Source of the DNA: Candidatus Dojkabacteria bacterium
GTDB taxonomy: Bacteria; Patescibacteriota; Dojkabacteria; J137
Direction: 5' to 3'
Assembly: GCA_025993875.1 (NCBI GenBank)
Contig: JAMQHH010000028.1
Location: forward strand, 1-44,728
DNA length: 44,728 nt
Part shown: positions 1-44,728 of the stretch, in pieces
Layout of the letters: every line of letters begins with the position of its first letter
How positions within the stretch are numbered: the first letter of the stretch is position 1
Notes under the pieces: model-generated
What the model saw: only the letters and a program-made list of their open reading frames with translations
Database searches by the model: none
Told to the model about the DNA's origin: nothing
Program-made: the position numbers and the translations under genes

Positions 1-1
1 A

Positions 2-1537
2 TCTCTAGGCTCAAAAGAAAGAGTAGGTTTAGTGGGACCTAATGGCAGTGGGAAATCTAGCTTAATGAAGATTATGGCTGGTTTAGTTCAACCAACATCA
101 GGAGAAGTTATAAGATCTGGACAAAGTTATTATGTACCTCAACTAGATTTACCACTTTTTAAAAGTGATATGTCTATTTTAGAGTACTTATCATCAATAC
201 ATGATGAATGGTGGGACATTACTGACTTATTAGAAAGAAAATTTGGCATACATGATATAAATATTGAACAGACTTTAGCTACCTTGAGTGGAGGTGAATT
301 GATCAAACTACATCTTGCAATTGCCTTAACTTTAAATCCAGAAGTATTATTCCTAGATGAACCAACTAACCATCTAGATTTACCTTCAATTGAAATGTTA
401 ATCGAGTTTTTATACGAATATGAAGGAAGTTTTGTAGTAGTATCGCATGATCCATTTTTCCTAGATCAGGTTACTAATACTACCTGGGAAATAGAGGATA
501 AAAAAGCTAACAGATTTGGTGGTAACTATTCGGATTATAGAGAACAAAAAGCCGCAATATTAGAAGGTCGAGCTAGACAACATGAAGCTGCAAAGAAAGA
601 GCTAGACAAAACTAAAAAAGCTATACAAAGAGAACAGGAAAGAGCAGGTAAAAGCCGAAGAACTGGGAAAGCGCTAAAAGGTGATCGAAGTATGTCGGCC
701 GTTGAGAAAGGTTTTTTCAAAAATAAAGCAAGTGCTACAGCTGGTAGAAATAAAGCTAAGCTTGATGAAAGTGCTGAGGATGCAAAAGAGAAAATACAAG
801 CAACAAAGGCAACTCATAGAAGAAAGGCTCATGTGGCTTTAGAAACCGAAAGTGGTTCAAGAGGTAGAACACTAGCTAGAACTAATAAATTTAAAGTTGA
901 ATTACAAGACGGAAGAACATTAGTAGAGAATGCCGAAATGACAATCTCTTATGGGGATAGAATTGTTCTAACGGGAAGAAATGGTGCAGGCAAAACAATG
1001 TTTGTAAAAGCATTGCTAGGAGAATCAGCAAGCTTAAAGGCCGAAGGTGAATCTTACTTAGCTCCCGATTCTAAAGTTGTATATTTAAGCCAAAAATACG
1101 AAATAGTAGATCCAGATCTTTCTTTAGTAGAAAATATGCAGAAAACTAATAGAGATTTGAGCTATGAACAAATCAGAAAATTATTAGGTAATTTTTTATT
1201 CTTTAATCAAGAAGATATTAATAAAAAAGCATCAGTCTTAAGCGGAGGTGAAGTTGCAAGACTAGCTTTTGCAATGATAACAGCTGGCCCAGTTGATTTA
1301 TTAGTTCTAGATGAACCTACTAATAACCTTGATATTGATACCGTAGATTCTATAGTTAACGCTTTAGAAGACTTTCCTGGTGCCATAATAACTATCTCTC
1401 ATAACATAGACTTTTTGTCCAGAATAGGAGTTGAACAAGCTTATGTGATAAACGACAGAAAGTTAAAGAGATTAGGAACTATTCCGGAAAACGAAGAAGA
1501 ATTTTATGATGAGTTAATGTCAGAGTTAGAATCATAG
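2..1537 (+). CDS. ABC-F family ATPase (ribosome-associated, long interdomain linker); 5' end lies outside the window
   Basis: Frame is open from base 2 (SLGSKERVGLVGPNGSGKS). Two ABC domains (GPNGSGKS/LSGGE/LDEPTNHLD and GRNGAGKT/LSGGE/LDEPTNNLD), GGNYSDY linker start, no TM segments. Confidence 0.9.
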   Translation, partial: SLGSKERVGLVGPNGSGKSSLMKIMAGLVQPTSGEVIRSGQSYYVPQLDLPLFKSDMSILEYLSSIHDEWWDITDLLERKFGIHDINIEQTLATLSGGELIKLHLAIALTLNPEVLFLDEPTNHLDLPSIEMLIEFLYEYEGSFVVVSHDPFFLDQVTNTTWEIEDKKANRFGGNYSDYREQKAAILEGRARQHEAAKKELDKTKKAIQREQERAGKSRRTGKALKGDRSMSAVEKGFFKNKASATAGRNKAKLDESAEDAKEKIQATKATHRRKAHVALETESGSRGRTLARTNKFKVELQDGRTLVENAEMTISYGDRIVLTGRNGAGKTMFVKALLGESASLKAEGESYLAPDSKVVYLSQKYEIVDPDLSLVENMQKTNRDLSYEQIRKLLGNFLFFNQEDINKKASVLSGGEVARLAFAMITAGPVDLLVLDEPTNNLDIDTVDSIVNALEDFPGAIITISHNIDFLSRIGVEQAYVINDRKLKRLGTIPENEEEFYDELMSELES

Positions 1538-1691
1538 TTTTTATTTTAACTTCAGTGTAACAATTATTATATTTTACACTGTGCGGTTTACGGAGGTCAC
1601 GTCAGGCCATGCTCTCTCTACCCCATGCAGTAAAACCCGCTAACTTGATATATAATACATAAAAGCTTTACTTTTAGATAACTAAAAAACT

Positions 1692-2123
1692 ATGGCCAAT
1701 ATGTTTAAACCTGTAAAAGCAAAAAATGTTAAAGAGTATATAGACTCATTACCCGATGAGAGAAAGAAAATAATTTTATTTTTACATAATCTTATTCAAG
1801 AGTGCTCCCCTTTATTTAAAAGCCACTTTGCATACAATATGCTAGGTTATGGCTCTTTTCCCTATAAAAATTACAAAAAAGAATTAATTGAATGGCCAAT
1901 AATAGCTCTAGCCAGCCAAAAAAATTATATAAGTATTTACATATGCGCCTTAGAGCAGGGAGAATATATTGTCGAAAAATATAAAAGCCTTTTGGGAAAA
2001 GTGAGTGTTGGCAAAAGCTGTATTAGGTTTAAAAAACTTGAAGATTTAAATTTGGATGAACTTAAAAAAATATTAAAAAAAGCCTCAATAAATCCGGGTT
2101 TAACCGGTCTGGATAAAGCCTAA
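1692..2123 (+). CDS. DUF1801/YdhG-like protein
   Basis: VKEYIDSLP...LGYG.F.Y...LASQKNYISIY...VGKSCIRFKKLEDL pattern typical of DUF1801. Confidence 0.8.
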   Translation: MANMFKPVKAKNVKEYIDSLPDERKKIILFLHNLIQECSPLFKSHFAYNMLGYGSFPYKNYKKELIEWPIIALASQKNYISIYICALEQGEYIVEKYKSLLGKVSVGKSCIRFKKLEDLNLDELKKILKKASINPGLTGLDKA

Positions 2124-2241
2124 AACTATAAATTTTCTTTATTACATTAATCGTGGTCTAAATTTTGCAAAGTCGGTAATCGATTTTTCGGCAGTAATTT
2201 TTGTAAACGGTTGGTGGAGTAAGAATTAAAAGAGTGTAATA

Positions 2242-3303
2242 CTACTGTTCACTTTGTTGCCAAGACATCAAAGCATTTAAGCATTCCAGACGTATTCTAT
2301 TGCTTTCGACGCCTGGATTTATCATTATTTGGACCAGGGCCTTGGCTTCCTCCAGTACATTAAACGGATGGAATTGTGCATTGGCAGGAGCATAGAGGGC
2401 AACACCTGCTTCCTTTGGTACAACAACAGGTAAAAAGCCTGTGTCTAAAACCATAGAACCATCGGGTAATCTTAAATACCTGATCGTCATAGTTCCTGTT
2501 GGTATCTTTTCACCGTTCACTTCTGTGGTCTCTTCACCGGGGACAAAGGAATTGCATTGTATAAGTTCGGGATTATACTTTAAAGCAGCCTCGTAACCTT
2601 CGAGAGGTTTTCCAAAAGTGTTGGTATTTAAACCTACCAGTAAAAATTTTGCTAAAGGATACGCAGTTTGCACTCGGCTAATAAAAGCACGTAGAGATTC
2701 GGGATCTAAAAAAGAAAATTCATCGAGGTAGATAACACTAAGTTTATCTGTAGGTATATTAGCTTGATTAAAGAATTCATCCGGATTACCTGGATCTAAT
2801 GGTAGAGCATCTGTTGTAACAAATCCATCGGCTCCAGTTGTGTCATCTTCGCCGGGTACCTTACCTCTTTGAGTTATATGTTTCCCCATAAAGTGCGGAA
2901 CTGCCCTTACCACGTGTATCCCTTGTTGTTCCAAACGCTTGCAGACCTCGCCGGCAAGGGTAGACTTTCCTGCATACATTCCACTGGTAATACAAAAAAC
3001 TTTCTGATCGTTTCGGGTAATTTCCCTTGCTATCTGGGGAGCTTTAACGGAGTACAATTTTGTATGTCTTATTCGGTATTGAGAAATATCATCTTGCGAA
3101 GGGATAGTCGGGTTAAAAAGTATTCTATTAATTTCGTTTTCCGAAATGTTTTTACCGGAAAGGTATACTGCAAATTTAATTAATGCTGTAAGTCCGGCTC
3201 TATCTAGCCATGGATTTAGGATCAGTTGTTGTAATTTCTCTTGAATAGACTTTGGGAGGTTTCTAAGCTCGGGAGACTCAAAACTAGGAGTAGTATCAGT
3301 CAT
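2242..3303 (-). CDS. Divergent thymidine kinase (TK1/Tdk)-like protein with N-terminal extension
   Basis: P-loop SGMYAGKST, Walker B IYLDEFSF, VGLNTNTFGKP (cf. GLDxDFRGxPF). Likely start ATG 3303 (MTDTT); the longer ORF overlaps the divergent sigma gene. Confidence 0.65.
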   Translation of the reverse strand: MTDTTPSFESPELRNLPKSIQEKLQQLILNPWLDRAGLTALIKFAVYLSGKNISENEINRILFNPTIPSQDDISQYRIRHTKLYSVKAPQIAREITRNDQKVFCITSGMYAGKSTLAGEVCKRLEQQGIHVVRAVPHFMGKHITQRGKVPGEDDTTGADGFVTTDALPLDPGNPDEFFNQANIPTDKLSVIYLDEFSFLDPESLRAFISRVQTAYPLAKFLLVGLNTNTFGKPLEGYEAALKYNPELIQCNSFVPGEETTEVNGEKIPTGTMTIRYLRLPDGSMVLDTGFLPVVVPKEAGVALYAPANAQFHPFNVLEEAKALVQIMINPGVESNRIRLECLNALMSWQQSEQ

Positions 3304-3346
3304 TGTAATAATTTTTTTATATATTTTGCGATTATAATTCTTTCTT

Positions 3347-3374
3347 TGTAACTTTTCTACTCTGTACTTGTATA
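3347..3374 (+). promoter_or_regulatory. Candidate ECF-type autoregulatory promoter
   Basis: TGTAAC-N16-TGTATA directly upstream of the ECF sigma gene, resembling the GTAAC/AAC -35 and (C/T)GT -10 of ECF promoters. Confidence 0.35.
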
Positions 3375-3412
3375 TAATAATAGAAGAATTTGATATCAAA
3401 TAAATTTTTAAC

Positions 3413-3901
3413 ATGCTTAAGCGGAAATCATTTATCGGAGTGGTATTTAGTCGGCATAATGCCGAAATATACAGGTATCTATATATTTTAACCAAAAACA
3501 AAGAAACAGCTGAAGATCTGGCAGCAGAGGTATTTATAAAATTTATTAATACTTTTGAGCCAAAAAAATCTTCTCCGAGAACGTGGCTTTACATTTTGGC
3601 AAAAGGAATAGCCCTTAACTATTTTGAAAGCCAAAAGAATAAGGGTGTTGGTTTACATGAAGATTTGATAGAAGATGTTGCCGATTTGGATACAATCGAT
3701 AACAATATAAATTTTGACTGGGTGATAAGTGCTATTAATACATTTGTTAACCCAGAAAAAGAAGTTTTAAGCTATCGAATAGCCGGCAATCTTAGCTTTA
3801 AAGAGATAAGCCGGATAACAAGTATAAGTGCAGGCAATTTAAAAGTTATTTATCATAGAGCATTTTTAAAATTAAAATCAAAAATAAATGGAGAAAAATA
3901 A
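3413..3901 (+). CDS. ECF RNA polymerase sigma factor
   Basis: Region 2 (IYRYLY...AEDLAAEVFIK...RTWLYILA) and region 4 (LSFKEIS...GNLKVIYHRA); 162 aa. Confidence 0.9.
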   Translation: MLKRKSFIGVVFSRHNAEIYRYLYILTKNKETAEDLAAEVFIKFINTFEPKKSSPRTWLYILAKGIALNYFESQKNKGVGLHEDLIEDVADLDTIDNNINFDWVISAINTFVNPEKEVLSYRIAGNLSFKEISRITSISAGNLKVIYHRAFLKLKSKINGEK

Positions 3902-5996
3902 AGTTATAGAGCAATTTAAGAAACTTGAGCCATCCGCAAATTGGAGAGATAAGACTCTTTCTAAACTTGTTGAACTGGAAAGCTTTTCGACTAAAAAAAA
4001 TAGTTTACCTTTCCTTAACTTATTTTTTAACTACATTAATATGAAAAAAAAGATGCTATTTTTTTCAACTTTATTTCTTGTTTTAGGGATTTTTGGTACA
4101 TCTATTATCATCACAGCTATATTCCCGAATAAGAGCAGGGTGCAACCGGTTGCACTAACACTGGAAAACAAGGATCTTATTTTAAGAAATTTTTTAAATA
4201 CAGCCCAGGCATTTAATTCAACGCAGAATTCTAATAAGTTAAGTTCTAATACCAACGCAACTGATCAACAGGCAATGTTTGCTGCAGAATCAGATTCTGA
4301 CACAAGGAAAATGGCGCTCCCATCTTTTGACATTTTGGTTTACGAGCCAAACACCCTAATTTATTCAAAGGCCAAAATGGTTGAAGGCCCTGCAAAGTGT
4401 GAACAGGGTTATTTTTTGGGCGCTTTAAATAGCGAGCCCGAAGTAACTATAGAAAACTATAGCTTTAACTCGTCCGACGCATATTCGAGCATTTCAATAA
4501 ACCAAGCAAAAAATGTAGAAGGCGATCTTGTTGATTTTTCAATTTACAAAAATACCGATTCCTACTACGAAAGCATTGTTTACAAAGGCGGAAAGTACGG
4601 GGTTAAATCAAGATCAGATTATGCTTCTCCAATGCCGGTAACTGCTCCCGCAACTATGTTAAAAGAAGACTCGCAGATAACTGTCGAAGAAGATGAGGCT
4701 GAGGCAAAAATCGAAGAGGTTTTTGGTCCTGATGTAACTTATTACATTAAAAAAGATAAAAACGAAAACGATGCCTTTGTAATTGAAAGCAGCTATTTTA
4801 TCTTTTGTAACCAGGAACAGCCAATGGTTGTAACCCCAAACCCAAACTTTTGGGCGGGTGAGGATTGGGATTCGGCAGTACAAAGTAATATTTCTTTAGA
4901 GGAAGGAGATACAAAGATAATAAGTTTAATATATTTAAATACTAATGATTATCAGGGATACTATTTTGAAACCTATGCCAACAGCATTTCTCCCGAAAAT
5001 TTAATTGTTTCGACTGAGTACTTAACAATCGAAAAAACCAAAACAACATTTGAAGATGCCGAACAAAAGCTTTCGGCACTCCTACCAGTCGTTAATTTAA
5101 AAACCGAAGAGCAAAAAACTGATATCTCTGAGGTAGATTATGAAGCTGAAAAACTGCAACAACTTCAGTATTTACAGGATAATAATATTCAAGCAATTGT
5201 AAGTAATAACACCCGAAAATCGAATAATTTTTTTAGTATTAATAACTATAGTAGCCTTATTAGTAGTACCTACACATATATGTACTATCCAGAATATCTT
5301 TCAGATAGAGACTTTTACAGGCCGGGAATAAATGGAGATAAAGAATTTGAGCGATACACTAAACTTAAAGCGGTTCCCTATCCATACTATAGCTGGGAAA
5401 ATGTTCCTCTAAGTCTTTTAAGTTATGGAACCAGCATAGAATTAAGTAATGGAGTAAGTAACTTAAATATTGAAACATTCGAAAACAAGTTTTCTGATAT
5501 AGAAATTTTAAATACAAGAATACACTCACCTGTAAAAGAAAAATCGGAAGAGAATATTGAACTGGAAATTGGCGGTAAATTGTATGGGGCAAAACTTTAC
5601 AATTATACAATCACATCGGGAGGCGAATCATATTCCCCATCTTCGCAAGGAGCCGAAGAAGGATCGGCGGATGCAAGTTTTGAGATGATTATAAATGAAC
5701 CATTAGACGAAAAACATTATTATATTATTCTTGAAGAAGGCAATTTTAAGTATTTAATTTTCGAAAACATCTGGTATTCGGGCTTTTACAAATACGAATC
5801 GGGGAATAAAGAATATTTTGCAGTAGATTCGGTTTTGGATGCCAGTTACGAGTACAGCGCTGAGAGAATTAACGAATTCGATCTAAAATTTTTAAATCCG
5901 GCAAATGAGGGTGATTTAAAAGAAATTGAAAGGGAGCTTGGTGTTGATAATAATGTTGTGGAACCTCAACCCATGCCGTTAACAGAAACCAGGTAG
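3888..5996 (+). CDS. Single-pass membrane protein with large extracellular domain; putative anti-sigma factor
   Basis: Overlaps the sigma stop; ~50 aa cytoplasmic N-terminus, TM helix (LFFSTLFLVLGIFGTSIIITAIF), ~620 aa acidic Tyr/Ser-rich C-terminal part. Confidence 0.6.
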   Translation: MEKNKVIEQFKKLEPSANWRDKTLSKLVELESFSTKKNSLPFLNLFFNYINMKKKMLFFSTLFLVLGIFGTSIIITAIFPNKSRVQPVALTLENKDLILRNFLNTAQAFNSTQNSNKLSSNTNATDQQAMFAAESDSDTRKMALPSFDILVYEPNTLIYSKAKMVEGPAKCEQGYFLGALNSEPEVTIENYSFNSSDAYSSISINQAKNVEGDLVDFSIYKNTDSYYESIVYKGGKYGVKSRSDYASPMPVTAPATMLKEDSQITVEEDEAEAKIEEVFGPDVTYYIKKDKNENDAFVIESSYFIFCNQEQPMVVTPNPNFWAGEDWDSAVQSNISLEEGDTKIISLIYLNTNDYQGYYFETYANSISPENLIVSTEYLTIEKTKTTFEDAEQKLSALLPVVNLKTEEQKTDISEVDYEAEKLQQLQYLQDNNIQAIVSNNTRKSNNFFSINNYSSLISSTYTYMYYPEYLSDRDFYRPGINGDKEFERYTKLKAVPYPYYSWENVPLSLLSYGTSIELSNGVSNLNIETFENKFSDIEILNTRIHSPVKEKSEENIELEIGGKLYGAKLYNYTITSGGESYSPSSQGAEEGSADASFEMIINEPLDEKHYYIILEEGNFKYLIFENIWYSGFYKYESGNKEYFAVDSVLDASYEYSAERINEFDLKFLNPANEGDLKEIERELGVDNNVVEPQPMPLTETR

Positions 5997-6043
5997 AATT
6001 AGTTATCTTGAACGCTGACTTTTTAAAGCATACAATAAAAAAT

Positions 6044-6526
6044 TTATAGTTTAACCATCTTTGTTCCAATAATCTTAAATGAACTAGGTTCGAGCAAAAC
6101 TCCTAAAACTCCTTTTAAACTATCTGGTGATGTGAGTACTTTGCTAGCATCTTCAGGGACAGCTAAAAAACATCGTTTGCCATCTTTATCCCAAAGGAAA
6201 TTATCGTTTTTAGGGTTAATCAAGAATTTATATGCTCCGTTAAAAACAACTTCTCTAAAAACACAACCGTTTAAATCTATCCCAAATTTTACTACTCTTT
6301 TTGATAAAGAATTAACCTGGACATAGGCACTTTTTTCCCCTTCCACATCGCCCTGGCTATCGAGATTATAATTGTTAGCTATCGTTCCTGCCCAGTGTTC
6401 AAGTATTGGGTTATTAGGATCTATTACACAAGTTAGCTTTGATAAATCTACGCCAAGCGGATCCAATTCGGGTTTAGGTTGCTTTACGGATTTTGCTTCG
6501 GGTGTGGAATACTCTGCAGAACACAT
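6044..6526 (-). CDS. Hypothetical protein
   Basis: 160 aa ATG ORF starting 1 nt after the tatD stop; no recognised motif. Confidence 0.6.
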   Translation of the reverse strand: MCSAEYSTPEAKSVKQPKPELDPLGVDLSKLTCVIDPNNPILEHWAGTIANNYNLDSQGDVEGEKSAYVQVNSLSKRVVKFGIDLNGCVFREVVFNGAYKFLINPKNDNFLWDKDGKRCFLAVPEDASKVLTSPDSLKGVLGVLLEPSSFKIIGTKMVKL

Positions 6527-6527
6527 A

Positions 6528-7391
6528 TTAAAATTTAAAATTATTTACTACAAAATTAAAAATCTCTTTTACACTTTTCGGTTCGTTTCTTTTTCCCCTT
6601 AAACTGCTAGGGGAAAGGTATGGTGCATCTGTTTCAAAAAAGATATTTTTTTTATAAAACCATTCCGGCTCTGCATCGTTGGGAATTTTACCCAATAACT
6701 TTTTGTATACCTCTCTAACATTTTCGGCAGTTTTATAGGTGATTATTGCATTTATTCCAAGCCCTAACCCATTATTCAAGGCCTCTTTAGCTTCGTCAAA
6801 ACCTCCTGTAAAAGAATGTAAAATTCCTAAAACTTTGTATTCCTTCAATATCTCCAAAACGCGCTTCTCTGTCCCTCTTGAGTGTATTGTAAGTAAAAGT
6901 TTTTTTTCCTCTGCAAGCTCCAGATGTATCCTAAAAAGCTTCTCCTGAAGCAAAATTGAATTTTCTCGTAAGACAGGTTTATCCTTTAACCAGTAATAGT
7001 CCATCCCAGTTTCTCCAATACCTATTACATTTTCGACATTTTGTTCTAACAAAGTGCTCAGTTCATTCTTAAGTGATACCAAAAATTGTTCGCTTTGTTC
7101 AAATCCTTTAAACATTTTGGCGCTCGGAATAAAAACATCAGGGTCAATACCTATAAATGACTTAACAGTTAAAGGAAACCGAATACTATTATCAATAGCT
7201 TGCTTGGAAGATTCTAAATCCGTCGCTACATCCAAAATCTTCTTCACTTCCTCTTGTTTGGCATTTTCTATAATATCCGCGATATCGGGTGTAAACTCAC
7301 CGGAATTTAGGTGGCAATGAGTATCCCATAATCCTGTGCTTCCTAGCTTTAACTTAAGGTAGTTATATATCTCCATAAAGAATTTTAACAT
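6528..7391 (-). CDS. tatD: TatD family metal-dependent hydrolase/DNase
   Basis: DTHCHL, IGETGMDY, IHSR, LHSF, FETDAPYL, RNEP motifs. Start at 7391 or 7376. Confidence 0.92.
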   Translation of the reverse strand: MLKFFMEIYNYLKLKLGSTGLWDTHCHLNSGEFTPDIADIIENAKQEEVKKILDVATDLESSKQAIDNSIRFPLTVKSFIGIDPDVFIPSAKMFKGFEQSEQFLVSLKNELSTLLEQNVENVIGIGETGMDYYWLKDKPVLRENSILLQEKLFRIHLELAEEKKLLLTIHSRGTEKRVLEILKEYKVLGILHSFTGGFDEAKEALNNGLGLGINAIITYKTAENVREVYKKLLGKIPNDAEPEWFYKKNIFFETDAPYLSPSSLRGKRNEPKSVKEIFNFVVNNFKF

Positions 7392-7450
7392 TCTCTCTAT
7401 TTATAACAAATTAACAGGAATTATTAGCAATTTTTATTTCTACTTAAATA

Positions 7451-7459
7451 TGCTAAAAT
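7451..7459 (+). promoter_or_regulatory. Extended -10 element for rpsT
   Basis: TGCTAAAAT 27 nt upstream of the rpsT ATG. Confidence 0.45.
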
Positions 7460-7486
7460 TCAATCTGACTATATTATTTTTTGTTT

Positions 7487-7744
7487 ATGGCCAACACAAA
7501 ATCGGCAAAAAAGGCAATTAGAGTTTCTGAGCGCAAAAAGGCAATGAACTCCAAAAGTAAAACTGGGTATAAGGAAGCCCAAAAGAAGCTTGCAAAGGCA
7601 ATTAGTTCTAAAGAAAAAAAACAATCTACTCTGGAACTGCTTTCTAAAGCCTATAAAGCTATCGATAAAGCAGCCAAGAGAAACGTTATTCATAAAAAAA
7701 AGGCTGCAAGATTAAAATCACGTTTAGCTAAAAGCTCAAAATAA
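7487..7744 (+). CDS. rpsT: 30S ribosomal protein bS20
   Basis: MANTKSAKKAIR...IDKAAKRNVIHKKKAARLKSRL. Confidence 0.97.
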   Translation: MANTKSAKKAIRVSERKKAMNSKSKTGYKEAQKKLAKAISSKEKKQSTLELLSKAYKAIDKAAKRNVIHKKKAARLKSRLAKSSK

Positions 7745-7785
7745 AGATAAGGGTAGATTTGTAATTACTTGTAACATTATCTGCA

Positions 7786-8337
7786 ATGACCAAAACCCTA
7801 ATAAGGTTTGTTGATTCGTCGTTATTTCCGGCTGCAGCATTAGTGGCAGGGAAATTTTTGGGATTAATACTCACTTTTCAATTATTTGGTATAGGGTGGA
7901 CTCTAAAGCAGTATACAGAATCTTTCTTCTCGATAGGAACATCGGTTAGGTTGGAAGATCTGGCTCTAGCCACTTCGTACTCCGATCTTTTTATGTACGT
8001 TTTTATTGCGTTTTTTTTCTCGTTCTCAGTAATACGGGCGGTATTTTTTCATGCGTCGCATGTAAAGCCTTCTTTGGTAATAAAGCTTGCAAATAAAAAT
8101 CTGCTTAGCCTTATTCAATCTTCGTACAAAGTCTACAATTATGCATTTGTATGGCTTTTATTTGCATGGATAGGTAATATTTTGATATTAGTAAATGTTG
8201 CAAGAGGCGCAACATATTTATGGGTAGGCATAGTTGTTACCATATCTTCCATTGTACTTTCGGTAATTCTTCTGGAAGATTTGAATAAGGAGATCGAAAA
8301 TATAAAAAATCATCCCGGAAAATATAAATGGGAATAA
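7786..8337 (+). CDS. Hypothetical membrane protein (~4 TM)
   Basis: Four hydrophobic segments; co-oriented with rpsT. Confidence 0.7.
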   Translation: MTKTLIRFVDSSLFPAAALVAGKFLGLILTFQLFGIGWTLKQYTESFFSIGTSVRLEDLALATSYSDLFMYVFIAFFFSFSVIRAVFFHASHVKPSLVIKLANKNLLSLIQSSYKVYNYAFVWLLFAWIGNILILVNVARGATYLWVGIVVTISSIVLSVILLEDLNKEIENIKNHPGKYKWE

Positions 8338-8341
8338 TTTT

Positions 8342-8803
8342 ATGGATATAGAAAAAATATCAAAAGTTCTTGAAGGCGTTTTAGTAGGTAAAATTACGGA
8401 TATTCAAAAACACCCCAACGCAGATAAGTTAATATTACTTAACCTGGATGTTGGATCAGAAACAAAAAGGCAGATAGTAACAGGGGCTCCTAATGTAAAA
8501 ACAGGAAATACAGTATGCTTTATAACAGCGGGAAACCTTCTCCCAAGACCTTATTTAACTGAGGGCAAAGAGATAATCCTTCAGCCAAGGGATTTAAGAG
8601 GAATAATTTCGGATGCAATGCTTATGGCTCCCGATGAACTTTGCTTAGGTGATGATCACTTGGGTGTGCTAATTTTGGAGGAATCCGGTTATTTGGAAAA
8701 TGTAAAGGCAGTTAAGCTAGGGGAACCAATATTAAAGTGTGTAAACAAAAAGTTTGTTGAGGATATAATAAAATATCTCTCTAGCAGAACCGAAAAATTT
8801 TAA
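8342..8803 (+). CDS. Stand-alone tRNA-binding OB-fold protein (PheT B2 domain/YtpR-like)
   Basis: VGKITDIQKHPNADKL, QIVTGAPNV, LRGIISDAML...ELCLG match the PheRS beta-subunit tRNA-binding domain. Confidence 0.8.
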   Translation: MDIEKISKVLEGVLVGKITDIQKHPNADKLILLNLDVGSETKRQIVTGAPNVKTGNTVCFITAGNLLPRPYLTEGKEIILQPRDLRGIISDAMLMAPDELCLGDDHLGVLILEESGYLENVKAVKLGEPILKCVNKKFVEDIIKYLSSRTEKF

Positions 8804-8823
8804 TATTATTTATATAAGAAACA

Positions 8824-9729
8824 ATGATTTATCCAACAGACTGGATTGACTTTGAACTTTTAGACGCAGGTGAAAGAGAAAAGCTAGAAAGATGGGGCAA
8901 TTACATTTTAAGAAGGCCCGATCCACAGGCTATCTGGGCTAAAAACTCGGCCATAAAATCTCAGTGGGATTCTGCCGACCTAATTTATAATCGAAGTGAT
9001 AAAGGCGGAGGTAACTGGGAGATTAAAAACAAAAAAATTCCATTTAACAGTACTAACAACATACTCGATATAAATCCGTGGGAGGTAAAGTATAAAGATT
9101 TCAAATTTAAAATTAAACCCACAGGCTTTAAGCATACAGGGCTTTTTCCAGAACAGGCAGTTAATTGGGAATTCATTATTAACAAGATAAATTCCTTTAA
9201 ATTGAAACATAATAAATCACCGGTTGTTTTAAATTTATTTGCTTATACGGGAGGCGCAACAGTCGCAGCGCTTTCGGCAGGTGCGATAGTAACGCATTTA
9301 GATGCTTCAAAAGGGGTAAACCTTTGGGCAAAAGAAAATGTTGAACTCTCCTTACTAAAAGACTCAAAGGTAAGATTTATACAAGATGATGCAATAAAGT
9401 TTGTGGAAAGAGAGATTAGACGGGGAAACAAATACGATGCAATAATTATGGATCCTCCGGTATATGGAAGAGGGGCAAACGGGCAACTTTGGGAGATAGA
9501 AAAAGACCTTTTTAAACTTGTGGAAAGATGTAAAGGCTTGCTTAGCAGCACTCCTTTATTTTTTCTTATAAATGCTTATGCTAATTCTTTTTCGGCAATT
9601 GCTTTAGAGAATATTTTAAAAATAATTCTAAACTCCGAGTTTAAGTCTATTCAAAGCGGGGAGGTAGGACTAAAAGCTACTTCAACGAATTTGGTTTTGC
9701 CATGTGGTATGTTTTCAAGGGCGGAATAA
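8824..9729 (+). CDS. Class I SAM-dependent methyltransferase, RlmI/RlmK-related
   Basis: KHTGLFPEQ, VLNLFAYTGG, IIMDPPVYGRG. Confidence 0.85.
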   Translation: MIYPTDWIDFELLDAGEREKLERWGNYILRRPDPQAIWAKNSAIKSQWDSADLIYNRSDKGGGNWEIKNKKIPFNSTNNILDINPWEVKYKDFKFKIKPTGFKHTGLFPEQAVNWEFIINKINSFKLKHNKSPVVLNLFAYTGGATVAALSAGAIVTHLDASKGVNLWAKENVELSLLKDSKVRFIQDDAIKFVEREIRRGNKYDAIIMDPPVYGRGANGQLWEIEKDLFKLVERCKGLLSSTPLFFLINAYANSFSAIALENILKIILNSEFKSIQSGEVGLKATSTNLVLPCGMFSRAE

Positions 9730-9734
9730 CTTTT

Positions 9735-10694
9735 TTATCTTTTCAGAAAGATCTCTTTTATTATTTCTTCCAAAGGAAGGGGGATAACATCTATATCGTC
9801 CACATCAAAATTTGCCGTAATGTATTTTAAAAACTCGGGAACTTTTGATTTTTGAATTTTATACATTCCTTCGCTATTTAATTCTTCCACCTTATCAAAA
9901 GAGATTTTGGAGAACTCTTTTTTGTTACTTAACGTTAATTTTATATACTTGTATTCCGAAAATCGGCTGGTTAGCTTTATAACATCTGTGTCGATAACCT
10001 TTTGCCCTTTATTTATAACGATAACTCTGTCGCATACCTTTTCTACATCGTCCATATCGTGGCTGGTTAATAAAATTGTTGTACCGTCCTTTTTTTGAAT
10101 ATGTCGTAAAAACTCCCTGATTTTTTGCTTTGAAATAATATCAAGCCCTACAGTAGGTTCGTCGAGAAAAAGAATTTTAGGGTAATGTAAAATTGAGCCA
10201 ATAAGCTCCATCTTCATCCTTTCGCCAAGAGACATTCTTCGGATTTGCGTATCTATAAATCGAGAAATATCGAGTAACTCAGTAAGCTCTTTTAGCCTTA
10301 AATTATATTTATGGTCAGAAACATTATAGATCTCTTTTAAAAGTCTAAAACTCTGCCTTGGAGTTAAATCCCAGTTAAGCCCGGACTTGTTACCCATAAC
10401 AAGACCTATCCGACTTAAAAATTCACTTTTTCTATCGCTGGGCTTAAAGCCTAACACCTGAATCTCGCCCGATGATGGATATATTAATCCAGATAACATT
10501 TTTATTGTTGTTGTTTTTCCTGCTCCATTAGGGCCCAAAAATGCCACGCTTTCACCATATTTTATGGAAAAAGATATGTCCAAAACAGCGCTTACTTCTA
10601 AAAAATTCGGCTTAAGCAGATCTTTAAAAAATCCCCGTTTTTTAAGCTTTCTAAATTTTTTGTGTAAATTTTTTACGGTTATTATTTTTTCCAT
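9735..10694 (-). CDS. ABC exporter ATP-binding subunit
   Basis: GPNGAGKTT, MSLGERMKME, LFLDEPTVGLD, LTSHDM. Likely start MEKII at 10694. Confidence 0.9.
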   Translation of the reverse strand: MEKIITVKNLHKKFRKLKKRGFFKDLLKPNFLEVSAVLDISFSIKYGESVAFLGPNGAGKTTTIKMLSGLIYPSSGEIQVLGFKPSDRKSEFLSRIGLVMGNKSGLNWDLTPRQSFRLLKEIYNVSDHKYNLRLKELTELLDISRFIDTQIRRMSLGERMKMELIGSILHYPKILFLDEPTVGLDIISKQKIREFLRHIQKKDGTTILLTSHDMDDVEKVCDRVIVINKGQKVIDTDVIKLTSRFSEYKYIKLTLSNKKEFSKISFDKVEELNSEGMYKIQKSKVPEFLKYITANFDVDDIDVIPLPLEEIIKEIFLKR

Positions 10695-10696
10695 AT

Positions 10697-11506
10697 CTAG
10701 CTGCTGGCCGAGGAATAGCTTTTTAATCCAAGCTTCCAAAGCCTATTTTTAAAAAATAAAAATAAAATTGCAATAAAAATTGAGAATAAGCACCAACCTA
10801 CACCTTCAAGTTTTCCCAGAGCAACCTCTACCGAAACACCACTCCCTATTAAAAAAGGCAATACTGTTAAAAAAACTGTTTTGAAGTTTCCCCACCCATT
10901 TAATGGAATATTTTTTACAAAATCATAATCTGTGAAAACAGCCAGATCTGTTATCCCACTACTTTCCCCGAGCCAAAATGCAAAAATTGCTGTTATAAAA
11001 AAAATCGAACTGGAAGCAATAATCCCACAAAATACAATAATAAAAGATAGTAAAAAATTGCTTATCTCAATATTCAGGGCATTCCAGTCCACCGATAAAA
11101 TTATAAAGATAAATCCAAACAGGTAATCTCTAACTACTGTTAGAATATCAATACTCCTGTAACTTAAAAAGAATAAAGCGGGAACCGGTTTTGATAACAC
11201 TAAATCTAACTTTCCGCTATTTATATCCGACGAAATAGCTCCGAGGTTTTTATAAACCAGACCTGCAAAAAGATAGAAATTAATCTGAGCAAAGAAAATA
11301 AAAAGCAGCATTTCGTTTTTTGTTAATCCGGCAACTTCGTTTGTGTTAGTGTAAATAACAGAATTGGCAAGTATTGCAGTTAAAATGTAAACGGTACCCG
11401 AAACAATGTTTCCCCAGTTGTTAAAAAGATATGCGGTATCTTTTTGCCAGGTGTTTACAATTGCCAGTTTTATTAAATTGTATCTTGTGGAAAAATATTT
11501 TTTCAT
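10697..11506 (-). CDS. ABC-2 family permease (DUF990-like)
   Basis: About six TM helices, INSGKLDLVLSKPV motif, adjacent to the ATPase. Confidence 0.8.
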   Translation of the reverse strand: MKKYFSTRYNLIKLAIVNTWQKDTAYLFNNWGNIVSGTVYILTAILANSVIYTNTNEVAGLTKNEMLLFIFFAQINFYLFAGLVYKNLGAISSDINSGKLDLVLSKPVPALFFLSYRSIDILTVVRDYLFGFIFIILSVDWNALNIEISNFLLSFIIVFCGIIASSSIFFITAIFAFWLGESSGITDLAVFTDYDFVKNIPLNGWGNFKTVFLTVLPFLIGSGVSVEVALGKLEGVGWCLFSIFIAILFLFFKNRLWKLGLKSYSSASS

Positions 11507-12267
11507 ATTCCTGCCGATTCAAACTTTCTAAAAGAGTAAATCCAAAATTTGTAAATAACAATATTAAGTGTAATTGCCCAAAAAACTGCAACAGCGAGTG
11601 ATTTAGCAAAATCAAAACTACCTATTGCTGTTATGGAATTTACCGGAGAATAAATCATTGTACCAAAGGGTAAAAGTTCAACAATATTTTTAAGCTGTCC
11701 TGGGAAAAACGTTAGCGGAATTAATGCGCCCGATAAAATACGCGTTGTATGGTTTATTGCATTTTTTATTCCCGAAACCTCCGTAAATATCAAAGATAAC
11801 GCCCCCTCAAATAGATTAAACGCGAACGAGATTGCTCCCGCTAACCCCATAAAAATTAGAAATACAGGCAGTTTTTCTAAAGTCAGTTTTAGGTTAAATA
11901 TTCCCATAACTATGCAAAATATACTAAACAGGTAGACCGGCAATGTATCGCCAATTGTTTTAAGGTATAAATAACCAACAACAGAAACCGGTTTTATAAT
12001 AATATTGGAGATCTCACCTGTAGTTACTGACTTTCGTATAGTCCTTCCCAGTTTTGTATTTGTAACAAAGAGTATTTCCCCAATACCCGAAGAAATTAAA
12101 AAATAAGCCAAAAGCTCAGTTGCTTTTTCTCCTTTTAAAATAAGATTCCAAAAAACCAAGACAAAGACAATTCCTAAAACCTTTACTAGAATTTTAGCTA
12201 CTCCTTCCAAAGGGTATCGAAATACTCTTAGAGTATAGTAAACCAGTACGGTTAAGTATTTGTTCAT
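11503..12267 (-). CDS. ABC-2 family permease (DUF990-like)
   Basis: VTTGEISNIIIKPVS, LSGALIPLTFFP, LLPF motifs; 4-nt overlap with the next permease. Confidence 0.8.
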   Translation of the reverse strand: MNKYLTVLVYYTLRVFRYPLEGVAKILVKVLGIVFVLVFWNLILKGEKATELLAYFLISSGIGEILFVTNTKLGRTIRKSVTTGEISNIIIKPVSVVGYLYLKTIGDTLPVYLFSIFCIVMGIFNLKLTLEKLPVFLIFMGLAGAISFAFNLFEGALSLIFTEVSGIKNAINHTTRILSGALIPLTFFPGQLKNIVELLPFGTMIYSPVNSITAIGSFDFAKSLAVAVFWAITLNIVIYKFWIYSFRKFESAGI

Positions 12268-12403
12268 ATAATTGAGGAAAATGCTAGCAATATTATCACA
12301 ATGTAGCTTTTACAGTAGTTAGTATTGCCTAACTAATTTCAACTCTCTATTATAAAAATGCAAATTACAATATAATCTAGCATATCAATTACAAAATTCC
12401 ATT

Positions 12404-13078
12404 TTGGATAACCTAAAAGTAATTTTTGAAGATAATAAAATATTAGTTGTAGAAAAACCTTCTGGAATTCCTGTGCAATCGGATTCTTCGGCTGTTCTTG
12501 ATTTAACAGCCATCTGTAAATCATATATAAAAGAAAAATATAATAAACCCGGCAATGTATTTTTAGGTCTTGTTCACAGGTTAGACAGGCCGGTAGGTGG
12601 AATAATGGTTTTTGCCAAAAACTCCAAAAGTGCAGCCAGGCTTAGTGAATTAATAAGGTTAAGAAAAGTCAAAAAAGAATATTTGGTTGTTTTGGAGGGA
12701 AACTTAAAGCAAAAAGAAAAAAAACTTGTAAACTATCTTCTTAAAGATACAAAAACAAATAAAGTTAGGGTTTTTAACAAAGCGGAAAATGGGACAAAGT
12801 ATTGCGAACTGAAATATAAAACATTGGAATACAACGAGAAAGAAAATTTAACACTGGCAGAGGTTAAATTAATAACCGGAAGACCTCATCAAATTAGGGC
12901 ACAGTTTTCGAATATTAAAAACCCAATTTGGGGAGATGTAAAATACGGAAGTAAAAATAAATCGTTTGATATTGCGCTGTGGGCTTACAAGCTGGAACTT
13001 CCTATTAATAAATATCCGGTTTTTACATCAATGCCCGATCAAAAAATTTACCCTTGGTGTGTGTTTTGTAAGTATTGA
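12404..13078 (+). CDS. RluA/RluD family pseudouridine synthase
   Basis: VEKPSG, HRLDRPVGG (catalytic Asp), ITGRPHQIRAQ, PIWGDVKYG; TTG start. Confidence 0.92.
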   Translation: MDNLKVIFEDNKILVVEKPSGIPVQSDSSAVLDLTAICKSYIKEKYNKPGNVFLGLVHRLDRPVGGIMVFAKNSKSAARLSELIRLRKVKKEYLVVLEGNLKQKEKKLVNYLLKDTKTNKVRVFNKAENGTKYCELKYKTLEYNEKENLTLAEVKLITGRPHQIRAQFSNIKNPIWGDVKYGSKNKSFDIALWAYKLELPINKYPVFTSMPDQKIYPWCVFCKY

Positions 13079-14451
13079 GGCGTTTCACTTTTTTTCTTTT
13101 CAAGTAAAAATGAGATGGAGAATAATCCAAAAACCATAACCGAGTAAACAAATCTAAAGTCTGGTCCAACTCCACCGATTGCAAGAGGTACAAGGTTAAC
13201 TAGAGCAAAAAACACAAATACAGTAACCTTTTTTTCTCTTTTTAAAATTACAATCAAAAACAGTAATCCTATATATATTGGGATATTCCAAAATAAATTA
13301 TATGTGTATCGATTTTGTGAAGTTGACGTAACATATTTAGATAGGGTTTCTGTTAAAAAATTGTTGGTACTCGGAGGTAAGTTGTTCTTTTCAACATAAT
13401 CTGGATCGTTACTAAAGACTGAATATAAAAATCTGCTTTCTACACTTCGGCTAAATCCAAATAAATTATAAGCCATGCACAACCTGTTAGCTAGAACCTG
13501 CTTAATATTTTTAATTATAATGCCAATAGAAGTTTTGTAAAACTCGTCCATGTAACTATCGTTATTAAGTATACTGTAGTTATAATAATCTGGATTATTG
13601 TAAACAAGATTGTTAGAGGTAATACAAGTGTATTTTTCCTTTAGATTAGAGATTGGAACTAACCTCTCAATAACTACTTTTTCTTCTTCCAGAGGCGTGT
13701 ACCCGCCGTTGAATGCTGCTGCAACCATATGGATAAGCACAGATGCATTTATAAAGTTTTGTTTTTGAACATGCAGCATTCCAAACAGTATATTGTTAAA
13801 AAACAGGAACAAGCATAAACAGCAGATCAGTAAGATTGCGGATTTTTTAAAGGTGTAAATTTTTAAAAAGTAATATGCAGCTGGAATAATCAAAATAAAA
13901 ATTATGCCGTTGTGTCTTAACAATGAGGTAGTTGTGAAAATGACTACCGCAAAGAACAAGTTGATAAAATCAAATCTACTGCCTTTAAAACCTTCTAAAT
14001 GTACCCTTTTTAATATATTGTTTAAAAAAATTACTATAACTAAAAATATCATGTTGGTGTATGCAATATCTTTCCAGAGAGTTATGTTGTAAAGACCTAC
14101 ACTCGGCATTAATGTATAAATTAAAAAAATTCCAATTAACGGTGCCTTTCTATAGTTATTCTTTATTAATGTATTAACAAAAAATGCAGGGATGCAAGTG
14201 GCAAGTAAGATTTGAAGGAATGCAACGGCAGCAGGTGAATATATAACTCTTTGAATAAGCGCAATAATTAATGTGTGAATGTACGGATGATGGTTACTAA
14301 AAGAAAAAGATTTTGCCTGGCTCCATTGATCTAAGGAATCTGGGGTCATTAAACCGGGATAAAAAGCCAAAAGCCATATAGAAAAAACAACTATTCCTGT
14401 AATAGACAAAATAAACCAATACCTGTTTCTGCTAATAAACTCTGCTATCAT
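13048..14451 (-). CDS. Polytopic membrane protein, GT-C-like/DUF6020-like (GtrC role)
   Basis: YPGLMTPDSLDQW, NHHPYIHT, LWKD, LLRHNG, many TM helices; downstream of gtrA- and gtrB-like genes. Confidence 0.7.
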   Translation of the reverse strand: MIAEFISRNRYWFILSITGIVVFSIWLLAFYPGLMTPDSLDQWSQAKSFSFSNHHPYIHTLIIALIQRVIYSPAAVAFLQILLATCIPAFFVNTLIKNNYRKAPLIGIFLIYTLMPSVGLYNITLWKDIAYTNMIFLVIVIFLNNILKRVHLEGFKGSRFDFINLFFAVVIFTTTSLLRHNGIIFILIIPAAYYFLKIYTFKKSAILLICCLCLFLFFNNILFGMLHVQKQNFINASVLIHMVAAAFNGGYTPLEEEKVVIERLVPISNLKEKYTCITSNNLVYNNPDYYNYSILNNDSYMDEFYKTSIGIIIKNIKQVLANRLCMAYNLFGFSRSVESRFLYSVFSNDPDYVEKNNLPPSTNNFLTETLSKYVTSTSQNRYTYNLFWNIPIYIGLLFLIVILKREKKVTVFVFFALVNLVPLAIGGVGPDFRFVYSVMVFGLFSISFLLEKKKSETPQYLQNTHQG

Positions 14452-14496
14452 ATGAATTAGTTTTTAGTGGTTACTTTGTAGAAAAATTGACTAAAT

Positions 14497-15240
14497 TTAT
14501 CGGTTAGAACCTAAATTAAATTTTAATATTTCTTTTAGTGCCTGTATTCCATCTCTAAAAGCGTGTAAATGTTTTCCTTCTGCCAGGGTTCTGGGATAAT
14601 AACTTATTGGAACTATGCCAAATTTTAAGTGTTTACCTGCTGATTTATATCTAGATAATTTAGCCGTAATTTCCGGTTCTAACCCGAATCTGCTTTTAGA
14701 AACTATCTTTGCGGCAATTTCTCGAACAATATTTCCTTTTACGAGTTTGTAACAAACCTCCATATCGGGAATCCAAACCTTAATTCTCGGGTAGGTGAAA
14801 AAATTAGAAAGTAACGACAATACTTTATTGCCTATATAATTTTTAATATAAATCACTTTGTTATTTTTGCCAAATCTGTTACCGTAAACTACGTCCAGAT
14901 TTTTGCTATTCATTAAAGTAAGCAAGTCCGCGATTTCGGCAGGTTCGTATTCGAAATCTGCATCCTGAATTATTACCACATCACCTGTACTCTTTAAAAT
15001 TCCCTCGCGGACAGATTGAGATTTCCCTAAATTTTTTTTGTTCGAATAAGCAAAAACAAAATTATATGTAGACGCTAAATTGTTGATAATCTCCCCTGTC
15101 TTATCGCGAGAGGCATCGTTTATAATAATTATCTCTTTACTTGTTATAAATGGGAAAGAAACAGCGATTACTTTTTCTACTAATTTTCTGACTGTTTTTT
15201 CTTCATTATACGCCGGAATAATTATAGAGAGTTTTTCCAT
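14497..15240 (-). CDS. GT2 polyprenol-phosphate glycosyltransferase (DPM1/GtrB-like)
   Basis: LSIIIPAYNEE, INDASRD, NLGK, IQDADFEY, VYGNRF, DMEVCYK. Confidence 0.88.
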   Translation of the reverse strand: MEKLSIIIPAYNEEKTVRKLVEKVIAVSFPFITSKEIIIINDASRDKTGEIINNLASTYNFVFAYSNKKNLGKSQSVREGILKSTGDVVIIQDADFEYEPAEIADLLTLMNSKNLDVVYGNRFGKNNKVIYIKNYIGNKVLSLLSNFFTYPRIKVWIPDMEVCYKLVKGNIVREIAAKIVSKSRFGLEPEITAKLSRYKSAGKHLKFGIVPISYYPRTLAEGKHLHAFRDGIQALKEILKFNLGSNR

Positions 15241-15247
15241 AGTAGTC

Positions 15248-15679
15248 TTATCTAACTTGTTTAAATACTAAGAATTTGTAAAATAAAAAACTTGAGCACA
15301 TTTGAAACGTTGTTGAAATTATTTTACTAAAAAAAATTGGTAAGTTAAGCTTGATTAAAAACCCAAATACTAAACCGCCAAACATCAAAATATTAAAAAT
15401 GCTTACAGCAAAAAACAACGGGAGCTGTTTTTTTTGATTTTTTGTATTATCTTTGAATGTAAGAAATTTTTGGAAATAAAAGGAATAGACTAAGGCTATT
15501 GTAGTCGAGATAATATTAGGCACAAAAATTATATTAAATAACTCAGCTCTAAAATTAAGAATTGCTGTTTGAAAAGTAAGAATTGCTAGATCCAGTACAA
15601 AAGCAGATATTCCACCTACAAAAAACATTATAATTTCGCGCGTAAAAAGCAAAGTAACTATTTTCTTAACAATTGTCAT
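15248..15679 (-). CDS. GtrA family flippase
   Basis: 143 aa, ~4 TM, FFVGG, FQKFLTF and YKFLVFK motifs. Confidence 0.8.
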   Translation of the reverse strand: MTIVKKIVTLLFTREIIMFFVGGISAFVLDLAILTFQTAILNFRAELFNIIFVPNIISTTIALVYSFYFQKFLTFKDNTKNQKKQLPLFFAVSIFNILMFGGLVFGFLIKLNLPIFFSKIISTTFQMCSSFLFYKFLVFKQVR

Positions 15680-15714
15680 ATCGTCGTCTATCTATAATGA
15701 GTAAGCAAGGTATT

Positions 15715-17076
15715 TTACCGGTGGTTTATTATTTTTTTCACTTCTGTAATAAATCTCTCTTTAGATGCCTGGTCTCCAAATTTTGTTATTAAGTCCTTCA
15801 TTATAGAATAATTATCCCATTTTTTTAACTTAAACTCGTACAATGTTTTTACATAATTATCTATATCTGTTTCGCTTAGCTTTTTAAAAGGAGGGTTCAT
15901 TTGGTGAAATGGGTTAAAGTTAATTTTTTGAATATCGACAAGCATACCATTCGAGTTATTAATAAATTCGTGCAAGGCACCAACATTTGTGGAAATAATA
16001 GGAACACCATAAGATAATGCCTCTAGTGCCGTTAGGGGAACACCTTCCACGAACGAGCTAAATGCTAAGCAATTTATTTTTTCAAAAAAATTTTCGGGTT
16101 TTATCTTTTCATTTTTACCTACAACTCCTAAGTATTCAATTTGTTTATTTTCTCTAATTTTATTAAAAAATTCGTCGGCATACTCTTTAGTATGGTTAAA
16201 TACCGGTCCTGCAATAACAAGCCTGCTTTCGGGGTACTTTTTATTAAACCGGTTAAAAATTTCTATTAAGCTAAGTATATTTTTCTCGGGACTTATTCTT
16301 CCTAAATAGCCAATTGTAAAGGCATTGTCCTTTTTAGGAATTTTATATTCCAGATTGTTATTACCATTAAGATATGGATTGTATAAAATGGATGTTTTTT
16401 CTATAGGATACCAGGTGATTTTTTCAAAAAACTTCTTTCTTACAAATTCGCTGATAAAAAAGATATGATCTATATATTCAATATCAAAAAAAGTTTCGAA
16501 AGTTTCAAGCCAGCCTGACAGGTGTTCGTGAATAATAAAACTTATTTTGCAGTTAGGGTTAGCTCTTTTAATTAAGCTAACATTAGGTAAAGTTTGAGCA
16601 AAATATATATATTTGTATCTTAACAAAAAATAGCTTAACACTTTGTGGCCAAAAACTTTAAAGTTCTTTCTTAGCTCCTGTGCTACCGGACCGGTTGCAT
16701 GCTGAAAAAACATATGGCTTTTAAAATAGCCTTGTGTATATTCGATATGCTTTTGGGTTACCATCTCGGTACCTCCCATAAGCCCCATATTTAATGCAAA
16801 AGCTATTTTTGTGGGTGGAAAAAGCCTGTTAATAATTCTGTATACAAATGGAACAATATTATATTTAACAGGATTTAGTGTAAAATCAATAAAAAATCTA
16901 AGAAATCTTTTCAGGAACATAAAAAAATTACCGCCTGTTAATACAAAATTTAGCAGATATTCAAATCTTACAAACATATTGGATTGCAGTTTGCTTAGCT
17001 CTCTTAGCAAATTTAATTTATCAATTTTTAGATTATGAATTTCTTTTTTTAAATCATTAACTGTATTGCTATCCAT
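15715..17076 (-). CDS. GT4 glycosyltransferase with N-terminal coiled coil
   Basis: GGTE, YLGRISPEKN, EGVPLTALEALSYGVPIISTNVG. Confidence 0.9.
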   Translation of the reverse strand: MDSNTVNDLKKEIHNLKIDKLNLLRELSKLQSNMFVRFEYLLNFVLTGGNFFMFLKRFLRFFIDFTLNPVKYNIVPFVYRIINRLFPPTKIAFALNMGLMGGTEMVTQKHIEYTQGYFKSHMFFQHATGPVAQELRKNFKVFGHKVLSYFLLRYKYIYFAQTLPNVSLIKRANPNCKISFIIHEHLSGWLETFETFFDIEYIDHIFFISEFVRKKFFEKITWYPIEKTSILYNPYLNGNNNLEYKIPKKDNAFTIGYLGRISPEKNILSLIEIFNRFNKKYPESRLVIAGPVFNHTKEYADEFFNKIRENKQIEYLGVVGKNEKIKPENFFEKINCLAFSSFVEGVPLTALEALSYGVPIISTNVGALHEFINNSNGMLVDIQKINFNPFHQMNPPFKKLSETDIDNYVKTLYEFKLKKWDNYSIMKDLITKFGDQASKERFITEVKKIINHR

Positions 17077-17105
17077 TTTTATACCTTAATATAATTACTC
17101 TATAA

Positions 17106-18026
17106 TCATCTTATCAGTTTATTTTTAAACCTGTTAATTTTAATTAATAGTTTTATAAACCAGATATTTTTTAATTGATTTAATTTGTTTTTCAGCTTAA
17201 TATTTTCGTCTTCAAGCTTAGCATGTAATTCGGTAAGTGTTTTTACCTCACCCGACTTAACTAAAAAGCTATGATACAATATGGAATAATTTTTTTGTGC
17301 GGAGATAATAACGTTTTCTATGTTTTTTACATAAGTATCTTTATGTTTTGAAATTAGTAGCGAAAATAGTTCAAAATATTTTTTTGTGCTTTGAGACACC
17401 ATAGAACCACTTCTAACTCTGTATTCAAAAAGAGGCTCTTTTATAACTTTCCATGTATACCCTGCCTCCGCTATAGATATCCACAAATTCCAGTCCATAT
17501 ATCCAAAAAAGTCGGAATCATACCCATTTACTTTTTCAAATGCTTCTTTTCGTATCAACGAGGAGGTATGAATAGTATTTTGGATTAATAAAAAATTTAA
17601 ATCCGGGTCAGGTAATTCAATAAGCTGGTCGCTGTTACCAAAATGTTTGTAAAAACTTGTTACAAAGCCAATTTTCTTTGCAGTATCTTTATTAAGTTCT
17701 GCAACTGTTTTTTGTAAGAAATCATTTCGCAGCCTATCATCTGCATCTAAAAAACAGATATAATCATAACTTGCTTGCTTACTACCAAAATTTCTGGCTT
17801 TTACAACACCTTCATTTTTTCTGGAGAACACGTGGACTCTTTTATCGCCATTCTTCCGGTAAAATTCAGCTCTTTCTTTGGATTTCTCTTCAGTAGATCC
17901 ATCATTAATAATTATTAATTCCCAATTTTGGTATGTTTGATTAAAAACCGATTGAATTGCTTCGTCAATATAATCTCCTAAATTGTAAAGAGTTACCACA
18001 ATTAACACTTTAGCTGGTTTTTTCAT
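17106..18026 (-). CDS. GT2 glycosyltransferase with C-terminal coiled coil
   Basis: INDGSTE, NEGVVKARN, FLDADD, GYMDWNLW; heptad-like tail. Confidence 0.9.
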   Translation of the reverse strand: MKKPAKVLIVVTLYNLGDYIDEAIQSVFNQTYQNWELIIINDGSTEEKSKERAEFYRKNGDKRVHVFSRKNEGVVKARNFGSKQASYDYICFLDADDRLRNDFLQKTVAELNKDTAKKIGFVTSFYKHFGNSDQLIELPDPDLNFLLIQNTIHTSSLIRKEAFEKVNGYDSDFFGYMDWNLWISIAEAGYTWKVIKEPLFEYRVRSGSMVSQSTKKYFELFSLLISKHKDTYVKNIENVIISAQKNYSILYHSFLVKSGEVKTLTELHAKLEDENIKLKNKLNQLKNIWFIKLLIKINRFKNKLIR

Positions 18027-18128
18027 TGTATTAATTAGTATAAATAATTTAGTGACCTTGCATTTGTAAAAATATTTTTGTTACCTAAACATTATAACTC
18101 ACTTTTCGGCGGAAACTCCTAATATAGG

Positions 18129-19136
18129 CTAAGTCAAGGTAGTTTTTAGAAAATGGCTTTTTTGGAGACTATTGAAAACATCAACATACTGCTGCCCACA
18201 ATCCTCAAATGAAAACAAATGGCAATTGTTTACCGCATTAGTTTTAAACTCCTGAAATTTATTTATGCATAATTCAATTTTTTCTTTCAACTTTTTATAA
18301 TTAAAATCATCGTGCTTTTGAAAAATTTCATCCGATACATATGCTAATAATTCTTTGTTAAATCCTACTAATTCCGGCATAGATCCGGAGTTAAAGCTTA
18401 CAACCGGTAGACCACTGGATACAGCTTCGATTACAGAATTTGGGCAAGGAGGATTAAGAAAAGAAAATAAAAAAATATCGCATGTGTTTAAAATTTCTCC
18501 AACCTCTTTTAGTTCCCTCGAACCATGATAAATAACATAATCTTTGTTTAGCATAGCTTTAAGATTTTGCTGCACCGGGCCAACTATGTTTAATTCAAAG
18601 GTATACTTTTCTTTCAACTCATCTAAAGCTAAAACCAAAGGCTCTAGCATCTCTCTTCTTCTAAAATTACCGGTTGTTACAAATTTTATTTTGTGACCTA
18701 ACTGTGTTTTGTTTATATTAGGAAAAAATATTGACTTATCAACCCCATTTACAATAAGTGTGTATTTATTTTTTAAAATATTGCCTAGTTTTTCAAAACA
18801 TTGCTTTTTGCTGTATTCACTTTGAAAGATAACAAAATCCGCATATCTTAGGTAAATCTCTTTTATCTTTTGGTTAAAATCTAACTGTTCCGGAGTGTGT
18901 TCCGGCTCGTAGTATATACCGTCTAGCCTTTGAATAATTTTTCCTCCCCTCTCTTTAATTCTTCTTAATATTTCAGTGTTGTATTCAACAGGAAAAAAAA
19001 TATGTTTTGCATCTTTTGAATCTTCGGTGTAAACAAATCCCGACTTATCCAGATAGTTTTTAAGATTATGCATAAAGCTGGAAACACCTCCAACACTTTT
19101 ATAATCATTAAACGGTATAAAGAATTCTTTTATCAT
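18129..19136 (-). CDS. GT4 glycosyltransferase
   Basis: GGVSSF, QRLDG, IVNGVD, PCPNSVIEAVSSGLPVV. Start at 19136 gives an ATGA overlap with the upstream gene. Confidence 0.88.
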   Translation of the reverse strand: MIKEFFIPFNDYKSVGGVSSFMHNLKNYLDKSGFVYTEDSKDAKHIFFPVEYNTEILRRIKERGGKIIQRLDGIYYEPEHTPEQLDFNQKIKEIYLRYADFVIFQSEYSKKQCFEKLGNILKNKYTLIVNGVDKSIFFPNINKTQLGHKIKFVTTGNFRRREMLEPLVLALDELKEKYTFELNIVGPVQQNLKAMLNKDYVIYHGSRELKEVGEILNTCDIFLFSFLNPPCPNSVIEAVSSGLPVVSFNSGSMPELVGFNKELLAYVSDEIFQKHDDFNYKKLKEKIELCINKFQEFKTNAVNNCHLFSFEDCGQQYVDVFNSLQKSHFLKTTLT

Positions 19137-19849
19137 ATACGAGTACTGTTTTTTTGCAAAAGAAACCAAAGAGTACCTTCGTAAAGGTCGCTAAAATTAA
19201 CACCTTCTCTAAAAAGTATTTTCCGGGCAATTTGTTTTAACATTCTGCGAAGTCTGTCTTTTAACTTATTTCCTTCCGGCAATCCTTTACTTTTTTCGTT
19301 TATAACATACGTATCAATAATATAATAATCGTTTTTCTTTGAACGATATTCTATAAAATTTCGAGCTTCAGTTGCGGAAAAAAACCATTTATGTCTATCC
19401 TCGGCTCGTTCTAAGGGTAAGCCGTAAAACTTTATATTTGTGTCGTTATTATATGGTTTACTTTCCATATATTCCCAAAAGCTTCTCCATGGGTTAGGTA
19501 AAGAAATTAAAACATATTTCCCAGATATTTTACAAAGTTTATCGAAAATAGTATGGATGTTTTCAATATGCTCTAATACATCAAGACACATAACCAGATC
19601 GAAAGAACCGTCTTTGAAAGGGAGCTCATCATGCTCCAGGTCAATTTTTAATTGTCCGGGGTGGTCTCCAAGCCCAGTGGCAAGATATTCGGTTACTGTT
19701 TTGGGTAAATATTTTTTTAAGTATAGTTGATCTGCACCAACATCTAAAATTTTTCCCTCCAAAAACTCCATATACTTTTCGGATACAAAACGGTGCTTAT
19801 CTTCTCTGTTTATATAAACATTAGAGTTTCTAACGGATTTTGTTTTCAT
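19133..19849 (-). CDS. Class I SAM-dependent methyltransferase (Methyltransf_11-like)
   Basis: ILDVGAD, LPFKDGSFDLVMCLDVLEH, ISLPN. Confidence 0.85.
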   Translation of the reverse strand: MKTKSVRNSNVYINREDKHRFVSEKYMEFLEGKILDVGADQLYLKKYLPKTVTEYLATGLGDHPGQLKIDLEHDELPFKDGSFDLVMCLDVLEHIENIHTIFDKLCKISGKYVLISLPNPWRSFWEYMESKPYNNDTNIKFYGLPLERAEDRHKWFFSATEARNFIEYRSKKNDYYIIDTYVINEKSKGLPEGNKLKDRLRRMLKQIARKILFREGVNFSDLYEGTLWFLLQKNSTRI

Positions 19850-19866
19850 ATTTTTAAAAAGTAAAA

Positions 19867-20697
19867 TTAAAAAGTCACTTTAGAATCTTCCCAGGCTTTA
19901 TACAAAGACTCATTTAGTGAACCGGCGTCTATTGCTTGCAAGGGAGTTGTTAGTGAAATCTCGCCTGCTAAAACCGTTGCTGTTGGCCCTGCTTGTAAAA
20001 TTACAGCATCTAGAGTATTTTTTGAGCGAGAAATGTTTTTAAGTATCTCTTTATATTCGCTAAAAGCATTGCTTTCGGAAATTTCTATAAAAGCAGCACT
20101 TTTATGGCTTTTAATTATGCCATTTTCTATAAGAAATTTAAAAGATTTGCTCGTTTGCGGAGATTTAGGAGCTACAATTAATAAACGATTTTTTTCAAAC
20201 AGCTTTTTATATAGAGTAAGAATTTCGCCAATTGTGTTGTTTAAATACTCGTTGTAGTAAAACCCCAAAAAAAATAACGTTGCTTCTCCAAGTACTTTGC
20301 CGGAAAACATTTTTATAAATTGTTGATACTTTTCTTTGTAGAATTCATTTTGTTCTTTCCTAATTAAAACACCTATATCATTAGCATTGTGGAGGTTTTC
20401 AAAATAACTGTATGTTTTGCCCGTACGACCATATTTAACAATAATTTTATATTCGGTTTTTGTAATAAAATCATTATTAAAACCTATTAGAATTCTTGGA
20501 TTTTTTCTGACTAATACATTTTTAAGTTTTTCTTGAAGCTCCTCTGAGTAGGTTTGAAAATATATATCTTTTTTATCCAGCATCAATGTTAACTCTCCAT
20601 CTCCAAATCTTGCTATAGAAAGTTTATTATTCAGAAAGTATTTTAGCGATTCTAGCCTGCCTAGCTGTTTTATTGTTTTTCTTTGAGGAAAAAACAT
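19867..20697 (-). CDS. GT-D fold glycosyltransferase (DUF1792-like)
   Basis: SIARFGDGEL, FQTY...L, NAFSEY, AGPTATVLA, QAIDAG motifs. Confidence 0.8.
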   Translation of the reverse strand: MFFPQRKTIKQLGRLESLKYFLNNKLSIARFGDGELTLMLDKKDIYFQTYSEELQEKLKNVLVRKNPRILIGFNNDFITKTEYKIIVKYGRTGKTYSYFENLHNANDIGVLIRKEQNEFYKEKYQQFIKMFSGKVLGEATLFFLGFYYNEYLNNTIGEILTLYKKLFEKNRLLIVAPKSPQTSKSFKFLIENGIIKSHKSAAFIEISESNAFSEYKEILKNISRSKNTLDAVILQAGPTATVLAGEISLTTPLQAIDAGSLNESLYKAWEDSKVTF

Positions 20698-20701
20698 ATG
20701 G

Positions 20702-21397
20702 CTATTGTTTACACAAAAAAATTATCATTTCATCACCTTCCGGGATAATTAAGGGAATTGCTTTAGTTCTATCTACATATATTTCTGTAAATTTATGGCG
20801 AACTTTGCCCAAAATCTCTCTTACATCCCCGGGTTGTGATATTGCAATTGTATGCTTGCCGTAGGGCTCGTTTTCTAACGGGAAGCTTACATATATTGCC
20901 CCTTTAGGTTTTGTTACCCGTAAAAGTTCATTTATTACAGCTATCGGATCTAAGGTGTGTTCTAAAACATGTCTGCAATAAACAAAGTCAAAAGAATTAT
21001 CCGAAAACTCCAGTTTATGTAAATCTCCTTTTACAGCTTTGCGACCTAGGCTATTGCAATAATTAACATATTCATCAAAGAGCTCTACACCTATTACATC
21101 ATTGTAGCCTAACGAATTTAAAAACTCTATTGTCCATCCGTCACGACAACCTGCGTCTAAAATTTTAATGCTGTTTGCTTTTAACTGCCCTTTGTTAATG
21201 CCGATAGTCTCGTTTACTGGTAAATGTATACCTAATTTGATTAATTCTGGGATAATAAAGGTAAAAGATGATGCAATTTTTAGCCTAGAATCTAAAAATT
21301 CTTTTGGATCTGTCCTATACTGTAATTTTAAATATTCGCTCTTATTTGCCAGCTTGGAGGACTTATAAGATTTTTTACGTTTTAACAAATTTATCAT
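20702..21397 (-). CDS. Class I SAM-dependent methyltransferase
   Basis: ILDAGCRDG, GDLHKLEFSDNSFDFVYCRHVLEH, ELLRVTKPKG. Confidence 0.88.
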   Translation of the reverse strand: MINLLKRKKSYKSSKLANKSEYLKLQYRTDPKEFLDSRLKIASSFTFIIPELIKLGIHLPVNETIGINKGQLKANSIKILDAGCRDGWTIEFLNSLGYNDVIGVELFDEYVNYCNSLGRKAVKGDLHKLEFSDNSFDFVYCRHVLEHTLDPIAVINELLRVTKPKGAIYVSFPLENEPYGKHTIAISQPGDVREILGKVRHKFTEIYVDRTKAIPLIIPEGDEMIIFLCKQ

Positions 21398-21402
21398 GAA
21401 GT

Positions 21403-22680
21403 TTATTGCTTAATAAAATCCCATTTTTGATCCACATCGATAAATCCTTTTTCCATTACTTTGGAATTTGATTTAACTTTAAATACATAGTTTGCTTTTA
21501 TTTTGGCAAGTGTTTCAAAGGTTTTACTATTTCTAAAGGTAAGTGTCCCAAAAGTATAAACACCCGGGTTTAAATTGTGTTTTTCCATATACAGTGAAGC
21601 CCTATACTTCCCGGCAACAATATTTTCGAGCTTTATATTTAGATCACTAAAGGCATTAATGCAGTAGACGTCCAAATTGTCATCTCTTACAATAGGAAGA
21701 TTTATGCTTAAACCTTCTAACTTCTCTTTTACCTCAAAATCTATTACCACTTTTAAGCTCCCTTTAAGGTCTAAAACCTCTGTTTCATCTCCATTTTTAT
21801 CTTCAACTCCTATTTTTAAAAATCTTACATAATCGGAATCGAAATGTATTTTAAAGTCTCTGGAGTGAGATTCGTTCTCTCTTTTTAACTGCTTTAACCT
21901 TTCTTCTCTAGCAAGTTCTTCAAATTTTACAATTGTTTCGACAGTATCGCCATAGTGCAGTACCTGCCCTCTATCTATTAAAATTGCCTTCTGGCACAAA
22001 CTCCTAACCTGCTCAATATCGTGGCTTACAAAGAGTATTGCTTGTGCCTTGTTTCTATATTCTGCCATATATCTAAGACTTTTGTTTCTAAAGGAGATAT
22101 CTCCAACACTAAGTATTTCGTCCACTAACAAAATATCGGGTTCACAGTGGATAGCTATTGCAAATCCTAGTCTTACCCTCATTCCTGATGAATAAGTAGA
22201 AACAGGTGCATCTAAAAACTCATCAATTTCGGCAAACTGAACAATGGATTCGAATTTGTTTTTTATCTCATTTTTAGTCATTCCCAAAATAACGCCGTTT
22301 AGATAAATGTTTTCTCTACCAGACATATGTGGATGAAAACCCGCTCCAACGGCGATTAGCGATCCTACTTTCCCATTAATTGTAATTTTCCCTTTATCTG
22401 GTGGAAAAATCCCCGAAAGAACCCTTAACAAGGTTGATTTTCCCGAACCGTTTAATCCGAGTATACCTAATGTCTCACCTTTTTTTACTTCAAAACTTAT
22501 GTCTTTAAGCGCCCAAAACTCTCCTTTTCGCAATATTTCACTATCGTACTGCATTCCCAGCATGCTTCTTGCCATATCAATTGAGCCGTAATACATGCTT
22601 CGCTTTAAACTTTTTGTAAATTTTTTTGATAAATCTTCAACTTTGATTACTGTATCTTTTTCCAAGTCTTTAATATTCAT
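21403..22680 (-). CDS. wzt: Polysaccharide ABC transporter ATPase Wzt with C-terminal Wzt-C domain
   Basis: FWALKDISF, GLNGSGKST, GAGFHP, YSSGMRVRLGF, ~160 aa C-terminal extension. Confidence 0.92.
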   Translation of the reverse strand: MNIKDLEKDTVIKVEDLSKKFTKSLKRSMYYGSIDMARSMLGMQYDSEILRKGEFWALKDISFEVKKGETLGILGLNGSGKSTLLRVLSGIFPPDKGKITINGKVGSLIAVGAGFHPHMSGRENIYLNGVILGMTKNEIKNKFESIVQFAEIDEFLDAPVSTYSSGMRVRLGFAIAIHCEPDILLVDEILSVGDISFRNKSLRYMAEYRNKAQAILFVSHDIEQVRSLCQKAILIDRGQVLHYGDTVETIVKFEELAREERLKQLKRENESHSRDFKIHFDSDYVRFLKIGVEDKNGDETEVLDLKGSLKVVIDFEVKEKLEGLSINLPIVRDDNLDVYCINAFSDLNIKLENIVAGKYRASLYMEKHNLNPGVYTFGTLTFRNSKTFETLAKIKANYVFKVKSNSKVMEKGFIDVDQKWDFIKQ

Positions 22681-22698
22681 AAAAAGGTGGTTAAATTT

Positions 22699-23556
22699 TT
22701 AGATCATTTTCTCAATTACTCTATCTTCGGAAACAAAAAATATTCTCCAGGCAAACATAAAAAATATAAAAGATATAAAGGCTACAAAAATAAACCTTTC
22801 GGGATAAATTAATTGACCATAAATTATTAGATCTCTAACTCCTCCAATTAAATACGTTAACGGGTTTAACTCGACTGCTTTGTTTAAAAAACTACTATTA
22901 GTTTCAGTTGAATATACAATCGGGGTAATATAGAATACAAATCCTAAAACAACATTAACAATTTTAGGAATGTCGGGGAATACAACATTTATTACGCTAA
23001 TTATTAACCCCATACCTGCTGCAAGAAAAAGCATAGGAAGTACAAGCAAAGGAAAGAAAATTATTTTCCAGTCGGGAATAATGCTAAACAGTAACAAAAC
23101 TATAATATTAATAACAAAGGTAATTAAAAAATTGGCAAGATGCTGGGCTGTTTGTTTTACAAGTAGTGCTTCGTGAGGGTACTTTACCTGATTAATAAAC
23201 CCAATCCCTGCATTAAGCGTATCCGATGCAGAGGTGTAAAATCCCATAAATAACCCCCAAAGGGAAGAACCTAACAATACATATGCCGGATATGGAACTC
23301 CTACATCTCCCGGATTCAAAATTCCTGTTGCATTCATTAAAACCCAGGAAATAATTCCAACAATAGGGGAAATCAAAATCCAACTTATTCCGATTAGAGA
23401 TTTTCGATATGTTGCAAAAAAGTCTCTCTTAAAAAGCTCAATAATAAGCTCTTTTGACTTTAGAATATTTTTTAACATTATTACCCAGGTTTGGAAAAAC
23501 CCAATCTTTAGCCTGTAGTTTGGATAATATATTGTTTGTTCCTTTTGAGTTTTCAT
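22699..23556 (-). CDS. wzm: Polysaccharide ABC transporter permease Wzm
   Basis: RDFFATYRKSLIGISW, FYITPIVYS, LNPLT motifs; six TM; adjacent to wzt. Confidence 0.92.
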   Translation of the reverse strand: MKTQKEQTIYYPNYRLKIGFFQTWVIMLKNILKSKELIIELFKRDFFATYRKSLIGISWILISPIVGIISWVLMNATGILNPGDVGVPYPAYVLLGSSLWGLFMGFYTSASDTLNAGIGFINQVKYPHEALLVKQTAQHLANFLITFVINIIVLLLFSIIPDWKIIFFPLLVLPMLFLAAGMGLIISVINVVFPDIPKIVNVVLGFVFYITPIVYSTETNSSFLNKAVELNPLTYLIGGVRDLIIYGQLIYPERFIFVAFISFIFFMFAWRIFFVSEDRVIEKMI

Positions 23557-23841
23557 TTGATGAAATTTTCAAAAAACTATTTCTATTTATATAAATTCTT
23601 GTTCCCCATAGAGGGAGTTTTTGAAGAGATTAGTTAATAAATATTTAATGCATGTATAAAGGATAAGCTTAAAAACATTATTATAATAATAGCAAAGATA
23701 AATAAAAATTAAAAATTTCTTATCGGCAATATCATTGTAATTCTTAACATAAGGTATAATACTCATAATTTGCAAAATGCTATTCCAGGAATTGTAAGTT
23801 CGTTTGTGCTAAATTGTCTGAAGAAATTAGATTAAGTAAGT

Positions 23842-24837
23842 ATGAAAAATATTCTAGTTACCGGCGGGGCCGGATATATAGGTTCTCACATGGTTTTAGA
23901 ACTTGTCAATAAGGGCTATACTCCTGTTATTCTAGATAATTTTTCTAATTCTACCAGGCAAAATATTTTTACAATTGAAAAAATAACAGGGGCAAAATTA
24001 GAGGTGGTAGAATGGGATCTTAAAACTCCACTAGACAGCATAAAGTTACCTAAAATTGACTGTATTGTGCACTTTGGTGCGTTAAAGGCCGTTGGAGAAT
24101 CGGTCGAAAAACCTATTGAGTACTATCGAAATAACGTTACAGGTTCAATTAATTTAATAAGTTACGCCAAAAAAAAAGAAATAAAAAATATAGTTTTCTC
24201 TTCTACTGCAGCTGTTTACGGAAATCCTCCCACCAAACAGGTAAACGAGGATACTCCCACAAACCCAGTGTCCCCATATGCATTTTCTAAACTGGTGATT
24301 GAAAGGGTTTTAAATGACTCAAGCCTAGCCTATGGGTTAAATGTTGTGGTTTTTAGATATTTTAATGTGGCCGGGAATGTCGAAAATGGACTAATTGGAG
24401 ATACACAGCTCACCTGCCAAAATTTAATTCCCTCAATAATTCTTTCTCATTTAGGAATTAGAAAAACAGAGCTTAATGTATATGGTAATGATTATCCTAC
24501 TAGGGACGGCACTGGTGTTAGAGATTACATCCATGTTTTGGATCTTATTGATGCACACATAAGGGCGATAGATTTTCTTGAAGAAAATGCTGGTTTTCAT
24601 CAGTTTAACCTTGGCACCGGCAAAGGGTTTTCGGTTTTAGAAATTATTAATAAGTTCGAAGAAATTTCCAAACAGAAGGTGAAATATAAAGTTGTAGAAA
24701 GAAGACCAGGCGACATTTCTCAAATAACAACGGATTCTTCCAAGGCACTAAAAACACTTGGCTGGAAAGCTAAAAGAGATCTTTGCGAGATGATTGAGTC
24801 TTCCTATAAGTGGTATAAAAGCAATTTTATATACTAG
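23842..24837 (+). CDS. galE: UDP-glucose 4-epimerase
   Basis: TGGAGYIGSH, KAVGESVEKP, SSTAAVYG, YAFSK, RYFN, DGTGVRDYIHV. Confidence 0.95.
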   Translation: MKNILVTGGAGYIGSHMVLELVNKGYTPVILDNFSNSTRQNIFTIEKITGAKLEVVEWDLKTPLDSIKLPKIDCIVHFGALKAVGESVEKPIEYYRNNVTGSINLISYAKKKEIKNIVFSSTAAVYGNPPTKQVNEDTPTNPVSPYAFSKLVIERVLNDSSLAYGLNVVVFRYFNVAGNVENGLIGDTQLTCQNLIPSIILSHLGIRKTELNVYGNDYPTRDGTGVRDYIHVLDLIDAHIRAIDFLEENAGFHQFNLGTGKGFSVLEIINKFEEISKQKVKYKVVERRPGDISQITTDSSKALKTLGWKAKRDLCEMIESSYKWYKSNFIY

Positions 24838-24884
24838 ACAGAAATTATTGCTCCATCGTATGCCAGGCGCAAGACAGTGTAAGT

Positions 24885-25211
24885 TTATTTTTTCCGTTTA
24901 GATAGTATCTCGATTGCTTTATAAGTAAGATCGTTAAATTTTTGCTGCTTTAGCATTGGCCTCTCAATAACATTTATAACTATATTGATTAGCTTTTGGT
25001 GCAAAAAACCTTTTATACGGCCTAAAATTCCTTTTCGAGATCTTGTCTTTTGGCTATATATGCCCGAAAGAATTTCTTTTGAATTTTCCATTCCGGGGAG
25101 AATGTAACTTATTAACATCTCCTCCTCGCTTTGAGGTTTGTTATCTATAGTTTCTCCCTGCGATTCTAAAAGCTTAGCAGTTTTAGCTAAAAATTTTTCT
25201 GCGTTTTCCAT
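24885..25211 (-). CDS. Hypothetical helical protein
   Basis: 108 aa; last gene of the minus-strand run 27533-24885; amphipathic helices ending QQKFN. Confidence 0.65.
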   Translation of the reverse strand: MENAEKFLAKTAKLLESQGETIDNKPQSEEEMLISYILPGMENSKEILSGIYSQKTRSRKGILGRIKGFLHQKLINIVINVIERPMLKQQKFNDLTYKAIEILSKRKK

Positions 25212-25227
25212 AAAAATGATCTAAAAA

Positions 25228-26292
25228 CTATCTAATGGCAATTTGTGTTAACCCATAAAGCTCTGGTACCTCCATAAATGAACCGTTATTGTACTCATAC
25301 CAGCTATCTTCTTCTCCTTTAAACAGAAATTTACTACTCTCGTTGCTGATACTGCAATAATATACCGGGTTTAGGTTAGGAATTGTTTGCAATGTAACAG
25401 TTTCTTCTTTACTCGAATTTATCAGCAAAAAAGTAATTGCATTGTTATTAACAGAAGATGCAATTAACCCTCCAAAACTGCCTTTGCAAAGTAAAGTCAC
25501 ATCGGAATATATTTCGGTCGATTCTTTTGATTTTAAATCTATCTGATAAATACCTGATTTGTTGTTATCTAAATTACCCGAAAGATAAAGTTTATCCTCC
25601 AAAAAGATTGCAATATCTCCAACAGATTTTACCTGTTCGGAAATGCTTGAATAATTTAGGCTCCAAACAACTCTGCCTGTTTCCGTTGCTAAATAAATTT
25701 TTTCAGTATCTTTGAAAACTAAGGAAAAATTTTCTTCAAAGGTGGTGCTCCCAATAAGTATAGATTCGGGTACGCGCAAAACTTTTATTATTTCTCCCCC
25801 TGAATTTAAGCTCAGTCTGTGAAGCCATTTATCCGATCCATCACCTTGTAAAAAAAATATTTTATTACTATCTTTCCACAAATATTTTGAAACTCCCTTG
25901 CCGGCAAAAGAATATGAAGTTAATTTTTGAAGCTCTCTTTTAGAGAGATTATACAAATAAAGATCGAATACTCCGCTCTCCTGCCCTAAAATAGAGAGAT
26001 AATTACTTTCTGGCGACCATTGGGGATTAATCCATTCCCTTTTTTCTAATGATGCTGTTAATTCCTCCCCGTTTTCTGTTTTTAAAATCAAGGTATCTTG
26101 GCTAGATGTTCCTGCGTAAGAGTAATAAGTTTCTTCACTTTCCGACAGGTTAATAGAGTTAACCGGATAGCTTGAAATGCCTTTGGTGCCACTTATAAGG
26201 ATAATAGTTTGAGATGATCCTAAAGCGTTAATAATAAAGACAATGCAAATAACAATACTTATAATAGCTGTAACTAAATATGTTTTCCTCAT
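25228..26292 (-). CDS. Membrane-anchored TolB-like beta-propeller protein
   Basis: N-terminal TM, NPQWSPES, FDLYLYNL, LQKLT repeats. Confidence 0.65.
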   Translation of the reverse strand: MRKTYLVTAIISIVICIVFIINALGSSQTIILISGTKGISSYPVNSINLSESEETYYSYAGTSSQDTLILKTENGEELTASLEKREWINPQWSPESNYLSILGQESGVFDLYLYNLSKRELQKLTSYSFAGKGVSKYLWKDSNKIFFLQGDGSDKWLHRLSLNSGGEIIKVLRVPESILIGSTTFEENFSLVFKDTEKIYLATETGRVVWSLNYSSISEQVKSVGDIAIFLEDKLYLSGNLDNNKSGIYQIDLKSKESTEIYSDVTLLCKGSFGGLIASSVNNNAITFLLINSSKEETVTLQTIPNLNPVYYCSISNESSKFLFKGEEDSWYEYNNGSFMEVPELYGLTQIAIR

Positions 26293-26886
26293 TTAAGGAT
26301 TAAAAATTAAATTAATAATATCAACTACCAGCCCAACATAGTTTAGTCGGTCCTCGCTCTCATTATCGGGCATAAAACCTTCAGTGTAAATACCTTTACT
26401 GTTACATATAAAAGAAGATGTAATAAGATTAGGTTTTGAACCTACGATAATAAATTTATGAATTAAAGCATCGCTTTGAATTTTAGTGCAGAATTCTATG
26501 ATAGAATTGTAAAAAAGCTCTTTTTCTACATAATCCGGTTTGGGAACAAAACTCGAGGCATTTTCTCCAATGTTTACCAAATAAAGCTTGGTAATAATTT
26601 TTTTTTCAATAAGCTCTTTTCCTCTATCTAACAGGTTTGTACTATCTCTAGCCAAAATAACAGCGGTGTTAAATTCGGGATTTAACTTATAAATTTCAGT
26701 AACAATTTTATTACTGTAAGATATCGAAACAGTTATAACTGCGACTAAAACGGTAAAAAAGAGTCCTGTTACAACGGGCAACATTATTTTTAAAATTCTT
26801 TTGGAGTTAAAAAATTTATCCCTTAAAATTAAACTTTGCGATCGCAATTTACGCAAAAAAATTTTAGGTTTGTTTCTAGTGTTCAT
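26293..26886 (-). CDS. Membrane-anchored hypothetical protein, possibly a degenerate SanA/DUF218 fold
   Basis: Basic N-terminus, TM helix, then NTAVILA...LLDRGKELI...LYLV loosely resembling DUF218. Confidence 0.5.
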   Translation of the reverse strand: MNTRNKPKIFLRKLRSQSLILRDKFFNSKRILKIMLPVVTGLFFTVLVAVITVSISYSNKIVTEIYKLNPEFNTAVILARDSTNLLDRGKELIEKKIITKLYLVNIGENASSFVPKPDYVEKELFYNSIIEFCTKIQSDALIHKFIIVGSKPNLITSSFICNSKGIYTEGFMPDNESEDRLNYVGLVVDIINLIFNP

Positions 26887-27533
26887 TTCTTGTAAATTCT
26901 ATAAATATTTTGTTGTGAATTTTTTCCGTCTGCTCTAAAAGTTTTAATTGGCTTTATGCCAAGTTCCTCCTCTATTTTTTCAATTTCTGCTATGTCTGTA
27001 AAATGGCAAAATCTTGTGGCTCCATTGTTACCAAATGAAAGGATATAATTATTATCACCAAGGGATTTAATAATGCCTTTATTTGCTGCTGGGTTTGTTT
27101 CGAACTGCCAATATGATATGGCAACTATCCCATTTTTGTTAACCAGCTCAAGACTTTTTTTGATAAGGTACTGTCTCTCCTTTTCGCTTTTTAAATGATG
27201 TGTAATCCCAAAAGCCACTATAAGGTTAAAATTCGGATTCTGAATTTCCCACTTTGAATTTAAATCTATCATTTTAAGTTCAAAAGATTTTGAAAGTGAA
27301 TAATATTTTTTGCAGATATTAAGTAATTGTTTCGAAAAATCAATGCCTAAATAGCTTTTTATAGGGAACCCCGCCTCTGATGCCCATAGCAAAAACCTGC
27401 CGTTTCCGCAGGCCAAATCTAAAATTTTTAGTTCTCCCAGACTATGAATGTAAGGTCTTAGCTCTTTCCAACCTTCCCAGCCGTACTTTCTGGTTTGAGA
27501 AAACTGGCGGGCAAATTTAGAGTAAAGATTCAT
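26883..27533 (-). CDS. Trm9/ALKBH8-like tRNA (carboxymethyluridine-34) methyltransferase
   Basis: LYSKFARQFSQTRKYGW, LDLACGNGRF, ITHHLKSEKER, AISYW, RFCH; head-to-head with elp3. Start ATG 27533. Confidence 0.7.
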   Translation of the reverse strand: MNLYSKFARQFSQTRKYGWEGWKELRPYIHSLGELKILDLACGNGRFLLWASEAGFPIKSYLGIDFSKQLLNICKKYYSLSKSFELKMIDLNSKWEIQNPNFNLIVAFGITHHLKSEKERQYLIKKSLELVNKNGIVAISYWQFETNPAANKGIIKSLGDNNYILSFGNNGATRFCHFTDIAEIEKIEEELGIKPIKTFRADGKNSQQNIYRIYKK

Positions 27534-27539
27534 ACTTAC

Positions 27540-27592
27540 ATTATACATAAGTAACCAGCTTTTACTAACAACATGCAAGGTCGTGCTAAAAT
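27540..27592. promoter_or_regulatory. Back-to-back -10 elements, each 6 nt from an ATG (divergent leaderless promoters)
   Basis: Minus strand: TATAAT (27545-27540)-N6-ATG 27533. Plus strand: TGCTAAAAT (27584-27592)-N6-ATG 27599. Confidence 0.6.
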
Positions 27593-27598
27593 CGATAT

Positions 27599-29353
27599 AT
27601 GCAGAATAAAAACAATATTGCTAAGCTGGTAGGGCTTTTAATAAAAAACCCCAATTTTACAAAAAAAGAGCTTGATGGTTATTTAAAGATCTTTACCCGA
27701 GATAACGGAGAGCTTTTTTCGAGAGACGAGATAATTTTAGAACTAAATAAAAATTCTGCCCAAACCAAACACATTGTTAACAGATTAAAGCTAAAGCCAA
27801 CCAGAACAATTTCCGGGGTTACTACAGTCACAGTGCTTACAATGCCCTTTGCATGCCCGGGAAAGTGCATATTTTGCCCCAACGATGTTCGAATGCCTAA
27901 AAGCTACATTGCAAGCGAGCCGGGTGCTCAGCGAGCGCTAATGTTTAGATTTGACCCTTTTACGCAGGTGTATAACAGACTTCTGGCATATAAAAATATA
28001 GGGCACCCAACAGATAAGGTGGAGCTTTTGGTTTTGGGAGGGACATGGTCCTATTATCCCGAAAAATATAGAGTCTGGTTTATTAAGGAGTGTTTTAGAG
28101 CGATGAATCTTTTTGGAACCGTAAAAAAGGATGGTATCCAGAATGAATATCTAAATGTAAGGGAGTATTTAAAGTCCGATTATAATAAGGCTCTAAGAGA
28201 TAAAGAAGGTGATAAACCCTATAACCAACTTATTCAAACAAAAAATTACAAGAAAGATTTTGAAGATAGGCTGGTATTAAAAGGTAACTGGAAAGATAGC
28301 CAGTTAAAAGATTTAAAATCCGATCTGGTAAATGAGCAAAATATTAACTCAAATGCTCAAACAAGATGTGTGGGACTAGTTTTAGAAACACGCCCCGATT
28401 GTATAAATAAATCGGAAGTTTACTCTTTACGAGAGCTTGGAGCAACAAAAATTCAGCTTGGGGTACAAACGCTGGACGATTCTATTAGCATTTTAAACAA
28501 AAGAGGCGAAACTAGATCAAACGTTGAATCTGCATTTTCTCTTTTGCGGGCTGCAGGCTTTAAAATTCATGCACATATAATGCCAAATCTTTATGGTGCC
28601 ACCCCCGAAAAGGATTTTGAGGTTTACAAGGAACTTTTCGATAACCCAGATTTTAAACCCGATGAGCTTAAAATTTACCCGACATCAATTATAAGGGATA
28701 CTGAAAATTACACACTTTTTAAAGAAGGAAAATATAAGCCGTACACTTTAATTCAGTTAAGTAATCTTCTGGCCGATTGTATTGAATATACTCCCGAGTA
28801 CTGTAGACTAACCAGAATTATAAGAGATATCCCTTCGCAAGAAATTGAAGGCGGAAACAAGGTAACGAATTTAAGGCAGGTAGTGGAAAAGAAATTAAAA
28901 CTGGAAAAAAGAGTAGATAAAAATATTAGAGCTAGAGAGATAAAAAATACAATGGTAACCGAAGAAGATTTGTTCTTAGACATTTTGGAATACCAGGCAG
29001 CCGGATCAAAAGAGTATTTTTTGCAGTTTATTACACAAAAAAGAAAAATTGCGGGGTTTTTAAGGCTTTCTATTCCAAAAGAATTGGTAAATCCAGTAAC
29101 ACCCGAACTGGACGGGTGCGCAATTATCAGGGAGGTGCATGTTTATGGGCCTAGTCTAGAGCTGCAAAGCAATTCCAGAGGCGAAGCACAGCATTTAGGC
29201 CTTGGAACAAGGCTAATCGATAAGGCTAAATCTATGGCCATCGAAAACGGATTTAACAAAATTGCGGTTATCTCCTCTATTGGGACTAGGGAGTATTACA
29301 AAAAGAGGGGGTTTGAGTTAAAGAGTTTGTATCAAATAGGGAAAACTACATAG
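27599..29353 (+). CDS. elp3: Elp3 tRNA uridine-34 carboxymethyltransferase (radical SAM + KAT)
   Basis: KPTRTISGV, CPGKCIFCP, PKSY..EPG, GGTW, ETRPD, PDELKIYP, RIIRDIP, IREVHVYG, QHLGLG, ISSIGTREYYKKRGF. Confidence 0.95.
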   Translation: MQNKNNIAKLVGLLIKNPNFTKKELDGYLKIFTRDNGELFSRDEIILELNKNSAQTKHIVNRLKLKPTRTISGVTTVTVLTMPFACPGKCIFCPNDVRMPKSYIASEPGAQRALMFRFDPFTQVYNRLLAYKNIGHPTDKVELLVLGGTWSYYPEKYRVWFIKECFRAMNLFGTVKKDGIQNEYLNVREYLKSDYNKALRDKEGDKPYNQLIQTKNYKKDFEDRLVLKGNWKDSQLKDLKSDLVNEQNINSNAQTRCVGLVLETRPDCINKSEVYSLRELGATKIQLGVQTLDDSISILNKRGETRSNVESAFSLLRAAGFKIHAHIMPNLYGATPEKDFEVYKELFDNPDFKPDELKIYPTSIIRDTENYTLFKEGKYKPYTLIQLSNLLADCIEYTPEYCRLTRIIRDIPSQEIEGGNKVTNLRQVVEKKLKLEKRVDKNIRAREIKNTMVTEEDLFLDILEYQAAGSKEYFLQFITQKRKIAGFLRLSIPKELVNPVTPELDGCAIIREVHVYGPSLELQSNSRGEAQHLGLGTRLIDKAKSMAIENGFNKIAVISSIGTREYYKKRGFELKSLYQIGKTT

Positions 29354-29407
29354 TATCATTGCAAAGATGGTATCTTACTTTAAAAATTCGTTAAGAATTT
29401 TACAAAA

Positions 29408-29416
29408 TGATATAAT
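29408..29416 (+). promoter_or_regulatory. Extended -10 element, probable leaderless start of the speD-like gene
   Basis: TGATATAAT followed by 6 nt and ATG 29423. Confidence 0.6.
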
Positions 29417-29422
29417 ATAAAA

Positions 29423-29827
29423 ATGGAAACGATGCAGTTCGGATATCATCTTATGGTTGACATATACAATGCTAGTTCAGAGATTCTTTCTTCTATGGAG
29501 AGGTTATATGATTTGCTGGTTGAGTTGCCTAAAATAGTCAGTATGAATGTGCTAATCCCACCACTTTTAGTTAGGGCAGAAAGCAATGAAAAAAGGGGAG
29601 GCAAGGATCCTGGAGGAATAACGGGATTTACACTTATAGCAGAGTCTCATATCAGCTTACACTCCTTCCCTAAAAGAAGATTTTGCAGTATGGATATTTA
29701 TTCTTGCAAAGAATTTAACAAAGATATAGCTATTAGGTACATTTGCAGTTGCCTTGAGACAGAAGATATTGAAATAAACTTTACCAGCCGCGGAAATAGG
29801 TACCCAGCAAGCAATCTTGTTAAATAA
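29423..29827 (+). CDS. speD: Pyruvoyl-dependent decarboxylase proenzyme, AdoMetDC (SpeD/SpeH) family
   Basis: GYHLMVD, GITG..LIAESHISLHSFP (ES autocleavage site), DIYSC. Confidence 0.85.
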   Translation: METMQFGYHLMVDIYNASSEILSSMERLYDLLVELPKIVSMNVLIPPLLVRAESNEKRGGKDPGGITGFTLIAESHISLHSFPKRRFCSMDIYSCKEFNKDIAIRYICSCLETEDIEINFTSRGNRYPASNLVK

Positions 29828-30898
29828 TTAAGACGGCTGTTGGTGTAAAATACAATGGATATTTCCCCCGCCAATCAGTATTTCTTTTGAATAGATTCCG
29901 ATTACTTTATAGCCTTGCATTATCTCTTCAAGCTGTTTGATTGCTATATTATCAAATTTATCATTAAAAGTTGGGACAATTACAAATTTATTGCCAATAT
30001 ATAAATTAACATACGATGCTGGCAGACGTTGTTTATATTTTCTTTCTAAAGTGCCGGAAACCTTTTTTATTCCGTTTGCTTCTTTAGCTGTGATAAAGAT
30101 TGGATCGGGTTGATGCAATTTATGGATCTTTAGTTTTTTCCCTTTTGCATCTACTGCATTGCTTAGAATGTTATAGGCAGAAAGTGAGACTTGATATTGA
30201 GGATCTTCCTTATCTTCGGTCCAATTGATTATAACCTCCCCATTTTTTATGAACTGACATATGTTATCTACATGACCTAATGTTTCATCGAATCTTAATC
30301 CTAACTCCAGCCAAATAATTTGACTTACACCTAGGGCTTTTTTTAAAATTTCTTCTGCTTTCTCGATAGTTAGCTCTGGATTTCTTCTTGCATCCAAAAC
30401 GCTTTCCTTTGTAGTAATAAGTGTCCCATCTCCATCTGTAGTTACGGCTCCTCCCTCAAGAATAATTTCATACTTTTTTACAGGAATCTTTTGAGAACAA
30501 GCTATGGCGTAACCTAGGCTGTTATCATCACTCCAATCTTTATAGCATTCTTCGCCCCATGCGTTAAAATCCCACTTTACACATTGTAACTCTCCGTTAA
30601 CTTTTATATACTCTGGGCTTGTATCTCTAATCCAAATATCATTATATCTTAAAGGAATAATTTCAATATTTTCTTGACCAGCAAAAATTTTTGTAACTTT
30701 TGTGAGACTCTCTGTATCAACGCCCAAATAAACTTTCTCGAATTTAGAAATGATTCTAATAATATTAACTATTGTAGATTGGATAGGCACTGCATTATTA
30801 CGCCACACATCTGCCCTTGTAGGCCAGAGTACCCATGTTGCAGCATGGTCAAAAAATTCTGCTAAAAATTGTTTGTTTTGTTTTATTTTAATCCCCAA
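29828..30898 (-). CDS. aguA: Agmatine deiminase
   Basis: AEF..HAATWVLWP, NDIWIRD, FNAWG, LEGG...DGDGT, RRNP, TLGHVDN, PASYVN, GGGNIHCILHQQP. No ATG; TTG 30898 preferred over TTG 30928. Confidence 0.92.
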   Translation of the reverse strand: MGIKIKQNKQFLAEFFDHAATWVLWPTRADVWRNNAVPIQSTIVNIIRIISKFEKVYLGVDTESLTKVTKIFAGQENIEIIPLRYNDIWIRDTSPEYIKVNGELQCVKWDFNAWGEECYKDWSDDNSLGYAIACSQKIPVKKYEIILEGGAVTTDGDGTLITTKESVLDARRNPELTIEKAEEILKKALGVSQIIWLELGLRFDETLGHVDNICQFIKNGEVIINWTEDKEDPQYQVSLSAYNILSNAVDAKGKKLKIHKLHQPDPIFITAKEANGIKKVSGTLERKYKQRLPASYVNLYIGNKFVIVPTFNDKFDNIAIKQLEEIMQGYKVIGIYSKEILIGGGNIHCILHQQPS

Positions 30899-31029
30899 TA
30901 TTAGGCAACTATTATATAGAAATCCCAAGTATTATACCAGCATCTTGCCATACCCAAAAGCAACCCGTACCGGATGATTATCAAGTGCATTTAATGTTTC
31001 ACATAGTAAGTAGCCCGAATATTGGGAAT
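30891..31029 (-). repeat. Long imperfect inverted repeat / rod-like RNA structure
   Basis: Minus-strand ATTCCCAATATTCGGGCTACT pairs with AGTTGCCTAATATTGGGGAT, extending via TATGT-GAAA/TTTC-T-ATATA; G-U pairs favour the minus strand. Confidence 0.6.
30931..30939 (-). promoter_or_regulatory. Extended -10 element upstream of aguA
   Basis: TGGTATAAT on the minus strand, 32 nt before TTG 30898. Confidence 0.5.
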
Positions 31030-31089
31030 GTAATTGCGTTATCTCATAAGATAAAATCGAAAATAATTTGCGATTAAGATTGATATTTA

Positions 31090-31875
31090 TTATCCAATGA
31101 GATTCCACATTGCTTTGTGAAGCGCCTTAAAGCTAAGGGAAATATGCTTTGATTTTATTAAAGTTGCTATTAAATTTTCTGGATCAAGTTGAACAATGGC
31201 AAGATAATCATCAAATATTATATAGTCTGAAAACATAAACATATCACTCTCATCTTGAATTTTAAGAAATTTTGTATGATATTTAGGCTCGTTGATCTTT
31301 GACACAATTTCCCTAGATACTTTCGAGTCAATTATTATATCCCAAGCTTCCCTTTTAGGGTTGGAATGAAAAGAGTTGGTCCAAGTCTCGACAGAATTTG
31401 GGAATACTTTGTAGTATTTTTCAAGATCGGCAAATGAAAAATATTTCTCACTCTTAAAGCTTAAATCATATAAGTACTTTATCTCCTGTATCCCTTTATA
31501 ATACTTAACCTCAACCTCTGTATTCTCCCTCACCTTTGGAACAATGCTGTAGATTGTTTTTACAATATCAGGCATATTTTCCTCCAGCTTTTTAATATCC
31601 CACTTTTTCTGCTCCATTAAGAACTTAAGCTTTTCGGGATCTTCCGCAACAATCATCCTTCTTTCCCCATAGTTTGTTTGGCTTATAAGTCCTTTTTTTA
31701 TTAATTCCTCGACAGTATTATGAGTGGTAGATCTTTTTATACCTGTTTCCCGAGAAAGGTTCATTATAGTGTTTGGACCACTTTTTAAAAGGGTTAGGTA
31801 ACAGGTTGCTTCTTTATCTGTTAGTCCAAAATCCAGCAGATAATTTCTAATAGGCTTATCTCCTTTACTACTCAT
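31090..31875 (-). CDS. TrmB family transcriptional regulator
   Basis: FGLTDKEATCYLTLL..GP...LSRETGIKRSTTH...LIKKGL winged HTH, AEDPEKL, coiled coil, VKYYKG C-terminal domain. Confidence 0.88.
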   Translation of the reverse strand: MSSKGDKPIRNYLLDFGLTDKEATCYLTLLKSGPNTIMNLSRETGIKRSTTHNTVEELIKKGLISQTNYGERRMIVAEDPEKLKFLMEQKKWDIKKLEENMPDIVKTIYSIVPKVRENTEVEVKYYKGIQEIKYLYDLSFKSEKYFSFADLEKYYKVFPNSVETWTNSFHSNPKREAWDIIIDSKVSREIVSKINEPKYHTKFLKIQDESDMFMFSDYIIFDDYLAIVQLDPENLIATLIKSKHISLSFKALHKAMWNLIG

Positions 31876-31899
31876 AAAACTGATTAAAAAAATAAAAAT

Positions 31900-31915
31900 G
31901 TCAAAAATTGTTGAC
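31900..31915. promoter_or_regulatory. Palindromic operator candidate
   Basis: GTCAAAAATTGTTGAC (7 of 8 pairs symmetric) between the trmB promoter and its ATG. Confidence 0.5.
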
Positions 31916-31924
31916 TTCCCGACG

Positions 31925-31953
31925 ATTATATACCAATTTCCCTTATCTGTAAA
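31925..31953 (-). promoter_or_regulatory. Sigma70-type promoter of trmB
   Basis: TTTACA-N17-TATAAT on the minus strand. Confidence 0.65.
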
Positions 31954-31982
31954 GGAGAAAAAAGTTCCAGTATTTTGTCAGT

Positions 31983-32054
31983 TGGACCCAGCCGGAGTCG
32001 AACCGGCCTCTTACGAATGCGAATCGTATGCTCTACCAAATAAGCTATAGGCCC
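31983..32054 (-). tRNA. tRNA-Ala(CGC), CCA not encoded
   Basis: GGGCCTA/TGGGTCC acceptor stem with G3:U70, D-arm GCTT/GAGC, anticodon arm TACGA-TTCGCAT-TCGTA, T-arm GCCGG-TTCGACT-CCGGC, discriminator A. Confidence 0.95.
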
Positions 32055-32075
32055 TTTTTACCATTGCAAAAAGCT

Positions 32076-33170
32076 TTACAAATTTAAATCTTTAAAAAGC
32101 TTTATATATTTTTCCGAAATGCGCTGCCAATTATAATCTATTATAGCTTCGTTTGGAAACGCCGTTAAAGGGGGGTTTTCAACTACATTTAGCATTGCAT
32201 CTGTAATATCGTTTGGCTCTAGGCTTTTACTAAAAACGAAGTTAGGTAAGTTAAGTTCTAAAAAAACAGGAATTTTTGATAAAATAATAGGACGCTTTAA
32301 GCTATAGGCTTCAATTGCAGGAAGTCCAAACCCCTCAAAATTACTGCACATAACTATGGCAGAGGCATTTTGATAGAAGGCCTTTAACTCTTTATCTTCA
32401 ATATACCCTAAAAACCTTACCCTGTTAGCGATATCCATTTCCTTTACAGTTTTAAAAATATTGTTAAACAACCATCCCCGTTTTCCGATTATTATGTAAT
32501 TAAAATCGGGGAAATCTTTAAGAAATTTTGCAAAGGCACGTATGGTCGCCTCGTAATTTTTACGGGGCTCTACCGTTCCTACCGATAAAAAATATTTGCC
32601 GCTAATTTTATATTTCTTTTTTACTTCCTTCCAATCGGCTCCTTCTTTATAAACCCAGCTGTTTAACCCGTTGTAAAAGTTAAATACCTTTTCTTCTTTA
32701 CACTTTAGTAACCGAATTATCTCTTTTCGGCTGGTTTCGGATACTGTAATTATTGCCTTAGAAAACCTAACAGCCAAAAACGATAAAATTTTAAAAAGCA
32801 TTCTCGATTTAAAGGTAAAAAATTCCGGGTGGGTAATAGGTGTAAGATCGTGAATTACCTGCAATGTTTTTGGAAATAATACAGAAAAAATTAGGTTGGA
32901 AGGAGAAATTAAAAAATTAACTTTATGTTTTCGAGCCCATAAAGCAGATCTTGTAATCCATAGTAAACCTGGTTTTTTGGATTTTATCTCTATAACCTCA
33001 ACGTTTTCTGGAAAATTAAATTCAACTAAGGTATCCTTATTATGGGTGAATAAAAAATACCTGTTCTCCAAGTCACACGCTGGCAAATTTTGGCATAATT
33101 CAAATGCATAATAACCAATACCGGCCCGTGTTAAACTTAACGGTGTGGAGTCTATTGCAATTTTGCCCAT
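32076..33170 (-). CDS. GT4 glycosyltransferase (MtfB/WbpY-like)
   Basis: AGIGYY, IHDL, VSETS, VGTVEPRKN, EGFGLPAIEA. Confidence 0.9.
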   Translation of the reverse strand: MGKIAIDSTPLSLTRAGIGYYAFELCQNLPACDLENRYFLFTHNKDTLVEFNFPENVEVIEIKSKKPGLLWITRSALWARKHKVNFLISPSNLIFSVLFPKTLQVIHDLTPITHPEFFTFKSRMLFKILSFLAVRFSKAIITVSETSRKEIIRLLKCKEEKVFNFYNGLNSWVYKEGADWKEVKKKYKISGKYFLSVGTVEPRKNYEATIRAFAKFLKDFPDFNYIIIGKRGWLFNNIFKTVKEMDIANRVRFLGYIEDKELKAFYQNASAIVMCSNFEGFGLPAIEAYSLKRPIILSKIPVFLELNLPNFVFSKSLEPNDITDAMLNVVENPPLTAFPNEAIIDYNWQRISEKYIKLFKDLNL

Positions 33171-33240
33171 AGTAAAGGGAAAAAATAGTATTCATTATGT
33201 TAACATTTTATCACTTTAAAATATTTAAATTTATAATTTG

Positions 33241-34344
33241 ATGCTTAAGAAAATAGTTTTAAAAAATTATCGAAATATTTCAAACTTAGAGATAGAAGTA
33301 GGGGAAACAGGAAATCTGATTATTGGAGATAACGGAATTGGAAAAACAAATTTTGCCGAATCTATTTTTTATTCTGTTTACGGAAAACCATTTAGAACAT
33401 CGGGGTCAATCGACGATTTTATCGGCCCTGAATATAACTTCTCCAGCGTATTAACAAAGTGGGGTAACGGAGAGATATTGGAGGTAAGCACCCAGAGATC
33501 TATGGAAAAAAAGATTACGAGGAATTTTAAGCTTAATGCCAAAAAGGTATCCACTAAATTGCTGCCAAACAAGTTTCCAGTACTGGTTTTTGCTCCAAAC
33601 ACTGTTGATATTATTAATGGAGAACCAGTTTTGAGAAGAGACGAACTTGATAACTTTCTTGCTATAATATTTTCAGAATACAGGGAGGAACTCGATCGAT
33701 ATAAAAATCTCCTTAAAAATAAAAATGCTACACTTAAAATGCTATCCGAAGGCAAAGGTGGAATTGATACCCTAGAATTTTGGAATAAAGGGCTTGCAAA
33801 ATCAGGCAATTATTTAAATAGTAAAAGAAGGTGGCTTTTAGCATACTTTAATTCAATTCTGGAAAGCACTCAAAAGAGTACAGGCTTTTATAACTTTAAA
33901 GAGAAGGAAAGGGAGCTGTTAATTGTTTTTAATCCAAGCATACAGGCTATAGAGGAAAACTATGAGGCGACATTTTTTAAAAAGCTTCAGGATAATATGC
34001 AAAAAGAGATAATAGTGGGCAAATCTCTTTATGGACCGCAAAAAGATGATTTCAGCATACTTTTGGATGGTAAGGAGTTAAGATTTTTTGGCTCGCGAGG
34101 TCAGCAAAGGATTGCCGCCTTGCTTTTAAAAATTGCACAGTACCAAATTGTTAAAAAAGAGCTTGGTGTGTCGCCGGTTTTAATTTTAGACGATATTATG
34201 TCGGAACTGGACTTCGGAAACAGAACTAAAACAGGGCAATTTTTACTTACGGAGAAAATGCAATTTTTTATTACCAGTGCAGATAAAAACGAGATTCCCA
34301 CAAATATTTTACAAAATTCTATAAACCTACCTGCTTTCCTTTAG
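33241..34344 (+). CDS. recF: DNA replication/repair protein RecF
   Basis: NYRN, GDNGIGKTN, GEP..RR, GPQKDD, GSRGQQR, LDDIMSELD. Start TTG 33238 or ATG 33241. Confidence 0.93.
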   Translation: MLKKIVLKNYRNISNLEIEVGETGNLIIGDNGIGKTNFAESIFYSVYGKPFRTSGSIDDFIGPEYNFSSVLTKWGNGEILEVSTQRSMEKKITRNFKLNAKKVSTKLLPNKFPVLVFAPNTVDIINGEPVLRRDELDNFLAIIFSEYREELDRYKNLLKNKNATLKMLSEGKGGIDTLEFWNKGLAKSGNYLNSKRRWLLAYFNSILESTQKSTGFYNFKEKERELLIVFNPSIQAIEENYEATFFKKLQDNMQKEIIVGKSLYGPQKDDFSILLDGKELRFFGSRGQQRIAALLLKIAQYQIVKKELGVSPVLILDDIMSELDFGNRTKTGQFLLTEKMQFFITSADKNEIPTNILQNSINLPAFL

Positions 34345-34689
34345 AAGATATTCCAAATCGCTTATACTGTTAATCTTTTCTAACGCAATCATAACATCTA
34401 AAATCTCCTCTTCTGCAATTTTGGGGCTGTTGGAGAATTTACTAATTTCATTTGGAAGTATATCGGAGATTACCGAGGCTCTTTTAGCATTTACACCTCC
34501 ATCGGGCATAATATTTACCTGCATTAGGCTAATATTTCCGCAATTGCTGCACATTACACGACACATAAACCTGTCTGGATCTTTGTTTACTATTTCAAGA
34601 TCGTGTTTAGAATGCTTTGCCCCACATCTATCACAGAAGTTTGGGATAAAGTTTGGTATATTTTGTAGTAATTGATTAAATCCGTCCAT
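34327..34689 (-). CDS. Small zinc-ribbon protein of unknown function
   Basis: CDRC...CSNC pair, acidic C-terminal helix (IAEEEILDV). Confidence 0.7.
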   Translation of the reverse strand: MDGFNQLLQNIPNFIPNFCDRCGAKHSKHDLEIVNKDPDRFMCRVMCSNCGNISLMQVNIMPDGGVNAKRASVISDILPNEISKFSNSPKIAEEEILDVMIALEKINSISDLEYLLKESR

Positions 34690-34731
34690 ATTAGCAACTA
34701 AATTCTACCACTGCTAAGCGTTTTTTTCAAT

Positions 34732-35100
34732 TCAACCTAGATTTATAAATTCAAAATGTTCAATTACTAAAGGGATTTTGTAAATTATACCCACAAAATC
34801 AACCCTCCATGGCTCTAACAATTTTCCATTGGATACAAGCCATTTATTGATAGTTCTTTTTAAGCTTACCTTTTTTTGATGTGATAGAGATGAATAGATA
34901 TTAAAAGGAGAATTGGGCCTTTGGCTTTTTACCTCTACAAAAACAATAAAATCGTCGGGAGATTTTAAAATTAAATCGATCTCTCCCCCTTTTTGAGTAA
35001 AGTTTCTTTCAAGCTCTAAAAAGCCTTTCTTCAACAAAAAAGATAAAGCTATACTCTCTGCGTTAGTCCCTTTTTGCCTGGTAGATATAATTTTATCCAG
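34732..35100 (-). CDS. yraN: YraN (UPF0102) family PD-(D/E)xK endonuclease-like protein
   Basis: RQKGTNAESIALSFLLKKGF..LERNF...GGEIDLI...VFVEVKS...RVDFVGI. The conserved N-terminus requires a start at CTG 35100 (or ATT/ATA). Confidence 0.85.
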   Translation of the reverse strand: MDKIISTRQKGTNAESIALSFLLKKGFLELERNFTQKGGEIDLILKSPDDFIVFVEVKSQRPNSPFNIYSSLSHQKKVSLKRTINKWLVSNGKLLEPWRVDFVGIIYKIPLVIEHFEFINLG

Positions 35101-35126
35101 CTATGTTTTTTAATAATAAAGGGGCT

Positions 35127-35594
35127 TTATGCAAACTGGCTAAATGCTTTATTAGCCTCTGCCATTTTGTGAACATCTTCCTTTTTCTTAATTGCCGAAC
35201 CTTCCTTTTTGTAGGCATTGATAATTTCTCTGGAAAGGCTTTCGTAAAACTCAATATTTTTTCTGGAACCTCGTGCTGCCTCTAAAATCCACTTACATGC
35301 AAGGGTAAATTGCCTGTTACCATTTACAGGTACTGGTACCTGAAAATTAGCACCACCTACTCTTTTTGATCTAATCTCCAATTTGGGCTTAATATTTTCC
35401 AAAGCCTTTTCAAAAACTTCGATTCCAGCAACTTTTGTTTTGCGCGAAACATCTTCGAGCATTTTATAAACTATATTTTCTGCTACGGATTTTTTGCCAT
35501 CCTTCATTACATAATTAATGAATTTTGCAAGATCTTCACTTCCGAAAACAGCATCCGGCTTGATTTTTCTTCGTACTGCCTGTTTACCTCTCAT
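35127..35594 (-). CDS. rpsG: 30S ribosomal protein uS7
   Basis: FINYVMKDGKKSVAE, RVGGANFQVP, HKMAEANKAF. Confidence 0.97.
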   Translation of the reverse strand: MRGKQAVRRKIKPDAVFGSEDLAKFINYVMKDGKKSVAENIVYKMLEDVSRKTKVAGIEVFEKALENIKPKLEIRSKRVGGANFQVPVPVNGNRQFTLACKWILEAARGSRKNIEFYESLSREIINAYKKEGSAIKKKEDVHKMAEANKAFSQFA

Positions 35595-35622
35595 ATTATT
35601 TTATATATAAATCCTAATTAAA

Positions 35623-36081
35623 CTATTTTTTTGCGCCTTCCTTTGGCTTTTTTCTGCCATACCTGCTTCTTGCTTGTCTTCTATTGTCTACCGCTGCAGA
35701 ATCAAAAACCCCTCTGACAACCTGGTATTTTACTCCAGGAAGATCTGGCTTTCTACCAGCTCTAATTAAAACTACAGAGTGCTCCTGAAGGTTATGTCCT
35801 TCGCCTGGAATGTACGCAGTTACAATCTGCTTGTTCGATAAAGAAACTCTAGCAATTTTACGTAAAGCTGAGTTAGGTTTTTTAGGTGTCATAGTTTTAA
35901 CCGCAACACAAACTCCCCTTTTATACGGGTTTTCTGCTTTGTAAAACTTGTTTTTTATACTATTGTAATTAAAGTGTAATGCTTTAAATTTTGTACTTTC
36001 CGAAAAGATTAGCCCCTTAAATCGGGTATTTCCGACTTTAGGTTTTCTTCCTTTTCGTACTAATTGAGAAACTCTTGCCAC
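35623..36081 (-). CDS. rpsL: 30S ribosomal protein uS12
   Basis: [40 protein letters not shown]; GTG start. Confidence 0.97.
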
Positions 36082-36102
36082 AATATAATGTATTAAAAAA
36101 TA

Positions 36103-39100
36103 TTAAACTCTCATAATTTTTTGTATCTCGATATCCGAAATCTCTGCTTTTTCCCCCTCTTCATCTTTTTCTTTGTTTTCGATCTGCTCATCCTCTTCAA
36201 TAAGCCCTAACTTTTTCTTTAGTACCTTTCCTAATGGTACCGGGCGGCCAATTATAACATTTTCTTTAAGTCCTCTCAAATAATCCACTTTACCCATAAT
36301 TGCTGCATCAGTTAAAACTCTTACCTGTTGCTCAAAAGAGGCTGCAGAGAAAAAGCTTTCTGTTCGTATTGAGGAGTTGGTAATCCCCATTAATACTCTT
36401 TCGTATTTAATTGGTTTTTTGTCTGCTTTACCCAAAACTATATTCTCTTTTTCTATGTCCAATACGTCTGCAAAGTCTCCTGCTAAATACTGTTCACTTC
36501 CTCCTGCATCTGTAACCATCCCGTATCTGCCCATTTGTCTGGCAATAATTTCCAGATGCCTATCATCTACTTCAAGACCCTGAATGCTATAAACATCCTG
36601 CACTTCCCTAATAATGTAACTTTGGGCATCTATCATTCCCCTTAGCTTTGCAAGCTCCTTTGGATCACTTGACCCTATTGTTAACTGAGTTCCTTTTTCA
36701 ACTGTATCGCCATCTTTTACCAAGAATACTGTATTGGGTTCTGCCTCTTTCTCTATCTCAATATTTTTTGTTCCAAGAACTGTTAGGTATTTTTCATCTA
36801 ATTGTACTTTCCCATCTACATCACTTTTTAACTCTTTCTTTCCTTTTTTAAATATTGTATCTCCCTGTTGTATTTTATCCCCTTCTTTTACTGCTACAGT
36901 GTATCCGTCTTTTATTTCAAACTTCTTTGCAAACTTCTTTTTTGCTTTTATTCTTACCTTGTATCCTCCGGTTTCTTCGATAATTTCAACTACACCAGGT
37001 TCGTCGGCTAACAATGCTAATGCTTTTGGCGTTCTTGCTTCTAAAAGTTCCTCTACTCTTGGTAAACCCTGTGTAACGTCTGTTTTTACGGCTCTAGCAC
37101 CAGATTTACTTTGTAAAGTAAGCTGTGTTGTAGGCTCGCCAAGTGCCTGTGCTGCAATAATTCCGGCTGCTTCACCGATATCAATAAGCTTTCCTGTCCC
37201 ATTATCGTATCCATAGCACTTGGAGCATACTCCGTGGGCTACACTACACGTTAATGGACTTCTTACTAATACACTGTTTATCTCTTCAATCTTTTCTATT
37301 TGTCTGGCGTTCTCGATTGAGATAGCCTCGCCCTTTTTAACAATAATCTCTCCTGTTTTAGGATTGGATACGTTTTCTTGTGCTATTCTCCCCTTAATTC
37401 TATTGGAGAAAGTTCTTAATCTTTTATCACTTCTTAACACCTTTATTCCGCCTTCTGTTTTACAATCATCTTCTGAAGTAATAATGTCTTGTGCTACATC
37501 TACCAGTCTTCTTGTTAAATAACCCGAATCAGCTGTTCTTAAGGCTACATCGGCGAATCCTTTTCTTGCTCCTCTTGCCGAAACAAAGTATTCGAAATTA
37601 GTAAACCCTTTCTCAAAATTACTCTTTAACGGAAGATCTACGATGTTTCCTGATGGGTCTGTTACATACCCTTGTACTCCCGAGATCTTTTTAACCCATG
37701 CACTTACAGCAATAGCTCCTGAATTTTGCAGATTAACAAGATTATCAGAAGTAGATTTGGCAAGTGCCCAAACATCATCTTGAATTTTGTCGGCATAGTT
37801 TATCCATTCCTCTTTCTTTTTCCACCTCAATTCGTTTGCTGTAATAAAACCCTCGTTATAGTCACTTATAAGCTTTTTTTCCAATTCCTCATACTGTTTT
37901 AGACTTTTCTCTACTATCTCCTTTGCTCCGAATCTAAATTCACTTATAGAAACGGAGAATCCGGATCGTCCTGCATACTTGAACCCCAAATCCTTTATTC
38001 TATCCAGACAATCAATTGCAGTATCTCGGCCATATCTGTTAAAGAGTTCGCCCGAAAGCTGAGTCATATCGGATTTCCCTAGCACCCTATTTATATATTC
38101 GTGCCCTTCGGGAAGCGCCCTATTAAATATTGCTCTACCCGGAGAGGTGATAATAATCTTACCCTCTACAAGAGTTTTTGCAGGCTCGTTAGTTTTTAAA
38201 GTATCTAAATTATATGCTGTTATAAGTTCCTCTGGTGAAGAGTAAACTCTCGATCCAGCTTCTAAACTCGCAGGAATGTTTGTTAAAAGATACAAACCCA
38301 TAGCCATGTCTTTTTCTACTCTTACAATTGGTACACCATCTCTAAGGTTGAGCATGTTATGTTTTGCCATCATTTTTTCTTTTACCTCTTCTACTGCTGC
38401 ATCCGAAAGTGGTAAGTGAACAGCCATCTGGTCTCCGTCAAAGTCTGCATTAAATCCGGTACATACCATTGGATGTAGTCTTATAGCATTACCTTCAATA
38501 AGAACAGGGAAGAAGGCCAAAATACTTTGTTTATGAAGAGTTGGAGCTCTGTTTAGTAAAACCGGTCTATCGTGGCTTACTTCCTCCAAAATATCCCATA
38601 CCTCATCGGTTCGCAACTCAAAGATTACCTTTGCTTTTGCTGGGTTGGCTGCAATTCCCCTACCGATAAGTTCCCTGATAATAAATGGTTTAAAAAGTTC
38701 CAAAGCAATATTTTTGGGAATACCGCATTGGTGAAATTTTAGTTCTGGTCCGGGAACAATTACTGCGCTTCCCGAGTAGTCTACCCTTTTACCCAAAAGA
38801 TTTTGTCTAAATCTTCCCTGTTTACCCCTTAACATATCTGACAGAGATTTAAACGGCATCTGTCTGGAATTTAACGATGGTGCTCCGGGTTTATGGTTGT
38901 TATCTAAAAGAGAATCTACAGATTCCTGTAACATTCTTTTTTCGTTTCTCAATATAATCTCAGGGGCTCCTAATGCGATAAGTCTTTTAAGCCTGTTATT
39001 TCTGTTAATTACTCTTCTATACAGATCGTTTAGATCGTATGTTGCAAAACGTCCTCCAGGTAATTGAACAATTGGTCTTAAATCCGGCGGAATTACGGGT

Positions 39101-40068
39101 AGAACTTCCATTACCATCCACGATGGGTTTACTCCCGATTTCTTTAGCCCTTTTAGTAATCGTAATCTCTGAATTAATTTTGCTTTTCTAAGATCCGATT
39201 TTGTAGAAGCCAGTTCTTTTTCCATTAATTCAATCTCTTTATCGATCTCAATCTTACTTAATAGATCTCTAATAGCTTCGGAACCCATATCTGCTTTAAA
39301 AAAGTAAAAGCTGTAGGAGTCTAATAACTGAAACTCCTCCTCCGAAAGAGTGGTACCTAGCGTTATGTTTTGGATTAAAGCTTTTAGATCTACAAATTTT
39401 TTCTCGATATTCTCCTCTTTTTGCTTGTATGCAGATTTTATTCGGGCAATCTCCTGCTTTTCGTTGTTTAAAATTCTTTCGACCTGCAAGCCTACTTTCT
39501 CTTTTTCCTTAGATCCTTTTTTTATTAGTTTCACCTCTTTCTCGAACCTTTCGGACACCTCTTTAATTTTTTCCTGCATCTCAGATTCTATCTCCTTTAG
39601 CTCGTTTTCCTGTACAGAAACTAATGCATTTAGCACTTTCTCCCTTTCCTCTTCGTTTATCTCTGTTACTGCGTATCGGGCATAATAAATTACTGTTTCA
39701 AGTTTCTTTTGCGGAATTCCAAGTATCATTGCCAGTTTGTTTGGTATACCGTTAGAAAACCACACATGGGTAACCGGTGATGCAAGTTTTATATGTCCCA
39801 TTCTCTCTCTTCTTACTCTTTTGTGAGTAATCTCTACTCCGCATCTGTCGCAAATAATTCCCTTGTATCTTACCTTTTTGTATTTTCCACAGTAACACTC
39901 AAAGTCTTTGGAAGGACCAAAAATCTCCTCGGCCATTAACCCCCCGGGCTCTGGTTTAAATGTTCGGTAGTTTATTGTTTCGGCTTTTGTAACCTCTCCT
40001 CTTGACCAGTTTAAAATATCTTCCGGCGAAGCTATTGAGATTCTTACCGCATTAAAATCTTTAAGCAT
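36103..40068 (-). CDS. rpoC: RNA polymerase beta' subunit
   Basis: ETINYRT, Zn finger CYCGKYK/CDRCG, LLGKRVDYSG, NADFDGDQM, SGYLTRRL, GLPRV, ASFE, LKENVIIG. Confidence 0.98.
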   Translation of the reverse strand: MLKDFNAVRISIASPEDILNWSRGEVTKAETINYRTFKPEPGGLMAEEIFGPSKDFECYCGKYKKVRYKGIICDRCGVEITHKRVRRERMGHIKLASPVTHVWFSNGIPNKLAMILGIPQKKLETVIYYARYAVTEINEEEREKVLNALVSVQENELKEIESEMQEKIKEVSERFEKEVKLIKKGSKEKEKVGLQVERILNNEKQEIARIKSAYKQKEENIEKKFVDLKALIQNITLGTTLSEEEFQLLDSYSFYFFKADMGSEAIRDLLSKIEIDKEIELMEKELASTKSDLRKAKLIQRLRLLKGLKKSGVNPSWMVMEVLPVIPPDLRPIVQLPGGRFATYDLNDLYRRVINRNNRLKRLIALGAPEIILRNEKRMLQESVDSLLDNNHKPGAPSLNSRQMPFKSLSDMLRGKQGRFRQNLLGKRVDYSGSAVIVPGPELKFHQCGIPKNIALELFKPFIIRELIGRGIAANPAKAKVIFELRTDEVWDILEEVSHDRPVLLNRAPTLHKQSILAFFPVLIEGNAIRLHPMVCTGFNADFDGDQMAVHLPLSDAAVEEVKEKMMAKHNMLNLRDGVPIVRVEKDMAMGLYLLTNIPASLEAGSRVYSSPEELITAYNLDTLKTNEPAKTLVEGKIIITSPGRAIFNRALPEGHEYINRVLGKSDMTQLSGELFNRYGRDTAIDCLDRIKDLGFKYAGRSGFSVSISEFRFGAKEIVEKSLKQYEELEKKLISDYNEGFITANELRWKKKEEWINYADKIQDDVWALAKSTSDNLVNLQNSGAIAVSAWVKKISGVQGYVTDPSGNIVDLPLKSNFEKGFTNFEYFVSARGARKGFADVALRTADSGYLTRRLVDVAQDIITSEDDCKTEGGIKVLRSDKRLRTFSNRIKGRIAQENVSNPKTGEIIVKKGEAISIENARQIEKIEEINSVLVRSPLTCSVAHGVCSKCYGYDNGTGKLIDIGEAAGIIAAQALGEPTTQLTLQSKSGARAVKTDVTQGLPRVEELLEARTPKALALLADEPGVVEIIEETGGYKVRIKAKKKFAKKFEIKDGYTVAVKEGDKIQQGDTIFKKGKKELKSDVDGKVQLDEKYLTVLGTKNIEIEKEAEPNTVFLVKDGDTVEKGTQLTIGSSDPKELAKLRGMIDAQSYIIREVQDVYSIQGLEVDDRHLEIIARQMGRYGMVTDAGGSEQYLAGDFADVLDIEKENIVLGKADKKPIKYERVLMGITNSSIRTESFFSAASFEQQVRVLTDAAIMGKVDYLRGLKENVIIGRPVPLGKVLKKKLGLIEEDEQIENKEKDEEGEKAEISDIEIQKIMRV

Positions 40069-40104
40069 AATTTATTATTTTAATATTTAACTAGTTTAGA
40101 ATAC

Positions 40105-43100
40105 TTAATTTATTGTAAAATTTTCCAGCTCCTCTTTATTTTCCGCTATAGTTTGATCGGTAGCGCCGACAGAATCGACTATCTCCTCTAAGGCCATATC
40201 ACCTCGTTGAGTATCGAGCTGTGCACCTATTTTGTCTAATTTAATACTTAAACCGGCAAGCTCTTTATCTAATACATTAAACGATTCCGGAATATTTGGA
40301 GCTGTAATTTTATTACCTGTAATTATGGCTTTATATGCAGCTGCTCTTCCTACCACATCGTCTGATTTAATTGTTAACATTTCGTGCAGCACCGATGGTA
40401 CGCCATGTGCTTCTAATGCCCAAACCTCCATTTCTCCAAATCTTCTACCTCCACGCTGTGCTTTTCCTCTAAGAGGTTGCTGAGTTACCAGTGTATATGG
40501 GCCGGTGGATCTTGCATGTACCTTATTATCGGCCAAGTGATCCAGTTTTAGAAAATATTTTGTTCCAACGGCAACTTTGTTTGGAAACTTTTTGCCTGTT
40601 CTTCCATCATAAAGGTCAATTTTTTCCTCGATAGAAACACCTTCTTTTTTGGCAAGATCTAGTACAGGGTCAATTGAATAATCTCCAAATGGTTGAACTT
40701 CGGCTTTTACACCTAATTTTCGACATATATTTCCAACATGCGCTTCGATAAGTTGCCCTACATTCATTCTTTTAATCATTCCAGTCGGATTTAATAACAC
40801 ATCTACCCTTGTACCTTCTTTGGTAAATGGCATATCCTCTTCGGGTACTATTTTGGTAATTACACCTTTTTCTCCATGAAATCCTGTTAGTTTATCTCCA
40901 ACCGAAATTTTATGTGTTTTGGCGACCCATACCTTTACCTGCTTTATAACTCCAGAGTTAAGTTTTGCTCCAGAATTTTTATCTAAAACCTGTGTGCCGA
41001 TAACAACTCCTTTATCTCCATAGGGCATTCTTAAAGAATTATCTCTTACATCCCTGGAGTATTCGCCGAAGATAGCTCTAAGTAGTTTTTCTTCTGCGGT
41101 AGGCTCGGATTCTCCTTTTGGAGCAATTATTCCTACCAATATATCGCTCGAATCTACACTTGCTCCAATTCTTACTATTCCCGATTCATCAAGATTTCTT
41201 AGGGCATATTCACCGACTCCCGGTATATCTCTGGTTACTTGTTCTGGCCCTAGTTTCGTTTCTCTAATTTCTTGAATGTATTCTTGTATGTGTACAGATG
41301 TAAGCCTGTCCTCTTTTACGACTTTCTCTGAAATAATAATTCCATCTTCAAAATTATAACCGTCAAATACCAAATATGCAGTTACAAGGTTAACTCCTAA
41401 TGCTAGTTCTCCGTTTTGAGTGGAAGGTCCGTCTGCTAAAACGTCTCCAGCTTTAACAGTACTGCCCTGCATTACAATTGGGGACTGGCTAAAGCAGGAA
41501 TTTTGGTTGGTTCTTGTAAATTTCTCTATAAAGTAGCTTTTCTTTCCTAGTTCCTTATCTTTATAGTCAACAACAATTTTTCGGGCATCCACATATATTA
41601 CTCTACCTTCTCCTTCGGCATAAACAACTCTTCCTGTCGCCTTGGCTGCATCTTTTTCGTAACCTGTACCTACAATTGGAGATTCAGGATTAATTAGCGG
41701 GATTGCCTGATTTTGCATTTTCGATCCCATTAATGTTTTAATGGAGTCGTCGTTTGCTCCAAAAGGAATTAATGCTAGTCCAAGCCCTGCAATCTGAGAA
41801 GGAATTATATCGATAAGGTCAATTTCGTGCACATTAACCTTGGTATATCTTTGCCCGTCTCTTACGTATGTACTTTCCTCTAAGATATTTTTATCGTTAT
41901 CTACATTTATATTAATACTTGCAATTTTATGTTCAAGTTCTATATCTGCATCTATGTAAATAACTTCATCGGTTATGAATGGGACCAACTTAAACTCTTT
42001 TGCTTCAATATCATCGATTTTTTCTACCATCGATGTTGTTAGTTTTTCTCCTTTTTTTATAAGCACTTTGCCTTTAGAATTTGTTAAGTCCTCCTCCATG
42101 ATACGGCCAACAAGCTCTTTTTTCTTCTCTGTTTTACCGTTAAATTTGTTTTTTACAACATAGTAAGGTGCTTCCAAAAATCCATACTCATTTATTCTGG
42201 AATATATTGCCAATTGATTTACCATACCAATTGATGGTCCTTCGGGAGTTGTTACAGGGCAAAGTCTGGAGTAGTGGGAGTTGTGTACATCTCTTACAGA
42301 GAATGTAGCCCTCTCTTTAGTTAATCCTCTTGGACCTCCTGCTGAGATTTTTCTTTTGGCCTCCAGCTCGCTAAATGGATTCTCTTGATCCATAAATCTT
42401 ACTTGCGCACTGCTCCCAAAAAACTGATTAACTGCCGTTACTATTGGTCTTGTATTAATGAGCATTGCCGGAGTTACTTTCTCTTCTACGGAATAAGTAC
42501 TCATCTTGTCGCGGATATTTTTCTCCATTGAAAGTAGCCCACCTCGTAGTTTTTCTGTTAAAAGCTCGTTTACCCCTCTAATTCTCCTATTGCTTAAACT
42601 ATCAATGTCGTCGGGCTCCCGTTGACCGTTATTAAGTTCAATTAAGGTTTTTATAACTTCCACAATATCTCGCTTTTTAAGAGTGTAATCGGATATTGAG
42701 ATATCCTCCTTAATTCCTAGTTTTTTGTTTAATTTGTATCTTCCGATTTTTCCTAAGTAAAATCTCCTTTTATTAAAGAAAATATTATGAATAAGCGCTT
42801 TGGCATTCTCAAGGGTTACTGTATCTTCCGGTCTTAGTTTTCTATAGATATCTATTAAGGCTTCCTCCGTATTTTTTGTAGGATCCTTTTTTAATGTAGT
42901 TTCGAGAATACTCGTTTCTCCTTTATCAACTCCCCCAAAAACTCTCAATATGTCTTCATTGGATGAGTATCCGAGTGCTCTTATTAATGTTGTTAAGATT
43001 ATTCGGGGCCTTTTTTGTAAAAGCTTTATACTCATTACTCCGTATTTATTCATTTCGAATTCATACCAGTTTCCTCTATGAGGCATTAGTTTTACCGAAT

Positions 43101-43554
43101 AAATTTTTTTCTTTGGAGTGGAGTTTTTGCTTTCTCCAAATAAAAGTCCTTCAGATCTTAGTATTTGAAAAACAACAACTCTTTCGTTCCCGTTAACAAT
43201 AAAAGAAGCTCTATCTGTCATCAAAGGAACGTCTGTAAGGTAGATTTTTTGCTTTTTTATCTCACCACTTTTTTTGTTGAGAAGCCTTACATTTACATGA
43301 ACAGGTACTTCGTAGGTTAAGCCAAGTTTTTGAGCTTCCAAAAAGCTTATTTTGGATTTTCCCCACTCTACTTCCTGAAACTCAAGCTCCCAGGAATTCC
43401 CGTTATAGTCTAAAACAGGGTTTATTTCGTCAAAAATCTCCTCAAAACCGTCTTCAACAAAGTTTCGAAAAAATTTCTTTTGCGCCTCTAAAAAATCAAC
43501 ATCCTGGTGCGGAATAGGATTTTTGGTTAGCATTATCCTTTTATTTGCTGGCAT
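40105..43554 (-). CDS. rpoB: RNA polymerase beta subunit
   Basis: NGNERVVV, FMDQ.NP, RDVH, TPEGP, GYNFED, GDKL, HARSTGPY, RFGEMEVWALEA, PESF. Confidence 0.98.
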   Translation of the reverse strand: MPANKRIMLTKNPIPHQDVDFLEAQKKFFRNFVEDGFEEIFDEINPVLDYNGNSWELEFQEVEWGKSKISFLEAQKLGLTYEVPVHVNVRLLNKKSGEIKKQKIYLTDVPLMTDRASFIVNGNERVVVFQILRSEGLLFGESKNSTPKKKIYSVKLMPHRGNWYEFEMNKYGVMSIKLLQKRPRIILTTLIRALGYSSNEDILRVFGGVDKGETSILETTLKKDPTKNTEEALIDIYRKLRPEDTVTLENAKALIHNIFFNKRRFYLGKIGRYKLNKKLGIKEDISISDYTLKKRDIVEVIKTLIELNNGQREPDDIDSLSNRRIRGVNELLTEKLRGGLLSMEKNIRDKMSTYSVEEKVTPAMLINTRPIVTAVNQFFGSSAQVRFMDQENPFSELEAKRKISAGGPRGLTKERATFSVRDVHNSHYSRLCPVTTPEGPSIGMVNQLAIYSRINEYGFLEAPYYVVKNKFNGKTEKKKELVGRIMEEDLTNSKGKVLIKKGEKLTTSMVEKIDDIEAKEFKLVPFITDEVIYIDADIELEHKIASININVDNDKNILEESTYVRDGQRYTKVNVHEIDLIDIIPSQIAGLGLALIPFGANDDSIKTLMGSKMQNQAIPLINPESPIVGTGYEKDAAKATGRVVYAEGEGRVIYVDARKIVVDYKDKELGKKSYFIEKFTRTNQNSCFSQSPIVMQGSTVKAGDVLADGPSTQNGELALGVNLVTAYLVFDGYNFEDGIIISEKVVKEDRLTSVHIQEYIQEIRETKLGPEQVTRDIPGVGEYALRNLDESGIVRIGASVDSSDILVGIIAPKGESEPTAEEKLLRAIFGEYSRDVRDNSLRMPYGDKGVVIGTQVLDKNSGAKLNSGVIKQVKVWVAKTHKISVGDKLTGFHGEKGVITKIVPEEDMPFTKEGTRVDVLLNPTGMIKRMNVGQLIEAHVGNICRKLGVKAEVQPFGDYSIDPVLDLAKKEGVSIEEKIDLYDGRTGKKFPNKVAVGTKYFLKLDHLADNKVHARSTGPYTLVTQQPLRGKAQRGGRRFGEMEVWALEAHGVPSVLHEMLTIKSDDVVGRAAAYKAIITGNKITAPNIPESFNVLDKELAGLSIKLDKIGAQLDTQRGDMALEEIVDSVGATDQTIAENKEELENFTIN

Positions 43555-43633
43555 ATTATAATAGAGTAAACAAATTTAAATTATTTTGGTACTTATGTAC
43601 CCTATAGTTTTGTTTAAATCGTGCCGTATACGC

Positions 43634-43663
43634 AAAAAAACTACTATTATCCCATAGTAGTTT
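43634..43663 (-). terminator. Intrinsic terminator-like hairpin upstream of rpoB
   Basis: Minus strand AAACTACTAT-GGGATA-ATAGTAG followed by TTTTTTT. Confidence 0.55.
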
Positions 43664-43777
43664 AAATTTCTTCCAATTTATATTATTATTATTCTGACCA
43701 AAATTTTTCTGCAAAAAGTGTAGGTATTTATAACACAGAAACATCTTTTTGTAAAGACAAGAAAGTATATTTTGCCA

Positions 43778-44728
43778 TTAACTTTTTTTTCGAAACCTTT
43801 TAGTAAATAAAAGAAGAGCAGGAAGCGGGCTAGTTCCTCCTCCTGCAGCACTAACTGCTAATCCCCCAGCAAGTAAAATTAAAGGAGTAACCAAAACTAC
43901 TTTAACTACCTCTGTTATTGCTTGGTTTGCGTTGGTACCTTCTTCTTGTCCTTCCCCACTTAAAGCTATTAGAGATTCCTCTTCTGTATCTGTAACTGTA
44001 TTAACAGGGTTTGATTCAGGAAAACTCTCAGGTGTTGGTGTAACTGTAACTGTCGGTGCTGCTGTTGGGGTTGGGATTACTACCGGTATCTCTACTGTAA
44101 AACTCTCCTCACTGCTCTCTCCTATCTTTTGTGTTATTTCCTCTCCATTGTTATCTATTCCTGTTGTATATCCTTCTACCTTCCAACTGTATTCTTTTTC
44201 TTCTGTTAATGTTATCTCTAATTCCTGTTCTGTTCCCTCTATCTTTTCTACTGTTTCTAATATCTCTCCATCCAGATATACATGGTACCTTTCTACCTCG
44301 CTTTCTTCTGTATCCGTCCATTGTAAGGTTGGATTTAAATTATCTATTGTTACATCTACAGGATATTCCAATGTTAGTTCCAATACTTCGGGATTTACTG
44401 TAAATGTTACTTCTTCCATCTCTCCGCTTTCTACATCTCCTGCTCTTAGTGCTGTTACACTCCAGCTATGTTCTCCTATTAATTTTGTTCCTGCATATTG
44501 ATACTGTGATTCTTCTGTTGTAGCATTTAGTTCTCCATCCAGATATACAAGATATCTTTCTACTGTTGGATCTACCGAACTTTCCCAGTCTAAAAGTGGT
44601 TTTGTATCTGTTATTTCTTCCTCGTTTACAGGATAAACTGGATTAAATTTTATTCTGTAATTTGGATTATCTAAAGAAGCTGTAAAGTTTAGAGAAAATT
44701 CGGATGTAGAGCCCAGGTTATTTGTAGC
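43778..44728 (-). CDS. C-terminal part of a large surface protein (Ig/FN3-like repeats, Pro/Thr linker, C-terminal membrane anchor); 5' end outside the window
   Basis: Frame open to the window edge (ATNNLGSTSEFS...). Two repeats YPV...P.L.W...VERY.VYLDGE, PTPTAAPTVTVTPTP linker, TM helix and KRFRKKS tail. Confidence 0.85.
   Translation of the reverse strand, partial: ATNNLGSTSEFSLNFTASLDNPNYRIKFNPVYPVNEEEITDTKPLLDWESSVDPTVERYLVYLDGELNATTEESQYQYAGTKLIGEHSWSVTALRAGDVESGEMEEVTFTVNPEVLELTLEYPVDVTIDNLNPTLQWTDTEESEVERYHVYLDGEILETVEKIEGTEQELEITLTEEKEYSWKVEGYTTGIDNNGEEITQKIGESSEESFTVEIPVVIPTPTAAPTVTVTPTPESFPESNPVNTVTDTEEESLIALSGEGQEEGTNANQAITEVVKVVLVTPLILLAGGLAVSAAGGGTSPLPALLLFTKRFRKKS

Follow-up and report, generated by a model that had tools for sequence, protein, structure and literature searches.

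The methyltransferase gene that lies head-to-head with elp3 in this window (the whole 44,728-nt stretch of Candidatus Dojkabacteria DNA that was analysed) probably encodes a bacterial, mostly Trm112-free Trm9-type enzyme, which would methyl-esterify the cm5U34 made by Elp3 to give mcm5(s2)U34. In general, the carboxymethylation of C5 of U34 by Elp3 (cm5U) is established in all three domains, and the chemistry of the wobble uridine is taught as a domain marker, with (c)mnm5U in Bacteria versus mcm5U in Eukarya. A two-enzyme mcm5(s2)U module had been proposed for this locus in a preliminary description. The proposal gained support in silico from profile comparison, gene neighbourhood, the exclusion of MnmG, the absence of Trm112 and the presence of MnmA. 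The two-step pathway described below is accordingly a reading of gene content, homology, residue conservation, gene linkage and MnmG exclusion.

Organization of the locus

The window had been described as carrying a complete Elp3 separated by 65 nt from a divergently transcribed methyltransferase, and the open reading frames on both strands agree with this arrangement:

26883..27533, minus strand: Trm9-like class I SAM-dependent methyltransferase, 216 aa from ATG 27533, coordinates including the stop codon
27534..27598, no strand: divergent intergenic region of 65 nt with two back-to-back extended -10-like boxes
27599..29353, plus strand: Elp3, radical-SAM and GNAT (KAT) domains, predicted tRNA U34 carboxymethyl synthase, 584 aa, ATG start

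The methyltransferase reading frame remains open further upstream (26883..27578, minus strand, 231 aa from TTG 27578). Both TTG 27578 and ATG 27548 are in-frame alternatives to the start at ATG 27533, and the family profile aligns 7 residues upstream of ATG 27533. As read from the sequence, the box on the methyltransferase side (minus strand) consists of TG at 27547-27546 and TATAAT at 27545-27540, while that on the Elp3 side (plus strand), also returned by a promoter scan, consists of TG at 27584-27585 and TAAAAT at 27587-27592. Each box ends 6 nt ahead of its own ATG. Together, the two boxes may represent promoters of leaderless mRNAs, and we infer that elp3 and the methyltransferase gene are co-regulated. 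Promoter-like sites were no more common in the promoter scan than in shuffled sequence.

Elp3 of the window

The Elp3 of the window scores 477.1 bits on NCBIfam TIGR01211 (curated cut-off 350) and contains the Pfam domains Radical_SAM, Radical_SAM_C and GNAT. Its best solved relative is Dehalococcoides Elp3 (5l7j, E 1.2e-96), which is matched in two stretches, residues 66-170 and 243-578; the matches to 5l7j, 6iaz and eukaryotic Elp3 chains range from E 1e-78 to 1e-96. Compared with the solved Dehalococcoides protein, the window Elp3 is extended at its N-terminus by residues 1-65 and carries an insert of 73 aa at 171-243. Among 39 relatives, the radical-SAM cysteines C86, C90 and C93 as well as the GNAT acetyl-CoA motif Q531-H532-x-G534-x-G536 are invariant. 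With a score above the cut-off and both the Cys triad and the GNAT motif in one chain, the protein is a member of the Elp3 family.

Homology of the methyltransferase to Trm9

Domain libraries describe the methyltransferase in general terms. Pfam returned Methyltransf_25/12/23/31/11 only, NCBIfam was likewise generic, and weak UbiG/UbiE-like matches were found. The ESM Atlas yielded generic methyltransferase clusters only and no model of this protein. In its genome, the window methyltransferase is the sole member of its family (210 bits), and the JGI pipeline labels 8 of the 120 listed relatives as TRM9. A search for longer or fused forms found none, including no RRM or AlkB fusion, which is weak evidence.

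The preliminary description had nevertheless called the protein Trm9-like, and profile comparison supports this resemblance. Four profiles were used: A1 (31 relatives of the methyltransferase), A2 (66 sequences from many phyla), A4 (a related Chloroflexota subfamily) and A5 (archaeal-like relatives). Among solved structures, A1, A2 and A4 all placed 5cm2_Z, the Yarrowia Trm9 of the Trm9-Trm112 complex, first, with matches that span most of the chain. A1 matched it with 54.1 bits (E 1.1e-13, profile 27-221), A2 with 63 bits (E 2.3e-16, profile 13-214, chain 3-181 of 205) and A4 with 78.4 bits. The margin over the next methyltransferase was small, namely 54 versus 48 bits for A1, 78 versus 74 for A4, and 63 versus 62 for A2, where the 62 bits are summed over two domains. 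Other methyltransferases align to A1 over the SAM-binding core only. A4 and A2 are related with an hhalign probability of 99.6. When the single window sequence was used, 5cm2_Z ranked merely 15th (E 0.062); with A5, Trm9 came fourth; and the C-terminal 77 residues alone matched no solved chain.

Conservation of the residues required by Trm9

Five Trm9/ALKBH8 motifs had been noted in the methyltransferase, and all of them are present in the expected order, with matching motifs in the HMMER-aligned Yarrowia Trm9 (5cm2_Z): Y4..F11-S-Q-T-R15...W19, D39-L-A-C-G-N-G-R46, H112-H113, W142 in ISYW, and R174-F-C-H177. The SAM loop D39-x-x-C-G-N-G-R46 is invariant in the family, and Y4, at the position of yeast Y18, is found in all 66 sequences of A2.

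According to the accessible part of the yeast study (Letoquart 2015, PMC4678810), the Ala mutants of R29, D72, H116, W145, W168, R241, Y243 and N271 of Trm9 are zymocin-resistant, and they are inactive or at least 10-fold less active, the Y243 mutant retaining about 10% activity. The window's family keeps seven of these eight residues. With the exception of N209, the mapping relies on HMMER alignments to 5cm2_Z. The A2 columns corresponding to yeast R29, H116, W145 and R241 are R15, H113, W142 and R174, each conserved in 66/66 sequences. The SAM-binding acidic residue (yeast D72) corresponds to D65, which is present in 65/66 and aligned with an Asp of the Yarrowia chain, and position 167 (yeast W168) is Trp in 59 and Phe in 7. 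N209 (yeast N271) is conserved in 58/66; it lies beyond the aligned chain and was placed through the A4 profile-profile alignment, making this equivalence less certain. The residue that is not kept is Y243. Its equivalent is C176 in the window, the A2 column contains 55 Cys, 8 Val, 2 Ala and 1 Ser and never Tyr, and the A1 column contains 16 Cys, 6 Phe, 5 Ala, 3 Val and 1 Tyr.

Elsewhere in the same genome, a LOG-fused methyltransferase contains both the HH and the R-x-Y-H motifs, while the tryptophans and the N-terminal arginine are absent. Therefore, HH and R-x-Y-H are not unique to the Trm9-like family.

Linkage to elp3 and distribution

The preliminary description dealt with a single locus. 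The pair itself is real, and this framing proved too narrow, as the system is widespread in bacteria and includes two subfamilies of the methyltransferase. The surroundings of elp3 are conserved in different phyla: in 57 of 80 loci, spread over at least seven phyla, Elp3 lies upstream of and divergent from the methyltransferase, covering Patescibacteria, Chloroflexota, Acidobacteriota, Myxococcota, Dependentiae, Eggerthellaceae, Spirochaetota and Fermentibacterota. In 17 of the 80 loci, no Elp3 was found within about 4-6 kb of the methyltransferase.

Of 201 genomes sampled in the window's phylum, 85 contain Elp3, 67 contain the methyltransferase and 65 contain both. Fifty-three of these 65 pairs lie within 5 kb, all of them divergent (53/53), and scanning of Elp3 flanks added two further pairs. 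In 18 of the 85 Elp3-bearing genomes no such methyltransferase was detected near Elp3, and in the five of these that were checked genome-wide it was absent throughout. This indicates that Elp3 does not require the methyltransferase, and some lineages of the phylum carry Elp3 alone.

All 17 Chloroflexota genomes with the methyltransferase also carry Elp3 (17/17). In 12 of 13 other Chloroflexota genomes, which are small, the A4 subfamily is encoded divergently beside a short Elp3, as seen at a lower threshold and by direct scanning of the flanks. The short, Dehalococcoides-like Elp3 had been considered as a form without a partner, which is ruled out by this Trm9-like A4 neighbour. In a tree of Elp3, a single clade of 46 rows comprises 39 with an A2-type partner and 7 nested rows without one. 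Overall, Elp3 is carried by a fifth of the sampled Chloroflexota and by about two in five genomes of the window's phylum (85/201), as well as by lineages of Acidobacteriota, Myxococcota, Dependentiae and human-gut Eggerthellaceae. Ellagibacter isourolithinifaciens DSM 104140 is a cultured carrier of the A2-type pair, and Dehalococcoides may be one for the sister subfamily. The Ellagibacter genome also encodes MnmA, while searches for MnmG and Trm112 gave no match in it.

A profile search with A4 reached the relatives from DPANN archaea (A5), which match the window's family with an hhalign probability of 99.9 over 202 columns. No Elp3 was found near three archaeal A5 loci that were inspected. 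A search with a degenerate DNA pattern for D-x-G-C-G-N-G-K gave three more bacterial members and no archaeal Trm9, and its archaeal matches are without the HH motif. The two subfamilies of the methyltransferase in bacteria follow two clades of Elp3, and one of them has DPANN-archaeal relatives, which hints at joint transfer of the pair across domains.

These distributions bear on whether the protein could be a generic small-molecule or protein methyltransferase that is unrelated to tRNA modification and merely has its promoter region in common with Elp3. The generic and weak UbiG/UbiE-like library matches would fit such an enzyme, and divergent neighbours are common. However, the head-to-head pairing recurs across at least seven phyla, Elp3 is present in 65 of the 67 carriers of the window's phylum, a second subfamily is placed likewise next to an Elp3 of another clade, and the residues conserved outside the SAM core match those of Trm9. 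Because of the co-occurrence with Elp3, this explanation is very unlikely.

Exclusion of MnmG and absence of Trm112

An anticorrelation of elp3 with mnmE/mnmG had been put forward as a check of the proposed module, and for MnmG it takes the form of mutual exclusion in the genomes sampled. MnmG was not found in any of 120 Elp3-bearing genomes, of which 85 belong to the window's phylum, 30 to Chloroflexota and 5 to other groups. Within the window's phylum, MnmG occurs in 0/85 Elp3-positive versus 11/116 Elp3-negative genomes, and in Chloroflexota in 0/30 versus 71/121, the count of 71 including two unpublished genomes (G243 and G350). The five carriers from five other groups showed MnmG in 0/5 and MnmA in 5/5. 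In the window's genome, which is 96% complete, neither MnmG nor Trm112 was found, and no MnmE match exceeded the cut-off. MnmA, on the other hand, was found with 407 bits, which fits the (s2) part of mcm5(s2)U.

It might still be argued that the bacterial Elp3 considered here does not make cm5U34, for instance because it acetylates something else, and that the pair serves another process. According to the accessible part of a 2020 review (PMC7663514), Dehalococcoides Elp3, the one bacterial Elp3 tested in vitro, had very weak activity, no xcm5U had been shown in bacteria, and there was no in vivo evidence for the products of bacterial Elp3. [quoted passage not shown] Furthermore, complete exclusion between Elp3 and MnmG in 120 genomes is what the replacement of one xm5U34 pathway by another predicts. 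We regard this objection as highly improbable.

The preliminary description had also suggested that the methyltransferase may act independently of Trm112, which was not visible in the window. A genome-wide search for Trm112 (PF03966) gave no match in the window's genome, and Trm112 is missing from most carriers as well. Of the 201 genomes from the window's phylum, 7 have a Trm112 match over the cut-off, and just 2 of these have the methyltransferase; at the curated cut-off, Trm112 was not found in 65 of the 67 methyltransferase-bearing genomes. It is present in 2 of the 5 carriers from other phyla, and a control search was positive in 7 of 14 reference genomes.

The window's genome has U34 tRNA genes, with candidate substrates among their products, for Lys (UUU), Gln (UUG), Arg (UCU), Gly (UCC) and Leu (UAA); a tRNA-Glu(UUC) gene was not found in the 96% complete assembly.

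Proposed pathway

In the first step, as judged from family membership, Elp3 would carboxymethylate U34 at C5 to give cm5U, in a radical SAM reaction that draws on acetyl-CoA. The divergently encoded protein, as a putative Trm9-type carboxyl O-methyltransferase, would then esterify cm5U34 to mcm5U34 in a SAM-dependent manner. By analogy with Trm9, the carboxylate may be positioned by R15 and H113, while W142 and the aromatic side chain of residue 167 may stack on bases, R174 may contact the carboxyl group and N209 may read the uracil. In the window's genome, the enzyme would work without Trm112. Thiolation by MnmA of tRNA-Lys(UUU), tRNA-Gln(UUG) and tRNA-Glu(UUC) is expected to complete mcm5s2U. 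The result would be a hybrid pathway, in which eukaryotic/archaeal-type Elp3 and Trm9-like steps are combined with bacterial MnmA and replace the missing MnmE/MnmG route. We infer the substrates, the products and the biochemical independence from Trm112 of this module.

A different chemistry within the same pathway has to be weighed as well: the methyltransferase may act on another intermediate or atom or on a subset of tRNAs, or its product may differ from mcm5U and be, for example, a novel xcm5U derivative. Linkage and MnmG exclusion prove a functional tie to Elp3 and not the reaction itself, the active-site tyrosine of Trm9 is replaced by Cys, Val or Ala throughout the family, Trm112 is absent, and even in yeast the true methyl acceptor of Trm9 is debated, according to the accessible part of a review (PMC5699542). 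In contrast, seven of the eight residues important for Trm9 activity are retained, including the proposed carboxylate pair R15/H113 and the proposed uracil-reading Asn. We consider this alternative unlikely, and methyl esterification of cm5U34 is preferred. The broader scenario, in which carriers swapped MnmEG for an Elp3 and Trm9-like module and make the 'eukaryotic' mcm5s2U with MnmA, the methyltransferase having been freed from Trm112, is favoured by a slight margin over its negation.

Outside Glatt 2016 (PMC5018218) and supplementary files, where a mention is possible, the literature searched contained no description of a Trm9-like protein as a partner of Elp3 in bacteria. It likewise contained, the 2016 structure paper aside, no mention of the A4 neighbour of Dehalococcoides-type Elp3, and no report of mcm5U from any bacterium. 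In the accessible part of the 2020 review (PMC7663514), bacterial Elp3 figures as a peculiarity of a single dehalogenating clade. If the proposed pathway is true, the textbook split between (c)mnm5U and mcm5U fails for a sizeable share of bacterial diversity. A two-gene module that is widespread and exclusive with MnmG makes mcm5(s2)U in bacteria a testable prediction. Should the Trm9-type enzyme be active without Trm112, it would help to explain the role of Trm112 for the eukaryotic enzyme and offer a simple recombinant tool for the production of mcm5U-tRNA. The pathway would also be relevant to the minimal translation apparatus of ultra-small bacteria and to anticodon nucleases that recognise mcm5s2U.

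Comparison with known systems

Trm9 in the Trm9-Trm112 complex (yeast; Yarrowia lipolytica 5CM2) and ALKBH8 in its methyltransferase domain belong, like the window's family, to the class I SAM methyltransferases. Common to them and the window's family are the N-terminal aromatic...R signature, the HH following strand 4, the W following strand 5, and a C-terminal hairpin that carries an aromatic residue and R-Y-x-H. Both also act downstream of Elp3, which for the window's family is suggested by genomic linkage. Unlike the yeast and Yarrowia Trm9 genes, that of the window's family is bacterial and chromosomally paired with elp3, and Trm112, the obligate partner in eukaryotes, is absent from the window's genome.

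A further comparison is with archaeal Trm9 and the Elp3-Trm9 cluster of Sulfolobus solfataricus, as described in the accessible parts of Grosjean 2008 (PMC2584109) and van Tran 2018 (PMC6144793). As in the window, Elp3 stands alone there without Elp1, 2, 4, 5 and 6, a Trm9-like gene is clustered with it, and mcm5-type wobble uridines are predicted. In contrast, Haloferax Trm9 works with Trm112 according to the same sources, and thiolation there is of the Ncs6/Tuc1 type, whereas in the window's genome it would rely on the bacterial MnmA.

Dehalococcoides mccartyi Elp3 (5L7J) belongs to the same enzyme family as the window Elp3 but to a different Elp3 clade, and it lacks the 65-aa extension and the 73-aa insert. 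Finally, MnmE/MnmG (with MnmC), the usual bacterial route to (c)mnm5(s2)U34, addresses the same position and the same set of tRNAs and shares the thiolase MnmA, while its enzymes and chemistry are unrelated to those of the Elp3 route.

Elp3 and the shared intergenic region

The window is contig C25 of a 930-kb assembly (40 contigs, 96% complete, ~33% G+C), and its gene pair consists of two divergent open reading frames:

27599-29353 (+), Elp3, 584 aa
26883-27578 (-), Trm9-like methyltransferase, 216 aa from the in-frame ATG at 27533

Elp3 is complete (NCBIfam TIGR01211, 477.1 bits; cut-off 350), with the Pfam domains Radical_SAM, Radical_SAM_C and GNAT, and among solved structures it is closest to 5l7j, the Elp3 of Dehalococcoides (E 1.2e-96). 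Neither the cysteine triad C86/C90/C93 nor the Q-H-x-G-x-G acetyl-CoA motif varies among 39 relatives. In comparison with 5l7j, the protein is longer by 65 N-terminal residues (1-65) and by a charged 73-residue insert (171-243), which sits between two stretches aligned to 5l7j. The N-terminal extension is lysine-rich, with 13 K+R among the first 68 residues; in archaeal and eukaryotic Elp3 such an extension is linked to tRNA binding.

The Elp3 ATG and the methyltransferase ATG at 27533 are separated by 65 nt, and the choice of the latter is uncertain among three in-frame candidates (ATG 27533, ATG 27548 and TTG 27578). Direct reading of the intergenic DNA (27534-27598) revealed one extended -10-like box on each side:

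27547-27540 (-), TG-n-TATAAT, methyltransferase side
27584-27592 (+), TG-c-TAAAAT, Elp3 side, also listed by the promoter scan

Both hexamers end exactly 6 nt 5' of their own ATG, and there is no space for a Shine-Dalgarno sequence. This spacing suggests that the region comprises two back-to-back promoters giving putative leaderless mRNAs for Elp3 and the methyltransferase. In the promoter scan, promoter-like sites were not in excess over shuffles.

The genes on either side of the pair are as follows:

26293-26886 (-), 197-aa ORF, its start overlapped 4 nt by the methyltransferase stop, no Pfam or NCBIfam match
25228-26292 (-), 354-aa ORF following it, likewise no Pfam or NCBIfam match
29423-30928, SAM decarboxylase (AdoMet_dc, 79 bits) directly downstream of Elp3 and, convergent to it, agmatine deiminase (TIGR03380, 400 bits)

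The three nearest loci (L002-L004) likewise have a homologue of the 354-aa ORF on the downstream side of the methyltransferase, which may therefore be the first gene of a small operon. The polyamine genes adjoin two SAM-using enzymes.

Relationship of the methyltransferase to Trm9

Domain libraries (Pfam, NCBIfam) identified the protein as a class I methyltransferase and nothing more specific, and in a single-sequence search against solved structures the Trm9 chain of the Yarrowia lipolytica Trm9-Trm112 complex (5cm2_Z) ranked 15th (E 0.062). With a profile of 31 relatives (A1), 5cm2_Z came first (54.1 bits, E 1.1e-13, profile positions 27-221), and the remaining matches ended where the SAM-binding core ends. 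The broader profile A2, built from 66 sequences of many phyla, also placed it first (63 bits, E 2.3e-16, chain residues 3-181 of 205), with a runner-up at 62 bits that was reached only by summing two domains. Since the margins of 5cm2_Z over other methyltransferases were small, the function-bearing residues were compared as well. Alanine mutants of eight yeast Trm9 residues (R29, D72, H116, W145, W168, R241, Y243 and N271) are reported as zymocin-resistant and as inactive or reduced in activity at least 10-fold (Letoquart et al. 2015, PMC4678810). These residues were mapped onto the methyltransferase through HMMER alignments.

Functional residues of yeast Trm9 and their counterparts (yeast residue; methyltransferase position; A2 column)
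R29; R15; R 66/66
D72; D65; D 65/66
H116; H113; H 66/66
W145; W142; W 66/66
W168; position 167; W59/F7
R241; R174; R 66/66
Y243; C176; C55/V8/A2/S1
N271; N209 (probable match); N 58/66

Seven of the eight are retained in A2, the exception being the tyrosine Y243. The five Trm9 motifs named in the preliminary description are likewise all present, in the order given there. Automatic JGI annotation reads 'TRM9' for 8 among 120 relatives listed, while the NCBI name is generic.

Elsewhere in the genome, outside the window (contig C23, 9704-10984, -), a LOG / lysine-decarboxylase-like domain precedes another methyltransferase in a fusion protein. HH and R-F-Y-H occur in it too, but neither of the two tryptophans nor the N-terminal arginine does; the presence of HH and R-F-Y-H is thus not diagnostic in itself. 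Against the profile of archaeal-like relatives (A5), the fusion protein scores 65.8 bits, above the window's methyltransferase. In the ESM Atlas, the clusters nearest by language-model features include one whose members are all giant-virus (Nucleocytoviricota) proteins with ubiquinone/menaquinone methyltransferase annotations.

Conservation of the gene pair

The pairing of Elp3 with the methyltransferase is very strongly conserved. Relatives of the methyltransferase are encoded in 306 stretches from species-representative genomes, of which the best 80 loci were compared; these derive from Patescibacteria, Chloroflexota, Acidobacteriota, Myxococcota, Dependentiae, Eggerthellaceae, Spirochaetota and Fermentibacterota. 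An Elp3 gene flanks the methyltransferase at 58 of the 80 loci; at 57 of them the arrangement is that of the window, with Elp3 upstream on the other strand, which bears out the earlier expectation of a conserved elp3 neighbourhood. Five of the 22 loci without a flanking Elp3 have less than 900 nt of upstream sequence.

Within the window's phylum, an even sample of 201 genomes was searched, counting Elp3 over its cut-off and the methyltransferase at E <= 1e-20; like all genome counts here, these are samples that include many metagenome bins. Elp3 was found in 85 genomes, the methyltransferase in 67 (across 33 family codes) and both in 65. The two genes lie within 5 kb in 53 of the 65, divergently in 53/53 and with a gap of at most 230 nt in 47. 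Because related genomes are not independent, Fisher values for this co-occurrence overstate the case. When the flanks of Elp3 were scanned in the 20 'Elp3-only' genomes, two further divergent pairs emerged; in the other 18, no such methyltransferase lay near Elp3, and a genome-wide check of five of these 18 found it nowhere. In the Elp3 tree, seven methyltransferase-less genomes (G017, G045, G070, G094, G157, G174 and G191; family code f2, the window genome's class), whose Elp3 matches the window's at ~480 bits (BLASTP), are nested among partnered genomes. No Trm9-like gene was found near their Elp3, nor genome-wide in the three checked. Given this nesting, the absence looks like secondary loss, in which case the end product in these genomes would be cm5U or ncm5U.

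Among 151 sampled Chloroflexota genomes, 30 carry Elp3, and all 17 with an A1-type methyltransferase fall within these 30; by coordinates, 14 of these 17 methyltransferase genes adjoin Elp3 divergently. The other 13 are small genomes with short Elp3 frames (458-518 aa). Twelve of the 13 are not partnerless: a divergent gene of ~220 aa lies directly upstream of their Elp3 and matches the family at 47-79 bits. This second subfamily (A4) shares the family's motifs, in a version still closer to Trm9; its profile retrieves 5cm2_Z first (78.4 bits) and aligns to A2 with an hhalign probability of 99.6. When a library of 1.8 billion proteins was searched, sequences from DPANN archaea were among the closest relatives of A4. 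These A5 relatives align to the window's family with an hhalign probability of 99.9 over 202 columns and retrieve Trm9 fourth among solved structures; no Elp3 was found nearby at the three A5 loci examined.

MnmEG, MnmA, Trm112 and tRNAs

In the window's genome (96% complete), MnmG was not found and no MnmE exceeded the cut-off (best, a 21.7-bit GTPase match); MnmA is clear (407 bits). MnmG occurs in 11 of the 201 genomes of the phylum and in 71 of the 151 Chloroflexota at E <= 1e-100 (68 over the cut-off; G243 and G350, both counted in the 71, are unpublished genomes). We also searched five carriers from five further groups, namely Anaerolineae, the cultured Ellagibacter isourolithinifaciens DSM 104140, a TM6 genome, a deltaproteobacterial MAG and a Thermoanaerobaculia MAG, and MnmA was present in 5/5. 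The proposed anticorrelation of Elp3 with MnmG held throughout, with MnmG in 0/85 Elp3-bearing genomes of the phylum, 0/30 Chloroflexota and 0/5 of the other carriers. Trm112, earlier noted as missing from the window, was not found in a search of its 96% complete genome either. In the phylum sample, 7/201 genomes have a Trm112-domain match above the cut-off, and the methyltransferase is present in two of these seven; such a match was also seen in 2/5 of the further carriers.

The window's genome encodes U34 tRNAs belonging to classes that bear xm5U in other organisms: Lys UUU, Gln UUG, Arg UCU, Gly UCC and Leu UAA. Aragorn listed 44 tRNA genes, including tRNA-Ile UAU, tRNA-Arg UCG and, within the window, one further gene:

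31983-32054 (-), tRNA-Ala CGC

It did not find tRNA-Glu UUC and tRNA-Ala UGC in this 96% complete genome; both may be unassembled.

Proposed pathway and comparison with known systems

For the chemistry throughout, we infer that Elp3, the methyltransferase and MnmA most likely produce an mcm5-type U34. Elp3 would form cm5U34, and the methyltransferase would use SAM to esterify its carboxyl to mcm5U34; as has been suggested for Trm9, the R15/H113 pair would hold the carboxylate in place. MnmA would thiolate position 2 of two-codon-box tRNAs. Such a hybrid route would join a C5 branch of archaeal/eukaryotic type to a bacterial S2 branch and would operate without Trm112.

In eukaryotes, the succession of Elp3 and Trm9-Trm112 is textbook knowledge. 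In some archaea it is described as shown or predicted, with Elp3 and Trm9 reported as clustered genes in Sulfolobus (PMC2584109, PMC6144793). For bacteria, a 2020 review confined Elp3 to one clade and regarded direct evidence of xcm5U as lacking (PMC7663514); a 2026 paper refers to 'numerous bacteria' and gives no detail (PMC13315578). Full-text literature searches returned no description of a bacterial Trm9-like Elp3 partner; the 2016 paper on the Dehalococcoides structure, or supplementary files, could mention one. Compared with the eukaryotic and archaeal Elp3-Trm9 systems, the reaction logic is the same, whereas here the host is bacterial, Trm112 is missing, one active-site residue is changed and MnmA is the partner.

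Follow-up and report, generated by a model that had tools for sequence, protein, structure and literature searches.

The “universal” trigger-loop (TL) histidine is not universal: the sole RNA polymerase (RNAP) of one bacterial order lacks it. We describe this enzyme from a window of 44,728 nucleotides (the whole stretch of DNA that was analysed) belonging to a genome of about 0.93 Mb from Candidatus Dojkabacteria (Patescibacteria/CPR). We are highly confident that this is a single housekeeping RNAP with a lineage-fixed, selected motif, L-[K/Q]-S-K-S-[D/G]-A-R-A, in place of M/L-R-T-F-H-x-G-G, and that this motif had a single stepwise origin during which the F-loop, the N-terminal part of the bridge helix, fork loop 2 and the β 684–687 segment around it were remodelled simultaneously. 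Whether the TL histidine acts as a general acid or as a positional catalyst was disputed for more than 10 years. The residue has been termed universally conserved in cellular multisubunit RNAPs (2024, PMC11343019; 2026, PMC13198411), and H1085 of Pol II has been termed ultra-conserved (2025, PMC12391331). We found no paper on a His-less RNAP from Dojkabacteria; surveys of natural TL variation, such as an alignment of 1403 bacterial TLs (PMC12391331 supplement) or Table S5 of PMC13198411, may list non-His bacterial TLs.

The rpoC gene, encoding β′, is an intact ORF of 1321 amino acids at positions 36103–40068 of the minus strand. Its product matches PF04997, PF00623, PF04983 and PF04998 (Rpb1 domains 1, 2, 3 and 5) above the Pfam cut-offs, with no match to PF05000 (domain 4), and is homologous over its full length (E = 0) to more than 100 solved β′ chains, to which the bridge helix and the TL flanks GEPxTQLT and DVTQGLPRV can be aligned. 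Also on the minus strand are rpoB (β; 40105–43554, 1149 amino acids, identified as an ORF and by Pfam), rpsL (ribosomal protein S12; 35623–36081, PF00164), which lies directly downstream of rpoC, and rpsG (ribosomal protein S7; 35127–35594, PF00177); Pfam thus identifies all of the neighbours in the order rpoB-rpoC-rpsL-rpsG that the initial annotation had proposed. The catalytic NADFDGD motif is intact, as had been claimed (RpoC residues 540–546; 38431–38451, minus strand), and its Asp triad, R425 and N458 are present both in this protein (P0001) and in 74/74 clade sequences. The core chemistry is also retained at β′ T790 and Q929 and at β K1065, K1073, R1106, H1237, E813 and D814. A search for a second rpoC returned one match in the genome itself, a 40-contig draft of 96.01% completeness, and one in each of the other same-order genomes except G028, which has two matches on separate contigs. 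The single copy and the canonical operon context bear out the proposal that this is the primary polymerase.

The TL occupies RpoC residues 977–1005 (37054–37140, minus strand), reads GEPTTQLTLQSKSGARAVKTDVTQGLPRV and contains no histidine. Its remodelled core, LQSKSGARA (37090–37116, minus strand), corresponds to E. coli positions 932–940, for which the clade consensus is LKSKSDARA; the interval first reported, 37081–37140, holds the first 20 of the 29 TL residues. The reading of LQSKS in place of MRTFH agrees with the translation of the window and with HMMER, which aligned the protein to the solved chain 7l7b_D without gaps and set L-Q-S-K-S opposite M-R-T-F-H. Aligned by MAFFT to RpoC of E. 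coli K-12, the protein showed the same substitutions as had been listed (G927T, M932L, R933Q, T934S, F935K and H936S), with Ser opposite H936 and Arg opposite G939. Alignments to Thermus aquaticus chains contain a one-residue gap that brings K opposite H. We favor the ungapped reading because the loop is equally long in same-class relatives in which it is the canonical LRTFH; under either alignment, the TL is without any histidine.

Such a loop could also enter a database through an error of assembly, through compensating frameshifts, or from a pseudogene or a specialised second polymerase beside a canonical one, and the only caveat that speaks for an explanation of this kind is the draft state and 96% completeness of the assembly. 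Against it, the 801 bases from 36700 to 37500 show 0 substitutions and 0 indels in Logan contigs from 4 runs in 3 studies, a homolog from a different assembly (P0003, 96% identical) has the identical loop, and the ORF is uninterrupted. The same motif is found in 29 other species-level genomes, including the closed single-contig genomes G001, G005 and G009, each with its one rpoC apart from G028, and it is under strong purifying selection. We regard an artefact or non-functional copy as effectively refuted. The 4 Logan runs comprise 2 metatranscriptome libraries and 2 DNA libraries; the metatranscriptome runs hold the rpoC stretch only as Logan contigs, which are no proof of transcription.

The missing histidine is a property of the order. 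It is absent from 29/29 readable sequences among 30 same-order genomes in two families (the site is N-masked in G006), with no MRTFH-type loop among them, and it is kept in 11/11 of the other same-class genomes first sampled. Among 120 classified database homologs, 74 are His-less, several of them labelled Candidatus Dojkabacteria by NCBI. Our wider scan covered 221 genomes of the class, 185 of which matched the flank pattern, and 401 sampled from the phylum. The clade codon pattern occurs in 26/27 genomes of family f1 and 5/5 of family f2, and elsewhere in 1/189 (G071, family f3), where the match reads TQFTLKTK. A 201-amino-acid protein query from the TL region found no rpoC-like match in G071 (89% complete), and we provisionally take this hit as a chance match or an unassembled gene. 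As no assembly artefact, no MRTFH-bearing relative in the order and no second rpoC turned up, the proposal of a natural His-less RNAP is supported.

The conservation and codon usage of the replacement motif indicate that it is under purifying selection. In the 74 His-less sequences, which are only 55–96% identical to P0001, the NTP-contacting histidine (β′ H936) is replaced by Ser in 74/74, and L932, A938 and R939 are likewise found in 74/74 and K935 in 73/74; mean column conservation is 0.91 for the TL versus 0.72 for the whole protein. Synonymous variation was seen at every TL codon (26/30 loci parsed): S936 is encoded by TCT, TCA, TCC, TCG or AGT, and R939 by AGA, CGA, CGT or CGC. The TL hinges, GEP..TQLT and TQGLPRV, and the hydrophobic positions are intact. 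Position 933 is K in 68/74 clade sequences but Q in this genome, in which D937 is also G and β R678 is K; drift away from the clade motif has thus gone further in this genus.

To place the loss on a phylogeny, we built a tree of RpoB plus RpoC after masking the columns of the TL, F-loop, bridge helix and fork loop 2 as well as the link columns. In it, the 29 His-less rows, among them G006 with its masked site, form one clade with support of 100, nested within lineages bearing LHAKH/LNTKH, then LDSKH/IDSKH, then LDTFH/LNSKH and finally LRTFH. This masked tree indicates a single loss of the histidine, at the root of one order, reached stepwise: R933 was lost, F935K followed, and H936S then appeared together with G938A and G939R. 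K935 is present in sister lineages that still bear the histidine.

Compared with canonical bacterial enzymes (E. coli, Thermus and Clostridioides difficile), the Dojkabacteria RNAP shares NADFDGD, R425, N458, Q929, T790, the TL hinges, β K1073 and R1106 and the operon position, and it differs not only in the TL (H936S, F935K, R933Q with K in the clade, G938A and G939R) but also in the elements around it. In the F-loop region (residues 785–815; 37624–37716, minus strand), position R731 no longer carries a basic residue, R744 is Q, and Q736W, M743V and M747V are found; in the bridge helix (residues 825–860; 37489–37596, minus strand), T776A, H777R, L783F and T786V accompany the retained T790. 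The clade has not lost R744 uniformly: of its 74 sequences, 25 have R, 10 have K, 12 have Q and 27 have another residue. L783F plus T786V was rejected as a general correlate of His loss because family f18, in which the histidine became Tyr, keeps L and T. In β, the fork loop 2 region (42295–42345, minus strand) has Arg at E. coli position G536, and the 672–690 segment (41701–41757, minus strand) has N684K, R678K and a lost R687 (N here). Position 536 is R or K in 26/26 His-less genomes versus 2/11 His-bearing ones, and position 684 is K or R in 26/26 versus 0/11; of the NTP-contacting β residues R678, K1073 and R1106, the last two are kept, and K at the universally conserved R678 is peculiar to this genome (1/26 His-less genomes). 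In a 2026 structure of an E. coli Michaelis complex, the residues of the TL–NTP contact and the TL/F-loop interface include H936, G938, G939, R744, M747, L746, Q736, T786 and R731 (PMC13198411), and R744, M747 and the N-terminal bridge helix are reported to adjoin β 675–678 (PMC6347699; PMC4029172). As judged from the alignments, the co-changes coincide with these published contact and interface residues.

The changed positions also overlap published inhibitor sites. MccJ25 contacts β′ R744, M747, S775, G778 and A779 and β D675, N677 and R678 (PMC6347699), the salinamide target includes β′ R738, A779 and G782 and β D675 and N677 (PMC4029172), and the present enzyme has β′ R744Q, M747V and R738K and β N677I and R678K. 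The TL, F-loop, bridge-helix cap and fork loop 2 might accordingly have been remodelled to evade natural RNAP inhibitors of the lasso peptide, salinamide or streptolydigin type, with the loss of the histidine as a by-product, whether or not that loss was compensated. We consider this improbable: the overlap is circumstantial, since a change anywhere near the active site will fall on one inhibitor site or another, and H936S itself is left unexplained. Such RNAPs are nevertheless likely to be insensitive to inhibitors directed at the TL and bridge-helix cap.

As an explanation of the whole, we lean towards a selected, once-arisen His-less TL that still closes and makes its phosphate contact through basic residues. 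The TL would still fold onto the NTP and act as a positional catalyst; L932 would preserve base stacking, and the hydrogen bond from the histidine to the β-phosphate would be replaced by long basic side chains from R939, K935 and/or K933, with R939 sitting one turn of the helix above the small S936 and with β K684 and R536 possibly assisting. The change of the Gly-Gly tip to Ala-Arg would probably make the first trigger helix stiffer. K935 may plausibly supply the positive charge, as suggested in the initial annotation, but it cannot be the specific replacement for the histidine because it predates the loss, and R939 (74/74), K933 (68/74) and the two new basic β residues are equally good candidates. 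AlphaFold2, given RpoC residues 690–1110 alone and a 43-row clade alignment, returned a mean pLDDT of 72.5; the bridge helix (segment residues 146–172) and the TL (280–324) fell below 50, which makes the model unusable for side-chain or helix claims. We hold this compensated positional-catalyst mechanism only tentatively, at somewhat less than an even chance. A broader form of it, in which a re-engineered phosphate clamp (TL K933, K935 and R939 plus β K684 and R536) stands in for TL R933 and H936 and β′ R731 and runs all transcription of one order, and in which Patescibacteria replaced the histidine many times independently (by S, Y, Q, K, N, R and I), is possible but more doubtful still.

A serious rival is that nothing was compensated. 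The TL would then make no contact with the NTP phosphates, the enzyme would be slower and have a lower affinity for NTPs, a slow-growing and probably host-dependent CPR cell would tolerate this, and the other changes would reflect drift or structural accommodation. The rival is serious because plant Pol IV, which has Ser at the same position, is reported to make no TL–NTP contact, with NTP affinity reduced about 6-fold and incorporation efficiency 7-fold (PMC11343019). Other Patescibacteria have repeatedly exchanged the same histidine for the chemically unrelated Y, Q, K, N, R or I, and many of the families in the class have lost R933, one of them reading MQTFH in about 100 genomes; both suggest relaxed constraint on the NTP-contacting TL residues in the phylum. 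Laboratory variants are in line with this, E. coli H936Q being described as having minor effects (PMC13198411) and yeast H1085L as well tolerated (PMC12391331). Simple decay, however, would not give a motif conserved above the average of its protein through many synonymous changes, nor new basic residues fixed near the active site (R939 in 74/74, β 684 and β 536 in 26/26), nor intact TL hinges and hydrophobic positions. On balance, we judge uncompensated loss unlikely, though well worth keeping in mind.

If the TL is compensated as we propose, transcript cleavage and proofreading would be expected to depend on the retained GreA, which is present in 41/41 genomes. This genome has two copies, one with a GDLSEN tip and a second paralog with a GDLYREN tip. 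We rejected the idea that the second paralog generally serves as a trans-acting supplier of the missing residue, as 17/30 same-order genomes have only one Gre match, and we saw no evident difference in Gre copy number between His-less (1–4 matches) and His-bearing genomes (1–5 matches).

The closest known parallels differ in instructive ways. The largest subunit of plant Pol IV has Ser898 at the TL histidine position and is described as lacking the other NTP-contacting TL residues (PMC11343019). Pol IV is a specialised extra enzyme beside Pol II, whereas the Dojkabacteria enzyme is the only RNAP of its cell and its TL, unlike that of Pol IV, is strongly conserved and rich in Lys and Arg; the two losses are independent events, unrelated by descent. 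Nanoarchaeum equitans and DPANN relatives offer a second likeness, as a reduced-genome, symbiont-type lineage whose sole RNAP has its bridge helix, trigger loop and fork loop altered by non-conservative substitutions that are common to many environmental relatives (PMC8204694). Those enzymes are archaeal and the positions described as changed are others (bridge-helix Pro, fork loop 3 and metal-B); no mention of TL His loss was found in that paper, “histidine” occurring 0 times in its text (PMC8204694). Engineered TL variants (E. coli H936Q; yeast Rpb1 H1085L and H1085Y) are single laboratory substitutions in otherwise canonical enzymes, and natural Q and Y versions occur in other CPR families; in Dojkabacteria, the substitution is Ser, order-wide and set in a co-evolved background.

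The His-less sole RNAP of an entire order provides evidence from nature that a cell can do without the residue in a suitable background, and the intermediates LRTFH, LDTFH, LDSKH, LNTKH and LKSKS trace a reconstructable path for epistasis among the TL, F-loop, bridge helix and β. If our interpretation is correct, natural His-replaced enzymes would provide a ready series for the positional-catalyst model and for epistasis between the TL and the bridge-helix cap. The enzyme is relevant, too, to the trade-offs between speed and fidelity of transcription in reduced-genome CPR bacteria.

The rpoC gene lies on the minus strand at 36103-40068 and encodes a β′ subunit (RpoC) of 1321 aa, identified from its open reading frame, from Pfam matches to Rpb1 domains 1, 2, 3 and 5, and from a structure-chain sequence search in which more than 100 solved β′ chains matched at E = 0. 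Its trigger loop (TL; RpoC residues 977-1005, 37054-37140, minus strand) translates as GEPTTQLTLQSKSGARAVKTDVTQGLPRV and includes no histidine. The initial annotation had proposed that MRTFH is replaced by LQSKS in this loop, and this is exactly what we find: a gapless HMMER alignment places MRTFH of chain 7l7b_D opposite LQSKS, and alignment with E. coli K-12 RpoC as the reference gives the same G927T, M932L, R933Q, T934S, F935K and H936S (E. coli β′ numbering is used unless β is stated). The NADFDGD motif is intact, and the gene is preceded by rpoB and followed by rpsL and rpsG, both as first described; R425, N458, Q929 and T790 are also kept. A UPF0102 (YraN-like) gene follows just downstream of rpsG (34732-35037, minus strand). 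PF05000 (Rpb1 domain 4) has no match in the window RpoC (residues about 710-820) or in Dojkabacteria-type homologs and is listed for canonical, Chloroflexi-like homologs, a pattern that agrees with a diverged funnel and F-loop region.

The loss of His at the H936 position ("His-less") is a real feature, neither an assembly artefact nor the property of a spare copy, two of the alternatives that the initial annotation had asked to be checked. A protein search of the 40 contigs of the window genome (929,965 bases; completeness 96.01%, contamination 2.78%) returned a single RpoC match. For the 801-base stretch surrounding the TL, 16 public runs from sludge, bioreactors and wastewater contain all sampled sequence words (100%). 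Assembled contigs from four runs (three studies) span the TL stretch with 0 substitutions and 0 indels; two of these runs are metatranscriptome libraries and two are DNA, some of the four may be the source sample of this genome, and contigs from the RNA libraries are no proof of transcription.

All 40 relatives examined have rpoC, with one match each except for G028, which has two on separate contigs. Close RpoC homologs are named Candidatus Dojkabacteria at NCBI. The order itself is represented by 30 genomes in families f1 and f2, the window genome among them; 29 of these read LKSKS, LKNKS or LQSKS, and the TL site of the remaining one (G006) is masked by N. His is kept in all 11 other same-class genomes first sampled, which show a graded series: LRTFH, MQTFH, LDTFH, LDSKH/IDSKH/LNSKH and LHAKH/LNTKH. 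A search of 5.8 billion proteins gave 120 homologs that could be classified (P0108, which could not be parsed, was left out): 74 His-less, 19 intermediate (His kept, F935 replaced by K or R, R933 mostly gone) and 27 canonical. When the class was scanned in full (221 species genomes), the codon pattern of the clade motif matched 26/27 genomes in f1 (the exception being the masked genome), 5/5 in f2 and 1/189 elsewhere. The His-less TL is fixed in the lineage.

The isolated match outside f1 and f2 (G071, contig C51, 2686-2711) reads TQFTLKTK, in a family with otherwise canonical TLs, and falls within no recognizable rpoC; a protein query found no rpoC-like TL region in this genome, which is 89% complete. 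In four relatives (G035, G032, G037 and G002) the genome search reported one to three in-frame TAG/TAA codons inside the rpoC matches, and separate sequence extraction gave an in-frame stop in G035 only; alignment spill-over, sequencing errors and recoding are possible causes.

In a FastTree phylogeny of concatenated RpoB and RpoC (41 rows, E. coli root), from which we took out the columns of the TL, F-loop, bridge helix, fork loop 2 and link, all 29 His-less rows group together with support 100, and one change is enough to account for them. We treated G006 as His-less in this tree despite its masked site and omitted G020, with a partial RpoC only. The clade has a stem branch of length 0.22 and is nested within the intermediates, in the order of the graded TL series.

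The replacement motif is maintained rather than decaying. Among the 74 His-less sequences, which are 55-96% identical to the window RpoC, L932, S936, A938 and R939 are each found in 74/74, K935 in 73/74, K933 in 68/74 (Q in the other six, the window genome included) and D937 in 68/74 (G in the window genome). Mean column conservation is 0.91 for the TL versus 0.72 for the whole protein, within the top 11% of 29-residue windows. At the DNA level, 26 of 30 loci (one omitted locus is masked, and three have a one-residue-shorter tip outside the motif pattern) show synonymous variation at every motif codon; among other changes, both Ser positions switch between TCN and AGY, and R939 between AGA and CGN.

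Comparison of the 74 His-less with 26 canonical β′ sequences (E. coli among the 26) gave 72 columns in which a residue shared by at least 90% of the canonical set survives in no more than 10% of the clade; those near the active site lie in the TL (927 and 933-940), the F-loop and the bridge helix. In the F-loop, the basic residue at R731 gives way to P, S or A, Q736W (67/74), M743V (70/74) and M747V (68/74) are common, and L746 becomes Y or F; R744 has become variable (R in 25, K in 10, Q in 12, another residue in 27; the window genome has Q). The bridge helix carries T776A/S, H777R/K, L783F/M/Y and T786V. Changes that separate the clade from the His-keeping intermediates are L783F, T786V, T934S, G939R, Q435L, S353A and K395 to A, T or S. 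The RpoB comparison covered 26 His-less and 11 His-bearing genomes, omitting four represented by fragments only. β G536 is R or K in 26/26 versus 2/11, β N684 is K or R in 26/26 versus 0/11, M685T occurs in 24/26 His-less genomes, and β 687 lacks a basic residue in 26/26 and is basic in 10/11 His-bearing genomes; K1065, K1073, R1106, H1237, E813 and D814 are invariant throughout. β R678, which touches the NTP γ-phosphate and has been described as universally conserved, is Lys in the window genome only among the 26 (rpoB residue 606, 41737-41739), and the adjoining N677 is Ile there.

Published structures bring the residues affected by these TL, F-loop, bridge-helix and β changes together. In the Michaelis complex of E. 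coli, M932 stacking and a hydrogen bond from H936 to the β-phosphate are the only contacts of the closed TL with the NTP; T786 contacts the base, R731 and β R1106 hold the leaving pyrophosphate, and the TL/F-loop interface comprises Q736, Q739, L746, M747, A748, G938 and G939 together with an R744-bound water (PMC13198411). β 675-678 adjoins R744, M747 and the N-terminal bridge helix (PMC6347699), a module named the 'bridge-helix cap' (PMC4029172).

The main rival is an uncompensated, slow enzyme like plant Pol IV, which also has Ser at the TL His position, makes no TL-NTP contact and uses NTPs about 6-7-fold more poorly (PMC11343019). The clade retains the TL hinges, the stacking residue and the Mg-binding and β-side phosphate contacts, and it lacks the His contact; near the active site it has fixed several new basic residues and lost three old ones (TL R933 in the window genus, β′ R731 and β R687). 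We tentatively favor a compensated enzyme in which the TL would close as before and phosphate positioning would pass to a long basic side chain, the candidates being R939, which would sit a helical turn above the small S936, and either K935 or K933. Replacement of the Gly-Gly tip by Ala-Arg would make the tip stiffer. GreA was found in 41/41 genomes, so cleavage and proofreading need not rely on the TL. The window genome has two GreA-family genes (loci L042 and L043; contig C37, 8264-8485, and contig C38, 63020-63250): copy 1 (168 aa) has a GDLSEN tip, which we take to be the canonical acidic tip, and in the second (149 aa) the tip is altered to GDLYREN, so that this gene may encode a regulator of the Gfh-like type.

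We also scanned the class with a flank-anchored TL pattern, which hit 185/221 genomes, and read the TLs by eye among the matches listed. There, nearly all of family f7 (about 100 genomes, 0.5-0.9 Mb) reads MQTFH, with R933 replaced by Gln and His retained; G114 reads MRTFQ. LRTFY stands in both f18 genomes examined and LRTFH in both f19 genomes. In an even sample of Patescibacteria, 14/401 genomes encode a residue other than His at the H936 position, a lower bound since the pattern requires the flanks and misses CTY, CCY and CGY codons, and a count of TL-pattern matches whether or not they are the sole rpoC: Ser type in two, Lys (MRTFK) in one, Asn (MRTVN, one family) in three, Arg (MDSKR, MDAKR, LHGKR) in three, Ile (MKSKI) in one and Gln in four. 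Gln-type TLs in other Patescibacteria families read MRTFQ and MKTFQ. Genomes with a replaced TL His are G095 and G100 (loci L084 and L085), G114, G303, G469, G568, G532, G519, G412, G440, G482, G556, G246, G343 and G377. The TL His was thus replaced repeatedly in Patescibacteria, and other families have swapped it independently.

The TL His is termed universally conserved in papers from 2024 (PMC11343019) and 2026 (PMC13198411), and ultra-conserved in Pol II in a 2025 paper (PMC12391331). In the literature on the TL or RNA polymerase in CPR, Patescibacteria, Dojkabacteria and Saccharibacteria, and on replacement of the conserved His in bacterial RNA polymerase at large, we found no natural His-less bacterial TL among the titles and opening abstract lines listed; the paper found on the TL in CPR concerns insertion domains, and published supplementary alignments may show such variants. 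In this Dojkabacteria order, the sole housekeeping RNA polymerase has a His-less TL that is real, lineage-fixed and selected, within a co-evolved active-site module.
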